Shown in pieces: positions 1-64,000 of a DNA stretch of 64,000 bases. Below the pieces are notes generated by a model. It worked only from the letters and a program-made list of their open reading frames with translations. It ran no database searches and was not told the DNA's origin. This stretch comes from Nitrososphaerota archaeon (lineage in GTDB: Archaea; Thermoproteota; Nitrososphaeria; Nitrososphaerales; Nitrosopumilaceae): positions 160,001-224,000 of the forward strand of contig JAGWFT010000002.1 of NCBI GenBank assembly GCA_028867755.1. The letters are read 5' to 3'. How positions within the stretch are numbered: the stretch's first letter is position 1; each line of letters begins with the position of its first letter. A program made the position numbers and the translations under genes.

Positions 1-179
1 TGCTTTCTTCCATGTCTTGGCATGAAAGCAACTTTTCTACCTTTGTAAATTCCAACTGTTATTGAATCAGAAGTTTTTCCAAAAGGAGTTTCTACTGTAA
101 TCTCTCTACTCTCGCTTAGTAACCCTGGATCATAAATCCCAGTACCACCAAATATTCCAATTTCAGCCTGTTCGGTCAA
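1..179 (-). CDS. mtnP: S-methyl-5'-thioadenosine phosphorylase (MTAP/PNP family), 5' part only; runs off the window edge
   Basis: Manual translation from TTG at 179: LTEQAEIGIFGGTGIYDPGLLSESREITVETPFGKTSDSITVGIYKGRKVAFMPRHG. Contains the GxxGGTG, TPFG and RHG motifs. Start overlaps the apt stop codon. Confidence 0.85.
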   Translation of the reverse strand, partial: MTEQAEIGIFGGTGIYDPGLLSESREITVETPFGKTSDSITVGIYKGRKVAFMPRHGRK

Positions 180-688
180 TATTTCACCAATGTCTCGTGT
201 CGATAATTCTTGATTACTTTAGATCCTTTCAGGTCTGTTAGTTCTATAATGAATGCAAAACCAATAACCTTTCCACCCAATTTTTCAACTAATTTGGCTG
301 CAGCCTTTGCAGTTCCACCAGTTGCAAGTAAATCATCACATATGAAGATCTTCTCGCCTTTTTTGATTGCACTACTCTGAATTTCCATGGTAGCAGTACC
401 GTACTCTATATTGTATGTCAGTTTGTGCGTGGGGCCTGGTAATTTTCCTTGTTTTCTTATCATTATCATCCCTTTGTTATATTTGAGGGCCAATGCACAA
501 GCTAGTGGAAAGCCTCTTGATTCTATGCCAACAAAGACGTCTACTTCGTTAGAATGTATGCGCTTTGAGAATTCGTCTACTACAAGTGAAAGTGCGGCTG
601 GATCTCTTAAAAGAGGACTAATATCTCTAAACAAAATGCCCTTTTTTGGAAAATCAGGAATCTCCGCAATTTTGTCTTTTAGGTTCAC
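176..688 (-). CDS. apt: Adenine phosphoribosyltransferase
   Basis: IPDFPKKGILFRDISPLL, GIESRGF, IRKQGKLPG, and the PRPP-binding motif DDLLATGGT. Confidence 0.95.
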   Translation of the reverse strand: MNLKDKIAEIPDFPKKGILFRDISPLLRDPAALSLVVDEFSKRIHSNEVDVFVGIESRGFPLACALALKYNKGMIMIRKQGKLPGPTHKLTYNIEYGTATMEIQSSAIKKGEKIFICDDLLATGGTAKAAAKLVEKLGGKVIGFAFIIELTDLKGSKVIKNYRHETLVKY

Positions 689-736
689 AACTGTCTCACA
701 ATCTGTGGATGTAAAAAATATTTCTTAATTTGGAGT

Positions 737-2902
737 TTATTGAATTGTTATAGGTGTAGTCACTATTCCAACTGTGGTCTTCACTTGTACTGTATAAATT
801 CCAGGGCTAGCAGTCTTTGGAACTATCCACTCTGTGCTATAGTCTCCACGATTTGTTGACTGTATTTGTAAGGTATCAAGTGTAGAGTTGCCTGCTCCAA
901 GTATCTTGATAATTACACCCACTGACTGACCTACTCCGCTTCCTGAAATCTGAACAATGCTGTCTGCCGAATAGTTTGGAGGATTTTTATCCAATTGGAC
1001 TGTCATTAAAGACTGAGATCTTACATTGATGGGCAAACTCTTGTGATCTATACCGCTTGTAGCATCTATCTCCCAAGTTCCAGGAGAACCATCATCAGGT
1101 ATTCTAAAGTCAAATGCCGAAAAAATTCCTGATTTATCAACAAATGTCTGTTCAGATTTTGTCTCTTGACCAGTTGGGTCTGTCAAAGCAATTTGTAGGA
1201 TACAATCGGCATTGGCATTTCCAAAAAGAAGTATGTTGTCTCCTGGGAAGTACGTGTCTTTCACAGTTCTAAGCGATATCTGTCCGCATCCTGTTTGAAG
1301 TCCTACTGCAAAGGACTCTGCTACTTTATCATTGCCTCTAGTAAGTACTGCAGAATAAATGCCTGGAGTGTAAGATGTTAAATTAAATGAATATGTGGCT
1401 ATTCCATTTGTCCCAACTTCAATAGTGTCAGAAAACTTTTCTTGGTTAGAAGGATCCACTATTACAAGATTTAATGTTGAAGCAGGAGGTGCTGAAATGT
1501 TGAGAACTGGTTTATCAGAAACTTGGTAATTTAATTTGTCCAAAGTAGCTGTTAGTCGTGCTACAGGATCAGCTCCGACTCCGACATAGAGTGGAACTGA
1601 ATCTGTTCCTTGCGATGCAGTTATAATGTAAGTGCCTATGATAGCAGTACCGCTTGTTTCATATGTTAATGAAATTTTTCCATCAGATGTGACATTAACA
1701 TCTTTTGCATATACCTGAATTCCGGTCGGATCTGTTATTATAACAGCTATAGGTTGGTTAGATATGGCGGTACCATTGATTTCTATGGTTTGTCCTGGCT
1801 CGTATTTCTGCTGTGGTGTTGATATTGAAATTTGATGTATAGTTGTTACGGTATAATCCTTGGTAACTTGGTGTTTCCCATCAGAAGATATCACTGTGTA
1901 CTTGCCAAATGGTCTGTCGATAGGAATCGTTTGTAAAACTGAATAGTTTCCATTTTTGTCAGCTGTTGCTGTAAAAGTTGTTATGCTTGTTCCAGTTGAA
2001 TCAGATATGGAAATTGTTACGGTACTACCAGGATTTGAAGTTCCATTGATTGCCCCTGTATCTCCAGGATGCAATATGGGGTTAACATTCACAGTTAATG
2101 GAATTGCTTGTTGGCCAGTTATATGAGATGGTGGTGCCTGCACTATTGTTGTAGTGAACGTTTTCTGATTGTTGGCCTGATCTTTTATAACAAAATCTAC
2201 GCTTCCGGGTTGTTGATTTTGTGGAACTGTTGTGGTAACTACAAAGTTACCATTGCTATTTGATGAAAAAGAGTATAATTTTTGGTTGCCTAGATACAAA
2301 TCAAGAGGTGTCGATGATGCAAAACTTTGACCAATAATGCGAATATCGAAGCCAGGCGCTGGTGTTGAGGGTATTATTCTGAAATTTGACATTCCTAATA
2401 TTCCAGGATTTGTTGATTGTTGGTTAGTTTGCTGATTTTGCTGTTGATTGTTTTGTTGGTTCTGCTGTTGATTTTGTTGTTGGTTCTGTTGCTCTGGAGC
2501 TCCAATTTCACCTGTGCCTAGTTGATTGTTATTTGCATTGGATGCAGTCCATACAAGATCTGGTGTTTGCTGATCCGTACTGATTGTAAATGTTATAGAG
2601 TTGCCAGGATTGATTGGGATTGAAGTAGAAAAAGCTATTGTGGTAGGAGATGTTTTCTTTCCAATCCACCCATTTCCTAACGTAAACGATTTAAAATCTC
2701 CATTTTTAATCTGCAAAGTAAAAGATGTAATGTCTGAAGTGTTTGAAGCACTGTTAGTAATTTGGAGCAATGTTTTCTCACCTACATTCGTTGCAGTTAC
2801 TGTGACCAAGTCTGATGAGGCATGTGCTGCTGGTATGAGGATGGCAAGCATGCCGCTAATAATTAAAGCAAGAATGACGCTAGACTTCAATATACTCAAC
2901 AA
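737..2902 (-). CDS. Large secreted/cell-surface protein with multiple Ig-like beta-sandwich repeats (thaumarchaeal 'biofilm-associated'/S-layer-like type) and a Gln/Asn-rich linker
   Basis: N-terminal signal peptide ending AHA; Ser/Thr/Gly-rich beta-strand repeats (e.g. PGDTGAINGT, PGQTIEINGT, PGIYTVQV); QQNQ run. Confidence 0.7.
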   Translation of the reverse strand: MLSILKSSVILALIISGMLAILIPAAHASSDLVTVTATNVGEKTLLQITNSASNTSDITSFTLQIKNGDFKSFTLGNGWIGKKTSPTTIAFSTSIPINPGNSITFTISTDQQTPDLVWTASNANNNQLGTGEIGAPEQQNQQQNQQQNQQNNQQQNQQTNQQSTNPGILGMSNFRIIPSTPAPGFDIRIIGQSFASSTPLDLYLGNQKLYSFSSNSNGNFVVTTTVPQNQQPGSVDFVIKDQANNQKTFTTTIVQAPPSHITGQQAIPLTVNVNPILHPGDTGAINGTSNPGSTVTISISDSTGTSITTFTATADKNGNYSVLQTIPIDRPFGKYTVISSDGKHQVTKDYTVTTIHQISISTPQQKYEPGQTIEINGTAISNQPIAVIITDPTGIQVYAKDVNVTSDGKISLTYETSGTAIIGTYIITASQGTDSVPLYVGVGADPVARLTATLDKLNYQVSDKPVLNISAPPASTLNLVIVDPSNQEKFSDTIEVGTNGIATYSFNLTSYTPGIYSAVLTRGNDKVAESFAVGLQTGCGQISLRTVKDTYFPGDNILLFGNANADCILQIALTDPTGQETKSEQTFVDKSGIFSAFDFRIPDDGSPGTWEIDATSGIDHKSLPINVRSQSLMTVQLDKNPPNYSADSIVQISGSGVGQSVGVIIKILGAGNSTLDTLQIQSTNRGDYSTEWIVPKTASPGIYTVQVKTTVGIVTTPITIQ
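2414..2491 (-). repeat. Low-complexity Gln/Asn coding tract (QQNQQQNQQQNQQNNQQQNQQTNQQ)
   Basis: Imperfect tandem CAA/CAG/AAC repeats inside the 737..2902 CDS; boundaries approximate. Confidence 0.85.
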
Positions 2903-3012
2903 AAGAGCAACTCGCCTCTAAATTAAAGCTTAATGATAATTTATTCATTCATGGTTATCTTGATTTGAGTGTGATCTGTGAGTACGATAAAAATTCTAAA
3001 AATAGATGCCTC

Positions 3013-5091
3013 TCATGGATGGCGTGTTGTTGCCTGTGAGACTAGATTTTGATTCTGTCTTATGCGCTCAGCTATTAACCTGTACAAAGACCTAAACTGG
3101 TCCTTGGTTTTATCAGTTAAAAAGTCAGTCTCACCTATAGATATTTTTTCACATATGTATCTGCATATTTCCTCTCTATCGAATTTCTCCCACCCTAGAT
3201 GTTGATTTTCCTTCCAAATTTCATTTAGGTTATCTATTATGCTTTTTTTCCCCTTGGACAAGACCACATCTTTAGTTAGTGCCTTGTATCCCTCTTTTCT
3301 GAGCTTTACTTCGTATGTTTGATTTACAGCATACAAATAATCGTCATCCATTACCAAATCTTCCAAAAACTGCTTTGCCTGTCCACCAAGCTCAAAGAAT
3401 ATCATTTGTACCTTTTTGAATTGATTTGATTCAAGCTGAGCGGCAATCTGACCAGACTCGTCTGTGTTGTCAAGCAATACAAATGTATCATATCCATGAT
3501 TTCTGTAAAATATGGCCAAAGACATGACAGAGTTTTTGCTATAAGCAGGAACTATGTTCAATGGGTTCATGGAAAGGTTTGGGTCTTTTAGAAACTTGTC
3601 AAATGCGTTAAGATACATGCAATCTGACATTGTTTCAACAATGATTACTGGTCTTGAATTAAACCCAATCTGTCTGTCTACAATTGATTCTGTCAGTCCT
3701 CTTGAAAGACCGTATAGTATGGGGATTAATGTCTGATCGTCTGCATTCCAGTAATCATAGTAAATATGACTTAGGTGCTTTCTTTTATCGAGTTCCACAA
3801 CCAAAAGATTTCCAGGAGTATAATCAAATATCATGAACGGTGAATGTGTAGCATACAGTATCTGATTGGATCCGGCAAGACCTTTGAGCAGATCAGATAT
3901 GCCTCGCTGCTGTGCAGGATGTAAGTTTCTTGCTGGCTCATCAAGCAACAATATTGCTTCTTTTAATTCTGCTTTTTGAGTTTCTGCTGCAAAGTTTACT
4001 ATGAAAGAAAATGTCCATTTGAATCCTTCAGCTCTTCTATTCAAAAGACCTGTATTGGTAACGGTTCCATCCTTGTGAACATCAGATATTACTACACTCA
4101 AAATATTTCCTGGATTCCATCTCAACTCTACATGAATGGGATCTCCTTTCCATGCTGGATTGAGTCTATCACTAAGTTTTCTACTTGATGTGTGAAGCAG
4201 TTTTATCAGCCTTGAAGGACTATCCTGCGCATCTGCAAGTTTTTGTGCGTCAAGTTCTGCCAGATAAAATAAATTCATGACAGTTTCGGCCTTGTCAAAC
4301 TCTTCTATATACTCCAGTCCTTTTGGCCTAATTCCCTTTGTCTCTCTCAAGAACTCTTCGAGGTCAATGTTTCCAAGTATCTTCTTGTAGTCTGAAAAAT
4401 AGACAAACCTTGGATGTAATCTATCCTCGATGAAATTCTCCAAGGCAGACCTTTCAGTCGTTCCTATCAGCATGTTATCAAATATGTAATCCAAATCTTC
4501 ATAGATCTTTTTCCATTCTGATATTATGCGTGGATCCTCTGAGGCCAGTAAGTATATGTTGTTGTTGAATTCTGCCATCATATTCATGAAAACATCTCTT
4601 GTTCTTGGTGGGGGGGTGACTAGGAATTTTGTATCTACACGTATTCTTATGGGGTTTGGCATGGCATTGACAAAATCCTGTATTCTTTCTACGAAATTTT
4701 CCCAGGAATTGAGCCTCTTGCTTGCTTCGCCGCTTATCTTGATCTCTCCAAAGTCGTATTGAACGCGCGGATTCTTGTTTGTCCTGTAAATCTTAACTTT
4801 TCTTACGTCCTGTAGATTTGGAAATTTTTCTCTAATTAGTGTAATCTCCTTTTCATTGAATTCAAAATCTCCTTCGGCAAGCCTAACTTCAGACTTTAAC
4901 TCCTCTGTCATTTCATCACAGAGATCTAAATCTGAAATCTTTTGATCTTTATTTAGTAAAGTTAGAGCTTCAAGTATTGTTGTCTTGCCACTCTCATTTC
5001 TTCCCACAAATGCAGCCAAATCTCCAACCTTAATTTCACCAGAATCATGAATGCAACGATAAGCTCTAACTCTAAATTTCCTAAGTCGCAT
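3013..5091 (-). CDS. OLD-family/AAA_15-type ABC ATPase with a C-terminal TOPRIM-like region
   Basis: FRVRAYRCIHDSG, Walker A GRNESGKTT, signature-like RRAEGFKW, Walker B LLLDEP, H-loop THSPF; C-terminal IIVETMSD and LLDNTDES. Confidence 0.75.
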   Translation of the reverse strand: MRLRKFRVRAYRCIHDSGEIKVGDLAAFVGRNESGKTTILEALTLLNKDQKISDLDLCDEMTEELKSEVRLAEGDFEFNEKEITLIREKFPNLQDVRKVKIYRTNKNPRVQYDFGEIKISGEASKRLNSWENFVERIQDFVNAMPNPIRIRVDTKFLVTPPPRTRDVFMNMMAEFNNNIYLLASEDPRIISEWKKIYEDLDYIFDNMLIGTTERSALENFIEDRLHPRFVYFSDYKKILGNIDLEEFLRETKGIRPKGLEYIEEFDKAETVMNLFYLAELDAQKLADAQDSPSRLIKLLHTSSRKLSDRLNPAWKGDPIHVELRWNPGNILSVVISDVHKDGTVTNTGLLNRRAEGFKWTFSFIVNFAAETQKAELKEAILLLDEPARNLHPAQQRGISDLLKGLAGSNQILYATHSPFMIFDYTPGNLLVVELDKRKHLSHIYYDYWNADDQTLIPILYGLSRGLTESIVDRQIGFNSRPVIIVETMSDCMYLNAFDKFLKDPNLSMNPLNIVPAYSKNSVMSLAIFYRNHGYDTFVLLDNTDESGQIAAQLESNQFKKVQMIFFELGGQAKQFLEDLVMDDDYLYAVNQTYEVKLRKEGYKALTKDVVLSKGKKSIIDNLNEIWKENQHLGWEKFDREEICRYICEKISIGETDFLTDKTKDQFRSLYRLIAERIRQNQNLVSQATTRHP

Positions 5092-5199
5092 CTAGCGGCT
5101 ATTGCCAAGTCTATGATTTAACTTATTCGTCAAAATTATCATGAGGATTCATTTTTCGACCAAATAGATATAAGGGAATTCAAGTGGTTAGATTACGAA

Positions 5200-5673
5200 A
5201 TGGGTGCAAGAAAAATAGCTTATGTTGTTTTTGTACTTCCTGTAGTTATTTCAGTAATACTTGGTGGTTATGTTCTATCAAATGTTTTGGCACAACCAGA
5301 CAAACAACTAAACATGTGGCAGTTTAACTTTGTAATCCTACCTGCTCAAGAAGGTAGCAAAGATATCAAAATAGTAAATCTTTTGAATTCATATTCGATA
5401 TCTGCACCACTTAACTTTACTGTAAGAGTGAATAACACTTCTTTTGACTGTGGAGACTTGTACATGACAGTTTACAATCTAAATACAAAGCAAGCTGTGG
5501 CTCAAAATGCCTACTTTTCACAGTGTTTTGTACAAAATAATTCAACTCTGCCAATTAATGAGGTATTTTCTCCAGCTATCAATAGCACAGGAAGTTACCA
5601 GATCGTGGCAGATATGAGAGACAAATCATATCAAAATGACATAAACGTGACTGCTACATTTAACGTTCAATAA
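5200..5673 (+). CDS. Hypothetical membrane-anchored protein
   Basis: One N-terminal hydrophobic helix followed by a beta-rich soluble domain; 157-aa ORF filling the gap between genes. Confidence 0.6.
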   Translation: MGARKIAYVVFVLPVVISVILGGYVLSNVLAQPDKQLNMWQFNFVILPAQEGSKDIKIVNLLNSYSISAPLNFTVRVNNTSFDCGDLYMTVYNLNTKQAVAQNAYFSQCFVQNNSTLPINEVFSPAINSTGSYQIVADMRDKSYQNDINVTATFNVQ

Positions 5674-5740
5674 ATGAATTATATGTTATTATATTGCAAT
5701 TGACCAAGTACTTGTAAGGAAACGTTATTGGGATATAATT

Positions 5741-6403
5741 ATGGCTAAAAAAACAGAAAAAAAATCATCAAAAACTGAAGAGAAATCAAAGAAAGCAGAA
5801 GAGAAGACAAAGAAGACAGAAGAAAAGAAATCAAAGAAAGCAGAAGAGAAGACAAAGAAGACAGAAGAAAAGAAATCAAAGAAAGCAGAAGAGAAGACAA
5901 AGAAGACAGAAGAAAAGAAGATGTCAAAGGCAGACAAAAAGAAGCTCGAAGCAAAGAAAAAACAAGTAGAGCTTACCGAAGAGGAGCTAGAAGAAATTGA
6001 TGAAAAAGAGATTGAAAACTTTGAGATTGAAGGATTGGATATGGAAAAACTCAAAACAACAGTGCTTGACTATGTCGCAAAACGAGGAGATGATGGCATG
6101 TTCCAAAGCGAACTGTGGAAGAAACTCAAACTCTCAAGCAGAGATGGTTCAAGACTTGCTCTAAAACTTGAAAGACAGCATCTTATAAAAAGGGAAAAAA
6201 TTCTACAAGACGGAAGGTGGACATACAAACTTAAGATTGCTCATGTTCCTGTTAGTACTCAATCAATTGAATCCGCACCATGTCTTATCTGCCCTGTAGA
6301 ACAAAAGTGTACAGTAGAAGGCGAAGTGAGCCCAAGAACTTGTCCATTGATAGAGCAATGGGTTTTGACTGAATTTGCAAATTCTAAAACGAAAAAGAAA
6401 TGA
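5741..6403 (+). CDS. Archaeal RPC34/TFE-beta homolog (winged helix plus C-terminal Cys cluster) with a K/E-rich repetitive N-terminus
   Basis: wHTH GMFQSELWKKLKLSSRDGSRLALKLE; C-terminal PCLICP..KC....VSPRTC.LIEQW pattern matches the Fe-S-binding C-terminus of RPC34/C39 and TFE-beta. Confidence 0.7.
   Translation: MAKKTEKKSSKTEEKSKKAEEKTKKTEEKKSKKAEEKTKKTEEKKSKKAEEKTKKTEEKKMSKADKKKLEAKKKQVELTEEELEEIDEKEIENFEIEGLDMEKLKTTVLDYVAKRGDDGMFQSELWKKLKLSSRDGSRLALKLERQHLIKREKILQDGRWTYKLKIAHVPVSTQSIESAPCLICPVEQKCTVEGEVSPRTCPLIEQWVLTEFANSKTKKK
5781..5915 (+). repeat. Three perfect tandem copies of a 45-bp unit encoding a 15-aa K/E-rich repeat (KSKKAEEKTKKTEEK)
   Basis: AGAAATCAAAGAAAGCAGAAGAGAAGACAAAGAAGACAGAAGAAA at 5781-5825, 5826-5870 and 5871-5915. 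Confidence 0.95.
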
Positions 6404-6996
6404 AACTATTAGATGCAAGACGAGATTTATACCGAAGATTAGCTCATCAGGAAGGCTATAGGAGCAGAGCTGCATACAAGCTCAAAGAACTAAACACATC
6501 TTACAGAATTATTGGACCGGGATTTTATGTATTAGATCTAGGGTGTTCTCCTGGCGGATGGACTCAGGTTGCTCTTGAATTGGCAGGAAACAGAGGAAAA
6601 GTTATGGGCATTGACAAATCCTTTGTTGAAGAAATCACAAATGCTCACATAATACGAGGAGACATTGAAGATGAGTCAATTGTAGAATCCGTCTTTGAAT
6701 ATTTTGGCTCAAAGGTAAATGCTGTAATATGTGATCTTTCTCCACAGATTACAGGCACGTGGTCTATAGATCACGGCAGACAAATCTCTCTGAATTATGC
6801 CGCAAGTAAAATAATGGATCATGTTCTTGCAAAAAAAGGAAATGCATTGTTTAAGGTCTTTGACGGCGAGTATTCAAATGAATTTCGTGATTATTTGAAG
6901 AAAAAATTTGCCAAAGTACAGCTAAAGAAACCAAAAGCAAGTAGAAAAACAAGTAGTGAATTGTATCATATCTGCTTGGGATATCTTGGGCATTAG
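6400..6996 (+). CDS. rlmE: 23S rRNA (uridine-2'-O)-methyltransferase RlmE/FtsJ
   Basis: GYRSRAAYKL, LDLGCSPGGW, DLSP, FKVFDG and KPKASRKTSSELY motifs. Confidence 0.93.
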   Translation: MKLLDARRDLYRRLAHQEGYRSRAAYKLKELNTSYRIIGPGFYVLDLGCSPGGWTQVALELAGNRGKVMGIDKSFVEEITNAHIIRGDIEDESIVESVFEYFGSKVNAVICDLSPQITGTWSIDHGRQISLNYAASKIMDHVLAKKGNALFKVFDGEYSNEFRDYLKKKFAKVQLKKPKASRKTSSELYHICLGYLGH

Positions 6997-8129
6997 ATTA
7001 TAGCCAAGATTTCATCTACACGTGCGTCTGTCTTAAAGGCTGCAGGATTAAGACTTGTCGCACTTGCTCTAAAACCAGATTTTTGAAGCTTTTCTATTGT
7101 TTTTGCAAGTGAAATTGGTGCAGACTGCTTTATGTGAGCTATCTCGTCAATTGTGAAATATGTGGGAGGCATATCGATTTCAGCCTTGCATTTTTCTAGT
7201 ATTTTTTTACATGATTTGTCCACTTGAAATTGGTTTTCTTCAACAATCATGTCATTTACAAAGTCCTTGGTGTAGAGATTTCCAATCCAGAGTGGACCTG
7301 CAAGTTCTGCCTTTGAATTACAAACTTTGCATTCATGGCTAGTCTCTTTTGTAATGTGTCTATTGCCACATTTTTTACAATGTAATATGTAGCCTATTTC
7401 CTCGTCATCACCTGTTCTGACAAGTACCTTGACGTATGTCTTGTAGTAATGCATATTATTTTGTACAAATAGCGGTACTATTTTTACATCTAGTCTTCCT
7501 GCAACCATGCTTATGCATCCAAGAATTAGTCTGAGTGCAATCTCATTGCCATATTCAGTTCTAACTGGGACACCATAGTATTTTCGCTTACAAGCAACAG
7601 GAAATAATCCGTGCAATACTGTAAGATCTGTGGCTGTGGCAGACAGAAGGCCACCATGAAATGTAGCTCTAATCCCACAATCTAGGTACCTAGATGGAGA
7701 TCCAAAAGGATCTATGTCTACAATTGCTCCTCTTTGTTCTCTTTTGGAGTGCAAGCTAAGAAACCTACAAGCTTCATTTTCAGAAAAAATACAATTTGTA
7801 ACATTGTTTAATTTAGCAATGTTCTCAGCAATCTCTAAGGCCTTTGGGTTTACGTCATTGATGAAAACTTTTTCTATAATATTCAATTCGTTTGCGGCTC
7901 TGATGCTTCTTGCACCTATGCCTGAAAGCGAATCAAGCAAGATTTTTGGTCCCTTGAAATTTTTTAGGAAAGTAGCATATGCTATTATTGAAAAGTCTCT
8001 GCTCACCTTTGCTCTTGGATTGAAGAAAGCAGGCTCTCTGGGAGGGGCTTTCTCTACTAATGATTCCTTAGGTACTAGGAGCTTGGTTGTACCCTCAACT
8101 ATCTCGGCAAGATCTGATTCCAACTGCAT
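6993..8129 (-). CDS. trm1: tRNA (guanine26-N2)-dimethyltransferase
   Basis: AFFNPRAKVSRD, LDSLSGIGARSIR, DIDPFGSP, TATD, Zn-finger CKKC...CKVC, GPLWIG. Confidence 0.93.
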   Translation of the reverse strand: MQLESDLAEIVEGTTKLLVPKESLVEKAPPREPAFFNPRAKVSRDFSIIAYATFLKNFKGPKILLDSLSGIGARSIRAANELNIIEKVFINDVNPKALEIAENIAKLNNVTNCIFSENEACRFLSLHSKREQRGAIVDIDPFGSPSRYLDCGIRATFHGGLLSATATDLTVLHGLFPVACKRKYYGVPVRTEYGNEIALRLILGCISMVAGRLDVKIVPLFVQNNMHYYKTYVKVLVRTGDDEEIGYILHCKKCGNRHITKETSHECKVCNSKAELAGPLWIGNLYTKDFVNDMIVEENQFQVDKSCKKILEKCKAEIDMPPTYFTIDEIAHIKQSAPISLAKTIEKLQKSGFRASATSLNPAAFKTDARVDEILAII

Positions 8130-8205
8130 GATGTAATCTAAAATGAATTAATAAGTTAAAATGTACGCACTAACGCTCAGGCAAGCCACGGAATTTTTGT
8201 AAAAT

Positions 8206-8555
8206 TTAATGATCTAAAACAGGTAATAAGATGTGAATTTGAGTTCCCCCATTGACTCCTGATTCTGCCCAGATTTTGCCACCATGACTTTCAATTATGC
8301 CTTTACAAACAGATAAACCAAGTCCAGTTCCACCATGCTCTCTTGTGGAAGATGTAGAACCAGAGGTTCGCTTTATCTCAGCACCACTCCAACCGTCTGG
8401 TATTGCAACTTGAACTCTATAGTTGGTGTTAACATACGTTGTTCCATTTACGGGAGTACGTGTTCCTTGAAATTGGTGCTGGCCTGAGTTGCAAATATTG
8501 AACCTGCAAAAAAGATGATCGCTACAAACCCTAAAAATAAAATAGTTTTCAACAC
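8206..8555 (-). pseudogene. Chimeric remnant: frameshifted secreted-protein 5' end fused to the last ~50 codons of a histidine kinase HATPase_c domain
   Basis: Manual translation. Frame A from GTG 8555 gives the signal-peptide-like MLKTILFLGFVAIIFFAGSIFATQAS, then a stop. A shifted frame with no start codon gives ...YVNTNYRVQVAIPDGWSG...TSSTREHGGTGLGLSVCKGIIESHGGKIWAES...QIHILLP* (G2 box), stop at 8206-8208. Confidence 0.75.
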
Positions 8556-8711
8556 GTAAACTTGGTTTTCATATATTTATGGATTGGTAAACATTGTTCT
8601 TGATGAGAACTTTTTATTTTGTTGAAGAATAAAAATTACAGTTAAAGATATTTCTACATTACTGATGATTCCTACCCGAACCTTAAGTACAAAAATCGAC
8701 GAATCAAAATC

Positions 8712-9287
8712 ATGAAGACATTCATTCTTCTTTTGTTTCTAACAGGCTCACTAATGATACCAATGGGATTGTCATCAGCTGAATCAGAAGATCAGTCAAG
8801 CAAAAACAATTCTGCCTCTTCACAGTATGGCACACTTTCGTTTGTAGACTATTCTAGCGCTACAGGGGAAGGTATAGGCCAACAAACCTCTGATTTTGTG
8901 CATAAATCCAAAGAATTACTTAAAGAACAAAGGCAAGAAACACTTGCCTCGATAAAAGAAACTCATGCAAAAATTCATGATACATCTATACAAGAGAAGA
9001 AAACAATAACTGAGCAGCGCAAAAATGAAATGACAGCAATTAAAGAAAAATCCCACACAGAAACACAACAATTTCAAACACTTTTCAAAGACTTTAGAAA
9101 TAGTGTCATTGAACTAGGACATGGCAAAGGCTCTGGTTCAAATCAAGATGGAAATACTACATCGAAAATAAATAACAAAGCTTCCATAGATCAAATACTA
9201 TCAGGTATCACGCACACGTCAAACTCTTCTGCCCTGTATGAACATGTAAACCGCAGTACTTCCAATCACTCTCATGGAAAGCATTAA
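8712..9287 (+). CDS. Hypothetical secreted protein with a helical charged core
   Basis: Signal peptide MKTFILLLFLTGSLMIPMGLSSA; K/E/Q-rich helical segment. Confidence 0.6.
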   Translation: MKTFILLLFLTGSLMIPMGLSSAESEDQSSKNNSASSQYGTLSFVDYSSATGEGIGQQTSDFVHKSKELLKEQRQETLASIKETHAKIHDTSIQEKKTITEQRKNEMTAIKEKSHTETQQFQTLFKDFRNSVIELGHGKGSGSNQDGNTTSKINNKASIDQILSGITHTSNSSALYEHVNRSTSNHSHGKH

Positions 9288-9365
9288 AATTGTACATTGT
9301 AGAAAAGTGAGTACAAAAAATCAAGACCTACACAATTTAATACATCTAGCGAAAAAACAATTCAA

Positions 9366-9986
9366 ATGTTAGTCTGCGGGGTTGATGATGCTGGAAGAGG
9401 CTCAGTACTGGGCCCGCTTGTTATTGCAGGCATACGCATAGAGCGTAAAAAAATAAAACAGCTTTCTGATATTGGGGTCAAAGACTCAAAGCAGCTTAGC
9501 CCTTATGCACGTGAGAATTTGTACAAAAAAATACTTGCAATCGTAGATGATTACTATGTGGCAAAAATCTCTCCACGTATAATAGATCAAAGCGTAAAAA
9601 AGAATGCGCTAAACCAACTGGAGGGAAGATACATGGCCAAAGTAATTGCTAAACTAAAGCCTGATTCTGCATATGTTGATTCATGTGATGTAAATCCAAA
9701 AAGATTTGGTTTGTTAATTTCGAAACTTGCTCACATTAACAAAGTATACTCAAGCCATCATGCTGATCAGAGATTTCCAGTAGTTTCTGCAGCTTCTATT
9801 ATAGCCAAGGTGAACAGAGACAGGGCTATTGAGAAGATAAGGAAAAATTTTGATGTGGGAAGCGGCTATCCGTCAGATTCTAAGACAATGAATTTCATAA
9901 AAAAAGCCATTGACTTGGATGGTGTACCGCCAAAATTTGTGAGAAAGAGTTGGAAGCCAGTTAAGATCTTGCTTGGCATGAGCTAA
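9366..9986 (+). CDS. rnhB: Ribonuclease HII
   Basis: GVDDAGRGSVLGP, GVKDSK, VSAASIIAKV and GSGYPSD motifs. Confidence 0.95.
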   Translation: MLVCGVDDAGRGSVLGPLVIAGIRIERKKIKQLSDIGVKDSKQLSPYARENLYKKILAIVDDYYVAKISPRIIDQSVKKNALNQLEGRYMAKVIAKLKPDSAYVDSCDVNPKRFGLLISKLAHINKVYSSHHADQRFPVVSAASIIAKVNRDRAIEKIRKNFDVGSGYPSDSKTMNFIKKAIDLDGVPPKFVRKSWKPVKILLGMS

Positions 9987-10661
9987 TTATCCTAGATATT
10001 TTGCAACAATCATGCTATGATCCTTCTCATACGGCTCCAAGTTAAGCTCTTGGACTATCTCAAAATTGTCTTTTAATTTTCTGGCCTCATTGCGAGTTAT
10101 CTCTGAAGGATCTTTAGTAACGTCTATGCTTCGTGTTTTTATTACAAGCATCATGTAACCGTCTTTTTTTAGATATGTCTTGCAATTTAGTATTGCAATC
10201 TCTGTCTGGTCTGGCTGTGCAATGTCTACATAAACAACATCAACTCCCCCATACACTGAAAAGTACTCTTTAGGATTTCTTGCGTCTTGAAGAATGGGTA
10301 CAATGTTTGCCCTGTAAGATGCAACTCTGTCAAGAAATTCTCGTGCAACTCTGCTTGTGTGCTCGACGCAAAATACAATTCCGCTTGGACCTACAATGTC
10401 TGAAACATGGCTTGCAGTAGTTCCAGTGGAGACTCCAAGATAAAGAACTCGTGACTTTCTAACTATCGGAAGCATTCCAAGATTATTCATTATGGCGGCA
10501 CCAAGCTTACTCCTAAACGGATCCCAGGCCCTGAATTCTTCGTCACTGATTTTGACTAGTTTTTCTTTGTAAACTTGATTTCCTGGAACGAGATTTAAAG
10601 TAGCGAGTTTTTTTTCTCCATCTATTTTAACCCAGAAAATGTTACCTTCTTCGTTTTCCAA
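9987..10661 (-). CDS. flpA: Fibrillarin-like rRNA/tRNA 2'-O-methyltransferase
   Basis: WDPFRSKLGAA, VLYLGVSTGTTASHVSD, DAR, DIAQPDQ. Start moved from 10814 to the TTG at 10661, which overlaps the end of nop5; the longer ORF-track start reads deep into nop5. Confidence 0.92.
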   Translation of the reverse strand: MENEEGNIFWVKIDGEKKLATLNLVPGNQVYKEKLVKISDEEFRAWDPFRSKLGAAIMNNLGMLPIVRKSRVLYLGVSTGTTASHVSDIVGPSGIVFCVEHTSRVAREFLDRVASYRANIVPILQDARNPKEYFSVYGGVDVVYVDIAQPDQTEIAILNCKTYLKKDGYMMLVIKTRSIDVTKDPSEITRNEARKLKDNFEIVQELNLEPYEKDHSMIVAKYLG

Positions 10662-11919
10662 ATTTCCTTCGTTTTGACTTTTGCCAGTCGTTCTTTTTGT
10701 CTCTTTGTCTGCCAAAATCACCTTGTCTTCCATCTCTGCGTTCAAAAGGTCTACGTTGTTGGCGTTGTACTGGTATTGGAGGCCTCTCAGGAGGTTCTTT
10801 GTATTTTTCTCCAATCTCGCCTATTCTTACATTTAATTTTTCAAAGAGTGTATCGTTTCTTCCTGCTCCAAAGACATCTACTCTGGCAGCAAGAGCCGCT
10901 TTTGCTGCAATTGCTCTTGCAATCTTACCCCGCTGCCACTTGGGAGCTGCATGAACAAGAGTATGCTGGAACAGTAAACCATGTTTTGGAGGCTGTGCAC
11001 CAGTTTTCAGAGAACGGAAAAGTGCTTTTTCTGCTCCTAGGATTTGAATCGTACTTGCAGGCATGGTGGCTAGTCTTTTGAGACTGCCTGCTCTTCCAAG
11101 TATCCTGGCCCCCACCGAAGTTCCTAAAATTACAGAAATATTTGGAGCTATTGTCTGCATCTGTGTCTCTATGTGTTTTTCTAAAGTTGCCCTCAACTCA
11201 AACAATTCCAAGATCTGTTTTGCAATGCTTTGTACTATTGCAAGATTTTCATTAGAAATTTGACCTCCCCTGCTCTTTGCTTGCAAGAGAGACAACATCT
11301 CTACCTTTTCATCAGGAAATCCTGCGTCAGCATATACTTTTTGATTGAGATCATCTCTACGACCAGCTAGAACTATTTTAGAATAACCAATAATTGTATC
11401 AATTAGATTATCCAATTCTGGAAAGTGAAGACCGTACCACTCTCTGAGTCTTGAGCTTAACAGATTGATAATCTTGTCAGTCTCATCCAATACGTTAATG
11501 GCTTGAATGATGTGAAGATCGGGGCTTTCTGATATTTCCGTAACCTTTGAAGAGGACAGTTGCATTGCAAACTCTCTTAATTTTCCCCTCGCATCACCTT
11601 CATTTGTTGCAAAACCCGAATCTACAAGAACTCTGAGTTTGGATGATTGGATTGTTTCAATCTTGTTCTCCTCCATAAGTTCGGCATCTATTGATTTTTT
11701 CCTTAGTATTTTGAGAAGGCTTGTGTCGTTAACAGATATGCCTGTTCCTATCTTGGAAAGGAATTGTTCAAGCTCGTTAATGTTAGCCAATTCCTTTTTT
11801 ACTTCGATGTATTCCTTTGCAGAATTTCTAAATGGAATTGATTTTACACATTTGTTGTTATCAAAAATTGCTATGCCGAGCTCTGTTAGAATTACAGAAT
11901 GCATACAAGGCATTTCCAT
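10642..11919 (-). CDS. nop5: Box C/D sRNP protein Nop5 (Nop56/58)
   Basis: RLREWYGLHFPEL, IAPN, PASTIQILGAEKALF, PPKHGLLF, RGKIARAIAAK; adjacent to fibrillarin. Confidence 0.95.
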   Translation of the reverse strand: MEMPCMHSVILTELGIAIFDNNKCVKSIPFRNSAKEYIEVKKELANINELEQFLSKIGTGISVNDTSLLKILRKKSIDAELMEENKIETIQSSKLRVLVDSGFATNEGDARGKLREFAMQLSSSKVTEISESPDLHIIQAINVLDETDKIINLLSSRLREWYGLHFPELDNLIDTIIGYSKIVLAGRRDDLNQKVYADAGFPDEKVEMLSLLQAKSRGGQISNENLAIVQSIAKQILELFELRATLEKHIETQMQTIAPNISVILGTSVGARILGRAGSLKRLATMPASTIQILGAEKALFRSLKTGAQPPKHGLLFQHTLVHAAPKWQRGKIARAIAAKAALAARVDVFGAGRNDTLFEKLNVRIGEIGEKYKEPPERPPIPVQRQQRRPFERRDGRQGDFGRQRDKKNDWQKSKRRKFGKRRR

Positions 11920-11991
11920 GTCTTACTAAAAAAGGTAACATTAGAGGACTCGTATCAACTGTTATAAGAGAACCAATTTTTATAATTAGAA

Positions 11992-12900
11992 GTGACTCCC
12001 GACATCTCGACAAATGTGGGGCCAATATCACTTGAACGACCCACAATGCTTGCCTCAGGCATTCTTGGTATTTCACTTGAAGTTTTTGCTCGCTTATATA
12101 AGGAAGGAGCAGGTGCGCTTGTAACAAAATCACTAAGCAAGGAACCTTGGGAGGGATATCCAAATCCTACTGTAGTTGGAGTCAAAAGTGGATATCTAAA
12201 TGCGGTTGGACTTTCAAATCCTGGAGCAGAATATTTTGCAAAGATGATCTCATCTAACAAAACTATTCCAATTGTTGTCAGCTTGGTCGGTTCTATTCCA
12301 GAAGACTTTACTTTTATGATAAAACAATTTGAGAACGCCAAGGTTCTTGCTTACGAGTTAAACCTATCATGCCCTCACGTTGAAAAAGTAGGACTTGAAG
12401 TAGGCGATGATCCTAATCTTGTACAAAAAATAGTAAAAGAAGTAAAACAAGCATCAAAGGTTCCAGTAATAGCCAAAGTAGGTCTTGGCTCATCTGATTA
12501 TCTAGAAACAGTAAGAGCATCTTGTGAAGCAGGCATCGATGCGATAACTGCAATAAATACAGTAAGGGCAATGGCAATTGATGTTGAAACTATGCGGCCA
12601 ATTCTTAGTCACAAAATAGGAGGACTGTCGGGAACTCCAATAAAGCCAATTGCAGTACGATGTGTTTATGAAATCTCGTCAAAATTTGACATTCCAATCA
12701 TGGGATGTGGCGGAGTGTCAAGCTGGGAAGATGCAGTTGAATTCATACTTGGGGGTGCTAGCGCAGTACAAATTGGAAGTGCCATTGCAGAAAAATGGGT
12801 TGGAACATTCTCTGAAATAAACAGCGGAATATCAAAATACATGGAAAAGAAAAATTTTCAGAAGATTGGTGATATGGTTGGCATTGCAAAGAAATACTGA
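11992..12900 (+). CDS. pyrD: Dihydroorotate dehydrogenase family 1B, catalytic subunit
   Basis: LNAVGLSNPG, ELNLSCPH, INT, GGLSG, GCGG motifs. Confidence 0.95.
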   Translation: MTPDISTNVGPISLERPTMLASGILGISLEVFARLYKEGAGALVTKSLSKEPWEGYPNPTVVGVKSGYLNAVGLSNPGAEYFAKMISSNKTIPIVVSLVGSIPEDFTFMIKQFENAKVLAYELNLSCPHVEKVGLEVGDDPNLVQKIVKEVKQASKVPVIAKVGLGSSDYLETVRASCEAGIDAITAINTVRAMAIDVETMRPILSHKIGGLSGTPIKPIAVRCVYEISSKFDIPIMGCGGVSSWEDAVEFILGGASAVQIGSAIAEKWVGTFSEINSGISKYMEKKNFQKIGDMVGIAKKY

Positions 12901-13696
12901 TTCCTCAACCATGGTCACAATTGAGAAGGTAATTGATGAAACTCCAACTGTGCGTACTCTGGTCTTTTCTGATGACTTTTTAGCAAATGTATTGCCAGGA
13001 CAGTTTGCAATGGTTTGGATTCCAGGAACAAACGAGCTTCCAATGAGTGTAATGGTATCCCAAGAAAAAGGAAAAGCAGCCTTTACGGTTAGAAAACATG
13101 GCTTGTCCTCAACAGCACTTTATTCTGTAAAAGCAGGTGAACAAATTGGAGTTAGGGGGCCATATGGAAATTCCTTTACCATAAAGCAGGGAAGATTATT
13201 GCTTGTGGGAGGAGGAACCGGACTTGTTCCTCTAATGCGACTAGTGACATTTTTGAAAAAGACTAATGATGTGACAGTAATAATGGGAGCTAAAACAAAA
13301 CAAGAAGTTTTCTTTGATGGATTGGCAAATAAACTTCTAGAGCAAAACAAACACAAAGTTCTAGTGGTAACTGAGGACGGAACACATGGACAATCAGGAT
13401 TAGTAACAGACGTAATGCAAAGATTGCTCAAAGAAAGTACATTTGATGCAGTTTACACCTGTGGACCTGAAAAAATGATGCACAAAGTAGTACAACTTGC
13501 TTTTGAAAAAGGAATCTATGCTGAAGCAAGTATTGAAAGAATGATGAAATGTGGGATGGGACTCTGCGGAAGTTGTTGCTTTGGCGATGTCTTGGCATGC
13601 AAAGATGGCACGGTGTTTGATGGCCAATACTTGCTTACAAACAAGGAATTTGGATACACTCATAGAAGTAAGTCAGGCATATTAGAAAACTATTAG
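12866..13696 (+). CDS. pyrK: Dihydroorotate dehydrogenase electron-transfer subunit
   Basis: PGQFAMVW, GVRGPYGN, GGGTG, CGP, and 2Fe-2S motif MKCGMGLCGSC...C; follows pyrD. Confidence 0.9.
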   Translation: MVIWLALQRNTDSSTMVTIEKVIDETPTVRTLVFSDDFLANVLPGQFAMVWIPGTNELPMSVMVSQEKGKAAFTVRKHGLSSTALYSVKAGEQIGVRGPYGNSFTIKQGRLLLVGGGTGLVPLMRLVTFLKKTNDVTVIMGAKTKQEVFFDGLANKLLEQNKHKVLVVTEDGTHGQSGLVTDVMQRLLKESTFDAVYTCGPEKMMHKVVQLAFEKGIYAEASIERMMKCGMGLCGSCCFGDVLACKDGTVFDGQYLLTNKEFGYTHRSKSGILENY

Positions 13697-13757
13697 ATTT
13701 TAGACTCGGAAATACGGGAAACCTTAAAATGCTATAGAAATTCATTGAGATTGAAAA

Positions 13758-15482
13758 TTGGGTCACCCAAAAGTTGTATTAAGTGCTGATCGTACGTTAA
13801 TGTCGCCTTATCGTGGGATATCTTTAGCTACATTCTTTGGATGTGCTCCTGCAATTGATCCTCACAGACCAAAGAACAGTATGTGGTATTTTCTTTTAAA
13901 AAATCAAGTAACTCCTAAGGTACTTTTCGATTTCATTTGTAATCCAATCACACATACAAATGGAGTTGCTAACTTTGCACCATATGGACTACGAAAAGTA
14001 GAGGCTGCTCTGTTGAGAGATGGCTACAGAAGAGAAGATGTTGTAGTTGCACATCCAGATCACATTGACAAATTCATCGGTCCTGAAACCGAAGTTGTTG
14101 GTACATACGAAATGGACCCATTAGGAATGGGGCCTGTTACGATGACTTTCACTTATGGTAGAAAACAGACGTCATATGATGAATTTTACAACGCAGATTT
14201 ACACAAGAAAATCAATGAAGCAAAGAAAAAGAATGGAAGCCATGCCAAGGTAATTGTTGGTGCATCTGGAACTTGGCAATACAACTATGATCCAAAGAAA
14301 ATCCAAGAATATGGTTTGTATGCCGTATTGGAAGGAGAGCTTGGTGGCATTGCTCCTGAAATAGATGGCCACGCAGGTCAATTCTTTAACAAACTAATCG
14401 GCGGAGAATTTGATAACATGAATCCTTTTGTTAAAAGTGATTTCAAAGTTGAAGTAAAAGAATTTGGAAGAGATAATGACAAGTTTCACGGAAGATTCAT
14501 CCATTATTGGGATGAGCCTGAAATTGATCAAATTCCTGATATTGTGGAACCTAGCATGCACGGAATGGTTGAGGTCATGCGAGGCTGTGGTAGAGGTTGT
14601 AAATTCTGTGATGTTACTTTACGACCTCTCAGATACTATCCTCCAGAGAAAGTAAAAAGAGAGATTGAAATTAACATAAAAAAAGGCGGACAAAAAAATG
14701 CTTGGCTGCATAGTGATGATATCTTTGTGTACGGTCTTGACCCGAAAAAGACAAAGAACATGGCACCAAACAGGGAGGCACTTGAAGAGCTATTCACGGC
14801 AGTAATGTCTACTGGTATAGTTCACACAAATCCTACTCACGGTACACTTGCAGGTGCAATAGCTGATGAAAAATTAATTCCAAACATTTCAAAAATTATC
14901 AGATCAAGTGTAGAGAACAAGATTGGAATTCAGTGTGGATTTGAGACAGGAAGCCTCAGACTAATCGGAAAATATGCTGATAGAAAATTATCACCATACA
15001 AACCAGAAGAATGGCACTGGGTTGTAAAAGAAGGTGTAAAGACACTAAACGAGAATCACTGGATACCTGCATTTACACTCATCATGGGCCTTGACAATGC
15101 AGAGACCGAAGAGGATGCATGGGAGACAATACGCCTCATAAACGAACTAGAAAGAGAACAGCCAGAATCCATGTTTACTACAACACCTTTGACTTTTGTT
15201 CCAATTGGATTACTTGAAAAATCAGAGTTCTTCGATATTGGAAATGAGATGACTGCAGCTCAGCTGGGTGTAATGTACAAGACATGGCAGCACAACTTCA
15301 AGTATGGAATTCAAAAGTTCATGGACAAGACAGGACACAACAGCACAGTCAAGAGAAAGTTGTTCACAGCACTTGCAAAATCTCTAGGTGGTGTTCCATT
15401 GGGTGCAATGGAAAAGTTTGCAAGAAAGAAAGGCGGAGAACACGAAAGAGTAATTGAAACAATCAAAGCCAAATACTGGTAG
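13758..15482 (+). CDS. B12-binding-domain-type radical SAM protein, probably of the GDGT ring synthase (Grs)-like family
   Basis: CxxxCxxC in EVMRGCGRGCKFC; N-terminal VVLSADRTLMS and APYGLRKVEAAL segments recalled as typical of Grs-like proteins. Confidence 0.6.
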   Translation: MGHPKVVLSADRTLMSPYRGISLATFFGCAPAIDPHRPKNSMWYFLLKNQVTPKVLFDFICNPITHTNGVANFAPYGLRKVEAALLRDGYRREDVVVAHPDHIDKFIGPETEVVGTYEMDPLGMGPVTMTFTYGRKQTSYDEFYNADLHKKINEAKKKNGSHAKVIVGASGTWQYNYDPKKIQEYGLYAVLEGELGGIAPEIDGHAGQFFNKLIGGEFDNMNPFVKSDFKVEVKEFGRDNDKFHGRFIHYWDEPEIDQIPDIVEPSMHGMVEVMRGCGRGCKFCDVTLRPLRYYPPEKVKREIEINIKKGGQKNAWLHSDDIFVYGLDPKKTKNMAPNREALEELFTAVMSTGIVHTNPTHGTLAGAIADEKLIPNISKIIRSSVENKIGIQCGFETGSLRLIGKYADRKLSPYKPEEWHWVVKEGVKTLNENHWIPAFTLIMGLDNAETEEDAWETIRLINELEREQPESMFTTTPLTFVPIGLLEKSEFFDIGNEMTAAQLGVMYKTWQHNFKYGIQKFMDKTGHNSTVKRKLFTALAKSLGGVPLGAMEKFARKKGGEHERVIETIKAKYW

Positions 15483-15522
15483 AAACCAAATACATAAATT
15501 GCATTAAAAGACAAAGTGATTC

Positions 15523-15702
15523 GTGCCAACTCACGGATCGCTTACTAAAGCAGGTAAAGTTAGAGGCCAAACTCCAAAAGTTCCAGCAAGAGAAAGGCAT
15601 GGAGAAATTGGCAGTGCAAGAAATCGTGATAATTTTAGAAAAAGATTCATCCTAAAACGAGTTCCTGGACAAAATAAACCAGGCCAAAGAAGAAGAAAGT
15701 AA
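15523..15702 (+). CDS. rps30e: 30S ribosomal protein S30e (not in ORF track, 59 aa)
   Basis: GTG start; MPTHGSLTKAGKVRGQTPKV... matches the S30e signature HGSLxKAGKVRxQTPKV. Confidence 0.93.
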   Translation: MPTHGSLTKAGKVRGQTPKVPARERHGEIGSARNRDNFRKRFILKRVPGQNKPGQRRRK

Positions 15703-15788
15703 AATCATAATTTTACTGTATTTTACAAAAAACTCCCTTAACCCAGTAACAGAATCCTTTTTTATAGTTAAAGACGGGGAATCTTTGA

Positions 15789-16043
15789 ATGTCTATATCT
15801 GAATCCAACTCTGTTGGCTGTTCCAAATTAATTGACGTGCGAGGTTGCCAAGAATCAAAACCGACCAAGCAGGGAAAGCATTATTCTGTTGATATCAATA
15901 ACGACCCGCGAGTTCTCTTCAAGGATACAATAGGTAATGGAAGAGAGATGAAGTTCAAGCGAAACTCTACTATTACCATAACAAGTGAGAAGATATTTTA
16001 TAATCGAGACGATGTGGAAATAAAGCCTGCTAGCATAACCTAG
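15789..16043 (+). CDS. Hypothetical protein in an accessory patch
   Basis: 84-aa ORF with no recognisable motif. Confidence 0.35.
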   Translation: MSISESNSVGCSKLIDVRGCQESKPTKQGKHYSVDINNDPRVLFKDTIGNGREMKFKRNSTITITSEKIFYNRDDVEIKPASIT

Positions 16044-16154
16044 TCAATTTGTAAATATTAATTTTACAAGTAGCGATGATTATAGAGAAAGAAAACCAAG
16101 TCAAACATGTACACATGAATAGAACTGTATCGCGAAGAACTAGAGAAAACATAA

Positions 16155-16352
16155 TTGTGTGTAATTATATTACAGTATAGTATGGACGACCCTACACTAG
16201 GAGTAAAAAAGAAATTCAAAGAATACCAGGTAAAAACAGACGATCTTCTAGAAGATATAGGAAACGTATTAACGGATTTTGAGAAAAAGAAAGATCCACA
16301 ACTATTGTATGAAGGAATTAAAGAATTGGTAAAAAAGTTCTCAGATGTATAA
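16155..16352 (+). CDS. Small hypothetical protein (likely start ATG near 16181, MDDPTLG...)
   Basis: Charged helical ORF with no recognisable motif. Confidence 0.35.
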   Translation: MCVIILQYSMDDPTLGVKKKFKEYQVKTDDLLEDIGNVLTDFEKKKDPQLLYEGIKELVKKFSDV

Positions 16353-16379
16353 ATGGACAAAACTTGACAGAAAGAAAAG

Positions 16380-16514
16380 AATACCTATCTCAGATCACAC
16401 ATGGGATTAGAGGGAAAAACTCCTAGTGAAGCCTGTGGCATCAAGATAGAAGGAGATAACAAGTGGGTTACATTGATACAAAATGCAGTAAGGGATAAAC
16501 ATCTTCCAAACTGA
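16380..16514 (+). mobile_element. C-terminal remnant of a DDE/integrase-core transposase
   Basis: Manual translation NTYLRSHMGLEGKTPSEACGIKIEGDNKWVTLIQNA matches the HNxxRxHxxLxGKTPAEACGI...NKWxTLIQNA tail I recognise from thaumarchaeal transposases; no upstream catalytic part. Confidence 0.75.
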
Positions 16515-16576
16515 GTAACTTTTCAGTTGTTTCGTCTGGTGTCATAAATCAAATAAAATATGATGAAATTAGAGAA

Positions 16577-16867
16577 CTATTTTTTCAGGCTTTCTATTTC
16601 GGCTTTCAGTTGCTCAATCTCTGTTCTTAGATTAATTATAGTAACCGCATGTTTGTTCATTTGATCCCCCATTTGAGAAACTAGATTGTACAACACAACT
16701 ACTTGCTTCAATATTCCACTGTCTACATCAGCCCTTCTTTTTATCTCTGGGTCTGTTGCATTTCTTGATTCTAAACCATATCCAGCTATTATCTCATTAA
16801 GTTCTGAGATCCTCTTTTGCATGTTATCTTTTGCTTGATCTACTTTAGCTCTATCTTCTCTCTCCAC
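16577..16867 (-). CDS. Hypothetical coiled-coil protein
   Basis: 96-aa ORF with heptad-like C-terminus LRTEIEQLKAEIESLKK. Confidence 0.5.
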   Translation of the reverse strand: MEREDRAKVDQAKDNMQKRISELNEIIAGYGLESRNATDPEIKRRADVDSGILKQVVVLYNLVSQMGDQMNKHAVTIINLRTEIEQLKAEIESLKK

Positions 16868-16996
16868 GCTGAGAAAACTAGGTTCTAAAACTTAAACTTA
16901 CCAACCGATCTTAACAGGTTTAGAAAACAATCGCAAACCTAACAGTTCCTCAAATCAATATCTTTATTAGGTACTCGTACCGTAACATACGGTAAG

Positions 16997-17995
16997 ATGG
17001 ATGATTTAAGATTAGAAAGTCTAGAAGGGGTAGGCCCCGTAACTTCCAAGAAGCTTAGCGATGCAGGAGTCCATAACATACTAGATCTTGTTGTAAGAGG
17101 TCCTGTAGACATATCAGAAATCACCGGCATGGATATTGATGCTGCTGTAAAACTGGTAAACAAGGCAAGACAACAACTAGTTGAGAATGGTCAACTCCAA
17201 AAAGAGTTTGTCACTGCAACAGAGATTTACAAAAGAAGACAGGATATAGGTAAGATCTCTACTGGAACTAACTCACTTGACACTCTATTTGATGGAGGAA
17301 TCGAGACACAGGCAGTCACCGAAGTTTATGGTGAATTTGGTTCTGGAAAGACACAACTTTGTCACACATTATGTGTAAATGTTCAAAAGCCAAAAGAAGA
17401 AGGTGGACTCGATGGTGGAGTCTTGTATATTGATACTGAAGGAACTTTCAGACCAGAAAGAATAGTTTCAATTGCAAAAGCAAAGGGAATAGAACCAGAA
17501 AAAGCCCTTGACAGAATCATAGTGGCAAAAGCATACAATAGCTCTCATCAAGAGCTAATCATGCAAGAAGTTGGTCCTGTTATAGAAGAAAACAAGATAA
17601 AACTAATTGTAGTGGATTCCGCAGTTGGATTATTCAGGGCAGAGTATCTTGGCAGAGGAACTCTATCCGTAAGACAACAAAGACTAAACAAGTTTATGCA
17701 TTTACTTGCAAGAACTGCAGAAGCATACAATATTGCAATAATTGCTACCAATCAAGTCCAGTCGTCTCCAGACACGTTCTTTGGCGATCCAACAAGACCA
17801 GTTGGAGGAAACGTTGTCGGTCACGCATCAACTTATCGTGTTTACCTGAAAAAGTCTGGCAAGAAGAGAATTGCAAGAATGGTAGACAGTCCACACCACC
17901 CAGAACAAGAAGTGCTCTTTACTGTTACTGAGGGCGGCATCGCAGATTCAGAAGAAGATACAAAGAAGAAAAAGAAAGATGGACTTGAAGAATAG
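16997..17995 (+). CDS. radA: DNA repair and recombination protein RadA
   Basis: N-terminal HhH LEGVGP, Walker A GEFGSGKT, IDTEGTFRPER, VVDS, ATNQV, GGNVVGHASTYR. Confidence 0.97.
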   Translation: MDDLRLESLEGVGPVTSKKLSDAGVHNILDLVVRGPVDISEITGMDIDAAVKLVNKARQQLVENGQLQKEFVTATEIYKRRQDIGKISTGTNSLDTLFDGGIETQAVTEVYGEFGSGKTQLCHTLCVNVQKPKEEGGLDGGVLYIDTEGTFRPERIVSIAKAKGIEPEKALDRIIVAKAYNSSHQELIMQEVGPVIEENKIKLIVVDSAVGLFRAEYLGRGTLSVRQQRLNKFMHLLARTAEAYNIAIIATNQVQSSPDTFFGDPTRPVGGNVVGHASTYRVYLKKSGKKRIARMVDSPHHPEQEVLFTVTEGGIADSEEDTKKKKKDGLEE

Positions 17996-18109
17996 GTCCA
18001 ATCCTTATTTCCTTTATTTGTCGTAGATGTTCAAGTGCCAAAACAAACCGATTTTTTCCTTTTTCTAGCCAGTAAGTGTTAAATTAAGGTCAACTGAAGT
18101 CCTAGCGAT

Positions 18110-18409
18110 ATGACTACCAAGAAACCACGAGGTCACTCTCACGGCTTTATGCACAAGGCAAGATCCGTTATGACAAAAGATGGGGTTAGAGGAGTATCCT
18201 TCTTACTTCGAGAGTACAAGGTAGGAGACAAAGTTCTGGTAATCATAGACCCGTCACAACACAAAGCTCTTCCACATCGCAGATATCACGGCAAGGTAGG
18301 TACTGTAAATGCAGTGGGACGTAGAACAGTAAAATTGGCAGTAAAACTTGGCAACAAGACAAAAACCTTAATCACTAGGTTAGACCATATCAAACCGTTT
18401 GGTGTATAA
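18110..18409 (+). CDS. rpl21e: 50S ribosomal protein L21e
   Basis: YKVGDKV, PHRRYHGKVG, HIKP; conserved rpl21e-rpo4-DUF655-ksgA gene order. Confidence 0.93.
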   Translation: MTTKKPRGHSHGFMHKARSVMTKDGVRGVSFLLREYKVGDKVLVIIDPSQHKALPHRRYHGKVGTVNAVGRRTVKLAVKLGNKTKTLITRLDHIKPFGV

Positions 18410-18411
18410 TA

Positions 18412-18738
18412 ATGGAAGAAATTAAGAAAAAACAACCTATCTCTATTCCGGAAGTTAAAGAAATTATGGAAAAAGTAGATCCTGAATCTATGGATCAAAT
18501 TCAGAGATGGACATATGATTATGTTACCAAATTTACAAAAATTGATTCAAAGGCTGGAAAGAAACTCAAGCAACAACTTGTAAAAGAATGTGCTGTGACT
18601 GACGAAGAAGCAGTTGAAATTGTAAATAATCTTCCAAGTACCGAGGCAGAGCTGAGAGCGTTTACTTTTGGCTGGAAAAAATTGATTCTAGCAGAGACGC
18701 TTGAAAAGATGCTAAAGATAATCAAGGAGAACACCTAG
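18412..18738 (+). CDS. rpo4: RNA polymerase subunit Rpo4 (RpoF)
   Basis: ISIPEVKEI, YVTKF, EIVNNLP..EAELR (HRDC-like); position after rpl21e. Confidence 0.88.
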   Translation: MEEIKKKQPISIPEVKEIMEKVDPESMDQIQRWTYDYVTKFTKIDSKAGKKLKQQLVKECAVTDEEAVEIVNNLPSTEAELRAFTFGWKKLILAETLEKMLKIIKENT

Positions 18739-18758
18739 TTTTAGGAGCAGGAGTTTTC

Positions 18759-19319
18759 TTGGAGAGAGCTCAAACTAGAAAGTATGAAGAGTACGCATAC
18801 GTGTTAGATTTTGTAACTAGAGGAAAATCAACTACCGTGCGCGGAAGAGATGGAATCATTGTTACAGCATTAGGAGAGGAAAGACTCACTATACTGGAAT
18901 TACTTGCAATGCCAAATTCTACTTTTGAAATTGGAGAACGTGTATACATTGGAAAGGAAGGAAGGACAAAAATTCTCTCAGTACTAGGAAGACTGGAATA
19001 TAATCAAATATCATCTTCTGCACAAAGCGAGTTAGTATCGGTAGTTGAAAAGATAGTTACACAAAATGAACAGCGATTTATGGATTATCTAAACAATGCA
19101 CAGCCCCTGACTCCTAGGATACATGCACTAGAATTGATTCCAGGAATTGGAAAGACCTACATGAAGACAATGCTTGCAGAAAGAGAGAAACGAAAGTTTT
19201 CTGACTTTAAGGATTTGCAAGGAAGAGTGGGACTCAAAGAACCTGCAAAACAAGTTGCAAAAAGAATCATTGAAGAGATCACCGGTGAATCTAGGATGAA
19301 TCTCTTTGTCAGAAAATAA
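18759..19319 (+). CDS. DUF655 family putative RNA-binding protein
   Basis: EEYAYVLDF, RIHALELIPGIGK HhH; conserved position. Confidence 0.88.
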   Translation: MERAQTRKYEEYAYVLDFVTRGKSTTVRGRDGIIVTALGEERLTILELLAMPNSTFEIGERVYIGKEGRTKILSVLGRLEYNQISSSAQSELVSVVEKIVTQNEQRFMDYLNNAQPLTPRIHALELIPGIGKTYMKTMLAEREKRKFSDFKDLQGRVGLKEPAKQVAKRIIEEITGESRMNLFVRK

Positions 19320-20016
19320 GCGTCGCTTACTTGGGCAGCACTTTCTAACTTCAAATTCTGTTGCAAAGTCTATCGTTAATCTTGCAGCCATTAAACGAGA
19401 TGATATTGTTCTTGAAGTGGGAACCGGAAAGGGAATACTGATTCCGTATCTGTGTAGAAAAGCAAAAAGAGTAATCTCTGTTGAAAAGGATTCTGGGCTT
19501 TACAAGGATGCAAAGGCCAAGTTTTCTGCCACTTCTAATCTGTCTTTAGAACACGGTGATGCCTTTGAGATGGATGATCTTGATTTTACTGTATTTGTCT
19601 CAAATCTACCCTATTCAGAGAGCCGAAATGCCATAGAATGGCTTGTACAACAGGAGTTCTCTCATGCAGTAATAATGGTCCAGAGTGAATTTGCCCAAAA
19701 ATTGCTTGTAGGGGAGGGAAAGAACAGACGGGCAGTTTCTGTGATTGCTAGGTATTGCATGGAAATGAAAAAAATCATGGATGTCAAAAAAACCAACTTC
19801 CAACCTAGGCCAAATGTTGATTCAGTAGTAATCTATCTAAAACAAAAACAAAAGATATCAAAAGAGGTCATAGCAGCTACTAACAAGCTCTTTTCCTTTA
19901 AGAGAAAGACCATACGAACTATTGCACGAAAATTTGACCTGACTGTAGATTCTGATAAAAGACTAGAAGATCTATCTGATGGAGAGATAATTGAGATTGC
20001 AAAAAAAGTCATTTGA
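19306..20016 (+). CDS. ksgA: 16S rRNA (adenine-N6)-dimethyltransferase KsgA/Dim1
   Basis: LGQHFL, LEVGTGKG, VSNLPY, MVQSEFA, FQPRPNVDS. Confidence 0.92.
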   Translation: MSENKRRLLGQHFLTSNSVAKSIVNLAAIKRDDIVLEVGTGKGILIPYLCRKAKRVISVEKDSGLYKDAKAKFSATSNLSLEHGDAFEMDDLDFTVFVSNLPYSESRNAIEWLVQQEFSHAVIMVQSEFAQKLLVGEGKNRRAVSVIARYCMEMKKIMDVKKTNFQPRPNVDSVVIYLKQKQKISKEVIAATNKLFSFKRKTIRTIARKFDLTVDSDKRLEDLSDGEIIEIAKKVI

Positions 20017-20530
20017 TGATTACTACAGGCCAGCAGAAGATACATTCTTTCTTGCCAATTATATCCAAAATGAAAAGGGAAGTACAGCACTTGATATTGG
20101 CACAGGGTCTGGTTTTCTTGCAAAAATTCTATCTGACAATTTCAAACTTGTAGTATCAACTGATATCAACTTTAATGCATTAAAAAAAGCTCACGAGATT
20201 GTAGAAAATTGCATTTGCTGTAATGCTGCAGACGCCCTGAATTGCAATTTTGATTTAATAGTATGTAACTTGCCATATCTGCCATCTGATCAAATCATTG
20301 ATCCTGCAGTAGATGGACTAACAGAGGGGCTTGATGTTACTACAAATATAATAAAATCAGCAAGTAATGTAGTCAAGCAAAAAGGCAAGCTGGTATACCT
20401 AACATCATCTCTTGCAAACTATACAGAATTAATGAAAAGGACTGAGAGCCTTGGTTTTTCTATAAAAATAATTGCAAAAAAGAAACTGTTCTTTGAAGAA
20501 CTAGTGCTTGTAGAATGTATCAAACTCTAA
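19991..20530 (+). CDS. HemK2/Mtq2-like SAM-dependent methyltransferase
   Basis: YRPAEDTFFL, LDIGTGSG, CNLPYLP (NPPY-like), DG..EG. Confidence 0.85.
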   Translation: MRLQKKSFDDYYRPAEDTFFLANYIQNEKGSTALDIGTGSGFLAKILSDNFKLVVSTDINFNALKKAHEIVENCICCNAADALNCNFDLIVCNLPYLPSDQIIDPAVDGLTEGLDVTTNIIKSASNVVKQKGKLVYLTSSLANYTELMKRTESLGFSIKIIAKKKLFFEELVLVECIKL

Positions 20531-20570
20531 ATCTATCTCAAAGCGAATAAGCATTACGTATAAGATATGA

Positions 20571-21494
20571 GTGGGGTTTATCTCTAAAATGGTTGTATTG
20601 TATTCATTGAAACTAAGGTATGTGGGGTATGGTATTGTACCAATACTTGCCTGTCTTTTCATGTTGACAGGAAGTGCATATGCGTCGGACGCTCAGGTAG
20701 TAATTGTCAATGGGACATCAAACCACTGCCTGCCGTATCTCTCATGCTACAAGCCTTTTGAGATAGACGTGACTCCAGGCTCTACTGTTACATGGATAAA
20801 CAATGATAACAGAACCCATACTGTTACAACAGGAACATCAAATTATGGTCCTATGGGATTATTTGATAGCGGACAAATACTTCCAGGTCATTACTTTACA
20901 CAGTTCTTTGGTACAATAGGAAAATACCCATATTACGATAAGACAGACATGTGGCCTTCCGGAGTAGTTGTTGTAAATAATGAAGGTCCAACTCATGCCG
21001 AGCTTGGATGGATTAACGGTTCACTTTTGATAACTAGAGAAGGCAATCAGAGTCCAACACTTGTGATGACAAAACAGATTAAAAATACAGGAGGCACTGA
21101 TGCAAACTCGATAATTTTCAGATTACGCATACTTAACGACAGTGGATTTCTCTTTTATGACAACATCACTACTGAAAATATACCAGCAAAGCAGGTATCT
21201 CCAGTAACATTTGCATGGAACGACCCGCAACCTGGAAAGTACAGGTTGAATTTTGAAGCAGCAGCTGACAATCTTATCGGACAGAACAATGCAAGTGGAG
21301 GCTATACATACGACATCATTTCCATTCCAAAGATTAACGTAGGCCAAGAACAAAATCTGGCATCAGAAAACTTTACACTAAATGGAAATGCAACAGTTCC
21401 AGAATTTGGCCCGCTGTCTTATGTGATCTTGATATTTGCAGTCTCCTCCGTTCTAGTGGTATCTACTCGCTCTAGACTTAACGCTAGAATTTAA
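20571..21494 (+). CDS. Secreted plastocyanin/cupredoxin-fold protein with PEFG-CTERM anchor; type-1 copper ligands degenerate
   Basis: PGSTVTWINNDNRTHTVT, FDSG, PGHYF..F...G.YPYY; C-terminal VPEFG plus TM helix plus basic tail. Confidence 0.8.
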   Translation: MGFISKMVVLYSLKLRYVGYGIVPILACLFMLTGSAYASDAQVVIVNGTSNHCLPYLSCYKPFEIDVTPGSTVTWINNDNRTHTVTTGTSNYGPMGLFDSGQILPGHYFTQFFGTIGKYPYYDKTDMWPSGVVVVNNEGPTHAELGWINGSLLITREGNQSPTLVMTKQIKNTGGTDANSIIFRLRILNDSGFLFYDNITTENIPAKQVSPVTFAWNDPQPGKYRLNFEAAADNLIGQNNASGGYTYDIISIPKINVGQEQNLASENFTLNGNATVPEFGPLSYVILIFAVSSVLVVSTRSRLNARI

Positions 21495-22523
21495 TTATTT
21501 TCGCAACTTTTGTTTTGCAATCTCTGCAATTGTTTCTGCCATTTTTGTAGTTGTAGCACTCCCACCAATGTCAAATGTTACAGATTTGCCTTCATTGATG
21601 ACTTGTTCTGTAGCTGCAAAGATTGCGTCCTTTATGTGGGCCTCCCCTAGGTATTCAACCATCCAAGCACCAGATAATATTGCAGCAGTCGGATTTACCT
21701 TGTTTTGACCCTTGAAGGAAGGGGCACTTCCATGTGCAGCTTCAAACATGGCAAACGAGTCTCCCATGTTTGCCGAATATACTAATCCTATTGACCCAAT
21801 TATGCCTGACGCAAGCTCAGATATGATATCCATGAACAGGTTGGTGCTTACAAGAACAGCTCCGTTGAATTGTTCTGGTTTTATGACCAGTTGCTGAGTC
21901 ATGTTGTCAATATACAATTCTTCTATTGCTATGCCAGGATTTACCTTGGCTGCTTTTTCAATCTCTTCCCAAAAAATTCCATCTGTAACTTTTAGTATAT
22001 TTCTCTTGGTTATGGCTACAACTTTTCTCATGTTGTATCTTTTTGCCCATGAAAATGCAGAATTGATGAATCTACCAGATCCCTGTCTTGTAATCTTTCT
22101 TATTGCTATTGCAGCATCATTTGATATTTTAAATTCAATTCCTGTGTAAAGACCTTCAGTGGCTTCTCTGAAACAAACAAAATCAAGCGATCTGTCTGGG
22201 GTTATTCTTTTGTATGTCTTGATGGGTCTGATGTTAGAATAAAGTTCAAATTTTTGGCGTAGCGTGACTGCAACACTTCTTGGTGCATTTGGTTTTGGAA
22301 TTGTTGTGGTGGGTCCCTTGAAGCACGCATCAGAGTCTTCCAGTATATTCATGGTAGAATCAGGAATGTATGTCTCTCCGCCATGTTTTTCCCATTGCTC
22401 AGAGCCTGCATCACATAAAATTAATTCAGTCTGAGTGTTGCATAATTTTAAGACATGTAGCATTGCGTCTACTATTTCAGGTCCTATACCGTCGCCTCTT
22501 ATCACAGCAGCTTTTTTACCCAA
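21495..22523 (-). CDS. Isocitrate/isopropylmalate dehydrogenase family protein
   Basis: GDGIGPEI, KGP, LRQKFELYSNIRP, REATEGLY, TNLFMDIISEL, FEAAHGSAP, NPTA; substrate not resolvable from sequence. Confidence 0.88.
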   Translation of the reverse strand: MGKKAAVIRGDGIGPEIVDAMLHVLKLCNTQTELILCDAGSEQWEKHGGETYIPDSTMNILEDSDACFKGPTTTIPKPNAPRSVAVTLRQKFELYSNIRPIKTYKRITPDRSLDFVCFREATEGLYTGIEFKISNDAAIAIRKITRQGSGRFINSAFSWAKRYNMRKVVAITKRNILKVTDGIFWEEIEKAAKVNPGIAIEELYIDNMTQQLVIKPEQFNGAVLVSTNLFMDIISELASGIIGSIGLVYSANMGDSFAMFEAAHGSAPSFKGQNKVNPTAAILSGAWMVEYLGEAHIKDAIFAATEQVINEGKSVTFDIGGSATTTKMAETIAEIAKQKLRK

Positions 22524-22633
22524 AACAGGCGAGCTTGCAGATCCAGTATATTTAACTCTATAGAAATTTTTCTTGGAATAAGATCACAGAAAATCCCAAA
22601 CCTTAAACCATAATTCTCTGATGATATAATTAT

Positions 22634-23380
22634 ATGAAAATAGTTCAAATCTCAGACATTCACGTAGGAGGACAATTCCAAGAGGATGTCTTCGATCAAG
22701 TGGTATCTGAAGTCAATGAACTCAGGCCTTCTGCTATTGTAGTAACAGGTGATCTAACTAACGAGGGCTTGCTCAAGGAATATGAAAAATGCAAGAAAAA
22801 ATTTGCAGAGTTTGAGACCAACAGGATAATTGCAGTAAGTGGTAACCATGATTATAGAAACACAGGATATCTCTTGTTCAAAAAATTCTTTCCTATAGAC
22901 TCTGTAAACGAGCTTGATGAAGATACTATACTTGTAACTATTGGAACTGCAAGGCCTGACAGGGATGAAGGCGAGGTTGGGTACAGGCAGAACCTCTGGC
23001 TTGAGCGTACCATGAAAAAATATGAAGGTAAGACAAAGATACTTGCCATGCACCATCACCTGATTGGTGTGCCAGATACAGGCACTGACAGGGTTACAGT
23101 GATTGATTCTGGTGATGTATTGCGTACTGCACTTGCAAGCAAGATAGATTTGGTAATTTGTGGCCACAAGCACAGGCCGTGGTTTTGGCATTTTGGACAT
23201 TTGACTATTGCTAATGCCGGTACTGCATCATCTGAAAGGATGAGAGGTCTTTTTGCAAATACCTACAACATAATTACTATTGAAAAAGGCAAGATCAAAG
23301 TAGACCTTAAAATCGTTGGTGGCAAAAGAATGTCACTAAAAGACCTTGTTGAAAACTACAAGCGTTTTGGTGAAGAATAG
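22634..23380 (+). CDS. Calcineurin-like metallophosphoesterase (Icc/CpdA-like)
   Basis: DIH, TGDL, GNHD, HHH and GHKH motifs. Confidence 0.9.
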   Translation: MKIVQISDIHVGGQFQEDVFDQVVSEVNELRPSAIVVTGDLTNEGLLKEYEKCKKKFAEFETNRIIAVSGNHDYRNTGYLLFKKFFPIDSVNELDEDTILVTIGTARPDRDEGEVGYRQNLWLERTMKKYEGKTKILAMHHHLIGVPDTGTDRVTVIDSGDVLRTALASKIDLVICGHKHRPWFWHFGHLTIANAGTASSERMRGLFANTYNIITIEKGKIKVDLKIVGGKRMSLKDLVENYKRFGEE

Positions 23381-23430
23381 GTAAATTATCTACCAAGATT
23401 AATTAACAGTTTAAATTTCAGCACATCTGT

Positions 23431-23514
23431 GCGGGGGTCGCCTAGCCTGGTAGGGCGTGGGATTGCTAATCCCATGTCCGCAAGGACCCGTGGGTTCAAA
23501 TCCCACTCCCCGCG
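23431..23514 (+). tRNA. tRNA-Ser (anticodon GCU), no encoded CCA
   Basis: Acceptor GCGGGGG/TCCCCGC, anticodon arm TGGGA-TTGCTAA-TCCCA, long variable arm GTCC-GCAA-GGAC, T arm GTGGG-TTCAAAT-CCCAC, discriminator G; TTTAAA upstream and a T-run downstream. Confidence 0.96.
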
Positions 23515-23572
23515 CTTTTTGCGATCTATAACACTTAGACTTAATAAACCGAATTTGAGATTCTTTCCAATA

Positions 23573-23734
23573 ATGGTAAGGCGAAAAACAGTAAAACCAA
23601 GAACAAGTGGTCCAAAGAACATTACAACAGGTTTGTGTCCAAAGTGTGGGACAATAGGCAAAATTTTGATTATAGGCGTGATTGGCAGCGAGAAAGGCAA
23701 GTGCCAAGCATGCAATGGCGAATTTGACCTGTAG
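23573..23734 (+). CDS. Small Zn-ribbon protein (53 aa)
   Basis: MVRRKTVKPRTSGPKNITTGLCPKCG...KCQACNGEFDL with two CxxC pairs; 3' part of the ORF-track frame 23429..23734. Confidence 0.6.
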   Translation: MVRRKTVKPRTSGPKNITTGLCPKCGTIGKILIIGVIGSEKGKCQACNGEFDL

Positions 23735-23806
23735 CAAAATACTGACAAAACCCTCAACAAAATAAACCATAAATTTTTAAGATCAGATCTAGCGCAGACT
23801 GGGTAT

Positions 23807-23980
23807 ATGTCACAAGGTGCAGAAGAATCCATTTACGAACGAGTAGCTAGGCTTGAAGATGAAGTAGCAACACTTCGACACGAAGTGGATATCATAAAAG
23901 GTACAATGAGAAACAAGATTGTACGATATGAACACAGACTGATAAAGAAAGGAAATGACGTTAAATCAATTATTGATTAG
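23807..23980 (+). CDS. Small hypothetical coiled-coil protein (57 aa, not in ORF track)
   Basis: MSQGAEESIYERVARLEDEVATLRHEVDIIKGTMRNKIVRYEHRLIKKGNDVKSIID*; fills the intergenic gap. Confidence 0.55.
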   Translation: MSQGAEESIYERVARLEDEVATLRHEVDIIKGTMRNKIVRYEHRLIKKGNDVKSIID

Positions 23981-24791
23981 CTTTTTCCTTTATACTTCTT
24001 ATCAAATCTAAAACATAATCAACATCATTTGCTTCAGGTGCCAATTCCAAGTATTGCTCAAGTGATTGTATAGCAGATTCGTTTTGAAGCAGTCGTGACT
24101 GGATGATTCCCTTGTCTCTGATCTCTTCTGGCGAATCAGGGGCAAGCCCTAGAACCATGTTTATGCAATGCATGGCCATCTTGTAATTAAAAGACTGCAT
24201 ATAGGAATTTTTTAGATTGTTTGTAATCCGAATCAATATTTTTTCTGGCTCTATCTCATTTAGGTAGTCTGGGCTGAACTGGATACCGCTGCCATATGTG
24301 GTATCAAGTATCTCCTGCAGATCCTCAACATCTAACAGAATGCCTCCGTTGAAAGGATCAAGTATCATCTCTTCTGAATATTTTACCAAAAAGTGTCCTG
24401 GAAAACCAACAGGTCTTAGGTCTAGTCCTATGTGGGTGCCAAGCTGGCTGTAAATTATTGATAGAGTAATTGGTATGCCGCTTTGCTTGTCAATTACTAC
24501 ATTTAGAAAGTTGTTCCTAGGGTTGTAATAATCATCACTATCGCCATGAAAACCAAGATTATCAAACATGTATTCATTTAACATAGAGATAAGATACGTT
24601 GGATTTTTCACATCCGAAACAGAGTTTCGCAGCTCTTCTCCCATGAAATTTAATTTTTGAATATAGTGATTCAGATCAAGATCGGGAAATTCTAGTGTCT
24701 GGGCAAGCTTTAGGCATTTTTCCACAAGTGAGTATTGCGGACTCTTTGCATAAGTAATCCATTCTGCTACAAATGGATCAAAATCGCTCAT
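23970..24791 (-). CDS. SirB1-family (transglutaminase-like) protein with C-terminal TPR
   Basis: LGFHGDSDDYYNPRNNFLN, GIPITLSIIY, FPGHFLV, DPF; TPR-like EEIRDKGII...LEQYLELAP. Confidence 0.85.
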   Translation of the reverse strand: MSDFDPFVAEWITYAKSPQYSLVEKCLKLAQTLEFPDLDLNHYIQKLNFMGEELRNSVSDVKNPTYLISMLNEYMFDNLGFHGDSDDYYNPRNNFLNVVIDKQSGIPITLSIIYSQLGTHIGLDLRPVGFPGHFLVKYSEEMILDPFNGGILLDVEDLQEILDTTYGSGIQFSPDYLNEIEPEKILIRITNNLKNSYMQSFNYKMAMHCINMVLGLAPDSPEEIRDKGIIQSRLLQNESAIQSLEQYLELAPEANDVDYVLDLIRSIKEKANQ

Positions 24792-25978
24792 ATTCTTTTA
24801 AGATAACTTTCAGGATTTTTGAGCTCTCTTGTTGTAGGAGGATTGCTAATCAGTGTCTTGTATGTGTCTTTTCCAAGCTTACCTGACACATATTCTGTGA
24901 AATCCATTCCCATGCTCTTTCTTACCTGATATGAGGATATGTCTGTGTTAGCAAACGTTACCAAGTAGTTGTGAAAGTCTCTGTCATCTTTTAGGATGCT
25001 TCTGACTGCAAACTCTGCCATTCCTTCCATCATTGTAAATGCCGCATGGTGAGTTTGTATGGGCTTGAGCCATCTTTGATAAATGTCTAGAAGTTGTGGA
25101 ATTATTTCTAGTATCTTTGGGTCAACTGATACATTTGTAAATGTCATCACATCAGGACCAAGAACTTTTACAATAAAATTATCAGGATTCAAAGTGAAAA
25201 AGAGATTCGCCCTCTGCGTTATTGGATATTCCTCTGGAACAGGAGGAAGCTGCAAGTATTCATAGAGTTCTTTTATTTTGGAGCTATCTAATGCAAGTAC
25301 TATGTTTGCAAGTTCTTCGTTTATCTCATTTACTGTAGTTACTGCATTCTTGTTTGTTTCATAGAGATTTTTTTGCACAGAGTGAACTTGCTCTTCTAAT
25401 ATGGTCATCTTCAAAGCTCCAAGGTAGCCTGAATTTACTTGCTGATAATTAGATTCGTATGGAGCTCCCTGCTTGTGCAAAATTATTTTCGGATAGCTTG
25501 AGAGTACAAATCTGTTTAGGTATATTGTTGACTCGTAAAAGTCTCCATATGTAGTAGATATCTGCGAGATGTACCCTTTGGCATATGTAGAATATACTAA
25601 AAATTGTGAAGTATTACTCTTTGCAAGCTGGGCTATTTTCTCTGTATTTTCATGTGCTATTGCAGTGAACAGTTCATCTACAAACAAAGCCGAGTTTTGT
25701 GTAGGGAATACCTTGCGACCTTTGAGGCGCTTGAATTCTATCAAATCTGGAAACTCTACTTTGACTGTGTCTGAAACCAAGATTCCGGTAAACTGGAGGA
25801 CTTTTTGGGCACTCTCAGAAAACAGCCTCTCTGATATCGTCTTGATGTCCTCAAAAGATATCTTTGAGGCAAAGACCTCGGTAGCCTTTGATTGTGATTC
25901 TTTTATTGTATTTTCCTCGCTTAATTCAACTGAAATCTGGTCCAAAAGTGCAAAGGCAAATTCCTCAAACTCGTCCAT
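24788..25978 (-). CDS. Hypothetical protein, zincin-like (DUF2342-like) with an altered metal motif
   Basis: ILEEQVHSVQ and MMEGMAEF resemble HExxHxxQ...EGxA(D/E); C-terminal YQVRKSMGMDF and PPTTRELKNPESYL resemble the family's Y..G..F and PT..E...P..W. Confidence 0.5.
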   Translation of the reverse strand: MDEFEEFAFALLDQISVELSEENTIKESQSKATEVFASKISFEDIKTISERLFSESAQKVLQFTGILVSDTVKVEFPDLIEFKRLKGRKVFPTQNSALFVDELFTAIAHENTEKIAQLAKSNTSQFLVYSTYAKGYISQISTTYGDFYESTIYLNRFVLSSYPKIILHKQGAPYESNYQQVNSGYLGALKMTILEEQVHSVQKNLYETNKNAVTTVNEINEELANIVLALDSSKIKELYEYLQLPPVPEEYPITQRANLFFTLNPDNFIVKVLGPDVMTFTNVSVDPKILEIIPQLLDIYQRWLKPIQTHHAAFTMMEGMAEFAVRSILKDDRDFHNYLVTFANTDISSYQVRKSMGMDFTEYVSGKLGKDTYKTLISNPPTTRELKNPESYLKRI

Positions 25979-26176
25979 TCCAATTTTGATAACCTAAACC
26001 AATTTAACATTAACTTTGGCATCAAACATTGCTAAAAGATCAAAAAAGGCAGCAAAGCTATTAGAAATATTACAAAATGGCTCAAAACAGCATGTTACCA
26101 GTACACAACTCAGGCAAGGGCATGCTAAAGTCTAAGTTACAAAAGCATTATCTTTCTGTTTTGATAATAAAAAACA

Positions 26177-26926
26177 ATGCAGTCAAACTGCTCTAGTCTT
26201 GATTTTGGTGCTATCAAGAACTCTTTTCTGTTTTACAAGACCGTAACAAGCCAGTACAAAAACCCTCAAGTATTAAGGTCTGTCAGGGAATTGATACCTA
26301 AAGATGTACTGGAGGCAGACTTGGTTCCATCACTTTTGAAGTGGTTCAAGGGTTTTATGACCTGGACTCCAAACCAAATTGTCTGCGACAAATGTAACAC
26401 AGGAGACAAGATGCAAGTTACGATACAAACAGGAAATACTTGGATGATACGCAAAACAGAGGTTCATACTTGCAGTAAGTGTGGAACAGAGAAGATAATT
26501 CCAAGATACAATGACGTGTTGAAAATTGCCAAGACAAGATATGGAAGATGCGGTGAATGGTCCATACTTTTTGGCGCCATCCTAAATTCATTATCTATTG
26601 AATCTAGAATTGCATATGATTACCTTGATCACTGCTGGAATGAGATACTTGTTGATGGCAAGTGGTTTCATGCAGATTCTACGTTTGAATATCCATATTC
26701 GTTTGATAATCCTCACTATTACGAACGAAACTGGAAGAAACAGTACGTCTATGTCATTGCATTCTCGCCAGACAAGATAGAAGACGTTACAGGCAGATAC
26801 ACAGAACAATGGGACACAGTTTTGTTACGAAGAAAGAGCTTGGGCCAGTCTGGAAGTGTCAATGTAAGCTCCATTGACGACCTTCAGAATTTTTACACTA
26901 CTATACAATCACTTTATAGCAATTAG
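26177..26926 (+). CDS. Peptide:N-glycanase (Png1/NGLY1)-like transglutaminase-core protein
   Basis: LLKWFK..F, CDKC and CSKC Zn pairs, PRYND, TRYGRCGEW (catalytic Cys), R...DYLDHCWNE (His), WFHAD (Asp), YYERNW.K...YVIAFS.D.IEDVT.RY. Confidence 0.85.
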   Translation: MQSNCSSLDFGAIKNSFLFYKTVTSQYKNPQVLRSVRELIPKDVLEADLVPSLLKWFKGFMTWTPNQIVCDKCNTGDKMQVTIQTGNTWMIRKTEVHTCSKCGTEKIIPRYNDVLKIAKTRYGRCGEWSILFGAILNSLSIESRIAYDYLDHCWNEILVDGKWFHADSTFEYPYSFDNPHYYERNWKKQYVYVIAFSPDKIEDVTGRYTEQWDTVLLRRKSLGQSGSVNVSSIDDLQNFYTTIQSLYSN

Positions 26927-28198
26927 GACTTTTGTGATGTATCAACTGATCTTTGTTTTCCAGGCTTTAGGAAAAATGCACAAGTTATGATTGCTCCGGA
27001 ACACAACTCAATTGCAGTGAAACTATAAAACGGCAACGCATAACTTATTGTGAAAAGTATTGCCCCTATGATTGTTCCAGCAGACGCTGACACATTTCTT
27101 AATACGTCATATACAGCAAATAGTGCTGGTCTTTTCTCTCTTGGTGTCAGCTCAATTTGAAGAGCCTCATGTGTTGGGCCATAATTTACGCCTGTTGCAA
27201 TCATTGCAAGCAATATTGCAAGTATCCACCAAAATGAATGCTCTAGTATAAGAAATATCGAGAGCGGGGCTGTCGTGATGACAGACAGCAATAGTATCTT
27301 TCTCTTGTCAAACCTGTCTGAAACAATTCCAAGTGGTGTTCTAACTAGATTTGCAAACAAGATCTGCATGCTCAGTATTATTCCCCACTGGAAGCTGTCA
27401 AGCTTTGCAATGGTGATGCCATAAAATATCAGGTAAGGGCCCATTATCGAATTTGCTACAATAACTAGTATGTAAGCTGAAAGCAATGGAATCAGTGCTT
27501 TTGGTAGCGTAACAAGATTGGACCAGAAATTCTTTGAATGGTAAAATACCGATTCAAAAGACTCTGGATTTTTTCTATTGTGTAACAGTGATTGTTCTGG
27601 TTTCACATGTAACGGTTTTAGCTCGTTTTCACGCAAGAACTTGACTAGCAATATGGTAGAAATTGGTGATATCATAAGTGCTATTATTGCTCCAAGCCTG
27701 AATCCGTCTACTGCTCCCATTGTGTAAACTAGGTATCCGCCCACAAGGGGTGCAAAGATGGAGGGTATGGTGGTAAGTGTTTGGTAAAGTGAGAGCTGAG
27801 CAGTCCTATTTTTTTGTACTGTGGCATCAGCTACTAGTTGTCGCCAAGCAGTAGAACTGATTCCCCCTATTGCTCCAATCAATATTGGAATTGAAAGCAC
27901 GGCCCAGCTGTTTGATAGGTAATAACCAAAAAGTATGGCAGGTCCTATCCATGATGTCATGATTGCAATCTTTTTGAGATTGTGCCTTCCAGTAATGACT
28001 CCGCCTGCAATAGTTGATGGTATTCCAATGAGTGTTGCAAATGTAGCAATTATTCCATACTGGAGGACTGTTCCACCAAGTGAGGTAAAGTAGATTGGTA
28101 GAAATGATAGTGCAATGTTGCCTATGCTTCCAATTGAAGTGGCAATAACCAGTACTGCAATGTTTCCCCTTGGAATGATCTCTTTCGTATTATTACAT
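26923..28198 (-). CDS. Major facilitator superfamily transporter; 5' start apparently out of frame by 1 nt
   Basis: MFS motifs GIVSDRFDKRK and RPALFAVYD. The frame stays open ~78 codons upstream of the ORF-track ATG (27960), encoding IAVLVIATSIGSIGNIALSFLPIYFTSLGG..., but the ATG at 28198 is followed by TAA (ATG-T-AAT-AAT-ACG). Confidence 0.75.
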
Positions 28199-28274
28199 CT
28201 GCACTAAATTCTTCTTTAATCTGTTGGGTTGTAATTTTTTGTAAATGAAATTGTTATGTGTCAAAAAAAGGTGT

Positions 28275-28291
28275 ATACCGGGGGTGGGTTT
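28275..28291 (+). repeat. 17-bp direct repeat of the tRNA-Met 3' end (att-like site)
   Basis: ATACCGGGGGTGGGTTT is identical at 28275-28291 and 31828-31844. Confidence 0.9.
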
Positions 28292-28414
28292 AGCTAAATT
28301 AATTTAATACCCTAACAAATTACTGCCTTAATTTCTTATTTTTAGACGTGCGTTACCTATCTTAAACTACCTCTAGATTTAATGGACATCCTGCTATTAA
28401 ATCAAAATATGAAA

Positions 28415-28759
28415 TTACCTTTGCCACATCATGCCATGATAGGTGAAGTTGTTACTCATCATCCATGGACCCATGTACTGATTCTGAAAGTTAGGATTAC
28501 TCATCATACTATACATGAAATCTTTGTTTTGAAACATGTAGTTATACATCTGCTGTCTTAGTTGAGGATCTTGCATCATATATCCCATGTACTGACCTGC
28601 AAACTGTGGATTTCTACCCATCATTTGATTGAAAATTGAAGGGTTTTGGTACATCATTGTATATGGGTTGTAGGTGTTCAGGAAAACTGCGTAACCAATT
28701 CCAATGCCCGCAACAAATACTCCAACTGTAATGCCGATCCAAACGTATCGATTGATCAT
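28415..28759 (-). CDS. Membrane-anchored Met/Gln/Asn/Tyr-rich protein
   Basis: N-terminal TM helix; 18 Met in 114 aa with repeated MM..NP/DP and QYMG units. Confidence 0.7.
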   Translation of the reverse strand: MINRYVWIGITVGVFVAGIGIGYAVFLNTYNPYTMMYQNPSIFNQMMGRNPQFAGQYMGYMMQDPQLRQQMYNYMFQNKDFMYSMMSNPNFQNQYMGPWMMSNNFTYHGMMWQR

Positions 28760-28907
28760 GAATATAATATGATGATTTTAGATATTATACCAATGACAAA
28801 ATTATCATTACTGAGAATCATCATTTTACTCAGTTATTCCTAAGCAAAATTATCAGATCTGATAATCGGATTTTCTCGTTAAATAGGATCAACGGCTTAT
28901 TCTATCC

Positions 28908-28997
28908 ATGTTCGAAAAACATTGCCAAGTTTGCGGTATTGGTGTAAAGAAAGAGACAACACTAAAGTGATTTAACAAATATTTTTGCACTAGGTGA
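28908..28997 (+). pseudogene. TRASH/YHS-like metal-binding domain remnant with an internal stop
   Basis: MFEKHCQVCGIGVKKETTLK*FNKYFCTR*: CxxCG...KYFC pattern interrupted by TGA. Confidence 0.5.
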
Positions 28998-29287
28998 TGC
29001 CTGATGGTGCTTGTTCCACATAAAACAAGACATCTGAAGTTGAGAGGAGATTTGAGTTTGGGATGCCAAATGGTGTAGCAATCTCAAGACAATTGTTTGT
29101 CACCGTACATGTAGGAAGGCTAGCTTGAGAACTGTATGCTGCTAGATCATTTTCCAAAGTAGGATCATTTCATGTAACAATAATTGCAATCATGGAACTT
29201 CCACTTGTTGCAAATACCGTAGGAATGGTCAAAGATGAAGATAAAATCGATAGAACTATTACACTAACGAAAATATTTTTCGTTCAA
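28990..29287 (-). pseudogene. Remnant of a secreted S53/subtilase-like peptidase
   Basis: Signal-like IFVSVIVLSILSSSLTIPTVFA, then IAIIVT*NDPTLENDLAAYSSQASLPTCTVTNNCLE, resembling IAIVDAYxxPxxExDLxxYxxQxGLPxCTxxNGC; stop codon and frameshift present. Confidence 0.55.
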
Positions 29288-29370
29288 CCTATATTATCGC
29301 ATCACTTCTTTCCTATTAGGTTCTTCTTATCTGTGATTTGCATGCATTATGAATAATCATATAAATTATT

Positions 29371-29856
29371 TCAATATGGAGGAGGTTGCACTATAAGCTG
29401 GCCCCTCATGGTAGGATAGTGAAATGTACAATAGTAAGTAAATACACCAGTAGTATTTGCATCCAATGTCATGGTTGTATTCTCACCTGGATGTACAACA
29501 ACATTGATGTTGTACGGCTTGTCAAAGATAGTAAATGAATGATTATCTCCGCCAGGTTGTTCAATGTTAAAAAAGTGGATCACCATTTTATCGCCTTTGA
29601 AGACTGCCATAACGGGCATACTGTAAATATCCTTGGGCATTCCCATTTGGGTCTCATTGAAACCAGGGATCTCACTATCAGACAGCCAAAATTCTCTCTT
29701 TTCTCCAGTGTAATGTTGAATGTTGCTTGTTTGCAGTGTGTTCTGGTTTGTTGCCTGTGATGTGGTGGTGATGGACATTGTTACAGCGATTAAGGCAATA
29801 GTAATTGCAGCAATAGCTATGCCAAGTGTTATTATTGTAGTACTGGAGGACAACAA
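29371..29856 (-). CDS. Membrane-anchored cupredoxin with an intact type-1 Cu site
   Basis: N-terminal TM; DNHSFTI (His), GVFTYYCTFHYPTMRGQL (Cys/His/Met). Confidence 0.85.
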   Translation of the reverse strand: MLSSSTTIITLGIAIAAITIALIAVTMSITTTSQATNQNTLQTSNIQHYTGEKREFWLSDSEIPGFNETQMGMPKDIYSMPVMAVFKGDKMVIHFFNIEQPGGDNHSFTIFDKPYNINVVVHPGENTTMTLDANTTGVFTYYCTFHYPTMRGQLIVQPPPY

Positions 29857-29927
29857 AAATTCTAGTTACCTACCTATTTTTAATGATAATCACCATTCTC
29901 ACCAATAGAAATGGTAGGTAGCATATT

Positions 29928-30167
29928 ATGCATTATAAAGAACTGATTGTCATGAATAAAAAAATCCTTTTAGGCATTGCGGTTGGAGTTGTCATTATCG
30001 CTGCAACGCTAGGAGTAAAATCAATCATGGGAGAGAAAATAGCACTACCTGGCGAAGAACACACCGAAAATGCATTAAACTTACAAGAAAACAATCAATC
30101 ACAGATCAAATCACTAACTACAAGTAACGAGTCAAGTTCTTCCGAGTCAACAGAATCTGGTCCATGA
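29928..30167 (+). CDS. Small membrane-anchored hypothetical protein
   Basis: MNKKILLGIAVGVVIIAATLG plus a Ser/Glu-rich tail. Confidence 0.5.
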   Translation: MHYKELIVMNKKILLGIAVGVVIIAATLGVKSIMGEKIALPGEEHTENALNLQENNQSQIKSLTTSNESSSSESTESGP

Positions 30168-30207
30168 GAAAGTATCTATTGATCCAAATACGATAGGTTG
30201 AGTAGAC

Positions 30208-30477
30208 ATGGCAGAATTATCAATTACCAATTATGTACTTCTTGCGGCACATCTCATAGTTGGATTTTTACTTGTCTTCTTTGCTGCCAAAGCGTTCAAG
30301 AGAACAAAATATCTTCCTATGGCACTTCTAGTCATAGGATTCACACTTTTGGTTCTTGGAGAAACTGTCATGGAATATGCATTTTCATTTGCTGGCGAGA
30401 GCTTGCAAAAAATAATAGAAGAAGGGTTTGAGATAGCTGGATTTATCGTACTTATCATAGCAGTCAAGAAAAGCTGA
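30208..30477 (+). CDS. Small 3-TM membrane protein co-transcribed with a wHTH regulator
   Basis: Three hydrophobic segments; ends 4 nt before the ArsR-like gene. Confidence 0.65.
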   Translation: MAELSITNYVLLAAHLIVGFLLVFFAAKAFKRTKYLPMALLVIGFTLLVLGETVMEYAFSFAGESLQKIIEEGFEIAGFIVLIIAVKKS

Positions 30478-30481
30478 AAAA

Positions 30482-30823
30482 ATGACAAACGATGATGAGA
30501 TCCTAGGCATATTGGGAGATGAATATAGTAGAAAGATACTTGCAATACTGGCAAAAAATGAGCTCAATGCCCAAGAAATATCAGCAAAACTTGGTATTCC
30601 CGCTTCGACAACCTATAGAAAGATCAAGAGCTTGGAAAGTCTAGGCCTCATAAAGAAGACTAAGGTTGTTCGTACGCTTGAGGGTCTTGACGAAAGTTAC
30701 TACAAGAGTTTGGTCTCAGGTATAGATGTAAAGTTCAGAGATGGCGAGATGTCGTGCAAACTTGAAAAGTTTGCCATGGATGAAAAGATACAAAGGCTTT
30801 GGGAAAAATTCTCAGAAAAATGA
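30482..30823 (+). CDS. ArsR/HTH_20-type winged-helix transcriptional regulator
   Basis: LGDEYSRKILAIL, NAQEISAKLGIPASTTYRKIKSLESLGLI. Confidence 0.85.
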   Translation: MTNDDEILGILGDEYSRKILAILAKNELNAQEISAKLGIPASTTYRKIKSLESLGLIKKTKVVRTLEGLDESYYKSLVSGIDVKFRDGEMSCKLEKFAMDEKIQRLWEKFSEK

Positions 30824-30933
30824 ATTGATTTTATTGTAATGCTGTGTTATAGATTTAATAAAATATCTGCTATCATTCTCGTTGATGAAAATGGTAGAAC
30901 CGATTTTATTCCAATCTGCATATTAATTATTCG

Positions 30934-31170
30934 ATGAAAACATCTTCATATGTACTAATGACGCTTGTCATACTTGCCACAAGTGCACCGACACTAGCTC
31001 TTGCACAATATGAAAACGAAGGAGGAGATCAGGGAAACACTGTGATGATCCTGGCAATCTTTAGTTTGACATTATACGTAACCATATCCGCAATACTTGG
31101 CGTAGTTGGATATTCAATTTGGAAAGTATGCAGGATAAGAAGAAAAGCTGCAAAAATGAGAGCGACGTAA
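30934..31170 (+). CDS. Small secreted/membrane protein
   Basis: Signal peptide plus one TM helix plus basic tail. Confidence 0.5.
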   Translation: MKTSSYVLMTLVILATSAPTLALAQYENEGGDQGNTVMILAIFSLTLYVTISAILGVVGYSIWKVCRIRRKAAKMRAT

Positions 31171-31712
31171 TCTTTATGCATAATTTTTCTATCCATTCAT
31201 ACTTGAAAATATCAATAATGATAGTTCTTGCATTTGTTCCCACTCTAGCCTATGCTGATGATGACAATGGATTTAGTACGGCTGCCACTCTTGGCTGGTT
31301 AGCAATTGGCTGTGGAATGGCAGCAAATCTCTCACTTATCATATTCAAAATGATAAAGAAGATGCCTATCATGAAATTAGTAGGCGGTTCTAGTACTTCA
31401 CAAAGTTTGACATCCATGTACCAACCTGTATTGAATTTCCACATCCTGTTAAATTCAGTGGGATTCTTTGCTGGTTTATCGCATGGATTTATGCTCATAC
31501 GAGGACTGGACTACATATCACTCTCATTGGTCATAGTCATGACCGTATCAATGATTAGTGGCATAATACTCAAATTCGCATCTGATAAAAATTTAAAATT
31601 CTTCAGCAGACTAGTTCATGGTCAAGCCATTCTTGCTGCATTACTAGTGACACTTGTTGTTTTACATGTAATTACTAGATGGCATCATGGAATTATCATG
31701 CATTTCATATGA
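31119..31712 (+). CDS. Multi-TM protein with His residues in the helices (cytochrome b561/ferric-reductase-like)
   Basis: FHILLN..GF..GLSHG and VHGQ..LAALLVTLVVLH give four membrane His; true start probably near 31176. Confidence 0.5.
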   Translation: MESMQDKKKSCKNESDVIFMHNFSIHSYLKISIMIVLAFVPTLAYADDDNGFSTAATLGWLAIGCGMAANLSLIIFKMIKKMPIMKLVGGSSTSQSLTSMYQPVLNFHILLNSVGFFAGLSHGFMLIRGLDYISLSLVIVMTVSMISGIILKFASDKNLKFFSRLVHGQAILAALLVTLVVLHVITRWHHGIIMHFI

Positions 31713-31828
31713 GGTATATGACATATTCTTACAGGTCTGAATCCCAATCTTAACTATGATAATGACACGTAAAAACATCAGTTTGAAACCTTTGATGAGT
31801 GTTACAATATTAGTTTAATACCAAAACA

Positions 31829-31923
31829 TACCGGGGGTGGGTTTCGAACCCACGACCTCCAGATTATGAGTATTACCCTTTTTGTGGAGACTGGCACTCT
31901 AGGCCAGGCTGAGCTACCCCGGC
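31829..31923 (-). tRNA. tRNA-Met (CAU, elongator type) with a 19-nt intron at non-canonical position 30/31 (31872-31890)
   Basis: GCCGGGG...CCCCGGT-A acceptor; after removing TCTCCACAAAAAGGGTAAT the anticodon arm is CCAGA-CTCATAA-TCTGG; the intron forms a bulge-helix-bulge (TGCC/GGTA central helix). Confidence 0.93.
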
Positions 31924-32140
31924 ATAGATTACGCCTAATTTCAACTGCAATTAAATGTAGCTTGTAGAAAATGTTCGGAAAAATTTCGAAAACTAATTTC
32001 TTTTGATCCAAAAATATGTGCAGTCTAAAATTAATTAGACTGCTTTTGTACAAATGTGGAGTGGCAGTTGATGAATATTCAGTGTAAGACAAAGTATGAC
32101 ATGAAATGCCTAATTTGTAAAAAACTTGAAAAAGACCTTT

Positions 32141-33718
32141 TTAGGCTTGAGCAATATCTCTCCAATTGGTCTCGACTTTTGTGACCCATTGGAATTTCTT
32201 TTGCAATGCACTTGTGTAGAGTTTTTCCCACTCTAGTCCAACCGCATCAGACCACGCCTTGACTACTCTTGGGTCAATATAGTTGCGTAAAGACGTGCCC
32301 AGGTTGTAATCTCGTGTTTTTTCGGTAAGCTCTATGGTTAGTTTCAATTTTTCTTCTCGTTGTTTTTGTTTTTCTGCCTGCTTTTCTGTCTTGGTAGGAG
32401 TTTCCTCGAGTTTTTTTAGTGCATCTCTTTTCTTTTGTAGTGCATCTTCGAAGCTCTTGGGAATTGTTCTTTTGTGGTTGCAGGTTATTGCCGCCTCTAG
32501 GTTTGCAAGTTTTGCATGGTAAATTTTGATGTTTTCTGACTTGGAATCTATCTTGCCTACCTTTTTTAGATAACTTTTCACCACATTTGTTGCCAAGTAT
32601 GTCCTGAAGACCTTGGCAGTAAGATCTTTTACCACACCACTCAAAAACTCATTTACATGTCTTGATGTAATGTCATCAAATATGAGATCGTCTGATTTTT
32701 TCTTTTCAGTGAATTTTTTCAAATTTTCATAAAATACCTTGTCCTGCTCTGTTACAGGAAGTGGCCTTTGCCATCTCACACTGTCTTTTCCAAGAAAGTC
32801 AAATTCTATTATGTTTGGTTTTAGCTTGATGTGTTCCACGCGGAGCGTTGTTGCACCTACAGTGTCTGCCTCATCAGGATCCTTTTCGTCTCCTACTCTC
32901 ATTGCAGTCTTGTAAATTAGATAACTTACTGTGGCCACCTGTCTCACCTTTTCGTCCTTGTCTGACATTTTTTTGACTATGGCATCAAGCACTTTACTTA
33001 TGTGCTCTGAGAGCTTGGTTGCCTTTTCATATTTCATCTTGTCACGACCTTGCTTTAGGTCAGAGGTGTCAGAAAGCCAAACATACTTTCTTTTCTCTGT
33101 AAGCCTATCTTCCCAGCTTGCAAGCCACATAAAGTCAGACTCGTGAATTATCTGCCACCACTTTCCTGGAGGAACCTTGGCATCTTCTCCAAGGTTTAGT
33201 GTAACGTCTTTTTCGGTGACTCGAGGCTTCCATCTGCCCCTTAGTGGATGGTCGCCACGTCCTATGAATAAGCCTGGCGGTTCTGCCATCCAGTTGGCAA
33301 CCTCTACTTCTTTTCCATCCATCATTGCCTTTCCGTATACTCCCTTCATCTTTTCTTTGATCTCTTTTCTTGTAGTGGCAATCTTCTTTTTCTCTTCTTT
33401 TGTTACCGTAAGCTTGGCATCATTTTCTTTATCAACAACCTTGAAAGAGTCTGAAAAATCAATATCGGAAAATGCAGTCTTCTTGTACTTGTCTGGCAGC
33501 ATCGTGACAAAATCAGAAAGAAAGTTTTTCTGAAAAACAGAATCTTTCACATAAGGCGTGTCTTTTTTCTTTGCCCACTGGTAGGCCATCTCTTCTGCAT
33601 CCAAGCTTAGGGGGACCTTCTCACCCTTGATCCTAATCGTTATCCCCTTTGACTCAAACGGGGGAGGGAATGCAATGCCGTTATGTTGTAATGTCTTCCA
33701 CTTCATTTTTAATATCAC
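32141..33718 (-). CDS. top1: DNA topoisomerase IB (eukaryote-like, thaumarchaeal)
   Basis: WKTLQHNG, EPPGLFIGRG.HP, WLASW, AMRVG.EK, FDFLGKDS, KVFRTY.A, CNH, SLRNYIDP (catalytic R-K-R-H-Y). Confidence 0.97.
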   Translation of the reverse strand: MILKMKWKTLQHNGIAFPPPFESKGITIRIKGEKVPLSLDAEEMAYQWAKKKDTPYVKDSVFQKNFLSDFVTMLPDKYKKTAFSDIDFSDSFKVVDKENDAKLTVTKEEKKKIATTRKEIKEKMKGVYGKAMMDGKEVEVANWMAEPPGLFIGRGDHPLRGRWKPRVTEKDVTLNLGEDAKVPPGKWWQIIHESDFMWLASWEDRLTEKRKYVWLSDTSDLKQGRDKMKYEKATKLSEHISKVLDAIVKKMSDKDEKVRQVATVSYLIYKTAMRVGDEKDPDEADTVGATTLRVEHIKLKPNIIEFDFLGKDSVRWQRPLPVTEQDKVFYENLKKFTEKKKSDDLIFDDITSRHVNEFLSGVVKDLTAKVFRTYLATNVVKSYLKKVGKIDSKSENIKIYHAKLANLEAAITCNHKRTIPKSFEDALQKKRDALKKLEETPTKTEKQAEKQKQREEKLKLTIELTEKTRDYNLGTSLRNYIDPRVVKAWSDAVGLEWEKLYTSALQKKFQWVTKVETNWRDIAQA

Positions 33719-33863
33719 CGTATTTTTTACCTAAATCTGTTGACTTTGACAAAAATTGACTCTCTGACTTATATCAATCTATTCAAAAATAATGTAAAAA
33801 ATTCATACATTTTTTCAATGATTGTACCAACAATGATGAAAATACTTTATCCACAGAAAAAAT

Positions 33864-34697
33864 CTAGCTAAAAAGTTCCTTTTTTATATAATTTTCAAAC
33901 TCAATGTCTGTCTTACTCTTCTTTGCCTCAAGGAACATTATTGCGTCATTGCCAACTGGGTACCTAGGTAATGGGTTCTCAGAGCTTATTGCATTGATTA
34001 TGGCTCTTGCCACATCTTGGGCAGGAGTTCCCATCTCAGACATCATGACAAGGCCTTGCATTACTTTTTCTGTAATATCTTTGTAAATGGAATCTGGCTT
34101 GGTTACTTTTTTTAACGATGCAAAAAGGTTAGTCTTGACAACGCCGGGCTCTATTATTACGGTCTTGATGTTAAATGGTGCAAGCTCGTATCTCATGGAC
34201 TCACTAAGACCCTCGAGTGCAAACTTTGAACTGATATAGGCAGGAGTTACAGGAAATCCAATCCTTCCAGCAACTGAGCTGACATTTACTATGATTCCAG
34301 ATTTTTGCATGCGCATTGTTGGCAATACTTCTTGGATTGTCCTTGCTACTCCAAAGAAATTTGTCTCAAACTGGGCTCTCATATCTTTTATTGATAAATC
34401 CTCAAGGCAGCCAACCAGGAAATATCCAGCATTGTTTACAAGTACATCTATCCTTTTTTTGTCCTGAACTATCTTGCCTACTGCATTCTTGATGGTATCT
34501 TCCTTATCCACATCAAGTTCTAAGACTTCGATCTTTAAGTTTTCTTTTTTTGCAATCTCTAAAATCTTGCCGTTCTTTTTTGTGTCGCGCATCGTGGCAT
34601 ATGTATAACATCCATTTCTTGCCAGTGCAAGTGCAGTCTCAAAACCTATGCCGCTTGAGCTCCCAGTTACAATTGCAACTTTATCCATAATTATCAT
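33864..34697 (-). CDS. Short-chain dehydrogenase/reductase
   Basis: TGSSSGIG, NNAG, YISSK. Confidence 0.92.
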   Translation of the reverse strand: MIIMDKVAIVTGSSSGIGFETALALARNGCYTYATMRDTKKNGKILEIAKKENLKIEVLELDVDKEDTIKNAVGKIVQDKKRIDVLVNNAGYFLVGCLEDLSIKDMRAQFETNFFGVARTIQEVLPTMRMQKSGIIVNVSSVAGRIGFPVTPAYISSKFALEGLSESMRYELAPFNIKTVIIEPGVVKTNLFASLKKVTKPDSIYKDITEKVMQGLVMMSEMGTPAQDVARAIINAISSENPLPRYPVGNDAIMFLEAKKSKTDIEFENYIKKELFS

Positions 34698-34753
34698 TCT
34701 AAAACCATGTTAATAATTTCTGCCATTTTATGATATCATCACAATAACATCGA

Positions 34754-37264
34754 CTAGACTAGAGGCCTGTCTCCCTCTGAAGGCTCTGAGATCTCTGTTA
34801 CTTCACCGTCCTTGATTCTCTGGAGTATCTCAGCAGATGCGCCCTTGTGAAGATATTCATTGTTGTTGCCACATCTGTACGAGAAGGTACACCGAGGGCA
34901 TCCTGACTCATTTTTGCACGGACACTCTTTTACTATATGCAGGCTGCGGTCAAACGCTTTTTCAAGCCTGTCATACAAGACCTTGCTTGCACCATTGCCG
35001 CCAATTGCAGAGTCGTATACAAAAATTAATCCTGATGTGCCAAGCGAGATTCCGCCAAGGTCTTGTGATACGCCGCCTGTTATCATGTTGCTGCCCTCTA
35101 TGACAACATGCTCAGTTGCATGGTATCCGCTTGCCTCTGTATGCTCTGCATTCTCAGCTTTGCCTATCTCAACTTGCGGTCTTGGTGCCTTGAAGACCAG
35201 ACCCTTTGTGACAAAATCATACTCTAGTGGATTTTCAAGGGTTACCTTTTGTCCCTGCGTTATCTCTTGGCCTAGCTCGATGTTGACATAGCCATATACG
35301 CGCTTTTGTATGTGTAGCTTGCAAAACGCCACCTCAATTCCGTTTGCCTGCCTTTTCTCAAAGATTGTATCAATTGTCGGCCACTCTTCTGTCAATGCCT
35401 TTGTATAGTATGGATAATTTTTTGGAAGAACTTCTAGTTTTGCAGACATGTTTCTAGGATAGCCAAGCTCCTTTACTCGATACCTTGTTCCGGCAAGAAA
35501 ATAAACAGCTGATGGATGCAGCTCTTCTAGTGCAATAGGCAGAACCCTGTCCCCTACTTTGATTCCGTTCAAGAAAATGTCAATTGACTTGCCAATTCCT
35601 CTAATGCTATAGTCTTCTAGGAGATTTTTAATTTGATCAAAGTTTGGAACATACCTATTTTCAACCAGAACGAGATTTCCAACATCAAGGTGTCTTTGAA
35701 TCACGCTCTTGTGCTCTTGCAGCTCATGTTTTGCAATTGGCTTGTCGCATGCCATTGCAAGTACCTGAAACTCTTCAACAAAGGGATTTTTTGGGTCTAT
35801 GTAGATTTGTTCTGTGTCCTCAAAGTAATCCCCTGGGTGATTCTTGTAGTATTGCGATATTGGATCGTTTCCAAGAACCAAGAAAGCAAAACCGTCCTGC
35901 CCTTTTCTTGCGGCCCTGCCAATTCTTTGAACCAGTCGATTCACCGGAATGGTAGAAGATATCACACCATCCACATCTCCAACATCGATTCCAAGCTCAA
36001 GTGTAGGGGTTGCAGATACGGCAAGCAGCTTGTCATTTTTGAACATATTCTCAACTGACCGTCTATAGTTTGCCATCAGCCCTGCCCTGTGAACTTTGAT
36101 GTCTATCTTTTGGCGTCTTGCCTGAAGCGCCAAGAGCTCCGAGTTTAGGTGAGAGTTGTTAAAGACAAGTGTCTTGTGTCTCTTTGACGAGAGTCTCTTT
36201 AGTATGTCGATCATCAAGCCACGTTGGGTGACAAGAGAAGGAAACAGCATGCAAAACTCTATTCTCCCTTTCTTTCCAGAGCCTGTAACCTGTCCCATCT
36301 TGACTCCAAACAAGTCTTGGCAGAATGAGAGCGCATTTTCAAGTGTGGCAGAAGATGCCACAAACTGAACCTTGGGACAGACTCGTTTTAGTCTCTTGAT
36401 GATATAGTGTACATTAGAGCCAAAGATTCCTGAATATACATGGGCCTCATCAACTGCCAAGAACTTGACAGTATTTAGCAATGCAGCAAATCTTGTCCTG
36501 TGCCATAGGTGATAATGCAGCACATCAAAGTTTGTTATTATAATTTCAGGAGGACTGTCAAGAATCTTTCTTCGCTCTACATCTTTAGTATCTCCATCAA
36601 AAACAGCAATTCCGATATTTAGCTTGTCTGCAATGTCCTTTATCTTTGGGTACTGGTCACGTGATAACGACTTGGTCGGATAAACAAAGAGCGCCTGTGT
36701 GATGCGTTGTGGTGTCTTTGAATCCACTATTTTTTGCATTATTGGTATCACAAAGGCCTCTGTCTTGCCAGATGCAGTTGGGGCAGTTATGACAATGTTT
36801 TTTCCAAATATGATGTCATGGATTGCATCTTCCTGAAATTTGTAAAACTTGGAAATGCCTTTTGATTTTAACACCTCAATAATCCTTTCATCTAGTCCCG
36901 AGTCATCAACTGTAGAGCCCATCTCTGGGTCTGGCTCTTCAATTGACTTGAAATGTGACACGTAATGTTTTTTTGAAAATAATATTGATTTTGTCAGCTC
37001 GTCTATCTTGGTTTTTCCAATCATCTTTTTTATCTCCGATTCGCTTTGCAGAAGACCTTCTTTTTCTAGTGCACTCTGGGATTCTTTCTTGGTTGGAATC
37101 TGCCCCGAGTCAAACCTTACAAGAAAGTCAAGATATGCCTCATCTACGTTTCTTGTATCGTCTATTACGTCCTCAATCTTGCACTGTGCACAGCTGAACA
37201 GAATTTTTTGGTTAAATGTCTTTTGTACCTCTATCTTTGATTTACACTTGGGACACGAATGCAC
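34754..37264 (-). CDS. DEAH-box helicase of the Hrq1/SftH (YprA-like, DUF1998) family
   Basis: APTASGKT, YPTKSL, DEAH, SAT, ATPTLELGIDVG, QRIGRAAR; C-terminal C.C....GCPRC Zn site. Confidence 0.88.
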   Translation of the reverse strand: MHSCPKCKSKIEVQKTFNQKILFSCAQCKIEDVIDDTRNVDEAYLDFLVRFDSGQIPTKKESQSALEKEGLLQSESEIKKMIGKTKIDELTKSILFSKKHYVSHFKSIEEPDPEMGSTVDDSGLDERIIEVLKSKGISKFYKFQEDAIHDIIFGKNIVITAPTASGKTEAFVIPIMQKIVDSKTPQRITQALFVYPTKSLSRDQYPKIKDIADKLNIGIAVFDGDTKDVERRKILDSPPEIIITNFDVLHYHLWHRTRFAALLNTVKFLAVDEAHVYSGIFGSNVHYIIKRLKRVCPKVQFVASSATLENALSFCQDLFGVKMGQVTGSGKKGRIEFCMLFPSLVTQRGLMIDILKRLSSKRHKTLVFNNSHLNSELLALQARRQKIDIKVHRAGLMANYRRSVENMFKNDKLLAVSATPTLELGIDVGDVDGVISSTIPVNRLVQRIGRAARKGQDGFAFLVLGNDPISQYYKNHPGDYFEDTEQIYIDPKNPFVEEFQVLAMACDKPIAKHELQEHKSVIQRHLDVGNLVLVENRYVPNFDQIKNLLEDYSIRGIGKSIDIFLNGIKVGDRVLPIALEELHPSAVYFLAGTRYRVKELGYPRNMSAKLEVLPKNYPYYTKALTEEWPTIDTIFEKRQANGIEVAFCKLHIQKRVYGYVNIELGQEITQGQKVTLENPLEYDFVTKGLVFKAPRPQVEIGKAENAEHTEASGYHATEHVVIEGSNMITGGVSQDLGGISLGTSGLIFVYDSAIGGNGASKVLYDRLEKAFDRSLHIVKECPCKNESGCPRCTFSYRCGNNNEYLHKGASAEILQRIKDGEVTEISEPSEGDRPLV

Positions 37265-37297
37265 TAGGTCACGGAAAGATCTTGTCTGATTTAATTT

Positions 37298-38251
37298 TTG
37301 GTTGCAGGTAAAATTCTACCTCAAGTCAAACCTTTAAGCAAGAAAACTCTAGCAGAATCGTTGGCAGTACTTGTAACAGGTGCCACGGGATTTGTCGGAA
37401 CAAGGCTGGTTGACAGGCTGGTAAGAAGAGGAGATTTGGTAACTGCTCTTGTTCGCGTAGGCAAGGTTGCAAATCCACAAACAAAGGTGGTTACAGGAGA
37501 TCTGACTTATCCAGACTTTGATTTTCCAGACGACTCGTATGATACTGTGTACCATCTTGCAGCTGCGTGGCCTGGCGAGAAAGACAAGAAGGTGCAAAGA
37601 AAGGTAAACTATGACGGAACGGTCAACCTGTTTAGCAAGATAAAGGACAAGATCAAGTTTTTTGTGTATATTTCAGGACTGGGTGCTTTTGGGGACCCAA
37701 AAGGAAATCCAATAGATGAGACCTCAAGTGTAAACCCCAATACAGACTATGCCAAGATTAGGCTGGAAGCACAAAAGTATCTTGAAGACAGTTGCAAAGA
37801 AAATGGAATTCCATTTACTGTTGCATATCTTGGCGATGTGTACGGAGACGGGGGCTGGTTCAAATCCATGATGATTGAGAGACTAAAGAAGGGCTCGTTT
37901 AAAATTCCAGGCTCTGGAAAATATTACCGAAGTTTTGTCCACGTCGAAGATGCAGTATCTGCACTTGTATCAATCGTAGAAAAAAATCAGGTAAATCAAT
38001 CATTTGTAGTAACAGACTCTAGTCCAGCCATGTTTTCAGATTTTGCAAGTTTTGTCTGCTCAAAACTTGGAGTAAAAATACCTGGAACAGTTCCGACATT
38101 TCTTGCAAAAACAGTTCTTGGCTCTGACTTTGTAACACTGCTTACAACATCAGTCAAGGCGTCCAACTCCAAGATATCTCAGATATGCAATTTTGCGTAC
38201 CCTTCATATCAAGAGGGAATAAGTGCAGTTATTTCAGAAATGAAATCATGA
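37298..38251 (+). CDS. NAD-dependent epimerase/dehydratase family protein
   Basis: VTGATGFVG, YHLAA, YAKIR, VYGDGG, FVHVED. Confidence 0.85.
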   Translation: MVAGKILPQVKPLSKKTLAESLAVLVTGATGFVGTRLVDRLVRRGDLVTALVRVGKVANPQTKVVTGDLTYPDFDFPDDSYDTVYHLAAAWPGEKDKKVQRKVNYDGTVNLFSKIKDKIKFFVYISGLGAFGDPKGNPIDETSSVNPNTDYAKIRLEAQKYLEDSCKENGIPFTVAYLGDVYGDGGWFKSMMIERLKKGSFKIPGSGKYYRSFVHVEDAVSALVSIVEKNQVNQSFVVTDSSPAMFSDFASFVCSKLGVKIPGTVPTFLAKTVLGSDFVTLLTTSVKASNSKISQICNFAYPSYQEGISAVISEMKS

Positions 38252-38285
38252 TTAGAATATAATATGTGGCCCTTCTTAGGTCCGT

Positions 38286-38975
38286 GTGGGCCTTGGAAGC
38301 AGTTGGGGGCAGGTACTTGATGTTCTGGAACAAATAATTCCAGTCTATGACAGGGTCAACTCGTTTATCTCTCTTGGAAAAGATCTAGAGTTTCGAGAGC
38401 GTGGAATACGCGGTAGAGTAAACAAGGGTGACATAGTACTTGATGCAGGTTCTGGGTTTGGCAACATGTCAAAGACTGCCATGAATCTTTGCGAAAATGA
38501 TCTCAAAATAACACTGTATGATCCACTCAGACCAATGTTACAGAACACAGGCAGGTTGTTTGCAAAAACACCAGACCTGACATGTGGCGTGTTTGAACAC
38601 ATTCCATTTAGGGACGAAAACTTTGATGCAGTAATTTGCGGATACTCGTTACGTGACGCAATAAGCCTGCGTATTGCAATATCTGAGATACATCGAGTCC
38701 TAAAAAAGGGAGGAAGATTTGTGATTGTTGATCTAGGCAAGCCAGACAACCCGGTGATAAGGCTAGGTGTATCATTTTATCTACGAGTTGTTTTGCCTGT
38801 GATTGCACTATCGGCAGGTGGAAGACTGGGACTGAAATTTGCAGCACTGTACCACACATACAAACTGTGGCCACAAAATAAAAAACTAGAATTCCTACTT
38901 TTAGAAAAATTTGCAAGAGTTGAATTTGATACTGGGATGATGGGTGGTGCTGTCATAGTTGCCGCTTACAAGTAG
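38286..38975 (+). CDS. UbiE/MenG-type SAM methyltransferase
   Basis: YDRVNSFISLG, LDAGSGFG, PFRDENFDAV..GYSLRD, E..RVLKKGG. Confidence 0.85.
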   Translation: MGLGSSWGQVLDVLEQIIPVYDRVNSFISLGKDLEFRERGIRGRVNKGDIVLDAGSGFGNMSKTAMNLCENDLKITLYDPLRPMLQNTGRLFAKTPDLTCGVFEHIPFRDENFDAVICGYSLRDAISLRIAISEIHRVLKKGGRFVIVDLGKPDNPVIRLGVSFYLRVVLPVIALSAGGRLGLKFAALYHTYKLWPQNKKLEFLLLEKFARVEFDTGMMGGAVIVAAYK

Positions 38976-39014
38976 TCTAAAGCTTTAATTCTGGAAAGCA
39001 CTCAAATCATTTCC

Positions 39015-39371
39015 GTGACAGATTTCTCCCTTACTATAATGGGAAATGACTGGATAATGATAGCATTTGTAGCACTAGTTATGCTGCTTGGAACAAAACG
39101 CATGCCAGAGGCGTCACGAAAAATTGGAAAGATAATGGGGCAATTTAACAAAACAAAAAACATTGTACAAGATGAGATTCAAAAGGCAAAGGGAGACTTT
39201 AGTGTGCCAATACAAGGCCCCGCGGCTTCTGAGAGGCAAAAACTTGAGGTCATGGCAAAAACTCTTGGAATAGATTATGTCAACAAGACCGATGACGATC
39301 TGAGAAATTTGATATCATCAAAGCTTGGGGGGCAAAAGACTAATCAAGGATCTGAACAACCAACGAAATAA
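39015..39371 (+). CDS. tatA: Twin-arginine translocase TatA/E subunit
   Basis: N-terminal TM LVMLLGTKRMPE plus amphipathic helix. Confidence 0.8.
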   Translation: MTDFSLTIMGNDWIMIAFVALVMLLGTKRMPEASRKIGKIMGQFNKTKNIVQDEIQKAKGDFSVPIQGPAASERQKLEVMAKTLGIDYVNKTDDDLRNLISSKLGGQKTNQGSEQPTK

Positions 39372-39426
39372 GACACTGCCAGTCTCAACAAATTTAAATA
39401 CATTCCAATGAGAAATATCGATAAGT

Positions 39427-40674
39427 TTGACCAAGATAGATCCCTGGCAGAATGCACTCAAGCAACTAGCATCAGCTTCAAAAATTTTAAAGCTTGATCC
39501 AGGTATACACGAGATGCTTGCGTCACCAAAAAAAGTTCTGACTGTTTCTCTTCCAGTAAAGATGGATGATGGAAGAATACGAGTTTTCACAGGATTTCGA
39601 TCACAACATAATGATTTTAGAGGCCCGTTCAAGGGAGGAATAAGATATCACCCAGATGTAACAATAGAAGAAGTAAAAGCACTCTCAATGTGGATGACCT
39701 GGAAGTGTTCTATAGTTGATGTTCCTTTTGGCGGTGGAAAGGGAGGAATCATCTGTGATCCTAAAAGACTTTCTGCTGGAGAGAAGGAGAGACTTACAAG
39801 AAGATATGCATATGCTATTTCTGAAATAATTGGACCTGGCAAGGATGTGCCAGCTCCTGATGTTTATACAACAGGAAAAGAGATGGCACAGATAATGGAT
39901 GTCTACAGTGTACTGCATGGACAGGGAGAGCCAGCTGTTATCACAGGCAAACCAATCCCAATAGGCGGCTCTCAGGCAAGAAATGTTGCAACAGGTCTTG
40001 GGGTATCATACTGTGTAAGAGAAGCTGCCAAGAAACTGGGCTTGAGATTAAAGGGCGCCAAAGTCGTAATACAAGGGTATGGCAATGCTGGAACTTTTGC
40101 GGCAGAATACATCGAGAAGATGGGCGCAAAGATAATCGCAGTAAGCGATTCAAAGGGTTCTATCATAAATACAAAGGGTTTGGATACAAAGAAAGTACTA
40201 GACTACAAGAACAAGGCAGGAAGCGTAGTTGGATATCCGGGAAGCAAAAAGATCTCAACAGAGCAGCTTCTTACCACACCGTGTGATGTATTGGTGCCAG
40301 CAGCTCTTGAGAACCAGATTACTCCACAGATTGCAAAAAATGTTGATTGTAAGCTAATTGCAGAGGCAGCAAATGGACCGACAACTCCAGAAGCTGATGA
40401 GGTTTTGTACAAGAATAAGATAATGGTAATCCCAGATATATTGGCAAACTCTGGCGGTGTATGCATTTCATATCTAGAATGGGTGCAGAACCTGCAGAGA
40501 TACTATTGGTCATTTGATGAGGTAGCAGGCAAGATGGAGCACCACATTGTAAAGGGATTCAATGACACGTACGCATTATCCAAAAAGCACAATGTCGACA
40601 TGAGAAAGGCAAGCATGGTACTTGCAGTAGGCAGAGTCTTAGATGCATACGACGCAAGAGGCCTCTGGCCGTAA
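39427..40674 (+). CDS. gdhA: Glutamate dehydrogenase
   Basis: GPFKGGIRYHP, MTWK, GGGKGG, DVPAPD, ITGKP, QGYGNAG, EAANGP, PDILANSGGV. Confidence 0.96.
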   Translation: MTKIDPWQNALKQLASASKILKLDPGIHEMLASPKKVLTVSLPVKMDDGRIRVFTGFRSQHNDFRGPFKGGIRYHPDVTIEEVKALSMWMTWKCSIVDVPFGGGKGGIICDPKRLSAGEKERLTRRYAYAISEIIGPGKDVPAPDVYTTGKEMAQIMDVYSVLHGQGEPAVITGKPIPIGGSQARNVATGLGVSYCVREAAKKLGLRLKGAKVVIQGYGNAGTFAAEYIEKMGAKIIAVSDSKGSIINTKGLDTKKVLDYKNKAGSVVGYPGSKKISTEQLLTTPCDVLVPAALENQITPQIAKNVDCKLIAEAANGPTTPEADEVLYKNKIMVIPDILANSGGVCISYLEWVQNLQRYYWSFDEVAGKMEHHIVKGFNDTYALSKKHNVDMRKASMVLAVGRVLDAYDARGLWP

Positions 40675-40800
40675 AAAAATTCAAAACCATCACAAGATAC
40701 GCACACATTCCACACGTACATATCATAATGACATTAATTGTTGTTTAATTGCACGAGTGGTAATCTTTACCTTACTTGGTATGGTATTTTTATCCTACTA

Positions 40801-40817
40801 GGTAGTAAATTACTACC
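40801..40817. promoter_or_regulatory. Perfect palindrome GGTAGTAA-A-TTACTACC just upstream of the pirin TATA box (TTTAAAT 40821-40827)
   Basis: 8-bp inverted repeat with a 1-nt spacer; shares GGTA-N9-TACC with the site at 41934-41950. Confidence 0.7.
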
Positions 40818-40850
40818 AGATTTAAATGTGCGGCTGCCTATTGTGTATAC

Positions 40851-41576
40851 ATGATAGAAACAATCAAGGCAAATGAACACCACAAAAGTGAGATGGATTG
40901 GCTGTCAACCTATTACCATTTCTCGTTTGCAGATTACTTTGACCCAAAGAAGATGAACTACGGGCCACTTCGTGTCTTCAACGATGACACCATACAACCC
41001 TCATCAGGATTTGATTTTCATCCGCACAGGGATATGGAGATCATAACATACGTAATTGACGGCAAACTTGAACATCATGACAACCATGGCAACCAAGGTG
41101 TAATTGGGCCAGGAGAGATTCAGGTGATGACAGCAGGTTCTGGCATACTGCATTCAGAACACAACAATTCAAAAGAAAAACCACTGCATCTTTTGCAAAT
41201 GTGGGTTATTCCAGACAAAAAAGGACTAGAACCATCATGGCAACAAAAGGAGTACTCTAAAGAACAAAGGTTCAACAAGCTATTGCAAGTTGTAACCCCG
41301 CTTGATTCAAGCACAAATGGTGCATTAACAATACATCAAAATGCGTCATTTTATGTCTCAAGCCTAACACCAGGAGCTGAAGTTATGCATGAGATACAAC
41401 CTGGAAGAAAAGTTTATGTGTTTGTCATAGATGGACAAGTTCAGATAAATGGTATCCCTATGCAGACAAGAGATGTTGCAAAAGCAGAAGATGAGCGCAA
41501 ACTATCAATCAGATCAAAAAACCAAGCTGAGTTGATATTGATTGACTTGCCAGAAAAATATGCAGTAAAAAACTAG
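40851..41576 (+). CDS. Pirin family protein (YhhW-like)
   Basis: GF..HPHRDMEIITY, EH.D..GN, MTAGSGI.HSE, LQMW. Confidence 0.93.
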   Translation: MIETIKANEHHKSEMDWLSTYYHFSFADYFDPKKMNYGPLRVFNDDTIQPSSGFDFHPHRDMEIITYVIDGKLEHHDNHGNQGVIGPGEIQVMTAGSGILHSEHNNSKEKPLHLLQMWVIPDKKGLEPSWQQKEYSKEQRFNKLLQVVTPLDSSTNGALTIHQNASFYVSSLTPGAEVMHEIQPGRKVYVFVIDGQVQINGIPMQTRDVAKAEDERKLSIRSKNQAELILIDLPEKYAVKN

Positions 41577-41911
41577 TCTTTTTTTTGTTTTGGCTTCCAT
41601 TTGTTTGCCCATTGACCCAACTCTTCAAGGACATCTTCCAGTTCTCTTGCTTGTTTTGTCAGACTGTATTCTACTCTCACAGGTATCTCTTGGTAAATTT
41701 TTTTAATCACAAGGCCATGCCCTTCCAACTCTGTTAGTCTGTCTGATAACACTGTACTGCTTATCCCGGAAACAAGTCTCTTTAATTCATTGAAGCGTAT
41801 GGTGCCATTTGTGCTTAGATTTCTTAGTATTACTAAAGACCATGTTCTACCAAGCACATGCCAAATATCAGAAACGTCACACTGTACCATTTTTTTATTT
41901 ATTGAATCCAA
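41573..41911 (-). CDS. HxlR-family winged-helix regulator (alternative ATG start at 41890)
   Basis: N-terminal Cys, LGRTWSLVIL, RFNELKR, ISSTVLSDRLTELE..GLV, YQEIPVRVEYSLT. Confidence 0.9.
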   Translation of the reverse strand: MDSINKKMVQCDVSDIWHVLGRTWSLVILRNLSTNGTIRFNELKRLVSGISSTVLSDRLTELEGHGLVIKKIYQEIPVRVEYSLTKQARELEDVLEELGQWANKWKPKQKKD

Positions 41912-41933
41912 CTGTGGTATGTTTTGCCTACCT

Positions 41934-41950
41934 GGTATTAAATACTTACC
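41934..41950. promoter_or_regulatory. GGTA-N9-TACC operator-like site overlapping the putative TATA box of the HxlR gene
   Basis: GGTATTAAATACTTACC; same length and ends as the pirin site. Confidence 0.6.
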
Positions 41951-42010
41951 ATATTTTTAGAAATTTAATCTTGATTTTGTACTGACACTCACGTAGAGTT
42001 TCCAATTAAT

Positions 42011-42814
42011 TTATCTGAGGCTTTCTTTGTCGCCATATGATTTTTGGCTTGTCTTGAATACCTTGATGTGATCATAGACTCCAAATGCGAACAATATGTA
42101 TGACCAGAGAAACAAAATATCTATCGGATCTCCCGTGTACACCGAGTTATCAAGTGACAAATACTGAAATCCTGTATCAGCTATTACCTCTACGATGACT
42201 CCAACCAGCATTAAGGACCAAAGAAAGTTCACCTTTCCTCCAAAAAATAACATCACTCCAATAAGAGCTGGCACTAGTACAATTGCGTCTGCAACTGGAT
42301 ACGCTGCGCCTAAATCTATGGACAGCTGATCTTCGCCTGAATTATTGTCAAGTGTCATGTACGTGTTTGGCACAAGCACTGCCACTGCAACCAATGAGGA
42401 AACTATTATCATCTTTCTGGTTATGCCGCCTTTGACAGGTTTTATGTATAATATTGCAAAGATAAAATATGCAGGATATCCTGCCATGTAAAAAACGTCA
42501 GCAAGTGAAGGAAATGGTTTCTGGTGATAGAAAAGCTCCAGTATCGTCCATACAGTTTCTGCGATGAACCACATTGCTGAAAATACAGTAAAAGAGATCC
42601 AAGCTTTTCCATGGCTTCCAGTAATGCCATGTCTTTTTGCAGATATTATGGACAAAACAACTACGGCGCCTGATATTGGCTCAAAGATCCAGTTAGTAAA
42701 GACAATTGCAGTCTCTTTTCCTATAAATTCTGAGACAAGTATTGCAATTCCAGTTGAAACTAGCATGAATAACATGAACCTCTGCTCCCTCAACTTCTGT
42801 ATGGGTGTCATCAA
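42011..42814 (-). CDS. Multi-TM sensor-like membrane protein (MASE-like) with no kinase domain
   Basis: About seven TM helices; GKAW..F, W..AE..W, FPS.AD.FY..GY and D....WSY motifs of sensor membrane domains. Confidence 0.65.
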   Translation of the reverse strand: MMTPIQKLREQRFMLFMLVSTGIAILVSEFIGKETAIVFTNWIFEPISGAVVVLSIISAKRHGITGSHGKAWISFTVFSAMWFIAETVWTILELFYHQKPFPSLADVFYMAGYPAYFIFAILYIKPVKGGITRKMIIVSSLVAVAVLVPNTYMTLDNNSGEDQLSIDLGAAYPVADAIVLVPALIGVMLFFGGKVNFLWSLMLVGVIVEVIADTGFQYLSLDNSVYTGDPIDILFLWSYILFAFGVYDHIKVFKTSQKSYGDKESLR

Positions 42815-42819
42815 AACTT

Positions 42820-43128
42820 TCAGACACTAATTCTTGCAATAAATGTGTCTATTCCTTTCTGAGTTTCAAACTCTTCGAGTTGCTTTTTTATTGATTCAAT
42901 TATGGTGGTCGCACAATTACCATAAAGATCTTGTAATGTTTTTTTCAAGTATTCTGGATGTTCATAACAATCAGGAAGATAACATTTGTATTCTTTGCCT
43001 AGTCTTCCTATTACTTCATCATGTGCAGGCTTGCCTATCTTGAAAAGCACAGTCTCTATAGCCAAAGTTACTAGAGCTTTTCGCACATTATAGTCACTTG
43101 AACTCATTCTACCATAACCCCAATCCAT
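42820..43128 (-). CDS. Small thaumarchaeal output-domain-like protein (NitrOD-type)
   Basis: LAIETVL.KIGKP....V..RL...Y.C.L.DCYEHPEYL...L.DLYG pattern. Confidence 0.6.
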   Translation of the reverse strand: MDWGYGRMSSSDYNVRKALVTLAIETVLFKIGKPAHDEVIGRLGKEYKCYLPDCYEHPEYLKKTLQDLYGNCATTIIESIKKQLEEFETQKGIDTFIARISV

Positions 43129-43286
43129 TCTCCTTTTTATGCTACTTAACTATTTTTAATTCCATTTCTTGGAATTGGCTAAAATATCTCGTTTTTTGAA
43201 TTAATATAAAATAAATTTAATTTTTCAAGTATGTATTATGAAAAAACTTGATAGTGGTGTTGGAAAATAAAAATTAAGATCTGAAT

Positions 43287-43646
43287 TTAAGATGTGCTAA
43301 ACGAGTGACCGCAAGAGCATGACTTGGTCACGTTTGGATTGTTTATCTTAAATCCAGCACCCATTAGGCTCTCAATGTAGTCAATATTTGCACCTTTTAG
43401 ATATTCAGCGCTGTAACTGTCAACAATCATCTTTACGCCATTTTCTTCGATCAAAAGATCATCTTCTTCGGCCTTTTTCTCAAAGCCCATTCCGTAAGAC
43501 AATCCAGAGCATCCTCCACCCTGTACGTAAACTCTCAGAAATTCTGGCTTTTCTGCTTCCTCTTTCATGAAGGCAGATACCTTTTCTGCAGCCTTTGGCG
43601 TGATTGTAACGAGTTTTGCTGCCTGTGTATTGCTCATAAGACACAT
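43287..43646 (-). CDS. Fe-S cluster assembly accessory protein (HesB/IscA/ErpA)
   Basis: GGGCSGLSY, GF...NPN...SCSCG.SF. Confidence 0.93.
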   Translation of the reverse strand: MCLMSNTQAAKLVTITPKAAEKVSAFMKEEAEKPEFLRVYVQGGGCSGLSYGMGFEKKAEEDDLLIEENGVKMIVDSYSAEYLKGANIDYIESLMGAGFKINNPNVTKSCSCGHSFSTS

Positions 43647-43719
43647 TCATGCTCTAAATTATAATAATCTTTTCATACCGGGCATATTCGGAATTAAATG
43701 GCAAGAACGAGAGTATTTT

Positions 43720-44481
43720 CTATTTCTTTGACTTGTTTACAAATGCAGTCATTCTCTCAGTCCTGTCTGGGTGTGTAAAGCACAGTCCCCATGTGTATAA
43801 TTCCAGTGCAAGACCTGTGTCAATGTCGGCATTTCTACCCTTGTTTATTGCAATTTTTGACATTCTTACTGCCATTGGAGAGTTCTGTGCAATCATTTTT
43901 GCGACATTTGTTGTCTCCTCCATCAGTTTTCCAATCTCTACAACTTTGTTTACAAGGCCCATCTCTTTTGCCTCATCTGACTTTACCATTCTACCAGTAT
44001 AGATCAAATCCTTCGCCTGCGATATTCCGATAATTCTCTGCAGCCTTTGTGTACCGCCCCATCCAGGACAGACACCAATCGTTACCTCTGGCTGGCCCAT
44101 CCTTGCAGTATCGGCAGCTATTCTGATGTCACATGCAAGTGCAAGTTCACATCCGCCACCAAGTGCAAATCCATTTACTGCTGCAATAGTTGGCCTGCTA
44201 CAATTTTCTACTGTATATGTAAGTAGATGGCCAAGCTTTGCATAAGTTTCTGCCTCGATTGGAGTAATTGTTGACATGTATGCAATGTCTGCACCTGCAG
44301 AAAATGCCTTGTCGCCCTCACCTGTAAGAACTACCACCTTTACTGAATCATCTGTCTCTATTTCCTTGAATACCTTGATGATGTCATTTGCAACATCCAT
44401 GTTCATGGCATTGAGCTTGTCTGGTCTGTTTATCTTGATAGTACAAATTCCATCTGATTTTGAGACGATGACAAGAGACAT
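43720..44481 (-). CDS. Crotonase; probable 3-hydroxypropionyl-CoA dehydratase/crotonyl-CoA hydratase of the 3HP/4HB cycle
   Basis: [45 protein letters not shown]; adjacent to the ADP-forming synthetase, as in AOA. Confidence 0.85.
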
Positions 44482-44506
44482 GTTGGGACTCCAAACTATG
44501 AGGAAA

Positions 44507-46639
44507 TTAAACCTTGTCTGGTTTATGTTTTCCCCACTGGTGCAGGGCTGAAGCTGCTGCTACCCAGTTTCTAATATCATCATACACTGGGACACTATGT
44601 TTCTCAATTAGTGCTGATACCTTTTGTGTGTAGGGACCGCCGTTTCCCCCCACAAGCAATGGTTTCTTTCCTTGCTTTGAAAATTCTCCGAGGTAGTCAA
44701 TTATTGTCTCTTCTAGCGGGTCGTCTTGGAAGACAAACCACGGCATTACAATATCGATATTAGGATCGTCCATGAACTTTTGAATTGCATATCTGTAATC
44801 ATCTGCATTTGCACCGCCTGTGACATCAGCAGGGTTGCCGTTTCCAATTACATATGTTGGAGGATAGTGTTCTTTCATCTCTTTTAGTGTGGCCTCTGTT
44901 ACCTTGCCAAGCTCTAGTCCAAATTTTTCAAACTGGTCGATTGCACCAATCATTGGGCCTGCTCCGTTACTTACCAGTGCAACACTTGGACCTTTTGCCG
45001 CAGGTTGCCAAGCCAATCCCTTTACTGCAGATGCAAGTTCTTGGTAGCTGTCTACTGATACGATTCCTGCTTGCTTGAATGCACCCATGATAATTGCGTT
45101 AGAACCGCCAAGTGAACCTGTGTGTGATGCTGCCTGCTTTGCTCCAAGTGTAGTTCTTCCGCTCTTCCATATTATGATGGGCTTTTTCTTTTCTTTCATC
45201 ACACGCTTTGCAGTCTCGATGAATTTGCGGCCATCGCCAAATCCTTCAACATATAGTGCAATTACCTTTGTTTGAGGATCATTTGCCAGGTACCATATCA
45301 TGTCAGCTTCGTCTACATCTGACCTGTTTCCATAGCTGACCATTTTAGAAAGTCCAAATGAATCTGCAGTCTCAAGGAAACTGATTCCCATTGTTCCGCT
45401 CTGTGATAGCAGTGCTACTGGGCCTTGTTTTGCACGTACCATTCTTGCCTGTCCCTGGAATGCACAATCAAGTCTGTTTGCTGCATTGAACATGCCTATG
45501 CAGTTTGGACCAATTATTCTGATTTTATTTTGCTCTGAGAGTCTCTTTATCTCAGCTTCAAATCCTGCTCGCTCTCCTCCAAGTTCCTTTCCTCCACCTG
45601 ATACGATGACAACATTGTGAATTCCTTTCTTTGCACATGTTTGAAGAACTGGTGGAGTAATAGACAGATCAACACATACGACAACAAGGTCTACTGGTTC
45701 TTGTATTGATTCAAGATCTGGATAACACTTGAGTCCTAGGATCTCTTCTGCTTTTGGATTAATTGGATATACCTTGCCTTTGTAATCGTGCTTTGCAATG
45801 CTATCAAGAACAGAGTTACCAACCTTTCCAGGTGTGGCAGAAGCTCCAACAAGTGCAACTGATTGTGGAGTGAAAAATGCCTCCATGAATTCAATGTTGG
45901 GCTGGTCTTTGGAAATTGCATTCTTTTTTACCTCTTTTCTTAGAATTATCTTTGCATCAACAACATAGTATGACTTTGGATACACCACAATTGGATTGAA
46001 ATCAACACTGTCAAAATAGTCTGCATTGTCTACTCCTACTTTTCCAATCTGTACTAGTGCCTTTGCAAGCATGTTCAGGTCTACTGGCTTGCTGCCTCTA
46101 TACCCCTGGAGTATCTTGGAGCCCTTTAATTCTGCAAGCATTGATTTTGCATCATCAATGCTAATTGGGAGCATTCTAAATGCAACATCTTTGAATATTT
46201 CAGTCAAGATTCCCCCAAGTCCTACCATTATGACAGGACCAAACTGTGGGTCGTTTTGTAATCCTACAATAAGTTCTATTCCTTGCGGAACCATTTTTTC
46301 AAGCAGGATTCCTTTTAGCTCTACACCTTTCTTCTTGGATAGTCTTGAATACATGTCAGTAAATGCTTTTTTGACCTCTTTTTCATTTTGTAGCCCAACC
46401 TTTACTCCACCGACATCAGTCTTGTGAAGAATCTGTGGCGACACTACTTTCATGACAAGTGGGTATCCAATCTTTTTAGCTGCACGGGTTGCCTCCTTTG
46501 CGTTTTTTACTAGTGCATATCCTGGAACTTTGATTCCATATTTTTTCAAAACTGATTTTGAGAGCTCTTCTGTGATTACCTTATGATCTGTTGATATTGT
46601 CTGTTCAAAAATTTTTGTAACCGTACTCAAAGCGAACAC
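44507..46639 (-). CDS. ADP-forming acyl-CoA synthetase; probable 3-hydroxypropionyl-CoA synthetase
   Basis: N-terminal ATP-grasp ([12 protein letters not shown]), CoA-binding [19 protein letters not shown], phospho-His SHTG; synteny with the crotonase. Confidence 0.82.
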
Positions 46640-46717
46640 TCCTTTTTATCTGCACAGAACATGGTCTGAATTCTAGTTTGAAGCATAATAACGAGATCCG
46701 AGTCTTGATGTCATTAT

Positions 46718-47279
46718 ATTAAACTTTTGTCAATGTGTGGGAAATAGTTTTAACTCAAATTCTCCTTTAGTCTATATTTTACAATTTTCTTTACTACATC
46801 AAATGGAATCTCCTTATCTATCGGAAATTGGACAGACCCTTTTGCTTGCTTATATGGAGATAACTCTTTTTTGAAAGCAATGATTGCTGATGGAGTGGGA
46901 TAAAACCCAATATGATTCTTGAATGCTGCGAAATGCACCAAGTTGCCATTGAGCTTGAATGTAGGTATTCCATAATTTATCGTCTCTTCAGCTTTAGGTG
47001 CAGATTCACTGATTACATATCTTAGTTTTTTTAAAATATCTTGGACATTTTTTGGAAACGTAGCGATATATTCGTCCATGGTTTTAAATTGTTTTCTGGG
47101 CGTGGTCATGTTATTCTTTTTATAAATTAAAATTTATAAATACGATGTTTTTGTAACGGGAAGAATTCTATACAACTGCTGTATCATTGTTTTTCCTAGT
47201 GATATTACAGCAAGGATGAAGACAATTGAGAATTTAATTGAGTTTAAGAGTGTGTAATACGTCATTAAACTTTTGTCAA
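46718..47279 (+). repeat. 16-bp direct repeat ATTAAACTTTTGTCAA at 46718-46733 and 47264-47279, flanking the DUF1801 gene
   Basis: Exact match seen by inspection. Confidence 0.75.
46750..47109 (-). CDS. DUF1801 (YdhG-like) protein
   Basis: TMDEYIA, P.AEETINYGIPTF, HFAAFKNHIGFYP, KGSVQFP. Confidence 0.9.
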   Translation of the reverse strand: MTTPRKQFKTMDEYIATFPKNVQDILKKLRYVISESAPKAEETINYGIPTFKLNGNLVHFAAFKNHIGFYPTPSAIIAFKKELSPYKQAKGSVQFPIDKEIPFDVVKKIVKYRLKENLS

Positions 47280-47401
47280 AATGAGGAAAAAATATATCTT
47301 AAACCAAAAAGATCCTGTCTTGTCATATCACCATGATTTTTCATTTGCAACACCTAAAGGTAACCCCACAACAAAGGTAAATTTGTGTACAGAGAATTTT
47401 A

Positions 47402-48760
47402 TTATCTTATCTGAATTATTCCATTATTAATCAAATACTGTATTGCTTTAATAAATTCACTATCAGATACCTGTCCATCTGCCCACCATTTAGCAGTACT
47501 CTTAACCCATTGTGGAATTTGCTGTGATGTAGAGTTAGTTGCCGTAGCTTGAGGAATCTGAATTATTCCTTTTTGAATAAGATATTGAATTCCTTTCGCA
47601 AAATCAGAATCCCCAACAGACCCCTCTGCCCACCATTTGGCATTGTTCTTAACCCAGGAAGGCATGGTTATACTTGTCTGTGCTGTAGTAAGGGAGGTAG
47701 AGTTTTTCTGTTCAAGAACCGTGTTATTGTTCTGTTCTATGATTGTTTGGTTTTGGTTCTGATCTTGAAGTGTGGAGATAGATGCTAGCCAATCTACTGT
47801 ATCACTTACGGCTTGATTTTCAAAGCCTTGAAAATCATGTACATTACCACTTGTTGCAGTAGTGTAGATCTTCAAGTCTGCCTTTGGACTAGATGTAGCA
47901 TTACCATAGTACCACTGATCCCACTTTAGAAGATTATCATTTTGGTGAACCAGCACTAGGACTGGAACAGACACAGAATGCATTGTTTTAACTGAATCCA
48001 GATTACTGTCAGGTCCAATCCAACTGAGCCATGTTCTAGCAGAGAAAGGAGTGGGTGAAGGTGTGGAAGGTCCTGGTGGAAATATTGAACCAGTATAGAC
48101 GATTTGGTCACCCGAACCCTTGGCAACCAGATCAGTCGCTTGATTTGTGATTTTATTGTATTGTTGCGTACCAAGAGCGTGCGGGGCCGAATGTTTGAAA
48201 ACCGACGCAGCAGCATACAACCCTATTGCCACAATAGATGGGTCTCTGGTTTGAGCTTGGTAGTAGATAACCTCATGAGCACCATCGCTGTGTCCTGCAA
48301 GGAAGATGCTATTGTACCCTTGCTCTTTCATGAATTTCACTGCAGATGCAATATCCTTTACAGAATCTTCGAATACAGAAGTTGGGAAGTTATGAGATCG
48401 TGTCATATCAAGCGAGAGAACAGTAAAGCCTTTCGAAGACAAAAGGTTTGGAATGGAGTTGAAAAACGGCTCATTGATGTTGCCCTGAAAACCCCCATGA
48501 ATCAGAATTATGCCGATCTTCGTGGTTCCAGATGATGGAGTATTTAGCAGACCAGTCATCTGGACTCCGTCTCCACGTGGAAAATTTACTTGCTGGGAAG
48601 AAACACTGATAGCTGCAGAGGACTTTACTAAAGGGTAAGGCGACAGAAAAAGTAAAGATATGACTAGAATTGTCTGGACTGTACGATTTAGTTGTAGCCT
48701 CACTTTGACTCTGTTCAATCTGGGCATGTGAATTATTTTATCTTTCCGTGGATAGAACAC
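47402..48760 (-). CDS. Secreted alpha/beta-hydrolase with a C-terminal thaumarchaeal W-rich (PxWVKxxAKWW) repeat domain
   Basis: Signal/TM segment, IHG oxyanion motif, nucleophile elbow GHSDG, candidate Asp (HQND) and His (VHDF); two MPSWVKNNAKWW/IPQWVKSTAKWW repeats. Confidence 0.75.
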   Translation of the reverse strand: MFYPRKDKIIHMPRLNRVKVRLQLNRTVQTILVISLLFLSPYPLVKSSAAISVSSQQVNFPRGDGVQMTGLLNTPSSGTTKIGIILIHGGFQGNINEPFFNSIPNLLSSKGFTVLSLDMTRSHNFPTSVFEDSVKDIASAVKFMKEQGYNSIFLAGHSDGAHEVIYYQAQTRDPSIVAIGLYAAASVFKHSAPHALGTQQYNKITNQATDLVAKGSGDQIVYTGSIFPPGPSTPSPTPFSARTWLSWIGPDSNLDSVKTMHSVSVPVLVLVHQNDNLLKWDQWYYGNATSSPKADLKIYTTATSGNVHDFQGFENQAVSDTVDWLASISTLQDQNQNQTIIEQNNNTVLEQKNSTSLTTAQTSITMPSWVKNNAKWWAEGSVGDSDFAKGIQYLIQKGIIQIPQATATNSTSQQIPQWVKSTAKWWADGQVSDSEFIKAIQYLINNGIIQIR

Positions 48761-48836
48761 AATGTAATGGGAAAGTATGAGATCTATACAATGTTGGATT
48801 TATAACAAGAGAGTTTAATATGGAATTAAAATTTTA

Positions 48837-49523
48837 TTAAAGCTTAAACTCTGACTTGAAATTTTGGTAAAATGCTTGCATGTTGTTTTGTACGGCATCA
48901 ATGTTTTCAGGAATGCCCTTGAGTATGTCTTCAGGCTTGATGTATGGTACTGTACTTAGCTCTTCTTTTGATTTATCGAGCCACAACTGTATTGTAGATT
49001 GGTCTACCTCAAGATGAAACTGTATCCCTACTGCGCTTCCAATCTTTATTGCTTGATTCTGGTAATCTTTCGAGTGTGCAAGCCTGATCGCATTTTTGGG
49101 CAGAGAAAACGTATCTCCGTGCCAATGAAATACAGTGGCAGGACTTGATATTCCCTGAAACAGTCTTGACTCTGTATGCTCAAACTTGATATCATGGTAG
49201 AACCCAATCTCTTTTCTCTTGCCTTGGTAGACCGTGGCGCCAAACGCCTTGGCAATAAGCTGCGATCCAAGGCATATTCCTAGAACCGGTATATCCTTTT
49301 TGACCGAGTCTTGGATCAAAGCCAACTCTTCTTTCAGGTAAGGGAGGTCATCGTTTGCACTCTCAGGGGCACCAAGTATTACTATAACACGCGGGTTAAT
49401 GGACGGAATTTTTTCTTTCTTGGCAAGAACTGTTGTGATTCCAAAACCGTCTTTTTCAAACAACCTGCCAAGTGTGGCAATCCCTTCATTTCTTGTATTT
49501 TGTATTACCAGTACATCTGACAC
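48837..49523 (-). CDS. Class I glutamine amidotransferase (GMP-synthase-like)
   Basis: LGICLGSQL, HWHGDTF, QFHLE. Confidence 0.88.
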   Translation of the reverse strand: MSDVLVIQNTRNEGIATLGRLFEKDGFGITTVLAKKEKIPSINPRVIVILGAPESANDDLPYLKEELALIQDSVKKDIPVLGICLGSQLIAKAFGATVYQGKRKEIGFYHDIKFEHTESRLFQGISSPATVFHWHGDTFSLPKNAIRLAHSKDYQNQAIKIGSAVGIQFHLEVDQSTIQLWLDKSKEELSTVPYIKPEDILKGIPENIDAVQNNMQAFYQNFKSEFKL

Positions 49524-49572
49524 GAATAAATTTTTGAAAATTGCTTAATATGTTTTAGTTCCAAGTGGTATT

Positions 49573-49983
49573 ATGGACATAGACGAGTCAGAAATATCCG
49601 ATATACGGGATTTTATCGAGTCTCTTAACTCAAAAAAAGACAGCATCGTAGTAGTGGAGGGAAAAAGAGACGAGGATGCTTTGAAGAAACTTGGGTTTTC
49701 TGGTAACGTCTGCCAGTTTCATAACTTCAAGGGACTGGTAAAATTTGTAGACTCGATGCCTTGGTCCAAGACTTTGATCATATTGCTTGACTTGGACAGG
49801 AAAGGGTCGTATCTTACCAAAAGAATAATCACTCATCTTGCACATCGCATGACAGTTGATCTATCTTTTAGGCGCAAGCTTGTCGTAATAACAAAAGGCA
49901 AGGTACGTCATATCGAGGATCTGTCTTTGTACTCTGAGGCATTCAATAAGCACTTATATCTGCCCTTTGGGAACCTTAAGTGA
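49573..49983 (+). CDS. Small TOPRIM-domain protein (RNase M5-like)
   Basis: VVVEGKRD, LLDLDRKG. Confidence 0.85.
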   Translation: MDIDESEISDIRDFIESLNSKKDSIVVVEGKRDEDALKKLGFSGNVCQFHNFKGLVKFVDSMPWSKTLIILLDLDRKGSYLTKRIITHLAHRMTVDLSFRRKLVVITKGKVRHIEDLSLYSEAFNKHLYLPFGNLK

Positions 49984-50005
49984 TAAAAATTAAGAGGTTA
50001 ATGAA

Positions 50006-51151
50006 TTGCCATATAGTGGAATTGTCAAGTATCACGTTAAGCTCAGCTTTGACGTCGATGGACTCGTTGAAAAAGCAGATATCATAGGAGCAATTTTTGG
50101 CCAAACAGAAGGACTGCTAGGGCCAGAGATGAATCTAAACGAACTCCAGAAGGTGTCAAAGGTAGGACGAATAGAGGTCAACACTACGAGTACGACTAAT
50201 CAAACAAAAGGAGATGCCTTGATTCCTATGAGTACTGATATCAACACTGCTGCACTTATTGCAGCTGCAATAGAAAGTATTGATAAAGTAGGTCCATTCC
50301 AGGCGCACTTTAAACTCGAAGCAATAGAAGATGTTCGCTCTGCAAAAAAGAAAGAGATTGTTGACAGGGCAAAACAGATTGTCCAGAAATGGTCAACAAA
50401 GACAATTAGCGAAGGAGAGGAGATGCTAAAGGATGTTCAAGAGGTAACATCATCTGGAAAACTTGTTACATTTGGAAAAGAAAAACTTGCATGCGGTTCT
50501 GGTGTCTTTGACGCACCATGGGTGATTCTAGTAGAAGGAAGAGCAGATGTGATAAATCTATTACGAGCAGGCTTTGATAACGCACTTGCAATAGAGGGAG
50601 CAAGAATTGACGAGTCTATCAAGTCACTTTGCGAATCAAAGCAAAAAGTTGTAGCATTTCTTGACGGTGACAGAGCAGGAGGCTTTATACTAAAAGAATT
50701 AAAATCACTTGTAAATGTTGATGTGGTGCACCGCGCGCCAGAGGGTGTAGAAGTAGAAGAACTTACTCCAATACAGATTGCTGAGATCCTAAAGGATACG
50801 GCAGAAGAGATGAAAAAAGAGACTGCCAAACCAAAACTCCAGGATCCAAAAGACGAGCCAATTGCAAATATTGTGAAAAAAGTATATGCTGATCTTAACG
50901 AGTCACTTGAGGCAGTAGCGCTAGATGAGGGACTCAATAGTGTATTCAAGGTGCCTGTAAGCGAGATAGTATCAAAACTTTCTCCAGGTTCTGGAATAAA
51001 GTACCTTGTGTTAGACGGTATCATAACACAGAGACTCGTTGACTCGGCAAAACAAGCAGGAATAGAGTGTATCGTAGGACACAGGAGTGCCAACCTTAAA
51101 TCAGCAGATGGGTTGACACTGAAAACATTTACAGAGCTTGGTATTGCATAA
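50006..51151 (+). CDS. dnaG: Archaeal DnaG (exosome-associated primase-like protein)
   Basis: GAIFGQTEGLLG, GRIEV, VEGRADV, FLDGDRAG, DG.ITQRL. Confidence 0.93.
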   Translation: MPYSGIVKYHVKLSFDVDGLVEKADIIGAIFGQTEGLLGPEMNLNELQKVSKVGRIEVNTTSTTNQTKGDALIPMSTDINTAALIAAAIESIDKVGPFQAHFKLEAIEDVRSAKKKEIVDRAKQIVQKWSTKTISEGEEMLKDVQEVTSSGKLVTFGKEKLACGSGVFDAPWVILVEGRADVINLLRAGFDNALAIEGARIDESIKSLCESKQKVVAFLDGDRAGGFILKELKSLVNVDVVHRAPEGVEVEELTPIQIAEILKDTAEEMKKETAKPKLQDPKDEPIANIVKKVYADLNESLEAVALDEGLNSVFKVPVSEIVSKLSPGSGIKYLVLDGIITQRLVDSAKQAGIECIVGHRSANLKSADGLTLKTFTELGIA

Positions 51152-51156
51152 AATCA

Positions 51157-51852
51157 ATGCCGGAACTTAAACTACAACACATACTAACACTTGCAGAATT
51201 ATTCGCCAAGGGTGCTCGTTACAATTTCATTCCAATAACAACCTCGTCTCTTGGAAAAAGCATCCACAAGTCTCAGCAAGCTGCATCAAAACATCTCTTG
51301 GAACTGGAATCAGATGGATATATTGAGAGGTTAAGGACTGGACCCAAAGTATCAGTCAGGATTACGACCAAGGGACATGCAGAAATGTCAAAAATTTTTT
51401 CTGCACTAAAATCAAGTCTTGAAACCTTTCCATCATATGTAGAGTTCAAAGGTGTAATAATTTCCGGGATGGGAGAGGGGGCGTACTATATGTCAATGAA
51501 AGGATATACAAAACAATTCAAGTCAAAGCTTGGATACATTCCATTTCCTGGAACACTAAACGTAAAACTAAAAGACCGTGAGTTTATCGAAGCAAAACGA
51601 TCACTTGATGTACATCCTGCAATAATGGTAAACGGTTTTTCTGATGGCAAGCGAACCTATGGCTGGGTCAAGTGCTATCCTGCAAAGGTTAACAATATTG
51701 TGGATGCTGCACTGATTTTGCTTGAAAGAACACACCACGATGATTCCATAATAGAGCTCATCTCAAAAGAGAACATCAAAAAATCGATAAAACTTTCAAC
51801 AGGTTCTCAGGTTACGATTCGGGTAAATGTAAAACCCAAAACTATACAGTGA
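51157..51852 (+). CDS. ribK: CTP-dependent riboflavin kinase with N-terminal wHTH (RibK/RbkR)
   Basis: SQQAASKHL HTH; SGMGEG.YY, PFPGTLN, ERTHH. Confidence 0.9.
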   Translation: MPELKLQHILTLAELFAKGARYNFIPITTSSLGKSIHKSQQAASKHLLELESDGYIERLRTGPKVSVRITTKGHAEMSKIFSALKSSLETFPSYVEFKGVIISGMGEGAYYMSMKGYTKQFKSKLGYIPFPGTLNVKLKDREFIEAKRSLDVHPAIMVNGFSDGKRTYGWVKCYPAKVNNIVDAALILLERTHHDDSIIELISKENIKKSIKLSTGSQVTIRVNVKPKTIQ

Positions 51853-51865
51853 TTATACATCAAAC

Positions 51866-52492
51866 TCAGAGACCATAGATAGATTTTCCGTAATCGCTTT
51901 CTATCTTTGAGCTCTTAATGTCAGGTATTGGTGACTGGAGCCTTGCAATTGATACCTCAACTCCTATCTTTTTGCATCCATCTATGATGAATTTCTCTTG
52001 GTGTATCTGGTCATATCCCAGTGCTATGATGTCAGGTCTTACTTTTTCCACAGTCCTGAATATGTCTCCTTCGCGGCCAACTACTGCATAGTCTACTGTT
52101 GATAATGAGCTGACAAGATCCCTTCGCAATTCCATGTTGTGCAGAGGCATTCGTTTTTTCATCTTTTGTGCTGTGGTATCAGTTGCAACCACCACAACTA
52201 GGACATTACCAAGAGCTCTTGCACCCCTTAGTGTGTGTATGTGTCCTGGATGTATGATGTCAAAGACGCCTCCTGCAAGCACAACCCTAATCGAGCCTCG
52301 TCCAAGATCGGTAAGTGTCCTGTCTTTTTCAATAAAGCCATTTTTTTCAAGAGAGTCTAGTCTGCTTGAGATATAGTCATTGCTGACAGATAGTTTCTTT
52401 CTAATTGTCTCTAGAGGATCTTCTCCTGAAAGTGACGAGACATAGCACGCTGAAATTAATTCCTTGTCAAATGCGTCCAAGTGTACCATCAA
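51866..52492 (-). CDS. ribL: FAD synthetase (cytidylyltransferase family) with an N-terminal wHTH-like extension
   Basis: GGVFDIIHPGH, RPD.IALGYDQ; about 65-aa N-terminal extension ending LT.LG. Confidence 0.8.
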   Translation of the reverse strand: MMVHLDAFDKELISACYVSSLSGEDPLETIRKKLSVSNDYISSRLDSLEKNGFIEKDRTLTDLGRGSIRVVLAGGVFDIIHPGHIHTLRGARALGNVLVVVVATDTTAQKMKKRMPLHNMELRRDLVSSLSTVDYAVVGREGDIFRTVEKVRPDIIALGYDQIHQEKFIIDGCKKIGVEVSIARLQSPIPDIKSSKIESDYGKSIYGL

Positions 52493-52518
52493 GGATCCAG
52501 TTTTACCACTTCATTAAT

Positions 52519-53556
52519 CTATGTCCATGGGTCTATGCCCTTGGACAGGCGCAGTGCATCAATCAACCCCTCTGCATACCCAATGCTAAGTATTGCAAGC
52601 TCTTCTTTTCCTTCACTTTGAAATTTTTCAGCATCATCGATATACAGCTGCGCATTTTCTATGACAGGCTGTAAGTTTCTGTCATCTTTGAACATCTTGA
52701 TTACCTCGTCTAGTGCCCTTCTTGCCTTTGGAACATATTTTGTAATCATCTGATCTGATATTTTTTGAATCTTTGATGAATTGTCAAATGGCTCGTCAAG
52801 ACATTTGGCAAACGCCTTGAGCGCATCTGTTTCTGTAAAATGCATCCTTCCTGGAATGATTATTGTATGCGGAGGTTTTCCAAAATCAATCTTGGCAAGA
52901 CTTGATAGTTTTCCAGCTGTTATGTTCTGAGATTTTGAACCAATTCTTGAAGCTATTATGGCATACATTGAATCATCTATGACACTTCGCTTTTGTTCTT
53001 TTTCTGCAAACAAGAGGCTCGAGATTGCATCTTTTGGATCTAAAAAGAAATTTTCAATGCTACTGTATTCAAGTATCAAAATACTGTGTGCACCCTTTAT
53101 GAGATTCTCGTAGATAGTATAGTATACGGTACTCCAAGACTGCTGCTCTCTCATTACCGTTACAGGGCGTCCAATCTTGTAATACTGCAGCCCACACTCG
53201 CCAACAAGGGATGGGATTGCAGATGCTGCATGCACGGTCTTGGTTCTTATCTTTTCAAGCTCTGCTCTTGTTCGAAGCTCGATATGGGTGGTCGCAATGT
53301 AAGGATCACCATATGCAAGAAGGACGACTGTCTTTTTCTTGGCCTCGGCAAGAATTGTCTTTCCGTCCTCCACTAGCCACCGTGGAGCAACCCGAAACCT
53401 GTTTTTGACAAGTTTTTTTATTTTAGACTGGTCACTTTTTGGTATAGGGCTAGTAAAGTTCTCAAAGAATACCACATCAGCTTTTTTTAAAATCTTAATA
53501 GTATCAGGACTTGTCCCATCGATTCCAGATATTCCAAGACCAATAAACCACAGCAT
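52519..53556 (-). CDS. dph5: Diphthine synthase fused to a C-terminal DUF357-like domain
   Basis: LWFIGLG, ENFTS, GDP.IATTH, GLQYYK.G, PPHT.IIPG; tail A..YI.DA..F...G...LA..SIGYAEG.IDA. Confidence 0.88.
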   Translation of the reverse strand: MLWFIGLGISGIDGTSPDTIKILKKADVVFFENFTSPIPKSDQSKIKKLVKNRFRVAPRWLVEDGKTILAEAKKKTVVLLAYGDPYIATTHIELRTRAELEKIRTKTVHAASAIPSLVGECGLQYYKIGRPVTVMREQQSWSTVYYTIYENLIKGAHSILILEYSSIENFFLDPKDAISSLLFAEKEQKRSVIDDSMYAIIASRIGSKSQNITAGKLSSLAKIDFGKPPHTIIIPGRMHFTETDALKAFAKCLDEPFDNSSKIQKISDQMITKYVPKARRALDEVIKMFKDDRNLQPVIENAQLYIDDAEKFQSEGKEELAILSIGYAEGLIDALRLSKGIDPWT

Positions 53557-53598
53557 AGCAAGAATCTTTTCGTTGTATATTTTGATGTTCGTTTTGTG

Positions 53599-54735
53599 TT
53601 ACTTGCCAGAATCCTTTTGGTTTACGTGCAATCTCTTTAGGTGATACAGCATTTGCTTGAAGACCTCGATGCTTCGAAGATATTCATCTGTTGATACACG
53701 CTCATCAACTGTATGTGATGCATGGGGGTCACCTGGGCCATATGTTACAACTGGAATGTTCAACGAGTTTCCAATGATGTTCATGTCGCCTGTCCCAGTC
53801 TTTCTTATGAGCTGAGGCCTTGACTTTTCAACATCTAGTATTCCAAGTGTTAGTGCCCTAACAAGCGGAGAATTATGCGGCGCCTCAAATGGCTCTGTCT
53901 CGTCTAGAACAGAATAAAACGCATTGACTCCTTGTTTTTTGGCAACCTCTTGGACTGTTGTTGCAATTTTTTCTCCAACCATTTTGCAGTTCATGTCTAC
54001 TGGAATTCTGATATCCATGATAGCATCGCACTCTACTGCAGTTACGTTGTGGCTTGTTCCTCCCTTTATCTCAGTGATCACAGCAGTAAGCATCATACTT
54101 TTTGCTTTGCCATTTTGGTCTCCTTCCAGGGCTTGCTTGATTGCAGAGGTAAAGACATAAGATTCCTCGATTGCATTTTTTGCAAGCCATGGAGCACTGG
54201 CATGTGCACTATCCCCTACATTGATTTTGAGGTTGATGGCAATTCTTCCCTTGTATGCAATGGTGATGTTTCTAATGCTGCTAGGCTCGCCAAAAATTGC
54301 ATAATCGATATCAAGTTTTTGTTTTACTAAGCTCTTAATTCCAGTTGCATTTCCTTCCTCATCTACTACGGCAGCAAAGACTACAGTTCCGTTATCGTTG
54401 TGCGCCGAAGCAGCTGCTAGAAGCATGGCCATTAGTGGTGCCTTTGCATCAGAAGCTCCCCTTCCGTATATGTGACCGTTATCATTTCTAACCTTTATCT
54501 TTCCTGGCACTGTATCCATGTGGCCGCAAAGAAGTATCTTCGGAGAGCCAGAGCCCTTTGTTGCAATAAGGTTTCCTACATCGTCAATGCGAATGTTCTC
54601 AAAGCCCAAGTCATCGCACTTGTCTGCTAGAAATTCGGCAAGCGGCTTTTCAGAAAGTGATGGTGTGTAAAGCCTTAGAGCCTGCTCTAGCATCTTTACT
54701 GAAAATCTTGGTGTGATGGTAATTGAAGAGTCCAA
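53599..54735 (-). CDS. lysK: [LysW]-lysine/[LysW]-ornithine hydrolase (M20)
   Basis: CGHMDTV, GRGASDAK, VDEEG, GEPS, GTGDMN, YGPGD...SHT; inside the lys cluster. Confidence 0.9.
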   Translation of the reverse strand: MDSSITITPRFSVKMLEQALRLYTPSLSEKPLAEFLADKCDDLGFENIRIDDVGNLIATKGSGSPKILLCGHMDTVPGKIKVRNDNGHIYGRGASDAKAPLMAMLLAAASAHNDNGTVVFAAVVDEEGNATGIKSLVKQKLDIDYAIFGEPSSIRNITIAYKGRIAINLKINVGDSAHASAPWLAKNAIEESYVFTSAIKQALEGDQNGKAKSMMLTAVITEIKGGTSHNVTAVECDAIMDIRIPVDMNCKMVGEKIATTVQEVAKKQGVNAFYSVLDETEPFEAPHNSPLVRALTLGILDVEKSRPQLIRKTGTGDMNIIGNSLNIPVVTYGPGDPHASHTVDERVSTDEYLRSIEVFKQMLYHLKRLHVNQKDSGK

Positions 54736-54738
54736 TTC

Positions 54739-55587
54739 TTATTTTCTCGATTGTGTTGCGTAGTCTATCATCAAGGCTGGTATATCTACGCCAGTAACCC
54801 TTACGGTATTTTTGTATTCCGTTGTGTTGTTAACCTCGTGAACTACCAGGCCATTTTCCTTGCTTTCCATTAGATCAACGCCTACTATCTGCCCTTGTAC
54901 AGCATTTTTTGCCTTTATGCAAATGTCTTCGAGTTCCTTTGTCACTTTCATGGGCTCTGCCTTGCCGCCTAGCGCCATGTTTGTCTTCCACTGTCCCTCA
55001 CCAGAATAGCGGTATATTGCAGCAACAACCTTGTCGCCTATCATTATTGCTCTAATGTCGCGGGGAGGTCTGTTGACAAATTCTTCGAGATAATACACTT
55101 GATAAATTGGATACATTGATTCCCGTGTCTCCATTATTCCTTGTGCAGAATCACGGTCATTTAGCAGTGCTATCATCCTTCCCCAGCTTCCAACAGTTGG
55201 TTTTAGAACCATCGGGTATCCCCTTTTTTCTAAAAGTTCTAGTGCAGCTTCTTCAGAGAATGCGACTGCACTAAATGGAGTTGGGATACCGTTCTTTACT
55301 AATAACATGTGGGTGAAGAGCTTGTTTCCAGCAAATATGCTGGTGTTAAGTCCATTGATGACATTGACTCCTTTTCCTTCAAGTGCTGCTGTAGAATGAA
55401 GACTGCGATAATAGCTTACACATCTTTGTATGGCAGTACCATACTCTTCTTTGCTTTTGTCCAAATTGATGAATAAACTCTTGCAATCAACCATCTTTGC
55501 TTCGACGCCCTTTTTCCTTGCGGCATCGAACAGAGCTTTTTCTTCCCACCTGATGGTATCGTAGAGTATCGATAGAACCGAGCTCAC
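54739..55587 (-). CDS. lysX: Alpha-aminoadipate--LysW ligase (lysine-type ATP-grasp)
   Basis: QRCVSY, KP..GSWGR, RDIR, W.TN.ALG, EVNNTTEYKNT; the N-T signature is recalled as LysX-type. Confidence 0.88.
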   Translation of the reverse strand: MSSVLSILYDTIRWEEKALFDAARKKGVEAKMVDCKSLFINLDKSKEEYGTAIQRCVSYYRSLHSTAALEGKGVNVINGLNTSIFAGNKLFTHMLLVKNGIPTPFSAVAFSEEAALELLEKRGYPMVLKPTVGSWGRMIALLNDRDSAQGIMETRESMYPIYQVYYLEEFVNRPPRDIRAIMIGDKVVAAIYRYSGEGQWKTNMALGGKAEPMKVTKELEDICIKAKNAVQGQIVGVDLMESKENGLVVHEVNNTTEYKNTVRVTGVDIPALMIDYATQSRK

Positions 55588-55748
55588 TGGCCCCAGTCCT
55601 CACCAACAGTTTGTGCTGGTTTTAACTCAAAGCCTGAGGATCCTTTGGATAACTCAAAACTTGCACCACAGTCTGGGCAAGTCACAATCTCTCCCTCCAT
55701 CGAATCTTTTGGGGGGTTGATATTGGCATCACATTCTGGACATTTCAT
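55584..55748 (-). CDS. lysW: LysW amino-group carrier protein with C-terminus EDWGQ (54 aa, not in ORF track)
   Basis: MKCPECDANINPPKDSMEGEIVTCPDCGASFELSKGSSGFELKPAQTVGEDWGQ*; last sense codon CAG. Confidence 0.92.
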   Translation of the reverse strand: MKCPECDANINPPKDSMEGEIVTCPDCGASFELSKGSSGFELKPAQTVGEDWGQ

Positions 55749-55749
55749 A

Positions 55750-56940
55750 TTATTTACCTGTCTTTACCTTAACTTTGGTGTCATTAATTATCTTTCTTTC
55801 AAGCCTGTCATCAAGCGGTATCTCAAGCAGGTCTCCCATCCTTAGGTCCTTGAGGCCTGCTGCCACCTTCTTTGCGTGTTCTTCATCTTGGTCAAGACCT
55901 AAAAGCGACATGAGATATGCTGCACCATTCTTGCCTGCAAGCTCGCCAAATACTATTTTTCTCCTGTTGCCCACTACCTTTGGTTCAATTGGTTCGTATG
56001 CTGCGGGATTTCGAAGAATTGCAGCCAAGTGAGTTCCTGCCTTGTGTTTGTATGCGGTTGCACCAACAACTGGCTTGGAGTCATATGGTACAATTCCTGT
56101 ATATTGCTCAATTAGTCTTGAGAGGTCCATGAGCATATCAAGCCTGAAATTATTTGGAGATTTGTAAAGATAGGTAAGTGTTACAGCTGTTTCTGCAAGT
56201 GCTGGTATCCCGGTCCTTTCGCCAATACCGTCGATGGTTGTATGTATCTGGTCGGCTCCTGCATCACATCCTGCAAGTGCGTTTGCTAGTGCTAGTCCCA
56301 TGTCATTGTGGCAGTGCACGTCAAGTGGAGTCTTGATTTTCTCGCGAACTGTCTTTACAAGATTGTACATGCCGTTAGGTCTCATTATTCCAACAGTATC
56401 AGGTATGCTGATTCTGTCAACACCTGCATCTGAGATCTCTTTGCAAACCTTGAGGAGAAACTCTGGATCAGCCCTGCTTCCGTCTTCCACTGTAAATCGC
56501 ATCTTAAACCCATGTGACTTGGCATACTCGACTGTCTCGACTGCCCTTTGCAATGCCTCTTCTCTTGTAATTCTAAGCTTGTCTTTCATGTGTATGTCTG
56601 AGATTCCAAGATATGTTGCCATCCACGTGGCATCACACTCTAGTGCAATATCTACATCTTCTTTGAGGGCACGCACGTGAGCTACAATGTCTGCCTTGAG
56701 TCCTTGCTTGATTATTGTCTTGGTGGCCTCTTTGTGATCTGGCGATATTACAGGTGAAATCTCAATTTGGTCAACTCCAAAATAATCAAGCATCCATGCA
56801 ATCTGGATTCTTTGTTTGTTAGAAAACGTAACCCCTGGGTGCTGCTCTCCTTCTCGCAGTGTACTATCCAAGATATGGATCTTCTTTGGTTTTTGTCCAA
56901 TCTCGTTATACTTGTATGCGTAATAATTCGGATCGTCCAT
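55750..56940 (-). CDS. Homocitrate synthase / isopropylmalate-synthase-family protein (probably homocitrate synthase)
   Basis: DSTLREGEQ, PDTVG, H.HND.G.A.AN, GIGERTG, HKAGTH; directly upstream of lysW-lysX-lysK. Confidence 0.8.
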   Translation of the reverse strand: MDDPNYYAYKYNEIGQKPKKIHILDSTLREGEQHPGVTFSNKQRIQIAWMLDYFGVDQIEISPVISPDHKEATKTIIKQGLKADIVAHVRALKEDVDIALECDATWMATYLGISDIHMKDKLRITREEALQRAVETVEYAKSHGFKMRFTVEDGSRADPEFLLKVCKEISDAGVDRISIPDTVGIMRPNGMYNLVKTVREKIKTPLDVHCHNDMGLALANALAGCDAGADQIHTTIDGIGERTGIPALAETAVTLTYLYKSPNNFRLDMLMDLSRLIEQYTGIVPYDSKPVVGATAYKHKAGTHLAAILRNPAAYEPIEPKVVGNRRKIVFGELAGKNGAAYLMSLLGLDQDEEHAKKVAAGLKDLRMGDLLEIPLDDRLERKIINDTKVKVKTGK

Positions 56941-57056
56941 TACTGAATCAGTATCAAAATTTTGGAAATATAAACATATTCGTACAGGTTTCGGCTATTT
57001 TTGTAGCTTTTCCGACGGTTTTCGTGAAATGCAGAAAATTAAAGCCGAACTTCGTT

Positions 57057-57476
57057 TTATGATACAGTTCTTAGTATGATGACAGTGTTTGTGTCAAAAA
57101 CACCGGGTACCTTGCGTAGTGCATCTATGCATGCGTTAATCTCTGTGATGTTGGGAGCTCTGATAACTGTTGCAATGTCATACTGACCTGTTATCTCGTA
57201 AACTGTATGGACTCCTTGGAGTTTTGATAGTCTTGCTGAAACCTTTGATGTGTCTGTTGAGGAATCAACAGATATCAAAATTATTGCACTAGTTGAATTA
57301 CTGTCTCCAGTCTCGATCGTAAATTTTTTTATTGTACCACCGTCGGTTAGGTTTTTTACTCTGCGCCTTACTGCAGACTCTGACAGTCCAAGCTTTTGGC
57401 CTATTTCTACAAAAGATTGTCTTGAATCTTTTTTTAGCATCTCAATTATTGTTTCGTCTGTCTTGTCTCTAGACAT
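57057..57476 (-). CDS. lysM: Lrp/AsnC regulator LysM
   Basis: D..II..L..DSR.SF.EIG..LGLSESAVRRRV, YEITG.YD; inside the lys/arg cluster. Confidence 0.85.
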   Translation of the reverse strand: MSRDKTDETIIEMLKKDSRQSFVEIGQKLGLSESAVRRRVKNLTDGGTIKKFTIETGDSNSTSAIILISVDSSTDTSKVSARLSKLQGVHTVYEITGQYDIATVIRAPNITEINACIDALRKVPGVFDTNTVIILRTVS

Positions 57477-58662
57477 TTCTTCTTTGTACCTCTTTTGTTA
57501 GTATTATATCTAGAGTTTCTAAAGTTTTGTTTATGTCAGACTCTGAAATGACAAGAGGAGGCAACAGTCTCAGTATGTTCTTTCCGGAATAGAGAAGAAG
57601 CAGGTTGTTTGCAATTCCGTCAAACAAGATATCTTTTACCTCAAACTTCATCTCAACTCCAATCATCAATCCCTTGCCACGAATCTCGCGAACTATCTTG
57701 TGTTTTTCTTTTAGTCTTTCCAGTCCCTCTCGGAAGAGCTTACCCATCTTGGCTGCGTTTTCGACCAGTCCATCTTCTGTCAGGGCCTGAATCGTAGCAA
57801 TTCCACCAGCACATGAAAGCGGGTTACCGCCAAAAGTTGATGACTGTTCTCCCTTTCCAATACATGCAAGAATCTCTGGCTTGACCAGAGTTGCACCCAT
57901 GGGCACTCCTCCTGCAATTCCCTTTGCAAGACACATCATATCTGGTGCTGTATCCCAGTGCTGGCTTGCCCACATTTTGCCAGTCCTTCCAAGACCTGCC
58001 TGGATCTCATCGAAGATCAAAACTGTTCCGTTCTCATTGCACAACTTTCTTACCTCTTGCAGAAAACCTTCTGGTGCCACATGGATTCCACTCTCTCCTT
58101 GAATTGGCTCTAGTATGACAAGTGCAGTATCAGGAGTCATTGCAGACTTGAGAGCCTCGATATCACCAAATGGAGTAAAGGAGACATTGCTTAGAAGAGG
58201 CTCAAAGGCCTTGCGATATTTTGGATTAAATGTAAGTGAGAGTGAACCAAATGACTTGCCGTGGTAAGAGCCGTTCATTGCAATCATTCCCTTCTTTCCT
58301 GTGAACTTACGTGCAAATTTTATTGCAGCTTCTACTGCCTCTGTGCCGCTGTTGTTTAGATATACCTGACCAAGACCAGGTAGTGAAATTTTAGCAAGTT
58401 TTTCAAGAAACTCTTCTCGGGTCTTGTTGTAAAGCGAACTGTGGACAGTGATTATTTTGTCAAGCTGTGACTTTAGTGCCTTTACTACACGCGGATTGCA
58501 GTGACCAACAAGGGCAACACCGTATCCTCCCATGCAATCGATGTACTCTTTTCCGTTAAGGTCCCAGACATGGGCCCCAAGTCCTCGCTCTATTGTTACA
58601 GGAAATCTTTGGTAAATATTTCCCATGAATTGGTCTTCTGTCATTTTGATATCACCGTACAA
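57469..58662 (-). CDS. lysJ: [LysW]-aminoadipate/glutamate semialdehyde aminotransferase
   Basis: NSGTEAVE, SYHG, EPIQGESG, DEIQAG.GRTG, LAKGIAGG, STFGGNP; probable start at ATG 58644. Confidence 0.9.
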   Translation of the reverse strand: MYGDIKMTEDQFMGNIYQRFPVTIERGLGAHVWDLNGKEYIDCMGGYGVALVGHCNPRVVKALKSQLDKIITVHSSLYNKTREEFLEKLAKISLPGLGQVYLNNSGTEAVEAAIKFARKFTGKKGMIAMNGSYHGKSFGSLSLTFNPKYRKAFEPLLSNVSFTPFGDIEALKSAMTPDTALVILEPIQGESGIHVAPEGFLQEVRKLCNENGTVLIFDEIQAGLGRTGKMWASQHWDTAPDMMCLAKGIAGGVPMGATLVKPEILACIGKGEQSSTFGGNPLSCAGGIATIQALTEDGLVENAAKMGKLFREGLERLKEKHKIVREIRGKGLMIGVEMKFEVKDILFDGIANNLLLLYSGKNILRLLPPLVISESDINKTLETLDIILTKEVQRRNV

Positions 58663-59441
58663 TTGTCGTTAGCTATGGCTCGTGATATTGGGTTTTCCCT
58701 CTGGCCGCTTGCAACTAGTGCCTGTTTTACACCCATCTCGATTGCTTCTGTAGCAGCTAGTATTTTCTTTTCCATGCCAAATCCTATCTTTGGAAGAATT
58801 GCCTTGGCCTCGTCAAGTGATAGTTTTGTCACTAGCTTGTCATCCATCAAAAGGCCGTCCACGTTAGTGAGAAACAAAATCTTGTCTGACTGCATCTTGC
58901 CTGCTACATAGGCAGCAGCTCTGTCACCATCTACATTTAGAAAATCAAATTCTTCACTTGTGGCAATAGGTGAGATTACCGGGACGTATCCTTGGTCTAA
59001 GATTACTTTTATGAGGTCAGTGTTTATCTCGCGTATCTTCCCTGTATATCCGCCGTCAATTGCCATCTTTCTTCCTTTTTCATTGATTACAATTAGTTTC
59101 TTTTTTCTCTCTGCCTGGATTATCTTGCCATCAATACCTGAAAGACCAACTGCATTGATTCCATTTTTCTGTAGCATTCCTACAATCATCTTGTTTATCT
59201 TGCCTGACATTACCATGGTGAAAATTTCTGCAGTCTCCTTGTCAGTGTACCTACTCTTGATGCCGCCAGGTGAAACTATGAATTTTTGTTCTTTTCCAAG
59301 AGCTTCTGAGATCCTCGTTACTTCTTTTCCTCCACCATGTACCAAAATTACTTTTTCTTGCTCTGAGACTTTTTTCAAGTCTGATATGGTAGAAGGATGA
59401 AGACCGTCTACAACACTTCCTCCTATCTTGATTGTGATCAT
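58641..59441 (-). CDS. lysZ: [LysW]-aminoadipate/glutamate kinase
   Basis: IKIGGS, VHGGG, SRYTD, LNVDGDRAA, GM..K. Confidence 0.9.
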   Translation of the reverse strand: MITIKIGGSVVDGLHPSTISDLKKVSEQEKVILVHGGGKEVTRISEALGKEQKFIVSPGGIKSRYTDKETAEIFTMVMSGKINKMIVGMLQKNGINAVGLSGIDGKIIQAERKKKLIVINEKGRKMAIDGGYTGKIREINTDLIKVILDQGYVPVISPIATSEEFDFLNVDGDRAAAYVAGKMQSDKILFLTNVDGLLMDDKLVTKLSLDEAKAILPKIGFGMEKKILAATEAIEMGVKQALVASGQRENPISRAIANDNCTVISK

Positions 59442-59445
59442 CTTT

Positions 59446-60498
59446 TCACACAGGAGTTAGCGGGGAATATGCAAGGCCGTCCATCTCGTTGAACCCTGAC
59501 ATCACGTTCATGTTTTGTATGGCTGAGCCTGCTGCACCCTTCATTAGGTTGTCTGATGCTGATAATACCACTAACCTGTTGTTGTCTTCGTCAATATCAA
59601 ACCCAACATCACAAAAGTTCGAGCCTACCACGAACTTTGGATCTGGGAACTTGTAGAATCCTTTCTTGTCACGAATTAGTCTGATGAACTTTTCATTTTG
59701 ATATTGTTCACGATATATCTTCCACAAATCCATTTCTGTTACTGGCTGCGTAAGAAATGTGTGGTTTGTGCACAAGATTCCTCTTACAATGTCTACTGCA
59801 TGTGGACTCATTGATATTTTGATCTTCTTTCCAGCTGCCTGGCTTAGCTCTTGCTCTATCTCTCCTGTATGTCTGTGCTTTGCTGGCTTGTATGGTCTGA
59901 CAACACCTGACCTCATTGCATGATGGGTCCCTGCCTCAGAGCCTGCTCCAGCTCCTGAAGAGCCTATCTTGGAATCTACAATAATGTGTTCAGTGTCTAT
60001 GATTCCTTTCTTTACCAGTGGGTATAGCGCAAGAATTGATGTTACTGCCATGCATCCAGGGCATGATACAAGCTGTGCCTTTTTGATCTCTTCTCTGTGA
60101 AGTTCTGGAACTCCAAATACTGATTTTGGTAGATAGTCTGGATGTGGATGCTGCCAGCCGTACCACTTGTCATAGTCTGGTGCATTGTGCAATCTATAGT
60201 CTGCACTCAAATCAATTACTTTCATTCCCCTGTCGTACAACTCTTTTACAATATCTACCGCTGTTCCATGTGGTACAGATGTAAAGACCAAGTCGCACTT
60301 GTCTGATAACTTGTCATAATTTAGTTCCGAAAAAGTTAGATCAGTAAATCCTTTGAGGCTTGGCTGAATTCTGGAGATATATTCTCCAACATGTTGTCTT
60401 GAAGTTACTGCTGCAATCTCAACTTTGGGATGGCTGACAAGCAGTCTGAGTATTTCTCCTCCAACATATCCTGATGCCCCGATTACTCCTATTCTCAT
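59446..60498 (-). CDS. lysY: [LysW]-aminoadipate/glutamyl-phosphate reductase
   Basis: GASGYVGGE, IDLSADYRL, PGC, HRH..EI, DNLMKGAAG.A.QN.N. Confidence 0.92.
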   Translation of the reverse strand: MRIGVIGASGYVGGEILRLLVSHPKVEIAAVTSRQHVGEYISRIQPSLKGFTDLTFSELNYDKLSDKCDLVFTSVPHGTAVDIVKELYDRGMKVIDLSADYRLHNAPDYDKWYGWQHPHPDYLPKSVFGVPELHREEIKKAQLVSCPGCMAVTSILALYPLVKKGIIDTEHIIVDSKIGSSGAGAGSEAGTHHAMRSGVVRPYKPAKHRHTGEIEQELSQAAGKKIKISMSPHAVDIVRGILCTNHTFLTQPVTEMDLWKIYREQYQNEKFIRLIRDKKGFYKFPDPKFVVGSNFCDVGFDIDEDNNRLVVLSASDNLMKGAAGSAIQNMNVMSGFNEMDGLAYSPLTPV

Positions 60499-60557
60499 AA
60501 GTGATCTCCTAGCATAACATAGTATAATTTAAACTCTAAAATTTTCTAAATTTCTTT

Positions 60558-61415
60558 TTATCTAACTGCTGAGCTAACTGCATACTCAATCATCTCTTTT
60601 GGAATATTGCGTTTGGCAACCTTTGCCAATCCCTTAAACTCTACAGTATTGTTGACCTCGTGAACTACAAATCCTCTTTTTTCATCTTCCATGATGTCAA
60701 TTCCAAGAATTCCTCCTCCAACTGCTTTTGATGCTTTCATGCAAATATCTTCTAGGTCCTTTGTTATCTCGCATGGCACAGGCTCTCCACCGAGCGCGAT
60801 ATTTGTCTTAAATCCTCCAGACGAGGTCCTGTACATCGCAGCTATGACTTGGTCTCCTACTGCGATTGCCCGGATGTCTCTTGGAGGCCTCTTTATTGCC
60901 TCTTGGAGATAAAATATCCTGTCAAGCGGGCCATCGGTTAGCTCCCTTACTTCGATAATTGCGTCTGCTGTCTCTCTGTCCTTTAGTAGTATCACTCCCC
61001 TTCCCCAGCTTCCTATGATTGGCTTGATAACAAGTGGGTATCCTTGTTTTTCAAGCGTCTCAACTGCCGACTCGGACGAGAACGAAAAATAGGTCTTTGG
61101 TGTGGGAACGTTGTGTTTCTTTAGGAGAAGCGATGTTAACATTTTGTTTCCGCAGTTGTTTGCAACCTCAAACTTGTTGAAGACTGGGATATCGAGAAAT
61201 TCTAGACATGCTGTAATGTGCAGACCACGAAAATAGCTGACACATCTTTCAAGTACCACATCACCAAAATCAAAATCATTTTTCTTGCTTTCAGTACTGA
61301 TGTTAGTTATCTTTGCATCGATCATCTTTGTATCATGTCCAAGCTCTATTGCTTTTTCCTCGAGCATTTTCTCTTCTAGTCTTACTCTATCAAACACGAT
61401 ACGGAGTTTGGGCAT
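60558..61415 (-). CDS. argX: Glutamate--LysW ligase (arginine-type ATP-grasp)
   Basis: Same fold as LysX but with EVNNTVEFKGL (G-hydrophobic signature recalled as ArgX-type); downstream of argG and the second lysW. Confidence 0.78.
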   Translation of the reverse strand: MPKLRIVFDRVRLEEKMLEEKAIELGHDTKMIDAKITNISTESKKNDFDFGDVVLERCVSYFRGLHITACLEFLDIPVFNKFEVANNCGNKMLTSLLLKKHNVPTPKTYFSFSSESAVETLEKQGYPLVIKPIIGSWGRGVILLKDRETADAIIEVRELTDGPLDRIFYLQEAIKRPPRDIRAIAVGDQVIAAMYRTSSGGFKTNIALGGEPVPCEITKDLEDICMKASKAVGGGILGIDIMEDEKRGFVVHEVNNTVEFKGLAKVAKRNIPKEMIEYAVSSAVR

Positions 61416-61583
61416 TTACTCTCCCCAATCTTCGCCGACTTTTTCAGCATGTTTTAGTTCGCATACTGCGCCGTTCTTTGAAGCAATCTCAAAATCTGCC
61501 CCGCAATCAGGACAAGATATTATCTCTCCAACACTTGCGTCACCTGGAATTTTTAAATTTGCATCACATTCTGGACAATTCAT
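61416..61583 (-). CDS. lysW: Second LysW/ArgW carrier with canonical C-terminus EDWGE (55 aa, not in ORF track)
   Basis: MNCPECDANLKIPGDASVGEIISCPDCGADFEIASKNGAVCELKHAEKVGEDWGE*. Confidence 0.93.
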   Translation of the reverse strand: MNCPECDANLKIPGDASVGEIISCPDCGADFEIASKNGAVCELKHAEKVGEDWGE

Positions 61584-61594
61584 TCTTTAATTTT

Positions 61595-62782
61595 TCACCC
61601 CTTTTTTAGTAATTTATTAGCTTCTGTTGATTGCAGCCCCCACAATTCTACAAATCCTTTTGCAAGGGTCTGGTCGAAAGTGGAACCTGAACCATATGTT
61701 GCTAAGTCATGACTATACAATGAATAATCTGATTTTCTTCCAACCACTCTAAGACTTCCTTTGAACATTTTGAGCTTTACAGTTCCGCTAACTCTTTTCT
61801 GTGACATATTGATAAACATATCTAAATCTGTTTTCAGAGGATCTTGCCAGAGCCCGGAATATGCGAGCCATGCCCATTCCGAGTCAACCATTGCTTTGAA
61901 TTTTAATTCGTGTTTTGTAAGAACCATTTTTTCTAGATCGGTATGTGCCTCAATAAGACAGAGAGCTGCTGGCGTCTCGTATACCTCTCGAGATTTTATT
62001 CCAACCACTCTGTCCTCTATGTGATCTACTATTCCAACACCTGCCGCTCCGGCCTTTTTGTTGACGTATTGGATTAACTCCATTGGTTTTAGATTCCTGC
62101 CGTCTACTGCCACCGGTATTCCCTGCCTGAACTTTATCTCCAAGTACTGTGGCCTGTCTGGCAAGTTTTTTGTCTTGACCCAGATGAAAGCGTCTTCTGG
62201 TGGCTCTGCAAATGCATCTTCAAGATCACCTCCCTCTATTGCTCTTCCCCAAAGGTTTTGGTCTATGCTAAACCTCTTTGCTGCAGTATCAATCTGTATT
62301 CCATGCTTTTTTGCAAATTTTAATTCAATATCGCGAGTAAGGTTGAGGTCCCTGATGGGGGCAATGATTGGCAAAGTAGAGCCTGATCGCATGGTGACAT
62401 CAAATCGCACCTGATCATTTCCTTTTCCAGTACAGCCATGAGCCAATGCCTCCGCGTTCTCTTTTTTTGCAATCTCTACTACCTTTTGAGCAATTAATGG
62501 TCTTGCAAGAGCCGTTGCAAGACAATATTTTTTTTGGTATAGTGCATTTGCCTTGATTGAAGGTATTATGAAATCCTCTACAAACTCGCTTCTTGCATCA
62601 ACGTTGTAATGCCTTACCACTCCAAGTTTTTTTGCCTTGGCTGTAATTTTTTTCAGATCGTCGCCCTGACCAACATCAACTGTAATAGTGACTACATCTA
62701 GTCCGTGTTTTTCTTGAAGATATTTTACGACAACAGATGTGTCAAGTCCGCCAGAGAAAGCTAAAACTGCCTTTCCTTTCAT
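61595..62782 (-). CDS. argG: Argininosuccinate synthase
   Basis: LAFSGGLDTS, TALARPLI, HGCTGKGNDQVRF, SIDQNLWG, KSREVYE. Confidence 0.96.
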   Translation of the reverse strand: MKGKAVLAFSGGLDTSVVVKYLQEKHGLDVVTITVDVGQGDDLKKITAKAKKLGVVRHYNVDARSEFVEDFIIPSIKANALYQKKYCLATALARPLIAQKVVEIAKKENAEALAHGCTGKGNDQVRFDVTMRSGSTLPIIAPIRDLNLTRDIELKFAKKHGIQIDTAAKRFSIDQNLWGRAIEGGDLEDAFAEPPEDAFIWVKTKNLPDRPQYLEIKFRQGIPVAVDGRNLKPMELIQYVNKKAGAAGVGIVDHIEDRVVGIKSREVYETPAALCLIEAHTDLEKMVLTKHELKFKAMVDSEWAWLAYSGLWQDPLKTDLDMFINMSQKRVSGTVKLKMFKGSLRVVGRKSDYSLYSHDLATYGSGSTFDQTLAKGFVELWGLQSTEANKLLKKG

Positions 62783-63024
62783 TGAGGTTTTCTGTGATCA
62801 GATTTTAGCATTTATCTTTTATGGTATGCAATCTGATCCGTTCTGTCCTGTCAAAAAACTTGAAAAATTATTTTTTCATCAATGAGAGAAAGCAACTTAG
62901 TCCAAGCTAAAATTCGATTACTATTTAACCGCAATATTATAACGCTGTTATATGAAAATTATTCCCCTTTCGGGCATATATTACGATATGTCGTACAGCA
63001 ACAGTCAAAGAAGAGGGTAGTCAA

Positions 63025-63801
63025 ATGACAAAACTCCAGGCAAAAAACATTGTAAAACATTTTGATCACAACGGTAACTCAGTTCTTGCACTTGATGGAA
63101 TAACTCTTGATGTGCAAGAAGGGGACTTTGTCTGCATTGTGGGACCATCAGGATGTGGCAAGTCTACATTTCTAAATATTGTTGCAGGTCTTGAAAAACC
63201 AGACTCTGGAGATGTATTGCTTAATGGAAATTCTATCTCCACTCCAGGACCTGACAGGACGATGGTCTTTCAAGAAGGTGCGCTCTTTCCATGGCTCAAG
63301 GTTATTGATAACGTAGAGTTTGGACTCAAGATGGCAGGAATTCCAAAGGATGAACGCAGACAAATATCGCAAAGATATCTTGACATGATGCAACTAACCA
63401 AGTTTGCAGACTCGTATACATATCAGCTATCGACTGGAATGAAACAAAGAGTTGCAATAGCAAGAGCACTTGCTATGGATCCGGAAATTTTGTTGATGGA
63501 TGAACCATTTGCAGCTCTTGACTCTCAGACAAGAGATCTCTTACTTGTAGAACTGCAACTCATATGGGAGAGGACAAAAAAGACAATCATCTTTGTAACA
63601 CACAACATCTCTGAATCTGTCATACTGGGAAACCGCGTAGTAGTTTTCAAAAACAGGCCTTCTAAGATAAAAAAAGAGATAGTTATCGATTATAGAAGAC
63701 CACGACTAATGGAGGATGAGAATCTCCAGAAATATTATCATCAGATTGTAGAAGAGCTCAAGAGCGAAGTGATTGCGCAAATAAAGGATGAGAACCAATG
63801 A
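63025..63801 (+). CDS. ABC transporter ATP-binding protein, NitT/TauT (nitrate/sulfonate/bicarbonate) family
   Basis: GPSGCGKST, VFQE.ALFPW, LSTGMKQR, LLMDEPF, FVTH. Confidence 0.92.
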   Translation: MTKLQAKNIVKHFDHNGNSVLALDGITLDVQEGDFVCIVGPSGCGKSTFLNIVAGLEKPDSGDVLLNGNSISTPGPDRTMVFQEGALFPWLKVIDNVEFGLKMAGIPKDERRQISQRYLDMMQLTKFADSYTYQLSTGMKQRVAIARALAMDPEILLMDEPFAALDSQTRDLLLVELQLIWERTKKTIIFVTHNISESVILGNRVVVFKNRPSKIKKEIVIDYRRPRLMEDENLQKYYHQIVEELKSEVIAQIKDENQ

Positions 63802-64000
63802 ACGAGAAAGTAATCTCTGAGAAAAACTCGCAAGGCCTTCACGACGCAGCAAACGCTGCTTTACTATTGGCAATCTTTGTTGGTGTGTGGCAAGTGGTAT
63901 TCATGCTTGGAATATGGCCTCAGATATCCTTGCCATCTCCTGTCATGGTTGCAGAGTCGTTTGTCAAAATAATCTCAAACTTTTCTCTACCCGAAGGAAT
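63798..64000 (+). CDS. ABC transporter permease (NitT/TauT family), 5' part; truncated by the window edge
   Basis: ATG overlaps the ATPase stop; ...AIFVGVWQVV...LPSP..V..SF motif. Confidence 0.75.
   Translation, partial: MNEKVISEKNSQGLHDAANAALLLAIFVGVWQVVFMLGIWPQISLPSPVMVAESFVKIISNFSLPEG

What the first reader, a model, noticed from the sequence alone, without database searches (positions are those of the whole stretch)
54739..61583. Two LysW carriers; the lysine-linked one ends in Gln (EDWGQ), which cannot use the canonical gamma-carboxyl chemistry
Seen in sequence: lysW at 55584-55748 ends EDWGQ (CAG) and sits between homocitrate synthase and a LysX with the N-T signature. The lysW at 61416-61583 ends EDWGE and sits between argG and a ligase with a G-L (ArgX-like) signature. 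Only one lysY/Z/J/K set serves both. The GTGA overlap with the lysX start needs only a codon ending in G, so GAG (Glu) would fit equally well and Gln is not forced. Established: LysX/ArgX form an isopeptide with the gamma-carboxyl of the C-terminal Glu of LysW, while the paralog RimK ligates to an alpha-carboxyl. Inference: the lysine branch may use alpha-carboxyl ligation, need prior deamidation, or use a transamidation. The E/Q terminus may also partition Lys from Arg flux through shared enzymes. This would be an undescribed variant of amino-group-carrier biosynthesis.
Basis: partly seen in the sequence, partly recalled or inferred. Interest (0 to 1): 0.78.

Follow-up and report, generated by a model that had tools for sequence, protein, structure and literature searches.

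The report
Glutamine-ended LysW lysine carrier
This ammonia-oxidising archaeon encodes the small carrier protein of its only lysine pathway with a terminal glutamine where the known chemistry needs a glutamate; the trait is ancestral and conserved in ammonia-oxidising archaea, so they must uncap the carrier or attach the substrate in a way nobody has described.

Summary
The window holds two LysW carriers. One ends EDWGQ and lies in HCS-lysW-lysX-lysK. The other ends EDWGE and lies in argG-lysW-argX-lysY. One lysY/Z/J/K set serves both, and no lysA or dapA was found, so this looks like the only lysine route.

The Gln is not an error and is not forced by the GTGA overlap. All 65 lysX-linked carriers read, across three families of ammonia oxidisers, end in Gln, some before TAA or TAG stops. 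Non-ammonia-oxidising relatives have one carrier ending in Glu.

The idea that E versus Q partitions lysine from arginine flux fits this family and one sister family only. In the soil family the argX-linked carrier also ends in Gln in 24 of 26 genomes. Four genera there show only the Gln carrier, which must then serve both ligases. E/Q flips within a genus leave the ligase motifs unchanged.

Most likely (about 0.42) the Gln is a cap that is hydrolysed once to Glu, as with Pup and Dop, followed by the usual gamma chemistry. Alpha-carboxyl ligation (about 0.25) is not excluded. No uncapping enzyme was identified.

No paper in the library mentions this. The scan has noted it before on other genomes.

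The parts
55584..55748 (-). lysW(Q): 54-aa zinc-ribbon amino-group carrier ending EDWGQ. It also has Gln instead of Glu nine residues before the end (KPAQTVGEDWGQ).
   Evidence: (NF041070, 86 bits, cut-off 75).
55587..55589 (-). Terminal Gln codon CAG. Its G is the first base of the lysX GTG start (CAG TGA / GTG A).
   Evidence: CAGTGA is kept in all family f1 loci. A natural GAGTGA variant exists. f2 and f3 have CAG or CAA before TAA, TAG or TGA.
54739..55587 (-). lysX: RimK-family ATP-grasp ligase, assigned to the aminoadipate (lysine) branch. Signature residues are I-I-M-NT.
   Evidence: TIGR02144, 336 bits; tree clade 99/99.
53599..54735 (-). lysK: M20 [LysW]-lysine/ornithine hydrolase, the only copy in the genome.
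   Evidence: TIGR01902 256 bits, above its cut-off of 163; NF003367 260 bits, below its cut-off of 363.
55750..56940 (-). Homocitrate synthase-like gene. Its stop lies one base before the lysW(Q) start.
   Evidence: TIGR02146 387 bits, below its cut-off of 413.55, so the name rests on context; synteny.
57057..57476 (-). Lrp/AsnC-type regulator inside the cluster.
   Evidence: the syntenic gene carries Pfam AsnC domains.
57469..58662 (-). lysJ: class-III aminotransferase, shared by both branches.
58641..59441 (-). lysZ: amino-acid kinase, the only copy.
59446..60498 (-). lysY: semialdehyde dehydrogenase-type reductase, the only close copy.
60558..61415 (-). argX-like ATP-grasp ligase. Signature residues are I-M-I-GL.
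   Evidence: TIGR02144, 305 bits; tree clade 100/96.
61416..61583 (-). lysW(E)/argW: 55-aa carrier ending EDWGE.
61595..62782 (-). argG: argininosuccinate synthase, which marks the arginine half of the cluster.

Best explanation
lysW(Q) is the working and essential carrier of this organism's only lysine pathway. It is genetically encoded as a capped form. Its terminal gamma-carboxamide is most likely hydrolysed once to give Glu, in the way Pup-Gln is deamidated by Dop before ligation. LysX then makes the usual gamma-acyl-phosphate and links aminoadipate. The shared LysZ, LysY and LysJ convert the cargo, and LysK releases lysine and returns the carrier as the Glu form. Shown here: the Gln is encoded, ancestral in ammonia oxidisers and under purifying selection; the carrier belongs to the lysX-lysK operon; Q-ended carriers suffice for both branches in other ammonia oxidisers; E/Q swaps need no change in the ligase motifs. 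Inferred: that deamidation happens at all. The enzyme is unknown. The candidates, without specific evidence, are LysK in the same operon and a conserved Nit1-like amidase elsewhere in the genome.
For: 1) Conservation. All 65 lysX-linked carriers read in families f1, f2 and f3 end in Q, while the neighbouring Gly codon uses all four synonymous forms and the stop is TGA, TAA or TAG. Of 120 protein clusters, 114 end EDWGQ.
2) Essentiality. The genome is 99.95% complete, has two carriers and one lysK/Z/Y/J set, and gave no hit to lysA or dapA.
3) Q carriers serve both branches. G203 (closed genome) has only the Q carrier and two ligases. In f3, 24 of 26 argX-linked carriers end in Q, with CAA and CAG both used.
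4) E and Q are interchangeable without refitting the ligase. A Q-to-E lineage keeps the same synteny and an unchanged LysX. Within-genus E-to-Q flips on the argX side (g12, g31) keep the RDIR, TN..GG and EVN motifs.
5) Only E or Q occurs at the terminus among 106 diverse LysW-like representatives (88 E, 18 Q). That fits a side chain that is, or becomes, the attachment point.
6) In a distant Q-type operon a glutamine-amidotransferase-II/EgtC-like hydrolase, a fold that cleaves gamma-glutamyl amides, sits among lysW-lysX-lysY-lysZ-lysJ with no M20 gene in the locus read. This points to gamma chemistry behind a Q terminus there.
7) With gamma linkage, the shared LysZ/Y/J/K would see chemically identical adducts from both carriers (inference).
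8) Precedent from established knowledge: Pup ends in Gln in mycobacteria and in Glu in other actinobacteria. Dop both deamidates Pup and cleaves the isopeptide.
Against: No deamidase was identified. The genome gave no hit to Dop/PafA, a free-standing EgtC-like amidase, isochorismatase-type hydrolases or Asparaginase_2. As I recall, M20 deacylases such as LysK hold the amino-acid side of the scissile amide, and ammonia lacks that handle, so LysK is not an obvious glutaminase. If the cap is removed before ligation, a Q-to-E reversion should be harmless. The near-total retention of Q on the lysX side and of E on the argX side in this family then needs an extra, unknown benefit. Nothing here measures the protein itself.
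Confidence: 0.42

Rival explanations
1. Alpha-carboxyl ligation. LysX binds the terminal Gln in the RimK manner, phosphorylates its alpha-carboxylate and adds aminoadipate as an ordinary C-terminal peptide extension. The Gln stays throughout. The shared downstream enzymes accept the peptide-linked cargo, and LysK releases lysine as a carboxypeptidase.
For: LysX belongs to the RimK family (TIGR00768, 294 bits), whose other members ligate to alpha-carboxylates (PMC10375531). The Arg that holds the C-terminal residue next to ATP in RimK and in Thermococcus LysX (the RDIR motif) is kept in every ligase read. No extra enzyme is needed, which fits the failure to find a deamidase and the repeated independent E-to-Q changes. 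A persistent Q would explain why Q and E are each held by selection in their own paralogue in this family. From memory, Thermus LysK also deacetylates N-acetyl-lysine and N-acetyl-ornithine, so the acyl side may be loosely read.
Against: In this genome the single LysZ/Y/J/K set would have to process two different linkages. ArgX enzymes that recently met a Q partner show no motif change, so the same site would have to switch regiochemistry. The terminus is only ever E or Q. The EgtC-like gamma-glutamyl-amide hydrolase in a distant Q-type operon argues for gamma linkage there.
Confidence: 0.25
2. Direct use of the amide at the gamma position. The ligase, or another enzyme, exchanges the amide nitrogen for the amino group of aminoadipate. 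This could be ATP-dependent O-phosphorylation of the carboxamide or a transglutaminase-like transamidation. Ammonia is released and the normal gamma-linked adduct results.
For: It would need no separate deamidase and gives the same adduct for the shared enzymes. It is compatible with E/Q swaps without changes in the ligase motifs.
Against: I know of no ATP-grasp enzyme that activates a carboxamide. No transglutaminase-type gene is linked to the operon in any locus read. After one cycle LysK would return the Glu form, so the enzyme would still need the normal chemistry.
Confidence: 0.07
3. In this genome the Q protein is not loaded at all and acts as a regulator or decoy, while LysX uses the EDWGE carrier.
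For: As encoded it cannot enter the described chemistry. Some EDWGQ zinc-ribbon proteins lie in virus-like contigs without pathway genes, so non-carrier uses of the fold may exist.
Against: It is tightly packed between homocitrate synthase and lysX: its start lies one base after the synthase stop, and its stop overlaps the lysX start. Its orthologues are conserved in all 65 genomes read. They are the only carrier in four f3 genera, and in most of f3 every carrier ends in Q.
Confidence: 0.03

Closest known systems
LysW/ArgW amino-group carrier proteins of Thermus thermophilus, Sulfolobus/Sulfurisphaera, Thermococcus kodakarensis and Natrinema
   Same: The same zinc-ribbon fold family, the same acidic EDWG tail, the same operon partners (lysX/argX, lysZ, lysY, lysJ, lysK), and the same use of shared downstream enzymes for lysine and arginine.
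   Different: The described carriers all end in Glu, whose gamma-carboxylate is the attachment site. This one is encoded with Gln there and also has Gln at position -9. There are two dedicated carrier-ligase pairs, whereas Sulfolobus has one carrier for two ligases.
Pup with Dop and PafA (actinobacterial pupylation)
   Same: A small protein whose C-terminal Gln must become Glu before its gamma-carboxylate is phosphorylated and joined to an amine. Natural Gln and Glu versions exist in related organisms. In that system the release enzyme also acts as the deamidase.
   Different: The proteins are unrelated. No Dop/PafA homologue was found here. Deamidation of LysW is inferred, not shown.
RimK, MptN and CofF alpha-L-glutamate ligases
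   Same: They are homologous to LysX. They act on a C-terminal or terminal acidic residue held by the same conserved Arg.
   Different: They ligate to the alpha-carboxylate and add glutamate. Whether LysX does this with a Gln terminus is unknown.
Carrier-peptide (pearlin-type) amino-acid biosynthesis
   Same: An amino acid is built while attached to the C-terminus of a small scaffold and is then cut off (PMC9303977, abstract seen).
   Different: There, from memory, attachment is to the alpha-carboxylate by tRNA-dependent enzymes unrelated to LysX. It is relevant only as a precedent for the alpha-linked rival.

Membership tests
LysW/ArgW amino-group carrier protein | Small zinc-ribbon with two CxxC pairs that matches the family profile | tested here: met
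   NF041070 scores 86 bits against a cut-off of 75. CPEC...CPDC is present. PDB LysW chains 3vpb_E, 3wwl_A and 5k2m_E match.
LysW/ArgW amino-group carrier protein | C-terminal Glu whose gamma-carboxylate receives the substrate | tested here: not met
   The terminal codon is CAG (Gln), and this is conserved in 65 of 65 orthologous loci. It is a sequence homologue, but as encoded it lacks the attachment group. I therefore file it as a variant, not as a standard member.
LysW/ArgW amino-group carrier protein | Acidic flexible tail (EDWG) and genetic linkage to lysX and the other pathway genes | tested here: met
   The tail reads VGEDWG. The operon HCS-lysW-lysX-lysK is conserved in three families.
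LysW/ArgW amino-group carrier protein | Is actually loaded with aminoadipate or glutamate | not testable with these tools
   This needs mass spectrometry or an enzyme assay.
LysX (aminoadipate-specific) versus ArgX (glutamate-specific) ligase | Five-residue signature: LysX F-I-T-NS, ArgX I-Y-V-GF (PMC12998189) | tested here: inconclusive
   Window lysX reads I-I-M-NT and ligase 2 reads I-M-I-GL. The last pair fits (NT like NS, GL like GF). The other positions fit neither type cleanly. Gene context (homocitrate synthase versus argG) and separate tree clades support the assignment.
Pup/Dop-type capped modifier | A dedicated deamidase of the Dop/PafA family | tested here: not met
   PF03136 gave no hit in the genome, and the control genome rang. 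The comparison is with how the system works, not a claim of membership.
RimK-type alpha-carboxyl ligation | Ligation to the alpha-carboxylate of the terminal residue | not testable with these tools
   Only the homology (TIGR00768, 294 bits) and the conserved RDIR arginine could be checked.

The most novel reading that the evidence does not exclude
Ammonia-oxidising archaea, and other lineages with EDWGQ carriers, run an amino-group carrier pathway in which the substrate is joined to the alpha-carboxylate of a terminal Gln, or to its amide by direct exchange. That would be a second chemistry for carrier-protein-mediated lysine and arginine synthesis, in some of the most abundant microbes on Earth.
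Probability: 0.3. Interest if true: 0.85.

Novelty: new variant of a known kind. Interest (0 to 1): 0.72.

Why it matters
Ammonia-oxidising archaea are among the most abundant microbes in oceans and soils, and they must make their own lysine and arginine. The described carrier chemistry, worked out in Thermus, Sulfolobus and Thermococcus, cannot start from the protein these organisms encode. In the soil family, all carriers read in most genera are of this kind. Either there is an unrecognised maturation step, a Pup-like uncapping that could gate entry of new carrier into the cycle, or there is a different attachment chemistry. Both are directly testable on cultured strains with a mass measurement that resolves a 1-Da difference. 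The result would also correct metabolic models and automatic annotation, which now call these proteins ordinary LysW.

Tried and rejected
1) A ligase change that tracks the Q terminus. All lysX-clade ligases have Leu where Thermus LysX has Arg205 (WKTNMALGG), and non-ammonia-oxidiser ligases keep Arg. But the window's argX, whose partner ends in E, also has Leu; g12 ArgX has Ala; and f3 ArgX with Q partners keeps Arg. I rejected this as a marker.

2) Codon bias. The genome prefers CAA (6473) over CAG (3770). CAG in f1 is explained by the GTG overlap, and f3 uses both codons, so there is no signal beyond selection for Gln.

3) Candidate deamidases in the genome. There was no free-standing EgtC-like amidase: only the two large class-II amidotransferases hit. 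Isochorismatase, Asparaginase_2 and Dop/PafA gave no hit. One Nit1-like CN-hydrolase is present with its Glu-Lys-Cys triad invariant. It occurs in 86 of 86 ammonia oxidisers searched, but more distant homologues also occur in relatives that have only E carriers, so the distribution is not informative.

4) Complex prediction of that hydrolase with LysW(Q) gave no support (score 0.00). This counts neither for nor against binding.

5) Expression. No RNA holder was listed.

6) Contigs of four metagenome runs were laid on 55400-55900. None of the 40 listed differences falls on 55587-55589, but 77 rows were not shown, so this is weak.

7) The papers with the LysX-LysW, LysZ-LysW and LysY-LysW structures are not held, so contacts of the terminal residue could not be read.

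8) Literature searches for EDWGQ, for LysW with deamidation, and for 'amino group carrier protein' with 'C-terminal glutamine' found nothing relevant.
Full report
WHAT IS THERE. On the minus strand the window carries one interleaved arginine/lysine cluster. Its order is argG (61595-62782), a 55-aa LysW ending EDWGE (61416-61583), an ATP-grasp ligase (60558-61415), lysY, lysZ, lysJ, an Lrp/AsnC regulator, a homocitrate-synthase-like gene (55750-56940), a 54-aa LysW ending EDWGQ (55584-55748), lysX (54739-55587) and lysK (53599-54735). Both small proteins pass the NCBIfam cut-off for archaeal LysW/ArgW, and both ligases pass LysX_arch. The carriers are 60% identical and the ligases 48%. The Gln codon is CAG. 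Its G begins the GTG start of lysX, and the TGA stop follows.

THE GENOME. The assembly is 1.64 Mb and 99.95% complete. It has exactly two carriers, two ligases, one each of lysK, lysZ and lysY, and one close lysJ. The profiles for lysA and dapA gave no hit, while control genomes did. The aminoadipate route therefore appears to be the only way to lysine, which makes the lysX-linked carrier essential. The nearest named protein clusters are from Nitrosotalea. The DNA is held mainly by mine-drainage and soil metagenomes.

NOT AN ERROR AND NOT FORCED. I read the lysX-linked carrier in 65 genomes: 55 of the window's family (f1), 3 of f2 and 7 of f3. All end in EDWGQ. The Gly codon before it uses all four synonymous forms. 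The stop is TGA in f1 but TAA or TAG in f2 and part of f3, where there is no overlap with a start codon. One f3 genome uses CAA. Among 120 protein clusters related to the Q carrier, 114 end EDWGQ. One cluster (P0094, 24 contigs read, several samples) ends EDWGE with GAG TGA in the same GTGA overlap, in the same synteny and with an unchanged LysX. The overlap therefore does not force Gln, and Gln is held by selection. Three of the 65 genomes (G077, G092, G093) are unpublished, and G256 enters only one tally. No claim depends on them.

WHERE IT CAME FROM. Relatives in the same class that are not in the ammonia-oxidiser order have a single carrier (one genome has two). All six read end EDWGE. A maximum-likelihood tree of the ligases gives three groups: an ammonia-oxidiser LysX clade (support 99/99, every partner Q), an ammonia-oxidiser ArgX clade (100/96), and a separate clade of the single ligases of the other families (99/97). 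Both ammonia-oxidiser clades repeat the same family order. The pair LysW(Q)-LysX is thus as old as the ammonia-oxidiser radiation. The Q carriers also carry Gln in place of Glu nine residues from the end (KPAQ.VGEDWGQ against AE.VGEDWGE).

THE PARTITION IDEA. In f1 and f2 the argX-linked carrier ends in Glu in 27 of 28 genomes read and in 113 of 120 protein clusters. The remaining clusters are frame-shifted reads and none ends in Q. In the window's family, Q on the lysine side and E on the arginine side are therefore both maintained. It is not general, though. In f3 the argX-linked carrier ends in Gln in 24 of 26 genomes, using both CAA and CAG. In four f3 genera every sampled genome gave one carrier hit, and the four read (three of the genera) hold the lysX-linked Q type. 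One of these, the closed genome G203, has two ligases. One f1 species (G095) has also switched its argX-linked carrier to Q, while its congeners keep E. Both ligases can therefore work from Q-ended carriers. In the two within-genus switches (g12, g31) the ArgX catalytic motifs are unchanged.

BREADTH. A search of 1.84 billion cluster representatives gave 303 hits. Of the best 150, 106 have a LysW-like end: 88 in Glu, 18 in Gln and none in any other residue. I looked up eight of the 18; three lay on contigs too short to show context, and the other five gave three kinds of context.
- Ordinary operons, one of them with an M20 gene nearby.
- One operon where a 212-aa protein with weak matches to glutamine amidotransferase II and EgtC sits between lysY and lysZ, with no M20 gene in the locus read.
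- Two long contigs full of small unknown genes and without any pathway gene, which look viral.
The 17% figure therefore overstates true pathway carriers. Even so, the variant is widespread and has arisen many times.

MECHANISM. Established knowledge says LysX/ArgX phosphorylate the gamma-carboxylate of the terminal Glu, and a carboxamide cannot do this. Three routes remain.

(a) Uncapping. The amide is hydrolysed to Glu and the usual chemistry follows. After the first cycle LysK returns the Glu form, so the cap matters only for newly made protein. In favour:
- only E or Q is ever seen at the terminus;
- E/Q swaps need no refit of the ligase;
- the shared enzymes would see one kind of adduct;
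- a gamma-glutamyl-amide hydrolase fold sits in a distant Q-type operon;
- the Pup/Dop system is an exact precedent, in which the release enzyme is also the deamidase.
Against: I found no deamidase, and the selective value of a cap that a one-base change would remove is unexplained.

(b) Alpha ligation in the RimK manner. In favour:
- the family's other members do this;
- the arginine that holds the C-terminal residue next to ATP (RDIR; Arg173 in Thermococcus LysX, Arg189 in RimK, PMC10375531) is kept in all ligases;
- no extra enzyme is needed;
- a permanent Gln would explain why Q and E are each conserved in their own paralogue.
Against: one enzyme set would have to handle two linkages in this genome.

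(c) Direct amide exchange. I know of no precedent in ATP-grasp enzymes.

I put (a) at about 0.42, (b) at 0.25, (c) at 0.07 and a non-carrier role at 0.03. The remainder is for something not thought of.

COMPARISON WITH WHAT IS KNOWN. By sequence, fold family and operon this is a LysW. By the feature that defines how LysW works, the terminal Glu, it is not, so I call it a new variant of a known kind. The library holds no paper with the string EDWGQ, none linking LysW to deamidation in this sense, and none on a carrier protein with a C-terminal glutamine. A genome-scale model of Nitrosopumilus treats its LysW as ordinary (PMC6038301).

The scan itself has noted Gln-ended LysW before on other genomes: ammonia oxidisers, Asgard archaea and bacteria. 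I re-tested on my own data the claims that it is general in ammonia oxidisers, that it can be the sole carrier, and that the argX-linked carrier can be Q, and they hold. I partly re-tested the claim about an amidohydrolase in some operons, with one example.

LIMITS. Everything rests on DNA. No protein mass, no expression data (no RNA holder was listed) and no structure of the terminal residue in these enzymes could be consulted. The assignment of lysX to aminoadipate and of ligase 2 to glutamate rests on gene context, on the tree and on the last pair of the published five-residue signature (NT against GL). The other signature positions fit neither type.

Noticed in passing
L126:8001-8168 (P0171) and L128:8001-8174 (P0235): LysW-like zinc-ribbon proteins ending EDWGQ lie in 66-79 kb metagenome contigs full of small ORFs without Pfam hits. 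The few hits are TROVE/Ro60, Evr1_Alr, glycosyltransferases and a metallophosphatase. No lysX/Z/Y/J/K is nearby. The contigs look viral. A non-loadable carrier mimic is one thought.
   Followed up: no
L100:9113-9751: In a distant operon whose carrier ends EDWGQ (P0192, from a 2.96 Mb contig), a 212-aa protein lies between lysY and lysZ. It matches EgtC (TIGR03442, E 1.9e-13, below cut-off) and GATase_4/6 weakly. No M20 lysK is in the locus read.
   Followed up: partly
Own genome, contig 24, 393454-394260 (L158:1495-2304): The only CN-hydrolase of the genome is Nit1-like (deaminated-glutathione amidase model, 218 bits, below cut-off), with an invariant Glu-Lys-Cys triad. An orthologue at 54% identity or more is present in all 86 ammonia-oxidiser genomes searched. 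Its substrate class (omega-amides of a 2-oxoglutarate-like moiety) resembles an N-acyl-glutamine terminus.
   Followed up: partly
window 57057-57476: An Lrp/AsnC-family regulator sits inside the cluster between lysJ and homocitrate synthase. It overlaps lysJ by 8 bases and is conserved in synteny in Nitrosopumilus-like contigs. From memory, it recalls the LysM regulator of the Sulfolobus lys operon.
   Followed up: no
window 54739-55587 and 60558-61415: Both ligases of this genome have Leu at the position of the Arg in the TN..RGG motif (Thermus LysX Arg205) and a Lys five residues before it. Relatives outside the ammonia oxidisers have Arg at both positions. The change does not track the E/Q terminus and is unexplained.
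   Followed up: partly
window 58641-58662: lysZ and lysJ overlap by 22 bases. Most genes of the cluster are tightly packed (overlaps or gaps of one to a few bases), which suggests translational coupling across the arginine and lysine halves.
   Followed up: no
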